Shown: positions 1-12,719, numbered from the stretch's first letter. The stretch is DNA of 12,719 bases from Candidatus Heimdallarchaeota archaeon (GCA_016839945.1 JAEOTE010000028.1:1-12719), one strand, 5' to 3'. Notes: generated by a model not told the origin, from the letters alone. A program made the numbers and translations.

Positions 1-1625
1 CAATTAGATATCGAACTATTCCCTGCAAAATTTTCAGCAACAATAACATAGTAGTAGAATCCTCCAGAAGATAATGTATCAATATATTCACTTAAGGATA
101 CTGTAGCAATTGGGATGAGTCCTTTAATTAACCAGATGTAAGAAGTTGAACGGTAAACATGGTAAGTAGCAATTCTAAACATATCATTCCAGTCTAGATT
201 TACAGTATCCATTTCAGTTGGATTAAGTGTAATGAATGCTAGTTCAGGAGCAACAGAAGGACCTCCCAAAAGTTTGTAAAAAATATCCACATCAGTTCCA
301 CTACCAGCATAATCAGTATAATCTTGCCAAGCTACATGAACATTCCCGGCAGAATCCACTGCAAGAGAAGGAGTAACCGAAAGACCTGCACTTTCTGTGG
401 AAACGACTTCTGTGATGGTCCATGAAGAGGAAAATGAGTCCCGGTTTTTATAGAAAATATCAAATTCTGTTCCAGCTCCAACATAATCAGTTAAATCCCA
501 CCATGCTAAATACACATTTCCTGCAGTATCAACAGCAAGAGAAGGAAGCCAAGAAATTTCTGTACTTTCTGTGGAAACGACTTCAGTAATTGTCCAAGAA
601 GAGGTATAAGCGTACCAGTATTTGTAGAAAATATCATCATCAGTTCCTGCACCAGCATAATCAGTATCATCTACCCAAGCTACATGGACATTACCAGCAG
701 AATCTACAGCAAGAGAAGGAGATTCAGAATTTCCTGTACTTTCTGTGGAAACGACTTCAGTAATTGTCCAAGAAGAGGAGGAGGAGTCCCAGTATTTGTA
801 GAAAATATCATCATCAGTTCCTGCACCAGCATAATCAGTTCCATCTTGCCATGCTAAATGCACATTCTCTGTAGAATCTACAGCAAGAGAAGGACTCCAA
901 GAAAAATATGTACTTCCTGTGAAAACAACTTCTGTCGTGGTCCAAGAGGAGGATGATGTGTTCCAGCGTTTGTAGAAAATATCTGTATATGGTCCTGCAC
1001 CACCATAATCAGTATCATCTTCCCAAGCGATGTGCACATTACCCGTAGAATCCACAGCAAGAGAAGGAAGACCAGAAATTCCTGTACTTTCTGTGGAAAC
1101 GACTTCAGTGGTGGTCCAAGAGGAGGATGATGTGTTCCAGCGTTTGTAGAAAATATCTGTATCTGTTCCTGCTCCTGCATAATTAGTGTCATCTTCCCAA
1201 GCTATATGCACATTACCCGTAGAATCCACAACAAGAGAAGGATAATTAGAAATTCCTGCACTTTCTGTGGAAACGACTTCAGTGGTGGTCCATGAAGAAG
1301 TATAAGCGTTCCAGCGTTTGTAGAAAATATCTCCATCGGTTCCACTTCCTAAATAGTCAGTTTCATCCCACCAAGCTATATGGACATTACCAGCAGAATC
1401 GACAGCAAGAGAAGGATAATTAGAAGCACCTGAACTCTCAGTGGAAACAACTTCTGTAATATTCCATTTCCAATCCATTTGAATGGAAGAATCTAATTTG
1501 TATTGATTGTTTTTTTCCTCTACTAGAGCTTTTGTGCTAAAAGTATTAAGAGAAGAAGAATTTATTAAAAAAGAAATAATGATAACACTTAAGCTCACAA
1601 CTAAAATCTTTTTTTTCTTTTTCAT
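1..1625 (-). CDS. Secreted/surface protein: signal peptide, 7-bladed beta-propeller of 58-aa repeats, FN3-like domain (3' end outside window, >541 aa)
   Basis: Manual translation from ATG at 1625-1623 is stop-free to the window edge. N-terminus MKKKKKILVVSLSVIIISFLINSSS is a basic n-region plus hydrophobic h-region. Seven repeats with consensus WTxTEVVSTESxxxSxxPSLAVDSxGNVHxAWxDxTDYAGAGTDxDIFYK follow, then PELAFITLNPTEMDTVNLDWND..TYHVYRS..YIDTLSSGGFYYYVIVAENFAGNS (FN3-like W, YxVYRS, YYYxxxAxN pattern). Absent from the ORF track, presumably because no stop lies in the window. Confidence 0.9.
   Translation of the reverse strand, partial: MKKKKKILVVSLSVIIISFLINSSSLNTFSTKALVEEKNNQYKLDSSIQMDWKWNITEVVSTESSGASNYPSLAVDSAGNVHIAWWDETDYLGSGTDGDIFYKRWNAYTSSWTTTEVVSTESAGISNYPSLVVDSTGNVHIAWEDDTNYAGAGTDTDIFYKRWNTSSSSWTTTEVVSTESTGISGLPSLAVDSTGNVHIAWEDDTDYGGAGPYTDIFYKRWNTSSSSWTTTEVVFTGSTYFSWSPSLAVDSTENVHLAWQDGTDYAGAGTDDDIFYKYWDSSSSSWTITEVVSTESTGNSESPSLAVDSAGNVHVAWVDDTDYAGAGTDDDIFYKYWYAYTSSWTITEVVSTESTEISWLPSLAVDTAGNVYLAWWDLTDYVGAGTEFDIFYKNRDSFSSSWTITEVVSTESAGLSVTPSLAVDSAGNVHVAWQDYTDYAGSGTDVDIFYKLLGGPSVAPELAFITLNPTEMDTVNLDWNDMFRIATYHVYRSTSYIWLIKGLIPIATVSLSEYIDTLSSGGFYYYVIVAENFAGNSSISN
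273..1466 (-). repeat. Intragenic tandem repeat, 7 units with an exact 174-nt period
   Basis: The anchor gtg(g/a)aaac recurs at 397, 571, 745, 919, 1093, 1267 and 1441, each 174 nt apart. Units on the coding strand: 1466-1293, 1292-1119, 1118-945, 944-771, 770-597, 596-423, 422-273 (last unit lacks the linker). Confidence 0.97.
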
Positions 1626-1682
1626 AATATCAACTTTTTTTAGTTTTTTTCTCGCTCAAAGTAAACGAGATTTTTCAAATTG

Positions 1683-1699
1683 TTGACAATAAGTGTCAA
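1683..1699. promoter_or_regulatory. Inverted repeat TTGACA-N5-TGTCAA, putative operator in the divergent intergenic region
   Basis: Perfect 6-bp arms at 1683-1688 and 1694-1699, extending to 1679-1703 with one mismatch. Lies between the divergent starts at 1625 and 1809. Confidence 0.5.
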
Positions 1700-1725
1700 A
1701 AATAAAAGCATTTTCCCATCTTATT

Positions 1726-1746
1726 GAAAATTTCTTTTTAAAATAT
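1726..1746 (+). promoter_or_regulatory. Possible archaeal BRE/TATA promoter of the purine operon
   Basis: gaaaatttctttttaaaatat: purine run followed by TTTTAAAA about 65 nt upstream of ATG 1809. AT-rich background makes this weak. Confidence 0.3.
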
Positions 1747-1808
1747 TCATATCTTGATATTTCACTTGAAAAGACAAAATTCATATGAGAAAAGATTATT
1801 GTGAAGTC

Positions 1809-3101
1809 ATGAAAGCAATAATCAATGTAAAAATATATGATTATGAAACCTATATAGAAGATGGTTATTGTATTTATGGTAAGGAAATCATTGAAGTTGG
1901 AGAGATGAAGAATTTTCCTGAATATGATGATGAAATAATCGACGGGAAAAACAAAATCCTTCTTCCAGGTTTGATTAATTTCCACACTCATATCTATTCT
2001 ACACTTGTACGTGGAGCTTCCATTCCTTTTAATCCAAAGACCTTTAAAGATATTTTAGAGCAACTTTGGTGGAAATTTGATAGCAAGCTTGATAATACAT
2101 CTACTTTTCATAGTGCTATGGTTTATGGTTTAGAATCATTAAAGAATGGAGTAACATCTCTTATTGACCATCATGCTAGTGGGATAGATATTATTGGTAG
2201 TCTTGATGCACTCAAGAGTGCTATTGTTGATAAATTAGGTATGCGTGGGATATTCTGTTTTGAAACAAGTGATCGTTTTAATGTGGAACAATGTATTGAG
2301 GAAAACTTGGCTGGTCTAAAGTATGATTCTTCAGATGCTAAAGGTATGTTTGGTCTGCATGCTTCTATGAGTCTTTCAGAAGAAACTCTCGATAAAGTTT
2401 CTAGAGTTCTCAAAGGTGCATCAATCCATGTTCATGTTGCTGAGAGTTTAGAGGATGAAGAAGATTCTATTAACAAATATAGTAAGAGAGTTGTAAATCG
2501 ATACACTTACTATGGTTTACTAAACAAAGATTCTATTCTTGCTCATTGTGTTCACATTGACGAAGATGAAGCGAAACTAATAATTCAAAATAAAGCTGTT
2601 ATTGCTCTCAATCCAACATCAAACATGAACAATGCTGTAGGATCATTCAACATCAATCTCTTTAGAGAAAATAATATACCTATTATCATAGGAAACGATG
2701 GTTTGGGAACTAATATTGCAAAAGAATGGACTTATTTCTTCTTTGCAGGTAAAGCAGGTATCAAAGATGCAGCTGGTATAGGCTTTGATGAACTACTCAA
2801 ATACATCAATGGTTCTTATGATTACTTTGGTCGTCAAATGGGAATAAAGATAGGAAAAATCAAGGAAGGATATGTTGCTGATTTTGTACTTGTTCCTTAT
2901 ATTAATCCAACAGAAATGGATGAAACCAATGCTTTTGGTCATGTCTTCTTTGGATTATTTGATAACTTCAAACCTTCTTGTGTTATAGTTAAAGGTAAAA
3001 CTCTCATTGAAAATTATAAGAGTAATTTTGATGAGGAAGAGATATATAATAACGCTCTTAATGCTTCCAAAGCTTTATGGGAAAGGTTAGGTGATAATTA
3101 G
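1809..3101 (+). CDS. ssnA: SsnA-like metal-dependent amidohydrolase (purine-catabolism-associated aminohydrolase)
   Basis: PGLINFHTHIYSTLVRG (HxH metal motif), GVTSLIDHHAS (SsnA-type), FGLHAS, HVHVAES, LAHCVH, NPTSNMNNAVG, GND. Start at 1809 (MKAIINVKIYD, preceded by TGTGA) preferred over 1785. Confidence 0.82.
   Translation: MKAIINVKIYDYETYIEDGYCIYGKEIIEVGEMKNFPEYDDEIIDGKNKILLPGLINFHTHIYSTLVRGASIPFNPKTFKDILEQLWWKFDSKLDNTSTFHSAMVYGLESLKNGVTSLIDHHASGIDIIGSLDALKSAIVDKLGMRGIFCFETSDRFNVEQCIEENLAGLKYDSSDAKGMFGLHASMSLSEETLDKVSRVLKGASIHVHVAESLEDEEDSINKYSKRVVNRYTYYGLLNKDSILAHCVHIDEDEAKLIIQNKAVIALNPTSNMNNAVGSFNINLFRENNIPIIIGNDGLGTNIAKEWTYFFFAGKAGIKDAAGIGFDELLKYINGSYDYFGRQMGIKIGKIKEGYVADFVLVPYINPTEMDETNAFGHVFFGLFDNFKPSCVIVKGKTLIENYKSNFDEEEIYNNALNASKALWERLGDN
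3089..3095 (+). promoter_or_regulatory. Ribosome-binding site AGGTGAT for the gene starting at 3102
   Basis: AGGTGAT ends 6 nt before ATG 3102; archaeal-type Shine-Dalgarno embedded in the upstream gene end. Confidence 0.7.
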
Positions 3102-4181
3102 ATGGATCTTTCAGTAAAACTACTAGGATTAGATTTCGATAATCCGTTAGGACCTGCTGCTGGACCTCTTGTTGAAGGTCTAGAAAATATGCAATTCTTC
3201 AACAAAAATTCTTGCGGTTATAATGTTGCAAAAACCATTTCTGTAGAAGGAGCTATAGTTCCTAAACCATGTATTGCAGGAACTTCAAACACTATTTACA
3301 ATTGTGAATTATGGTCAGAGTTGCACTCTGATGTTTGGATAAATGAAATCCTTCCAACAATACACAAAGAAAAGAAAAAACCATTAGTCATTAGTGCTGG
3401 ATATAAAGAAGAAGATTTCAGATACTTAATTCCAAAGCTTGATCCTTTTGCAGATATGTTTGAGATATCCACTCACTATGTTTCAGAGGATTTACTTCCT
3501 GGTATAGTAAAAAGTATTAGAGAAAACACTAATAAACCTGTTTTTATGAAACTCAGTCCTCACATAGATGATTTTCTAGGCTTTGTAAAAACTGTTATCG
3601 ATGCTGGTGCTACAGGAATTGTAGCAATAAATTCCTTAGGTCCTAGTGCTGCAATAGATCTAAAGAATCGTTCAGTTCTTCTAGCTGAAGAAGTATGGAT
3701 AAGTGGTCCATCCATCAAACCTGTAGCTTTGCATAGAGTCTATAAAATTCGAGAAGCTTTCCCTGATATTCCAATTATTGGTGTTGGGGGTATTGGAAAA
3801 GCTGAAGATATTTTAGAGTTCATTCTTGCTGGAGCTGATCTTGTACAGATGCTTTCCTCTGCATTAATTAGAGGGAGAGACTTGTATGATAAGATAATTA
3901 CCAAGCTTCCAACTGCCCTTGAAGAGTATGGTTTTTCATCTATAGAAGAGATAAGGAAAATAAGGAAGGAGACAATTTTCAAACCTAAAGAGAAGATTGA
4001 AAATAATCCTCCTTCATTCAATGATAACTGCACCTTGTGTATGATTTGTGTAAAAATTTGTCCTGCTGGTGCATTAGAAAAAATCGATGATAAGATTGTT
4101 GTTGATAAAGAGAAATGCATAAGATGTGGTTTATGTCAATCTCGATGTCCAGTCGATGCAATTTATGGTGTGTTAACATGA
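3102..4181 (+). CDS. Dihydroorotate/dihydropyrimidine dehydrogenase-family (PreA/YgfK-like) FMN oxidoreductase with C-terminal 2x[4Fe-4S] domain
   Basis: NPLGPAAGP, AKTIS, KPCI, YNCELWSE, KPVFMKLSP, AINSL, ISGPSIKP, IIGVGGI, AGADLVQ; ferredoxin motifs CTLCMICVKICP and CIRCGLCQSRCP. The NxSCP catalytic loop is replaced by EISTHY. Confidence 0.85.
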   Translation: MDLSVKLLGLDFDNPLGPAAGPLVEGLENMQFFNKNSCGYNVAKTISVEGAIVPKPCIAGTSNTIYNCELWSELHSDVWINEILPTIHKEKKKPLVISAGYKEEDFRYLIPKLDPFADMFEISTHYVSEDLLPGIVKSIRENTNKPVFMKLSPHIDDFLGFVKTVIDAGATGIVAINSLGPSAAIDLKNRSVLLAEEVWISGPSIKPVALHRVYKIREAFPDIPIIGVGGIGKAEDILEFILAGADLVQMLSSALIRGRDLYDKIITKLPTALEEYGFSSIEEIRKIRKETIFKPKEKIENNPPSFNDNCTLCMICVKICPAGALEKIDDKIVVDKEKCIRCGLCQSRCPVDAIYGVLT

Positions 4182-5392
4182 GAAAACACATATTGAGATG
4201 TATAAGTTGTAAAAAAGAATTTGAACCAAAACCAGGTCTTTACTACTGTGAAGATTGTGGATATATATTAGGTACTTTAGAAGTTGTTTATGACTATGAT
4301 TCTATTCAAGAAGAAGCTGTTGTAAAAGAAAGGAATTTTGATAAAAAAGCATCTATGTATCAATTTGAATTTCTCTTACCTACTAAACCAAAATTAACAT
4401 TTGATAACGACATTGGTGGAACTCCTTTGTACAAATTCGATCTTTTTGGATTGAAAGATGTACAAGTAAAATATGATTGTTCTAATCCTTCCAGCTCTTA
4501 CAAAGATCGTGCTAGTTCAATAGCTATTAATAGAGCTCTTGATGAGGAGAATGATATTGCTTTTTGTGCTTCAACTGGCAATGCTGCTTCATCCTTAGCT
4601 ATGCTGAATGCTCAAACAGAAATGGACACATATATTTTCGTACCTGCAGCTATCCCGGATGGCAAAAGAGCTCAACTAGAAATATCTGGTGCTAAGGTTT
4701 TTGCAATTGAAGGAACTTATGATGAAGTATATGATTTCTCCTTAGAGTTAGGATTAAAGAAAGGTTGGTACTGTCGTCATGCAGCTATTAATCCTTACCT
4801 TCTTGAAGGGAAAAAAACTGGTGCTTTTGAAATTGTTATTCAGAATGATTTTGATGTTCCAGATTATGTTCTTGTTGGAGTAGGAGATGGAACAGTTGTG
4901 AGCTCTCTTTACAAAGGTTTCTGGGAATTCAAAGAAATAGGATTAACAGATAAGATACCAAAAATAATTGGGGTTCAAGCTGAAGGAATATCAGCTATAA
5001 AGGAAGCTTTTGAGAAAGGGAAACCTTACAAACCTATATCAATTGGAGGGAATACTATAGCAGATAGCATATCTGTAGGGAAGCCAAGAGATGTGATAAA
5101 AGCATGTAAATATGTTGAAGCAAGTGATGGGTATTTCATCTCCCTCACTGATGAAGAGATTCTAGAAGCAATTGTTGATCTAGGAAAAACAACTGGAATC
5201 TTTGCAGAACCAGCTGGAGCAGTGCCTTATGGAGGGCTGAAAAAACTTATTTACGAAGAAAAAATTACTAAATCAGATACAGTTTGTCTTGTTATTACAG
5301 GTAATGGTTTGAAGGATGTTAATGCTGTTCAAGGAAGCATTAGCAGAGAAACATTATCATTTGAAGAAGCTATGAAAAGGTTTGAAGAATGA
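4178..5392 (+). CDS. Threonine-synthase-like (fold type II) PLP-dependent enzyme with N-terminal Zn ribbon; substrate probably not O-phosphohomoserine
   Basis: CISC..CEDC ribbon, NPSSSYKDRA (PLP Lys), ASTGNAASSLA, GVGDGT, GVQAEG, TIADSISVGKP, GIFAEPAGA, ITGNGLKD. True start is most likely 4178 (ATGA overlap with upstream stop, GGTG upstream), not 4115. Confidence 0.85.
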   Translation: MRKHILRCISCKKEFEPKPGLYYCEDCGYILGTLEVVYDYDSIQEEAVVKERNFDKKASMYQFEFLLPTKPKLTFDNDIGGTPLYKFDLFGLKDVQVKYDCSNPSSSYKDRASSIAINRALDEENDIAFCASTGNAASSLAMLNAQTEMDTYIFVPAAIPDGKRAQLEISGAKVFAIEGTYDEVYDFSLELGLKKGWYCRHAAINPYLLEGKKTGAFEIVIQNDFDVPDYVLVGVGDGTVVSSLYKGFWEFKEIGLTDKIPKIIGVQAEGISAIKEAFEKGKPYKPISIGGNTIADSISVGKPRDVIKACKYVEASDGYFISLTDEEILEAIVDLGKTTGIFAEPAGAVPYGGLKKLIYEEKITKSDTVCLVITGNGLKDVNAVQGSISRETLSFEEAMKRFEE

Positions 5393-6747
5393 AATTCATA
5401 TTGAATCGTAAAATAGTAGAAACTAGTGAATCACTAGGAATACATACACTTGATTTTTTGAGAAAAATGGGACTGACAGGTCCAAAAGAAGGCTGCCATG
5501 AAGGTGACTGTGGAGCCTGTATGGTTTTAGTTGGAATTTTACAAGGAGATGAAGTGAAATATAAAGCAATGAATTCATGTATTCTTCCTTTAGGAAAAAT
5601 CGAGGGAAAGCATGTTGTTACTATTGAGGGAATCAACATAGAAGGTTTAAATCCTGTTCAGCAAGCTCTTTGTGATGAAGGTGGTGTACAGTGTGGCTAC
5701 TGCACTCCTGGATTTGTTATAGCTCTTATGTCTTATTTCATGAATGAAGATCTCAAAGATACACCTGTTATTACTGCTGTAGAAGGCAATATCTGCAGAT
5801 GTACTGGATATAACTCAATTCTTCGAGCAGCTGAAATAGCATCATCAACAATTTCTGATTTAGATGATTCTAAAGGTAGAATAAATGCATTAATTGAAGC
5901 AAATTTCTTACCTAATTATTTTTCAGAAATCCCAGAAAAAATGAAGGCAATGAAAGTTCATCCTCAATTAAAGAAAGGCACTTTTGTTGCTGGTGGAACT
6001 GATTTATTTATTAACAGACAAACAGTAGAAAATCCTGTTTTCTTATCTGAACTAGGTTTTGACAAGATTTGGTCAGATGATGATTATATATATGTAGGTT
6101 CTGCAGCTGATATAGAATCCATTCGAACATCAGATGAATTGAATGCTCTTTTCGAAACTGCTCAACATTTTTCCAGAGTTTCAACACTACCAATTAGACA
6201 ACAAGCTACTATTGGAGGTAATGTTGTTAATGCCTCTCCAATTGGTGATCTTACTATTTATTTTCTTGCTTTAGATGCAGATATTAGTCTTAAATTAAAT
6301 GGGAGTAACAGGATTATGAAACTGAAAGATTTCTTCAAAGGTTACAAAATCCTTGATTTGAAAGACGGAGAAATTTTAGAATGGTTTAGAATTAAGAAGG
6401 AGAAAAAGTTGCTATCCTTTGAAAAGGTAGCAAAAAGAATGTATATGGATATAGCTAGTGTTAATAGTGCTTTATCCTTTAAAATTGAAGATAATATCAT
6501 TAAAGATCCTCATTTATCTGGTGGTGGTCTTGCCCCTATACCTTTGTATCTAGAGAAAGCTTCTGAATATCTTCAAAATAAGAAAATCTCTTCTGAAGTA
6601 GTTAAAGAAGCAGCACGAATTGCAGACACAGAAGTTTCCCCAATTGATGACGTCAGAGGAAGTGCGAAATACAAACGTTTGCTTCTTAGACAGTTGATTT
6701 ATGCTCACTTCGTAGAACTCTTTCCAGAATTGGAGGTGTCTCTATGA
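5389..6747 (+). CDS. xdhA: Xanthine dehydrogenase small subunit (2x[2Fe-2S] + FAD)
   Basis: GPKEGCHEGDCGACMV..NSC, QCGYCTPGF, GNICRCTGY; FAD motifs AGGTD and TIGGNVVNASPIGD; C-terminal SPIDDVRGSAKYKR. ATGA overlap with the upstream gene. Confidence 0.95.
   Translation: MKFILNRKIVETSESLGIHTLDFLRKMGLTGPKEGCHEGDCGACMVLVGILQGDEVKYKAMNSCILPLGKIEGKHVVTIEGINIEGLNPVQQALCDEGGVQCGYCTPGFVIALMSYFMNEDLKDTPVITAVEGNICRCTGYNSILRAAEIASSTISDLDDSKGRINALIEANFLPNYFSEIPEKMKAMKVHPQLKKGTFVAGGTDLFINRQTVENPVFLSELGFDKIWSDDDYIYVGSAADIESIRTSDELNALFETAQHFSRVSTLPIRQQATIGGNVVNASPIGDLTIYFLALDADISLKLNGSNRIMKLKDFFKGYKILDLKDGEILEWFRIKKEKKLLSFEKVAKRMYMDIASVNSALSFKIEDNIIKDPHLSGGGLAPIPLYLEKASEYLQNKKISSEVVKEAARIADTEVSPIDDVRGSAKYKRLLLRQLIYAHFVELFPELEVSL
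6732..6738 (+). promoter_or_regulatory. Ribosome-binding site GGAGGTG for xdhB
   Basis: GGAGGTG ends 5 nt before ATG 6744. Confidence 0.75.
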
Positions 6748-8984
6748 ACGATTTAATTCCTCCTCACACAAGAGGTGAATCTATCTTTGTTGATGATATT
6801 CCTGAACCTAAAAATATGCTTCATGTAGCTGTTTTCATTTCAAATATTCCACATGGAAAAATAATAAATTTGAATATTGGAGAAGCAGAAAAATATGAAG
6901 GGGTTGTCAAAGTTATTACTGCTAAGGATATTCCAGGTGAAAATCAACTTGGAAGAATCATTCAAGATGAAGAACTTATTGCAGAAGAAAAGGTAGATTT
7001 CATTGGGCAACCTATAGTAGTTGTTTATGCAAAAACAAAAGAACAAGCAAACAAAGCTAAAGATTTAATCAGTGTAGAATTCGATGAACTCCCAGCAATC
7101 TTTGATCCTAGGGAAGCTGCGAAAAAAGGTGCATTGATAGCTCCATCTCGAACTTTTACTTTGGGAGATGTTGATTCAACATGGGATAGTTGTGAAACCA
7201 TTGTTGAAGGTAGAGTTGATTCGGGTGGACAAGAACACGTCTATATGGAAACTCAAGGATGTTTAGCTATCCCTGAAGAAGATGGAAGATTGTTATTATA
7301 TTCAGCTACCCAAAATCCTTCCACAGTTCAAAGTACTGTCTCTGATATTTTAGATTATGATATGAATAAAATAGAAGTGGATGTAAAACGGATAGGTGGA
7401 GGTTTTGGTGGAAAAGAAGACCAAGCAACAGCTTGGGCAGCAATTTGTGCTTTAGGATCATATTATACAAAACAACCTGTAAAATTAGTACTTGATAGAC
7501 ATGAAGATATGATTGTTACAGGTAAACGTCATCCTTATTCAACAGATTACAAATTAGGTTTGGATAAAGATGGAAAAATCCTAGCTTTTACAGCTGATTA
7601 TTACCAAGATGCTGGTGCAGCTGCTGATCTTTCTACAGCTATATTGGGTCGAACACTGTTTCATGTGACAAACGCATATTTCATACCCAATGTTCGAGTT
7701 ACTGCTTATTCATGTAAAACGAATATAGTCCCAAATACTGCTATGCGTGGTTTTGGTGCTCCTCAAGCAATGTTTGTAATTGAATGTATTTTATCTCATG
7801 CTTCTGAAGTATCTAGTATTCCTGTTTCAGTTCTTCAAGAAAAGAATCTGCTCAATGAGGGAGATCAATTTCCATATGGTATGCAAGTAGAAAAAACAAC
7901 TGCAAGAAGAAGTTTCTCACAAGTCATTGAGGATTCTAGATTTCATGATTTAGTAAAAGAACAAGAAGAATTCAATAAAGAGAGTCGCTTCATCAAAAAA
8001 GGTATTTCAATTATGCCTATATGTTTTGGAATTTCTTTCACAGCTACTCACATGAATCAAGCAGGTGCTCTAGTTAATGTATATTGGGATGGGAGTGTGG
8101 GTGTGAGCACTGGAGCAATCGAGATGGGTCAAGGAGTTAATATGAAAATTAAAACTATTGCTGCTCGAGCACTTTCCATAAAACCTGAAAGAATTCGAAT
8201 TGAGAGTACTAATACTACTCGAGTCATAAATACTTCTCCAACTTCTGCAAGTACTGGAGCTGACTTAAATGGAAAAGCAACAGAAATCGCTTGCAAAAAG
8301 ATTATCGAGCGATTATTGAATGTCGCAGCTGAGAAGCTTGGACAAGGTGTAGTATCTTTTGAAAATGAAATTGTTTTACTAAATGGTAAAAAGACTGAAC
8401 TTACATGGGAAAATCTTGTTTGGTCAGCTTATCTTAGTAGAGTAAATCTTGCAGCTCAAGCTTTCTACGCAACACCTGGAATATATTTTGATTCTGAGAA
8501 AGAAAAGGGAAAACCTTTTGCTTATCATGCATTTGGAACAGCTGTTACTGAAGCTTCTGTTGATTGTTTAAGAGGTACTTATACCATCGATAAGGTTCAT
8601 GTTGTTCACGATGCAGGAAGGAGTTTGAATTATTTAATCGATCTTGGTCAAGTTGAGGGAGGATTAGTTCAAGGAATTGGTTGGTTGACTCTTGAAGAAC
8701 TTCAGTATGAAAATGGAAAATTAATTTCAGATTCTCTTGCTACATATAAGGTCCCAGATATTCATTTTGCTCCTGAAATCACAGTAAAATTCCTTGAAGA
8801 TGTAGATAATCCATATGCAGTTATGAAGTCAAAAGCAATAGGAGAACCTCCTTTTATGTATGGAATAGGTTCATACTTCGCAATAAAAGATGCTGCGCAG
8901 AAATTTAGAAATGATAAAGATTGGAGTTATTCAGCTCCTCTCACTCCTGAAAAACTTCTTCTCTATCTATATGATATAGAATAA
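6744..8984 (+). CDS. xdhB: Xanthine dehydrogenase molybdopterin-binding subunit
   Basis: GGQEHVYME, RIGGGFGGKE, DLSTAILGRTLFH, TAMRGFGAPQ, FGISFT, EMGQG, DLGQVEGGLVQGIG, SKAIGEPP. Equivalents of bovine XOR Q767, E802, R880, F914, F1009, T1010 and E1261 are all present. Confidence 0.96.
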   Translation: MNDLIPPHTRGESIFVDDIPEPKNMLHVAVFISNIPHGKIINLNIGEAEKYEGVVKVITAKDIPGENQLGRIIQDEELIAEEKVDFIGQPIVVVYAKTKEQANKAKDLISVEFDELPAIFDPREAAKKGALIAPSRTFTLGDVDSTWDSCETIVEGRVDSGGQEHVYMETQGCLAIPEEDGRLLLYSATQNPSTVQSTVSDILDYDMNKIEVDVKRIGGGFGGKEDQATAWAAICALGSYYTKQPVKLVLDRHEDMIVTGKRHPYSTDYKLGLDKDGKILAFTADYYQDAGAAADLSTAILGRTLFHVTNAYFIPNVRVTAYSCKTNIVPNTAMRGFGAPQAMFVIECILSHASEVSSIPVSVLQEKNLLNEGDQFPYGMQVEKTTARRSFSQVIEDSRFHDLVKEQEEFNKESRFIKKGISIMPICFGISFTATHMNQAGALVNVYWDGSVGVSTGAIEMGQGVNMKIKTIAARALSIKPERIRIESTNTTRVINTSPTSASTGADLNGKATEIACKKIIERLLNVAAEKLGQGVVSFENEIVLLNGKKTELTWENLVWSAYLSRVNLAAQAFYATPGIYFDSEKEKGKPFAYHAFGTAVTEASVDCLRGTYTIDKVHVVHDAGRSLNYLIDLGQVEGGLVQGIGWLTLEELQYENGKLISDSLATYKVPDIHFAPEITVKFLEDVDNPYAVMKSKAIGEPPFMYGIGSYFAIKDAAQKFRNDKDWSYSAPLTPEKLLLYLYDIE

Positions 8985-8993
8985 AAAATACTA

Positions 8994-9962
8994 GTGTTTA
9001 TTATGAATGAAGAACATTATTGGAAAACTACATTGACAGAACTTGAGCAAGGAAAGCATGTTGTTTTAGTAGTTATAATAGATAGGAAAGGATCTGCACC
9101 TAATGTTCCAGGAGCAAAGATGTTTGTAACTAAAAGTAATGTTATGGGAACAGTAGGTGGAGGAAACTCTGAACATAAATTACTTAATCGAGCGCGAATT
9201 CTACTGAAAGAAAAAAAGCTATTTGCTGAAAAAATGTATATGGAACATAGTGAAGAAGCTCTGGAAGATAGTTCTGGAATGATTTGTTCTGGTTCTCAAA
9301 CCTTTGCATTGATCACACTAGGAGAAAGAGATATACAAAAAATCAAAGAAATCTGGGAGAGTTACAATAAAGCACAACCTGGTTTATTAACAATAAATGA
9401 AAAAGGCATTTCTTTTGAATCTGATAAAACTACAACACATAGTCATTGTTATTCCGAACAAGAAACTTCTTGGATGTATAAAGAGAATGTTGGAACACAA
9501 GATCGACTTTTCATCATAGGAGGAGGACATGTATCACTAGCACTTTCATGTATAATGGAATTCCTAGGCTTTCATATAACAGTTTTTGATGATAGAAAAG
9601 ATCTACCAACTATTGAATCTAATGTTTATGCTAACGTAAAAAAGATTGTATCCTATGAAGATATTGCAACATACATTCCTGAAGGAGAGAATGTCTATGT
9701 TACAATCATGACCTTTGGACATATTTCAGATGAACTAGTTCTTGAGAAAATCATTTCTAAAAAATGCAGATATATTGGAATGTTAGCAAGTTTAAAGAAG
9801 AAACAACAAGTCTTTGAAAATCTAGAGCAAAAAGGAATTTCAAAAGAACTACTGGATTCTATACATTCACCTATTGGTGTTAGAATTAAAAGCCATACAC
9901 CTGAAGAAATTGCAATAAGTATCGCAGCAGAAGTAATTCAAGTTAAAAATACAGAAGATTAG
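8994..9962 (+). CDS. xdhC: XdhC/CoxI-family molybdenum cofactor insertion chaperone
   Basis: KGSAPNVPGAKM, GTVGGG, GMICSG, IIGGGHVSLAL, MTFGHISD, YIGMLAS, IHSPIG..TPEEIAISIAAE; directly follows xdhB. Start is GTG 8994 or ATG 9003. Confidence 0.92.
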   Translation: MFIMNEEHYWKTTLTELEQGKHVVLVVIIDRKGSAPNVPGAKMFVTKSNVMGTVGGGNSEHKLLNRARILLKEKKLFAEKMYMEHSEEALEDSSGMICSGSQTFALITLGERDIQKIKEIWESYNKAQPGLLTINEKGISFESDKTTTHSHCYSEQETSWMYKENVGTQDRLFIIGGGHVSLALSCIMEFLGFHITVFDDRKDLPTIESNVYANVKKIVSYEDIATYIPEGENVYVTIMTFGHISDELVLEKIISKKCRYIGMLASLKKKQQVFENLEQKGISKELLDSIHSPIGVRIKSHTPEEIAISIAAEVIQVKNTED

Positions 9963-9995
9963 AAGTTTTTCTAAATCCTATTTTAAATTGATTCC

Positions 9996-10011
9996 AGAAT
10001 TTTTTTATATC
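9996..10011 (+). promoter_or_regulatory. Putative archaeal TATA box for a leaderless transcript
   Basis: agaatttttttatatc with TTTTATAT ending at 10010, 27 nt before ATG 10038; no Shine-Dalgarno motif before the start. Confidence 0.5.
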
Positions 10012-10037
10012 TCCATTCTGATAACATACGGTTAACT

Positions 10038-10460
10038 ATGGAATCACAAATGTCTAAAACCGAAATTGATTCATCAAGATCTAGAAGAGATACTATAAAC
10101 TTTTTTCTAAGTGGTTTAGTTTGGTCAGTATTATATCTCTTCATTCAATTAATAGTATGGTTGGTCAAAAAAGATTTCACCGTATCTCTATCTCTTTGTG
10201 GCAAAATAGGGATAGGAATGATAGCTTTTAGTTTAATAATTTTAGGTGGAAAAGATAAGCTTGCAGCTGCAACAGCTTCAAGGTATGTAGCTACAGGATC
10301 AAAATCCTCACATGATGATAGTGTTGCTACAGCTTCAAGAGAAGCTGCAAAAGAAAGTTTCTTACTTATTGTTGTTGCTCCAATTGGTGTATGGATGTTA
10401 CTATGGGGTTTAATATTTCTAATACCGTATGCTTTTGGTGTTCCATTTATTATCAGATGA
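10038..10460 (+). CDS. Hypothetical small membrane protein (about 3 TM segments)
   Basis: 140-aa ORF filling the gap between xdhC and the AKR gene, co-oriented with both; hydrophobic stretches FFLSGLVWSVLYLFIQLIVWLV, IGIGMIAFSLIILGG, FLLIVVAPIGVWMLLWGLIFLIPYAFGVPFII. Confidence 0.75.
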   Translation: MESQMSKTEIDSSRSRRDTINFFLSGLVWSVLYLFIQLIVWLVKKDFTVSLSLCGKIGIGMIAFSLIILGGKDKLAAATASRYVATGSKSSHDDSVATASREAAKESFLLIVVAPIGVWMLLWGLIFLIPYAFGVPFIIR

Positions 10461-10510
10461 GTTGTTATCATAAAAACTAATATACACAGATTTCAATAAG
10501 AGTTAGAACA

Positions 10511-11338
10511 ATGAGTCTTAATATTAATTCAACTGTAAAATTAAATAATGACGTTGAAATTCCTATATTCGGTTTAGGAACATATCTAGCAGAACAAGGA
10601 AAACAAGCAGAAGATGCTATACAAATCGCTTTAGAAGCTGGTTACAAACATTTTGACACAGCTTCTTTCTATTTCAATGAAGAGAGTGTAGGTAAGGCTA
10701 TAAGAGATAGTTCCTATGATAGGAAGGAACTCTCCGTAACAACCAAATTATGGAATTCTGATCATGGTTATGAAAATGCTCTGACTGCCTTTAATAAAAG
10801 TCTGAAGAAACTTAATATCGAGTATATTGATCTTTATCTAATCCATTGGCCTGTTGAAGGAAGGAGAAAGGAATCTTGGAAAGCTTTAGAAAAAGTCTAC
10901 AAAGAAGGTCAATGTCGAGCTATTGGAGTTAGCAATTACACAATCATGCATCTAGAAGAACTTCTCTCAGAATGTGAAATTAAACCAACTGTAAACCAAG
11001 TAGAATATCATCCATTTTTGTATCAAAAGGATTTAAGGGATTATTGTAAAAGCAATAATATTATTCTTGAATCTTATAGTCCTTTAACTAAGGGACAACG
11101 CTTACATGATGAAAAACTTGGAAAGATAGCTAAAGAATATAATCGATCTCCAGCTCAGATTTTAATTAGATGGAATCTAGAGCAGAATGTTATTGTTATT
11201 CCAAAGTCTTCAAACAAGAATAGGATAATTGAGAACTCTAAGGTTTTTGATTTCTCAATAAAGCCAGAAGATATGGAGCGATTAAATTCTCTAAATGAAA
11301 ACTATAGATGTACTTGGGATCCAACTAATATTCCTTAA
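10511..11338 (+). CDS. Aldo-keto reductase (AKR5-like; glyoxal / 2,5-diketogluconate reductase type)
   Basis: IPIFGLGTY, HFDTASFYFNE, TTKLWN, DLYLIHWP (D-Y-K-H tetrad), AIGVSNY, NQVEYHP, YSPL, IPKS. Confidence 0.95.
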   Translation: MSLNINSTVKLNNDVEIPIFGLGTYLAEQGKQAEDAIQIALEAGYKHFDTASFYFNEESVGKAIRDSSYDRKELSVTTKLWNSDHGYENALTAFNKSLKKLNIEYIDLYLIHWPVEGRRKESWKALEKVYKEGQCRAIGVSNYTIMHLEELLSECEIKPTVNQVEYHPFLYQKDLRDYCKSNNIILESYSPLTKGQRLHDEKLGKIAKEYNRSPAQILIRWNLEQNVIVIPKSSNKNRIIENSKVFDFSIKPEDMERLNSLNENYRCTWDPTNIP

Positions 11339-11345
11339 GAAAAAT

Positions 11346-12248
11346 TTAATCTACAAATATTGATTTTGGAAGTACAGCTCTAACTCCAGGAGTTATATCC
11401 ACCAGTTGACTTATTCTCATATCTACAACACAACTACACAATGCATAAGCTTCTTCTCTGCTCAGACCTTTTTCTTGAACTATCCAATCTATCATATCTC
11501 TCAAAGCTATTTTACATGCTTCATCTGTTGTTTCTGCCCAGGCGGTAGTCATGTAATAATCATCAGTTTCATAATGAGGACGATCAATCTTCTTTTCTTT
11601 ATTAACAATAAGTTTGATTGTGACATCTGCATCAATCTCTACTGCAGTTCCACAAACTTCTCCATCTCCTTGAACAGCATGTACATCACCTACTGCAAAG
11701 AGTGCTCCTTCTACAAATATAGGAAGATAGACTTTTGTTCCAGCTGTGCAAGCTCTTGAATCCATATTTCCCCCATATTCTTTTGGAATGAGAGTCCCAT
11801 GATCGTGTTTAACTTCTGTTGGTGCAACTATTAATGTTCCAGGAAAAGGATCGATAGGTATTTTCACTTTTTCACTAAAAATAGCATATCCATCTTCTAT
11901 AGGTATAATTCGTGTCCAAGGTTCAGGATATTCAGGAGCTAAGAAACCAAAATTGGGTATTATGCAACAAGAACCTTGTTTAGCTACATCAATATTCAAG
12001 ATATGAACTTCAAGTGTGTCTCCTGGTTCAGCACCTTCAACATAAACTGGTCCTGTTGCAGGATTTATATGTTCCATATCAAAGTCTATTGGTAAATCCT
12101 CAGGTTTCTGAATTACTTGATTAAAAGCATCTTTACATTCAAAAACAACGGTATCACCTGATTTGATTTTTAAAGCTGGAGCATTCTCCTTATCTGCTTG
12201 AAATACTACATCATTCATTGAAACTCGGTGTATCATTTCAGAATTCAT
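11346..12248 (-). CDS. Acetamidase/formamidase family protein
   Basis: NPATGPVYVEGAEPGDTLEVHI, PFPGT, GGNMD, YLPIFVEGALFAVGDVHAVQGDGEVCGTAVE, EAYALCS..DMRISQLVD. Confidence 0.93.
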   Translation of the reverse strand: MNSEMIHRVSMNDVVFQADKENAPALKIKSGDTVVFECKDAFNQVIQKPEDLPIDFDMEHINPATGPVYVEGAEPGDTLEVHILNIDVAKQGSCCIIPNFGFLAPEYPEPWTRIIPIEDGYAIFSEKVKIPIDPFPGTLIVAPTEVKHDHGTLIPKEYGGNMDSRACTAGTKVYLPIFVEGALFAVGDVHAVQGDGEVCGTAVEIDADVTIKLIVNKEKKIDRPHYETDDYYMTTAWAETTDEACKIALRDMIDWIVQEKGLSREEAYALCSCVVDMRISQLVDITPGVRAVLPKSIFVD

Positions 12249-12346
12249 TGTAATTCAGAAAAATGAATAAACAAAGAAATAAAAATGTTTCCAGCTTTAT
12301 TGCAATTATACTTAAAGTTATTAGTTCTAATCAAACTTAATACATA

Positions 12347-12719
12347 ATGAGTATGGCTCTTAGAAATCTTAGCTCTCTTGTTGGAGGTTTTTCAATAATA
12401 CTAGCTGTACTTCCAATCTTTTTTAGCGAAGCTATTGATTTTTATTATGTTCCAATATTCAAAATCACAATTCTGAGCTTAACTGTTATTTTTGCCTTCT
12501 ATCTTTTTTTTAAGAAACAGAGAGAAGATATGAATTATATTTTCCCTTTTTTTCTTTCTATATTGTTCTTTTTCATAAGTGAGATATTGTTTTTTATATA
12601 CTCAGTCTTTGAATCCGAAATTCTCTTTATTGTTTCTAATGCAGTTACTTTACTTGCCTATTTTCCAATTTACATTTTATTAGTGAGACACATTAGAAGG
12701 AATGAACAATACCTTTCGA
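12347..12719 (+). CDS. Hypothetical multi-pass membrane protein (3' end outside window)
   Basis: ATG 12347 (or 12353) opens a stop-free frame to the edge: MSMALRNLSSLVGGFSIILAVLPIFF..ITILSLTVIFAFYLFFKKQRED..IFPFFLSILFFFISEILFFIY..LFIVSNAVTLLAYFPIYILLVRH; about 4 hydrophobic segments. Not in the ORF track. Confidence 0.75.
   Translation, partial: MSMALRNLSSLVGGFSIILAVLPIFFSEAIDFYYVPIFKITILSLTVIFAFYLFFKKQREDMNYIFPFFLSILFFFISEILFFIYSVFESEILFIVSNAVTLLAYFPIYILLVRHIRRNEQYLS

Follow-up and report, generated by a model that had tools for sequence, protein, structure and literature searches.

Six genes of an Asgard archaeon from the Heimdall group form an operon that very probably represents the conserved core of the reductive urate/2,8-dioxopurine (purine-to-pyruvate) route in the Heimdallarchaeaceae family. 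The analyzed window is an entire contig of 12.7 kb (12,719 nucleotides) that terminates in a repeated beta-propeller gene, and its six co-oriented, translationally coupled genes lie on the plus strand. They encode an SsnA-type amidohydrolase (positions 1785–3101, alternative ATG start at 1809), assigned by NCBIfam profile and motifs; a UacX-type reductase combining a DHO_dh TIM barrel (FMN) with a C-terminal 2x[4Fe-4S] domain (3102–4181; Pfam DHO_dh and Fer4); a ThrC-like fold-type II PLP enzyme of 404 aa with an N-terminal four-Cys zinc ribbon (4178–5392; SYKDR motif and homologues); the xanthine dehydrogenase small subunit XdhA with 2x[2Fe-2S] and FAD (5389–6747; Pfam); the molybdopterin subunit XdhB with a xanthine-type active site (6744–8984; TIGR02965 and alignment to 2ckj); and the Moco insertion/maturation chaperone XdhC (8994–9962; Pfam XdhC_CoxI and XdhC_C). 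The successive junctions are 0 nt, an ATGA overlap, two 4-nt overlaps and a 9-nt gap. The ATG at 4178 was chosen as the start of the ThrC-like gene from homologues of ~403 aa; the reading frame itself is open from 4115.

An earlier sequence-only reading of the window had described these genes as co-oriented and nearly gapless, which was confirmed, and some 20 Heimdallarchaeota MAGs of the Heimdallarchaeaceae share this gene order, including two closed Ca. Heimdallarchaeum genomes; it was also found on a 213-kb contig. This recurrence argues that the operon is neither a chance arrangement nor a binning contaminant. The archaeal host proposed in that reading is supported by the presence of ribosomal protein L15e and by related loci whose records are titled Heimdallarchaeota. 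Its assignment of the locus to the reductive urate/2,8-dioxopurine pathway is likewise supported, and the survey that it suggested for the SsnA/PreA-like/ThrC-like triad revealed a wide co-occurrence with purine genes.

The top NCBIfam match of the operon SsnA is NF005540 (SsnA) with 359 bits, below the cut-off of 444, the second family scoring 137. The protein retains the metal ligands HxH, HVHVAE and GND, and it has the SsnA-specific motifs IDHHAS, FETSDR and SNMNN in common with E. coli SsnA, to which it is 31% identical, but not with GuaD. In the phylogenetic tree, the operon protein belongs to a clade sister to E. coli SsnA, and the archaeal sequences form a clade (SH-aLRT 98) within one of Bacillota (96). 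The closely related SsnA of Ca. H. aukensis demonstrates 50–57% identity to its Bacillota orthologues.

In clusters for this pathway, a dearomatising reductase (YgfK or UacX) is expected beside SsnA, and in the operon this place is taken by the DHO_dh plus 2x[4Fe-4S] gene. The small YgfK-like reductase, which had been regarded as a novel replacement, turned out to be a UacX, a type known from published work on C. difficile (PMC12507026). In the operon protein, the loop that carries the catalytic Cys in DHODH/DPD is shortened, lacks Cys and reads E-I-S-T-H-Y, in agreement with the near-invariant E-[IV]-S-T-H-Y motif that replaces this loop in the UacX type. The Ca. H. aukensis orthologue is 78% identical to the operon protein and shows 43–57% identity to orthologues from the bacterial clusters with a ThrC-like gene described below, versus 37–38% to the UacX proteins adjoining SsnA in canonical Clostridial clusters. 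Assignment of this gene as a class 1 DHODH/PreA was rejected, given the lost catalytic Cys loop and the lack of a PyrK/PreT partner gene within the operon.

The canonical type of the xanthine dehydrogenase also held up. XdhA contains the Fer2, Fer2_2, FAD_binding_5 and CO_deh_flav_C domains and scores 315 bits on TIGR02963, under the cut-off of 467, and XdhB scores 794 bits on TIGR02965, under the cut-off of 849.5. Alignment of XdhB with human XOR (2ckj) demonstrated that the xanthine-specific active-site residues equivalent to E803, R881, F915, F1010, T1011 and E1262 (E802, R880, F914, F1009, T1010 and E1261 in bovine numbering) are all retained. The enzyme thus shares subunit architecture, the XdhC chaperone and six substrate/catalytic residues with XdhAB-XdhC of Rhodobacter capsulatus (1jro) and eukaryotic XOR (2ckj), from which it differs in that its genes close a reductive-pathway operon and belong to an anaerobe-type archaeon. 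The same XDH stands alone in a sister family, in the order XdhC-XdhA-XdhB. A second molybdenum enzyme, a fused 2Fe-2S and Mo protein of 885 aa (XdhD type), is encoded on another contig of the source MAG (C168) beside MocA, together with two ferredoxin-like proteins and a carbamate kinase that is 52% identical to E. coli YqeA. Its Ca. H. aukensis counterpart passes the TIGR03311 model (897 bits, cut-off 830), and the Heimdall enzyme is 43% identical to that of canonical Clostridial clusters. The XdhD-type enzyme of Heimdallarchaeaceae is a candidate urate reductase.

The pathway had been pictured as compact, with hyuA, ygeW, ygeY and carbamate kinase missing. Their absence is literally true of the window, which is just one short contig, whereas the idea of a compact pathway fails: HyuA, YgeY, YgeW-type genes, carbamate kinase, MocA and the XdhD-type enzyme adjoin the operon in sister genomes, and the source MAG carries the last three on C168. 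In the closed genome of Ca. H. aukensis, MocA, XdhD-type, YgeY, OTC-like, CysK-like and HyuA genes are located upstream of the operon, and its YgeY is 60% identical to the E. coli protein. The genome search proposed earlier thus recovered an xdhD-type gene in the source MAG, an 88%-complete assembly in which we found no HyuA orthologue (the best match being 31% identical), no cluster-type (YgeW-type) carbamoyltransferase, which its kin possess, and no YgeY; uricase was not found either. Since this assembly is without HyuA, YgeY and YgeW-type orthologues, the route of the source MAG may be incomplete. Among the family, HyuA is present in 23 of 30 genomes, ~5–15 kb from SsnA where both are on one contig and, in one annotated stretch, beyond beta-propeller arrays; a HyuA gene at the family-typical position would fall off the left end of the source contig. 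YgeY was found in eight of the 30 family genomes and in three of 24 from the organism's own genus, where the genes of the lower pathway are scattered and most genomes lack YgeY.

The canonical cluster of E. coli, C. difficile and C. sporogenes comprises XdhD/XdhAC, YgfK/UacX, SsnA, HyuA, YgeW/YqeA or UacY, YgeY and YgeX, and the biochemistry of XdhD, YgfK/UacX, SsnA, HyuA, YgeW, YgeY and YgeX has been described (PMC12507026; bioRxiv 10.1101/2025.04.24.650524). The Heimdall operon resembles it in having an SsnA-type gene next to one for a UacX-type reductase, and the lineage also possesses an XdhD-type Mo enzyme, HyuA, YgeY, an OTC-like carbamoyltransferase and carbamate kinase. It differs in its archaeal host, in a ThrC-like (plus CysK-like) enzyme with no YgeX among 31 family genomes, in the Rhodobacter/eukaryote-type XdhA-XdhB-XdhC genes fused into the operon, and in the selenium markers SelD (above cut-off) and YqeC, neither of which was found in five Heimdallarchaeaceae genomes, two of them closed. 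It probably belongs with bacterial clusters that have a ThrC-like gene, a pathway variant that we call type 2. Among ~50 bacterial loci fetched, the ThrC-like gene follows SsnA-UacX (or YgfK) in most, and most of the loci, from Clostridia, Thermotogota and Spirochaetaceae, read Mo-FeS-FAD-YgeY-OTC-CysK-like-HyuA-SsnA-UacX-ThrC-like-FAD-FeS-Mo; three loci, from a Thermotogae MAG, Bipolaricaulota and an unclassified bacterium, have YgfK instead of UacX. The CysK-like-HyuA-SsnA-UacX-ThrC-like block occurs in identical order in archaeal and bacterial clusters (e.g., Dethiosulfatibacter aminovorans DSM 17477, Fusibacter tunisiensis DSM 24436, Acidaminobacter, Kosmotogaceae and Mesoaciditoga), with Ca. 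H. aukensis demonstrating 37–59% identity to the bacterial SsnA, UacX, ThrC-like, HyuA and CysK-like proteins and 57–78% to YgeY and the OTC-like protein. In bacteria, the block is flanked by the genes of two Mo enzymes with three subunits each (Mo-FeS-FAD), whereas archaea use the fused TIGR03311-type enzyme and XdhABC instead. The core of the operon is an import from Clostridia-like bacteria that was joined to a classical xanthine dehydrogenase.

The ThrC-like protein is labelled threonine synthase in public records and scores 188.9 bits on TIGR00260 thrC (cut-off 167.1). It resembles solved ThrC proteins (2zsj from Aquifex, 6cgq from Bacillus and 1uim from Thermus) in its PLP fold type, in overall alignment (E = 1e-47) and in the lysine motif SYKDR, which aligns with their SFKDR; its zinc ribbon also occurs in PRK08197-type enzymes. 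However, it reads A-A-I-N-P-Y-L where 2zsj and 6cgq have N-S-V-N-P-Y-R, and all of 12 bacterial orthologues likewise have Leu in place of the Arg. In the Thermus threonine synthase structures, the N-S...R residues of the motif N-S-x-N-P-x-R-x-E-G-Q-K-T are the ligands of the substrate phosphate. The enzyme therefore appears to lack the residues with which threonine synthase binds the phosphate of O-phosphohomoserine, and in contrast to ThrC its gene occurs in purine clusters rather than in a threonine-pathway context. The gene was detected in 25 of 30 genomes of its own family and in none of 53 genomes from the rest of the class, its presence within this class matching that of SsnA exactly.

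The absence of YgeX (diaminopropionate ammonia-lyase) from the lineage, noted in the sequence-only reading for the operon, extends to all 31 Heimdallarchaeaceae genomes, none of which has a hit above the NF006058 cut-off, with E. coli as a positive control. Among 81 sampled Clostridial genomes, canonical SsnA is accompanied by YgeX in 11 of 11 cases and by a ThrC-like gene in none of them, and the ThrC-like gene co-occurs with YgeX in two of seven genomes, never adjacently. Two further sets of ThrC-like-positive genomes yielded YgeX in 0/5 and 1/5; these sets have one genome in common, and the genome with YgeX was already counted among the two above. The two genes are thus nearly complementary in their distribution. 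This pattern, together with the location of the ThrC-like gene after SsnA-UacX (or YgfK) in bacterial loci, makes a replacement of YgeX plausible. A published neighborhood survey scored any PF00291 protein as YgeX and was therefore blind to the distinction.

The observations comprise gene content and synteny, the phyletic pattern, the motifs of the active sites and the bacterial ancestry; from them we infer every substrate, above all that of the ThrC-like step. In the proposed route, XdhAB, matured by XdhC, would convert hypoxanthine and xanthine to urate, which the fused Fe-S/Mo enzyme of the TIGR03311 type (on C168 in the source MAG) would reduce to 2,8-dioxopurine. UacX would dearomatise this compound with low-potential electrons in a ferredoxin-dependent manner, and SsnA would open the ring of the reduced dioxopurine. 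Hydantoinase and carbamoyltransferase(s), the latter working with an ATP-yielding carbamate kinase, would remove the ureido groups, joined by YgeY in some lineages. Finally, the ThrC-like PLP enzyme would carry out beta-elimination on 2,3-diaminopropionate or a 3-ureido precursor (albizziin) to give pyruvate. Taken as a whole, the data are probably best explained by a type-2 purine fermentation with a ThrC-like final lyase. That the ThrC-like enzyme performs the last step in YgeX's stead is, as a separate claim, a tentative assignment. The fullest version is offered somewhat more tentatively still: the protein may be a new PLP beta-lyase acting on 2,3-diaminopropionate/albizziin and defining a largely selenium-independent type-2 branch, which the Heimdallarchaeaceae would have imported once and welded to a classical XDH.

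The main competitor for the final step, although an unlikely one, is the long CysK-like PLP enzyme (485 aa) that accompanies these clusters in bacteria. If it were the true YgeX substitute in the same pathway, the ThrC-like protein would do another job, e.g., act on one stereoisomer, eliminate urea from albizziin or convert diaminopropionate to another amino acid. The CysK-like gene is located between the OTC-like and HyuA genes in most bacterial type-2 clusters, lies directly upstream of the ThrC-like gene in Soehngenia/Gudongella, adjoins HyuA in Ca. H. aukensis and was found elsewhere in the genome for four of five genomes without a cluster copy, so that in bacteria it is equally available as a substitute. 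However, it is present in 59 of 83 genomes of the archaeal class, including families without SsnA or XDH, and is therefore not pathway-specific there; its neighbors in the source MAG are unrelated, whereas the ThrC-like gene is strictly pathway-linked. A rather less probable scenario is that the substrate of type-2 clusters is another purine isomer, or a related N-heterocycle, broken down by a parallel reduce-then-hydrolyse route, the ThrC-like substrate then being other than diaminopropionate. SsnA, UacX and HyuA of type-2 clusters, Heimdall included, are only 30–38% identical to the canonical proteins, versus 60–78% for YgeY and the OTC-like protein, and the upper-pathway substrate could therefore differ; the Mo enzymes of the two cluster types are also unlike. 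In addition, the selenium-cofactor trait (SelD, YqeB/YqeC) was reported in all uricolytic gut strains (bioRxiv 10.1101/2025.04.24.650524), and YqeC is missing from four of five type-2 bacteria. Against this stand the complete xanthine-type active site of XdhB, the XdhD-type partner related to the canonical-cluster enzyme and the close similarity of Ca. H. aukensis YgeY to that of E. coli, which points to the same ureido-amino-acid intermediate.

It is very unlikely that the ThrC-like protein serves the Mo enzymes instead, e.g., by supplying, in the manner of a desulfhydrase, the sulfur of the Mo=S ligand where a host has no selenium system. The lack of SelD and YqeC would fit such a role, and in most loci the gene directly precedes those for Mo-enzyme subunits; in Thermosipho, it comes first in a ThrC-like-FeS-FAD-FAD-FeS-Mo operon with no SsnA nearby. 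Yet XdhC is already present for cofactor maturation, the near-complementarity with YgeX would be left unexplained, and in Soehngenia/Gudongella the gene is found among lower-pathway genes with no adjacent Mo gene. Least credible of all is a side-by-side arrangement of housekeeping genes for guanine deaminase, dihydroorotate dehydrogenase and threonine synthase with an XDH producing antioxidant urate. The thrC score, the database labels and the published interpretation of Xdh in Heimdallarchaeia as an aerotolerance/antioxidant trait (10.1101/2025.02.26.640444) speak for it, but both the ThrC phosphate site and the DHODH catalytic loop are lost, separate pyrB/pyrC/pyrD-like genes and ThrC paralogues are encoded on other contigs of the MAG (C82, and C73 and C145, respectively), and the genes are strictly coupled in the operon and strictly syntenic with uricolytic clusters of bacteria.

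The type-2 reading would extend to Archaea a pathway known in 2025 only from bacteria, namely to an Asgard family with closed Ca. Heimdallarchaeum genomes, and would offer purines as a concrete, testable fermentative substrate for Heimdallarchaeaceae. If the fullest version given above is correct, these archaea ferment purines to pyruvate and ATP, and the type-2 branch is widespread in sediment and subsurface Clostridia and Thermotogota. The Heimdallarchaeaceae Xdh would then be a catabolic enzyme and not an aerotolerance marker; the antioxidant interpretation is affected by its operon coupling to reductive ring-cleavage genes and by the failure to find uricase. In many purine clusters, an enzyme labelled threonine synthase in databases replaces, or accompanies the loss of, YgeX, and selenium-cofactor markers thought universal for the pathway are missing from most type-2 hosts.

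As regards transcription signals, a scan with a bacterial promoter consensus returned fewer sites than shuffled sequences predict. A candidate archaeal TATA-like box, TTTAAAATA (1738..1747, plus strand), was read from the sequence ~40 nt upstream of the ssnA start, inside a 160-nt AT-rich intergenic region, and oligo-T tracts follow the stop codon of XdhC.

The window, which is the entire contig C178 (GC content ~34% vs. 32.2% for the genome) of a 3.0-Mb metagenome-assembled genome (MAG; 186 contigs, 88% complete, 2.35% contamination), carries six plus-strand genes at 1785–9962. The first encodes an SsnA-like amidohydrolase and the second a DHO_dh TIM-barrel protein that carries two [4Fe-4S] motifs at its C-terminus; a ThrC-like PLP enzyme comes third, followed by XdhA (FAD and two [2Fe-2S]), XdhB (Mo) and XdhC. 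Adjacent genes abut exactly (0 nt) at one junction, overlap by 4 nt at three and are separated by 9 nt at the remaining one; the start of the ThrC-like gene was set at ATG 4178, which overlaps the preceding stop codon as ATGA, because its homologs are ~403 aa long. The co-oriented, nearly gapless arrangement described in the sequence-only reading is borne out, and the operon is real and conserved, representing a variant of a known pathway. The same six-gene order was found in all related Heimdall loci (54–93% identity), which belong to Candidatus Heimdallarchaeota records, including one 213-kb contig and two closed genomes, those of Ca. Heimdallarchaeum aukensis and Ca. H. endolithica. An rRNA search found no SSU rRNA in the MAG, and the archaeal ribosomal protein L15e is encoded there. 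Together, L15e and the related loci confirm the earlier suggestion of an archaeal host, place it among the Asgard archaea and show the operon to be native.

Upstream of ssnA lies an AT-rich 160-nt region with the TATA-like sequence TTTAAAATA, a putative promoter, and oligo-T tracts 3' of xdhC may act as a terminator; an Rfam scan gave no match in the window, and scans for bacterial promoters and terminators gave no signal. The region 3' of the operon (10038–12248) encodes a 140-aa protein without a family, an aldo/keto reductase (10511–11338) and an acetamidase/formamidase-like protein (11346–12248, minus strand). These three genes adjoin the operon in no related locus and are therefore probably not part of the system.

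Among 83 genomes of the class Heimdallarchaeia, 30 of which belong to the Heimdallarchaeaceae, SsnA was found in 25 of the 30 family members, with two distant matches elsewhere in the class (32–35% identity). The ThrC-like gene is likewise present in 25/30 family genomes and in none of the others, and XdhB occurs in 25/30 family genomes and in 7/12 genomes of the sister family, where the two loci examined show an isolated XdhC-XdhA-XdhB set lacking SsnA. In one locus (L006), uacX and the ThrC-like gene are separated by a radical-SAM gene of opposite orientation (12547–13479, minus strand), and a similar extra gap of 1–2 kb was observed at this position in three other Heimdall genomes (L016, L017 and L021).

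In the established pathway, XdhD or XdhAC converts urate to 2,8-dioxopurine, which undergoes reductive dearomatization by YgfK; SsnA opens the ring, followed by HyuA, then YgeW with carbamate kinase yields ATP, and YgeY and finally YgeX lead to pyruvate (PMC12507026; bioRxiv 10.1101/2025.04.24.650524). In C. difficile, the place of YgfK is taken by UacX, a FAD-less and probably ferredoxin-dependent member of the DHO_dh family (PMC12507026). The small reductase previously proposed as a mini-YgfK/PreA replacement is real but not new: it is of the UacX type, and this swap has already been published (PMC12507026). Three canonical Clostridial clusters share the layout YgeX-YgeY-OTC-CK-UacT-SsnA-UacX-HyuA-XdhD-type, and their UacX and Mo enzymes are 37–38% and 43% identical, respectively, to those of Heimdall. 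Archaeal and bacterial UacX proteins have a near-invariant E-[IV]-S-T-H-Y motif in place of the catalytic-Cys loop of DHODH and DPD. Neither of the two pathway studies (PMC12507026; bioRxiv 10.1101/2025.04.24.650524) mentions archaea or threonine synthase, and our literature search found no paper on SsnA in Asgard archaea or on threonine synthase in connection with ssnA/hyuA/ygeY. As far as the literature searched shows, four features are undescribed, and they are directly testable: the host being an archaeon, a classical XDH fused into the operon, the ThrC-like enzyme and the lack of the selenium trait.

XdhB retains the equivalents of human XOR residues E803, R881, F915, F1010, T1011 and E1262, which agrees with the earlier assignment as a canonical XDH and identifies a true xanthine-type active site rather than an aldehyde-oxidase type. 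Searches of five Heimdallarchaeaceae genomes (two closed) found no uricase, no SelD over the cut-off and no YqeC, and YqeC is also missing from four of five bacteria with type-2 clusters, i.e., the variant with the ThrC-like gene. All published uricolytic strains possess the selenium trait (bioRxiv 10.1101/2025.04.24.650524). The Xdh of Heimdallarchaeia has been read, from Hodarchaeales isolates, as a source of antioxidant urate (preprint 10.1101/2025.02.26.640444); the operon context in Heimdallarchaeaceae argues for a catabolic role instead.

The ThrC-like protein exceeds the TIGR00260 cut-off, is labeled threonine synthase in public records and has threonine synthases as its nearest structures at the sequence level. 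It reads A-A-I-N-P-Y-L-L-E-G-K-K-T, whereas the solved Aquifex and Bacillus enzymes have N-S-x-N-P-x-R-x-E-G-Q-K-T. We take the Asn, Ser and Arg of this motif to bind the substrate phosphate, as in Thermus threonine synthase structures; the Arg position is an invariant Leu among 12 bacterial ThrC-like orthologs. Other ThrC paralogs are present in the genome, one of which retains the Arg. On contig C145 (10691–11728, minus strand), a 449-aa paralog lacks the Arg and has a ~90-aa C-terminal extension, presumably resembling a winged-helix domain. Searching for loci with the ThrC-like protein as a single sequence recovered only archaeal kin, and the bacterial loci were obtained via an alignment of bacterial homologs. 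The bacterial orthologs (48–63% identity among themselves and with the Heimdall proteins) come from Dethiosulfatibacter, Fusibacter, Acidaminobacter, other Clostridia, Kosmotogaceae, Petrotoga, Mesoaciditoga, Thermosipho, a spirochaete and Bipolaricaulota. The association of SsnA, UacX and the ThrC-like enzyme with purine-cluster genes, suspected from the window, recurs in most of ~50 bacterial loci, where the ThrC-like gene lies immediately 3' of SsnA-UacX in the layout Mo-FeS-FAD-YgeY-OTC-CysK-like-HyuA-SsnA-UacX-ThrC-like-FAD-FeS-Mo. At three loci it follows SsnA-YgfK instead, and five genomes in which it is not beside SsnA each encode an SsnA-type gene elsewhere. In a Thermosipho MAG (L130 9998–16046), it is the first gene of the operon ThrC-like-FeS-FAD-FAD-FeS-Mo, with SsnA absent within 10 kb and present elsewhere in the genome.

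Within 81 genomes from the order of Dethiosulfatibacter, all 11 with canonical SsnA (scoring over the cut-off) possess YgeX, in most cases next to SsnA, and lack the ThrC-like gene; YgeX occurs in two of the seven ThrC-like-positive genomes, non-adjacent in both. Two further checks of five ThrC-like-positive genomes each, which have one genome in common, found YgeX in 0/5 and 1/5, the single positive being also in the 81-genome sample. Among 31 Heimdallarchaeaceae genomes, YgeX was not found. This near-complementarity is a pattern, not a statistic, as the sampled genomes are related and non-independent. Another PLP enzyme, CysK-like, accompanies the type-2 clusters in bacteria; it was found in 59 of the 83 Heimdallarchaeia genomes (63–94% identity), including families without the pathway, and therefore, in the archaea, the ThrC-like protein alone among the PLP enzymes is specific to the pathway. 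We favor for it, at slightly less than even chances, the role of a terminal beta-lyase acting on diaminopropionate or albizziin. The CysK-like gene of this MAG is on contig C64 (L059 4067–5524) and encodes a 485-aa CysK/CBS/SbnA-like enzyme with a ~100-aa N-terminal extension.

Neighborhoods were annotated by tblastn with reference proteins from E. coli, Bacillota and Ca. H. aukensis and by a few Pfam/NCBIfam scans. Immediately upstream of the operon, Ca. H. aukensis has MocA, a fused 2Fe-2S/Mo enzyme (TIGR03311, 897 bits vs. the cut-off of 830), a YgeY ortholog (60% identity with E. coli YgeY), an OTC-like carbamoyltransferase, a beta-propeller gene (L019 5223–7079) different from that of the window, a 487-aa CysK-like PLP enzyme encoded in the opposite orientation and a HyuA-type hydantoinase. 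Elsewhere in the family, HyuA, an OTC-like gene, YgeY and carbamate kinase lie within ~5–15 kb upstream. In the MAG itself, contig C168 (L056 3696–10332) carries a carbamate kinase (52% identity with E. coli YqeA) convergent with an 885-aa fused 2Fe-2S/Mo enzyme of the XdhD type and MocA. The supposed compactness of the system is accordingly not upheld and reflects either an assembly artefact or gene dispersal. C168 also encodes two ferredoxin-like proteins of 361 and 289 aa with C-terminal 2x[4Fe-4S] and no other family, which may carry electrons for the Mo enzyme or UacX; the 361-aa protein was rejected as a second UacX, since it aligns in the ferredoxin domain only.

Searches of this 88% complete MAG found no orthologs of HyuA, YgeY or the cluster carbamoyltransferases. 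In the same-genus genome G023, HyuA lies upstream of ssnA beyond an array of beta-propeller paralogs, the 10-kb interval consisting of four large ORFs of repeated paralogous units (L063 8929–19000). Since C178 ends inside such a gene, the absence of HyuA from the window is best read as a contig break, whereas a real loss may have occurred given the completeness. The beta-propeller gene of the window (3–1625, minus strand) has near-identical internal repeats, which probably broke the assembly, and runs off the contig end. A hydantoinase on contig C126 was not supported as the missing HyuA, having only 30% identity to the Ca. H. aukensis protein and other neighbors; its cluster (L057 4178–10900) encodes a metallo-beta-lactamase-fold protein, this hydantoinase/dihydropyrimidinase-like amidohydrolase, a PLP decarboxylase, an Asp/Glu/hydantoin racemase, a class-III aminotransferase and an SDR, and may represent a further catabolic route of the hydantoin or pyrimidine type. 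In G023 (L063 394–4842) and in G010, another genome of the genus (L064 2882–10000), the gene after carbamate kinase is a second OTC-like one, and G023 has an extra aspartate-carbamoyltransferase-like paralog next to HyuA. Of 24 genomes of the genus, 21 lack YgeY; together with the second OTC-like gene, its rarity suggests that both ureido groups may be phosphorolytically cleaved, doubling the ATP.

We built a maximum-likelihood SsnA tree (39 rows, quick search, SH-aLRT support) from tblastn segments, rooted on the long GuaD branch. The archaeal sequences form one clade (98) nested in a Bacillota clade (96), which in turn belongs to the clade of SsnAs associated with the ThrC-like gene; the sequences from E. 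coli, Chloroflexota, Elusimicrobia and Cloacimonadota fall outside. Despite the segment rows and the long-branch root, this nesting rests on supported nodes. The simplest reading of the tree would be one transfer from Clostridia-like bacteria to the ancestor of the Heimdallarchaeaceae, after which the bacterial three-subunit Mo enzymes would have been swapped for the TIGR03311-type enzyme and XdhABC.

Follow-up and report, generated by a model that had tools for sequence, protein, structure and literature searches.

The reductive breakdown of uric acid, as set out in two 2025 studies (one of them PMC12507026), begins with the conversion of urate to 2,8-dioxopurine by a xanthine dehydrogenase (XDH) homolog (XdhD, or DOPDH in C. 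sporogenes). YgfK then reduces 2,8-dioxopurine with NAD(P)H, SsnA opens the ring, and HyuA, YgeW or UacY, YgeY and YgeX complete the breakdown to pyruvate and ammonia. YgfK is an experimentally proven NADPH:2,8-dioxopurine reductase (10.1101/2025.04.24.650524; PMC12507026). In C. difficile, a PF01180 protein that lacks a FAD domain and is encoded beside SsnA takes the place of YgfK; it was named UacX in 2025 (PMC12507026). The same paper compares UacX with PydAc, which depends on ferredoxin, and suggests reduced ferredoxin as the electron donor of UacX. Its network analysis, for which bacteria only were surveyed, took as UacX a PF01180 protein encoded within 15 genes of SsnA. PydAc itself, as described from Clostridium chromiireducens, has two ferredoxin domains and reduces uracil (PMC7332683). 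We know of no published activity for UacX-type enzymes; a UacX-SsnA assay is described in the Methods of PMC12507026, and its result does not appear in the parts of that paper's text on which we draw here.

We describe here a locus of this kind from an archaeon. The window, i.e., the whole stretch of DNA that was analysed (12,719 nucleotides), is an entire 12.7-kb contig (C178) of a 3.0-Mb genome in 186 contigs that is 88% complete. The database entries closest to its 359-aa reductase (P0001), at 77-91% identity, bear the names Heimdallarchaeaceae or Heimdallarchaeota. Homologs of ESCRT-III (Snf7) and of actin score above the Pfam cut-offs in the genome, and the host is a Heimdall-group Asgard archaeon. 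We consider it quite probable that P0001 belongs to the UacX type and fills, with ferredoxin as donor, the place that YgfK has in the reductive 2,8-dioxopurine route by which uric acid and purines are broken down anaerobically. P0001 combines PF01180 with an Fe-S (Fer4) domain in place of a FAD/NAD(P)H domain, SsnA abuts it, within the 15-gene distance, and XdhABC follows in what resembles a uricolytic cluster; by the published operational definition it is therefore a UacX. The reading of P0001 as a purine-ring reductase is supported, and it has already been published as the UacX proposal of PMC12507026.

The six genes SsnA-UacX-ThrC-like-XdhA-XdhB-XdhC form a tight operon (Table 1). The TAG stop of SsnA (3099-3101) abuts the reductase ATG at 3102, the probable ATG of the ThrC-like gene at 4178 overlaps the reductase stop (ATGA, 4178-4181), and there are 4-nt overlaps at both the ThrC-like/XdhA and the XdhA/XdhB junctions. 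No ferredoxin gene is present in the operon. The window SsnA matches E. coli SsnA along its full length at 31% identity (E 4e-67), and as the predicted partner of the reductase it would hydrolyse the reduced purine ring. The ThrC-like pyridoxal-phosphate (PLP) enzyme possibly stands in for YgeX, and homologs of it are found in 16 related loci that have no YgeX match. Its identification as a housekeeping threonine synthase was considered and rejected: there are two other ThrC-like loci in the genome, and counterparts of the operon copy are conserved among the uricolytic clusters of bacteria.

Table 1. Features of the reductase and of its operon, numbered from the first nucleotide of the window.
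Feature	Position	Strand	Basis
SsnA-type amidohydrolase	1785..3101	+	NCBIfam NF005540, 359 bits, best match, below the 444 cut-off
UacX-type reductase P0001, 359 aa (predicted activity)	3102..4181	+	open ORF; Pfam, AF2 model, family alignment
PLGPAAGP, residues 15-22, barrel first strand and loop	3144..3167	+	counterpart PVGPAAGP in YgfK
YNCELWSE, residues 66-73, N-x-E-L-W-S-E motif	3297..3320	+	family alignment
FEISTHYV, shortened loop without Cys, residues 120-127	3459..3482	+	family alignment, YgfK profile match
Two CxxCxxCxxxC motifs	4029..4148	+	eight Cys, C310-C349
ThrC-like PLP enzyme	4178..5392	+	PF00291, TIGR00260 189 bits
XdhA-type xanthine dehydrogenase small subunit (2x[2Fe-2S] + FAD)	5389..6747	+	TIGR02963 315 bits, below cut-off; Fer2_2, FAD_binding_5, CO_deh_flav_C
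XdhB-type molybdopterin subunit	6744..8984	+	TIGR02965 794 bits vs cut-off 849.5
XdhC-type maturation factor	8994..9962	+	PF13478, PF02625; TIGR02964 133 bits, cut-off 161.6

P0001 consists of a DHODH-fold FMN barrel (approximately residues 1-290; DHO_dh, PF01180, on residues 3-273, E 3e-37), a linker, and a 2x[4Fe-4S] ferredoxin domain (approximately residues 305-357, with two Pfam Fer4 motifs on residues 307-355). All eight cluster cysteines are in place (C310, 313, 316, 320, 339, 342, 345 and 349); they are nearly invariant, each present in at least 90% of family sequences, and would be enough for two [4Fe-4S] clusters. A preliminary description of this DNA had proposed a stand-alone 359-aa protein with a 2x[4Fe-4S] domain of its own and with no NAD(P)H module encoded in the window. 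The open frame and the Fer4 matches bear out the first part, and the Pfam and NCBIfam searches, in which no Pyr_redox_2 domain and no PreT- or PyrK-type module was found in the window, bear out the second. The AF2 model (pLDDT 93.6, from an input alignment of 26 sequences) shows a TIM barrel resembling those of DPD and DHODB, its top PDB matches being the FMN and C-terminal ferredoxin domains of pig DPD and L. lactis DHODB. These two, L. lactis PyrDB (1ep1/5ksw) and pig DPD domains IV-V (1h7x), are the best matches in sequence and fold (approximately 30% identity, TM 0.75-0.85) and have their FMN-binding lysines and glycines in common with P0001; they differ from it in the catalytic Cys, which P0001 lacks, in the length of the active-site loop, in the substrate loop, and in their partner genes.

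In L. lactis DHODB (1ep1, 5ksw) the active-site loop reads ELNISCPNVKHGGQAFG, and its counterpart in P0001 has no Cys and is shorter by approximately 9-13 residues, depending on the alignment; by comparison, the E, S, C and P of the catalytic loop are invariant in 14 canonical class-1 sequences. The preliminary description had noted FEISTHYV in place of the catalytic-Cys loop, a shortening of that loop, and the motifs PLGPAAGP, KT, KPCI and YNCELWSE. Each of these was recovered in the translation, FEISTHYV exactly at nt 3459-3482, and KT and KPCI at residues 44-45 and 55-58. P0001 has neither the E-L-N-x-S-C-P-N of PyrD nor the Cys and four-Asn pocket of PreA, PydA and PydAc. Of the four pyrimidine-pocket asparagines only N67 and N177 are retained; the one after the conserved Glu is replaced by S123, and the one in the loop has been lost by deletion. 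The N-x-E-L-W-S-E motif stands where PyrD and DPD have the N-A-x-G-L-x-N substrate loop.

These substitutions are characteristic of a family. Across 26 aligned relatives (30-84% identical to P0001) the invariant positions include P15, G21 and P22; the FMN-binding residues K44, K150 and G229-G230, and with them the asparagines N67 and N177; N67, E69, W71 and S72 of N-x-E-L-W-S-E; and E121, S123, T124, H125 and Y126 of E-x-S-T-H-Y, together with W199. The two motifs also travel together on a wider scale. In 112 classified representatives from an all-against-1.8-billion sequence search, S-[TC]-H-Y was accompanied by N-x-E-x-W-[ST] in 15/15, and none of the 45 representatives bearing N-x-E-x-W-[ST] had a Cys loop. 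Within these 45 Cys-less representatives the Glu is invariant, a Tyr follows it by 4-5 residues in 40, and a His is present in 22. Given the invariance of Tyr126 in the family and the frequency of Tyr in the Cys-less group, we infer that Tyr126, perhaps with His125, is a candidate to replace the missing Cys as proton donor. The residue aligned to the Cys position differs by method, i.e., Y126 with MAFFT, T124 with HMMER and a gap with hhalign. The earlier list of His, Ser or Thr as proton donor omits Tyr126.

The same motifs connect this short, ferredoxin-type enzyme with the large NADPH-type YgfK. The N-terminal YgfK motifs, which the preliminary description had cited, were verified in the E. 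coli K-12 protein, which contains TPVGPAAGP, ELKTV, EKPCID and FNTEWSTE. Profile alignment with the YgfK N-domain and with PyrD had been suggested there as a check of the likeness, and it yielded a full-barrel match to YgfK that is specific to the family. With hhalign the family profile matches the YgfK profile over 281 columns, the entire barrel (probability 94%, E 9.7e-8), the family ISTHY pairing with YgfK LSTMH and the large insertions of YgfK falling in loops; the canonical PyrD-1B profile gives a probability of 2.6% (E 0.018), and a Cys-type PreA-like profile matches YgfK in the ferredoxin part only. The YgfK profile is shallow, being built from eight close sequences and one 43%-identical Anaerolineales homolog, as the YgfK relatives found were enterobacterial and Aeromonas only, at 69% identity or above. 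Pairwise BLASTP between P0001 and YgfK is marginal (E 9e-4 and 0.002). On these profile comparisons the resemblance to YgfK exceeds chance. The family profile lies much nearer to canonical PyrD, with hhalign E 2e-67 as against E 1e-7 for YgfK. Taken together, the two matches suggest that the family bridges the classical enzymes and the divergent YgfK barrel; alternatively, with P0001 so much nearer PyrD, the YgfK-like motifs could be convergent instead of inherited.

P0001 and E. coli YgfK (DOPOR) would thus have the same predicted substrate, pathway step and SsnA partnership, and they have in common a homologous N-terminal barrel with GPAAGP, KT, KPCI, N-x-E-W-S-x-E and S-T-x-H. YgfK differs in its size (1032 aa, with approximately 100 residues of barrel insertions), in its GltD-like FAD/NADPH module and own Fe-S domains, and in its use of NAD(P)H. 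At the position of Tyr126 it has His229, followed two residues on by a Cys. P0001 is not itself a YgfK as defined by IPR017701 (putative selenate reductase subunit / DOPOR, an approximately 1030-aa fusion of a divergent barrel with a GltD-like FAD/NADPH module and Fe-S domains), since only the barrel is homologous. We might speculate further that UacX and the YgfK N-domain constitute a single Cys-independent "purine-ring reductase" branch of the DHODH superfamily, recognisable by N-x-E-(L)-W-S-E and by S-T-(H)-Y/H and using a Tyr/His pair as donor, that YgfK is such a barrel fused to a GltD-like NADPH module, and that the Xdh genes of the Heimdall group serve purine fermentation via this pathway. 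We regard this broader scheme as a little nearer to doubtful than to probable.

The gene neighbourhoods of the relatives point in the same direction as the motifs. We collected 34 related loci from named genomes of Bacillota, Thermotogota, Mycoplasmatota, Chloroflexota and a few archaea. In approximately 24 of them the gene directly upstream of the relative is SsnA, and the loci are rich in HyuA, YgeY, YgeW, YqeA, UacT, and Se-dependent XDH or XdhD. Of the full-length relatives from named genomes, 29/31 carry E-x-S-[TC]-H-Y. The nearest bacterial loci, from Tissierellia and "Firmicutes UBA5201", have an identical SsnA-UacX-ThrC-like order and overlap.

C. difficile UacX (Q181U4), as presented in PMC12507026, is like P0001 in having a PF01180 FMN barrel and an Fe-S domain, no FAD/NAD(P)H module, and a place beside SsnA in a reductive uricolytic cluster, and the role proposed there, a ferredoxin-driven 2,8-dioxopurine reductase replacing YgfK, is the one we propose here. 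The likeness of P0001 to Q181U4 rests on clostridial proxies, i.e., Clostridium sardiniense and Clostridium sp. K13, which have clusters of the C. difficile type and homologs that carry STHY and are 36% identical to P0001. Q181U4 did not occur among the 80 genome loci surveyed. Our locus differs in its Asgard archaeal host and in an operon that adds a FAD-type XdhABC and the ThrC-like PLP enzyme. The Cys-less E-x-S-T-H-Y and the N-x-E-L-W-S-E motifs do not figure in the text of PMC12507026. What the present analysis adds to that proposal is the statistical link to YgfK, the Cys-less signature of two motifs with Tyr126 and His125 as candidate donors, and the presence, by putative horizontal transfer, of uricolytic pathway genes in an Asgard archaeal family.

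The observed support for a UacX-type function lies in sequence, fold, motifs, gene context, distribution and phylogeny; from it we infer the substrate, the electron donor and the proton donor. A low-potential donor, probably reduced ferredoxin, would pass single electrons via the two C-terminal [4Fe-4S] clusters to the FMN in the TIM barrel, and FMNH2 would then deliver a hydride to C6 of 2,8-dioxopurine. The proton would come from the short E-x-S-T-H-Y loop (Tyr126 and/or His125) and not from a Cys, with the purine presumably held by the retained N67 and N177 and by the family-specific E69, W71, S72 and W199. Ring hydrolysis by the translationally coupled upstream SsnA might pull the dearomatised product forward. 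The gene is part of the operon SsnA-UacX-ThrC-like-XdhA-XdhB-XdhC, which closed genomes of the family extend by Se-dependent XDH, YgeY, YgeW and HyuA. For this predicted activity, the two motifs single out E69, W71, S123, T124, H125 and Y126.

We also searched the rest of the host genome for the remainder of the pathway. Contig C168 carries MocA, a Se-dependent XDH (888 bits) and a carbamate kinase that shares 52% identity with YqeA, and hydantoinase-like genes are found on contigs C126 and C149. A YgeY ortholog is absent from the host genome (88% complete) and from three of the four other genomes searched in the genus; the remaining one has YgeY approximately 15 kb from its UacX. YgeX was not found in the host assembly, at the same completeness, and the best match to YgeW is a carbamoyltransferase of 25% identity. 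Judged from this assembly, the downstream pathway in the host appears to be incomplete or different. A fuller arrangement is seen in two closed genomes of the host's family, in which the contiguous order is Se-dependent XDH, YgeY, a carbamoyltransferase (YgeW-like), a CysK-like gene, a hydantoinase (HyuA-like), SsnA, UacX, ThrC-like, XdhA, XdhB and XdhC, with the Se-dependent XDH (TIGR03311, 895 bits) and YgeY (630 bits) both above their cut-offs.

The gaps in the host genus are one of the points in favour of the strongest alternative, namely that P0001 reduces another N-heterocycle (xanthine, 6,8-dioxopurine, 8-oxopurine or urate) or acts on the product of SsnA instead of before SsnA. We take 2,8-dioxopurine as the substrate solely on the grounds of gene context and of motifs common to P0001 and YgfK, and the archaeal FAD-type XdhAB is only 27-29% identical to the XDH of the nearest bacterial clusters. 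Furthermore, two more distant paralogs (L044 and L045) adjoin SsnA-like and HyuA-like genes and yet lack STHY, which argues that this fold is used for more than one ring substrate. However, YgfK is selective for 2,8-dioxopurine among three dioxopurine isomers (10.1101/2025.04.24.650524), the motifs that P0001 has in common with it are those of the substrate loop, and the genome does encode the Se-dependent type of XDH that produces 2,8-dioxopurine in C. sporogenes. On balance we consider another substrate unlikely.

A PydAc-like role for P0001, as a ferredoxin-dependent dihydropyrimidine (uracil/thymine) dehydrogenase, is much less probable still. The general architecture would fit, since PydAc is likewise an FMN barrel with ferredoxin domain and without FAD/NADPH domains (PMC7332683). 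Both would be stand-alone enzymes with reduced ferredoxin or viologen as donor, and both would carry out the reductive dearomatisation of an N-heterocycle ahead of an amidohydrolase step, although these likenesses are, for P0001, predicted. DPD is also the best structural match of the model, and hydantoinase/dihydropyrimidinase-like genes occur near relatives. PydAc, however, acts on uracil and has four clusters in two ferredoxin domains, whereas P0001 has one such domain. Compared with the canonical DPD/PyrD pyrimidine site, P0001 lacks the Cys of catalysis along with two of the four asparagines that bind uracil. P0001 scores 116 bits against the PreA cut-off of 335 (NF006183), the window has no PreT gene, P0001 is accompanied by SsnA and XDH in place of PydB and PydC, and among the classified representatives N-x-E-x-W-S never occurs with a Cys loop.

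That P0001 is a class-1 dihydroorotate dehydrogenase (pyrD) of pyrimidine synthesis, as public annotation of its relatives and its best NCBIfam matches, the PyrD models, would have it, has next to no probability: its bit scores of 163 (NF005574) and 158 (TIGR01037) fall short of the cut-offs of 269 and 270, a loop with a Cys or Ser as catalytic base is missing, its restriction to one archaeal family (0/30 in sister families) ill suits a core biosynthetic gene, and it is not the biosynthetic enzyme of a genome that has its own genuine PyrD-1B next to PyrK on contig C82 (NF005574 336 bits; TIGR01037 344 bits, above cut-off). Confusion of this sort had been foreseen in the preliminary description, which expected mislabelling as pyrD or preA, and relatives do stand in public records as "dihydroorotate dehydrogenase (fumarate)" or "dihydrouracil dehydrogenase (NAD+)". 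A rule for relabelling such entries would be the presence of N-x-E-L-W-S-E and E-x-S-T-H-Y with no Cys loop.

With P0001 taken as a UacX-type enzyme, its occurrence in an archaeon bears on the history of the gene. UacX is present in 24 of 30 other genomes of the host's family, two single-contig genomes among them, and in none of 30 genomes searched from other families of the same order and class. Contamination or mis-binning of the window contig was considered and rejected in view of this presence across the family and in the two single-contig genomes, and its GC content (34%) is near that of the genome (32%). When the maximum-likelihood tree is rooted on canonical PyrD, a single Heimdall clade falls within a Bacillota clade (SH-aLRT 100), which itself nests among sequences of Bacillota, Thermotogota and Mycoplasmatota. 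One subtree of 56 rows unites the group of the Clostridium proxies with the larger group to which P0001 belongs, and it takes in every other STHY clade but those of Hadarchaeum and Thorarchaeota. Placing all archaeal rows (Heimdall, Hadarchaeum and Thorarchaeota) together was rejected (AU p = 0.0002), this grouping having been chosen after the tree was seen. The tree is most simply read as a horizontal transfer in which the ancestor of the host's archaeal family would have received UacX, with at least SsnA and the ThrC-like gene, from Bacillota-like bacteria.

The Heimdall family appears to carry a complete cluster for uric acid fermentation, of bacterial origin, with xanthine dehydrogenase genes embedded in it. 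A 2025 preprint on cultured relatives proposed that Xdh makes uric acid as an antioxidant (10.1101/2025.02.26.640444). The embedding of Xdh in the cluster described here bears on that view of the archaeal enzyme as an oxygen-stress device, and it hints that Xdh in these archaea serves purine catabolism as opposed to the antioxidant production of urate.

We note that the gene translationally coupled to the UacX-type reductase gene encodes a ThrC-like PLP enzyme, whose TIGR00260 score is 189 bits against a cut-off of 167 bits, and that homologs 36-53% identical to it are held by 16 related uricolytic loci. None of these 16 has a match to the diaminopropionate ammonia-lyase YgeX within 10 kb and, conversely, the ThrC-like gene is absent from all 4 related loci having YgeX. 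The ThrC-like enzyme may be a replacement for YgeX, or may act on albizziin. Neither of two 2025 studies of anaerobic uric acid degradation (one being PMC12507026) mentions such an enzyme. Besides the window copy, the source genome carries 2 further ThrC-like loci.

Coordinates of the features discussed
Feature	Location	Strand	Description
Open-ended ORF	window 3-1625	-	at least 541 aa; SBBP beta-propeller repeats
ThrC-like PLP enzyme	window 4178-5392 (ORF listed from 4115)	+	TIGR00260 thrC, above cut-off
XdhAB	window 5389-8984	+	FAD-containing two-subunit type; TIGR02963/TIGR02965, just under cut-offs
Second purine locus (L010)	source genome (G000), contig C168, 3696-9410		carbamate kinase, Se-dependent XDH, MocA-like, 361-aa Fe-S protein
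Hydantoinase/dihydropyrimidinase-like gene (L011)	source genome (G000), contig C149, 1-2124		gene cut by contig end
STHY-type barrel locus (L042)	9995-15501		Anaerolineales MAG

Between the XdhAB of the window and the XDH genes that come after UacX in the nearest bacterial clusters, identity is no more than 27-29%, and for this reason the archaeal operon looks to be of mosaic make-up. Heimdall-group Xdh has been interpreted as an antioxidant, urate-producing device (2025 preprint, 10.1101/2025.02.26.640444). Upstream of the operon and divergent from it lies the beta-propeller ORF, a weak match to "PDIAV motif lipoprotein", the place of which is taken by HyuA in closed genomes of the host family.

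At the second purine locus, the carbamate kinase is 52% identical to YqeA, the Se-dependent XDH scores 888 bits with TIGR03311, above the cut-off, and the MocA-like gene encodes a cytidylyltransferase. The 2x[4Fe-4S] domain of the 361-aa protein forms its C-terminus; no family was matched by its N-terminal part. Elsewhere in this genome, an F420-dependent luciferase-like oxidoreductase adjoins the hydantoinase/dihydropyrimidinase-like gene; for Chloroflexota, an F420 enzyme of this kind is the 2,8-dioxopurine reductase proposed in PMC12507026.

In two Chloroflexota loci (L041 and L042) a 303-aa barrel with the STHY-type, Cys-less active-site motif, and without the ferredoxin domain, stands beside SsnA. 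In L042 the 303-aa barrel lies between SsnA and a full-length YgfK homolog (43% identity to E. coli YgfK). A second barrel paralog, 29% identical, comes next. The long and short forms are therefore found side by side.

The sole variation of the loop motif among 29 loci is the E-V-S-C-H-Y of two rumen Bacilli MAGs (L025 and L026), which places a Cys at the position of Thr124.
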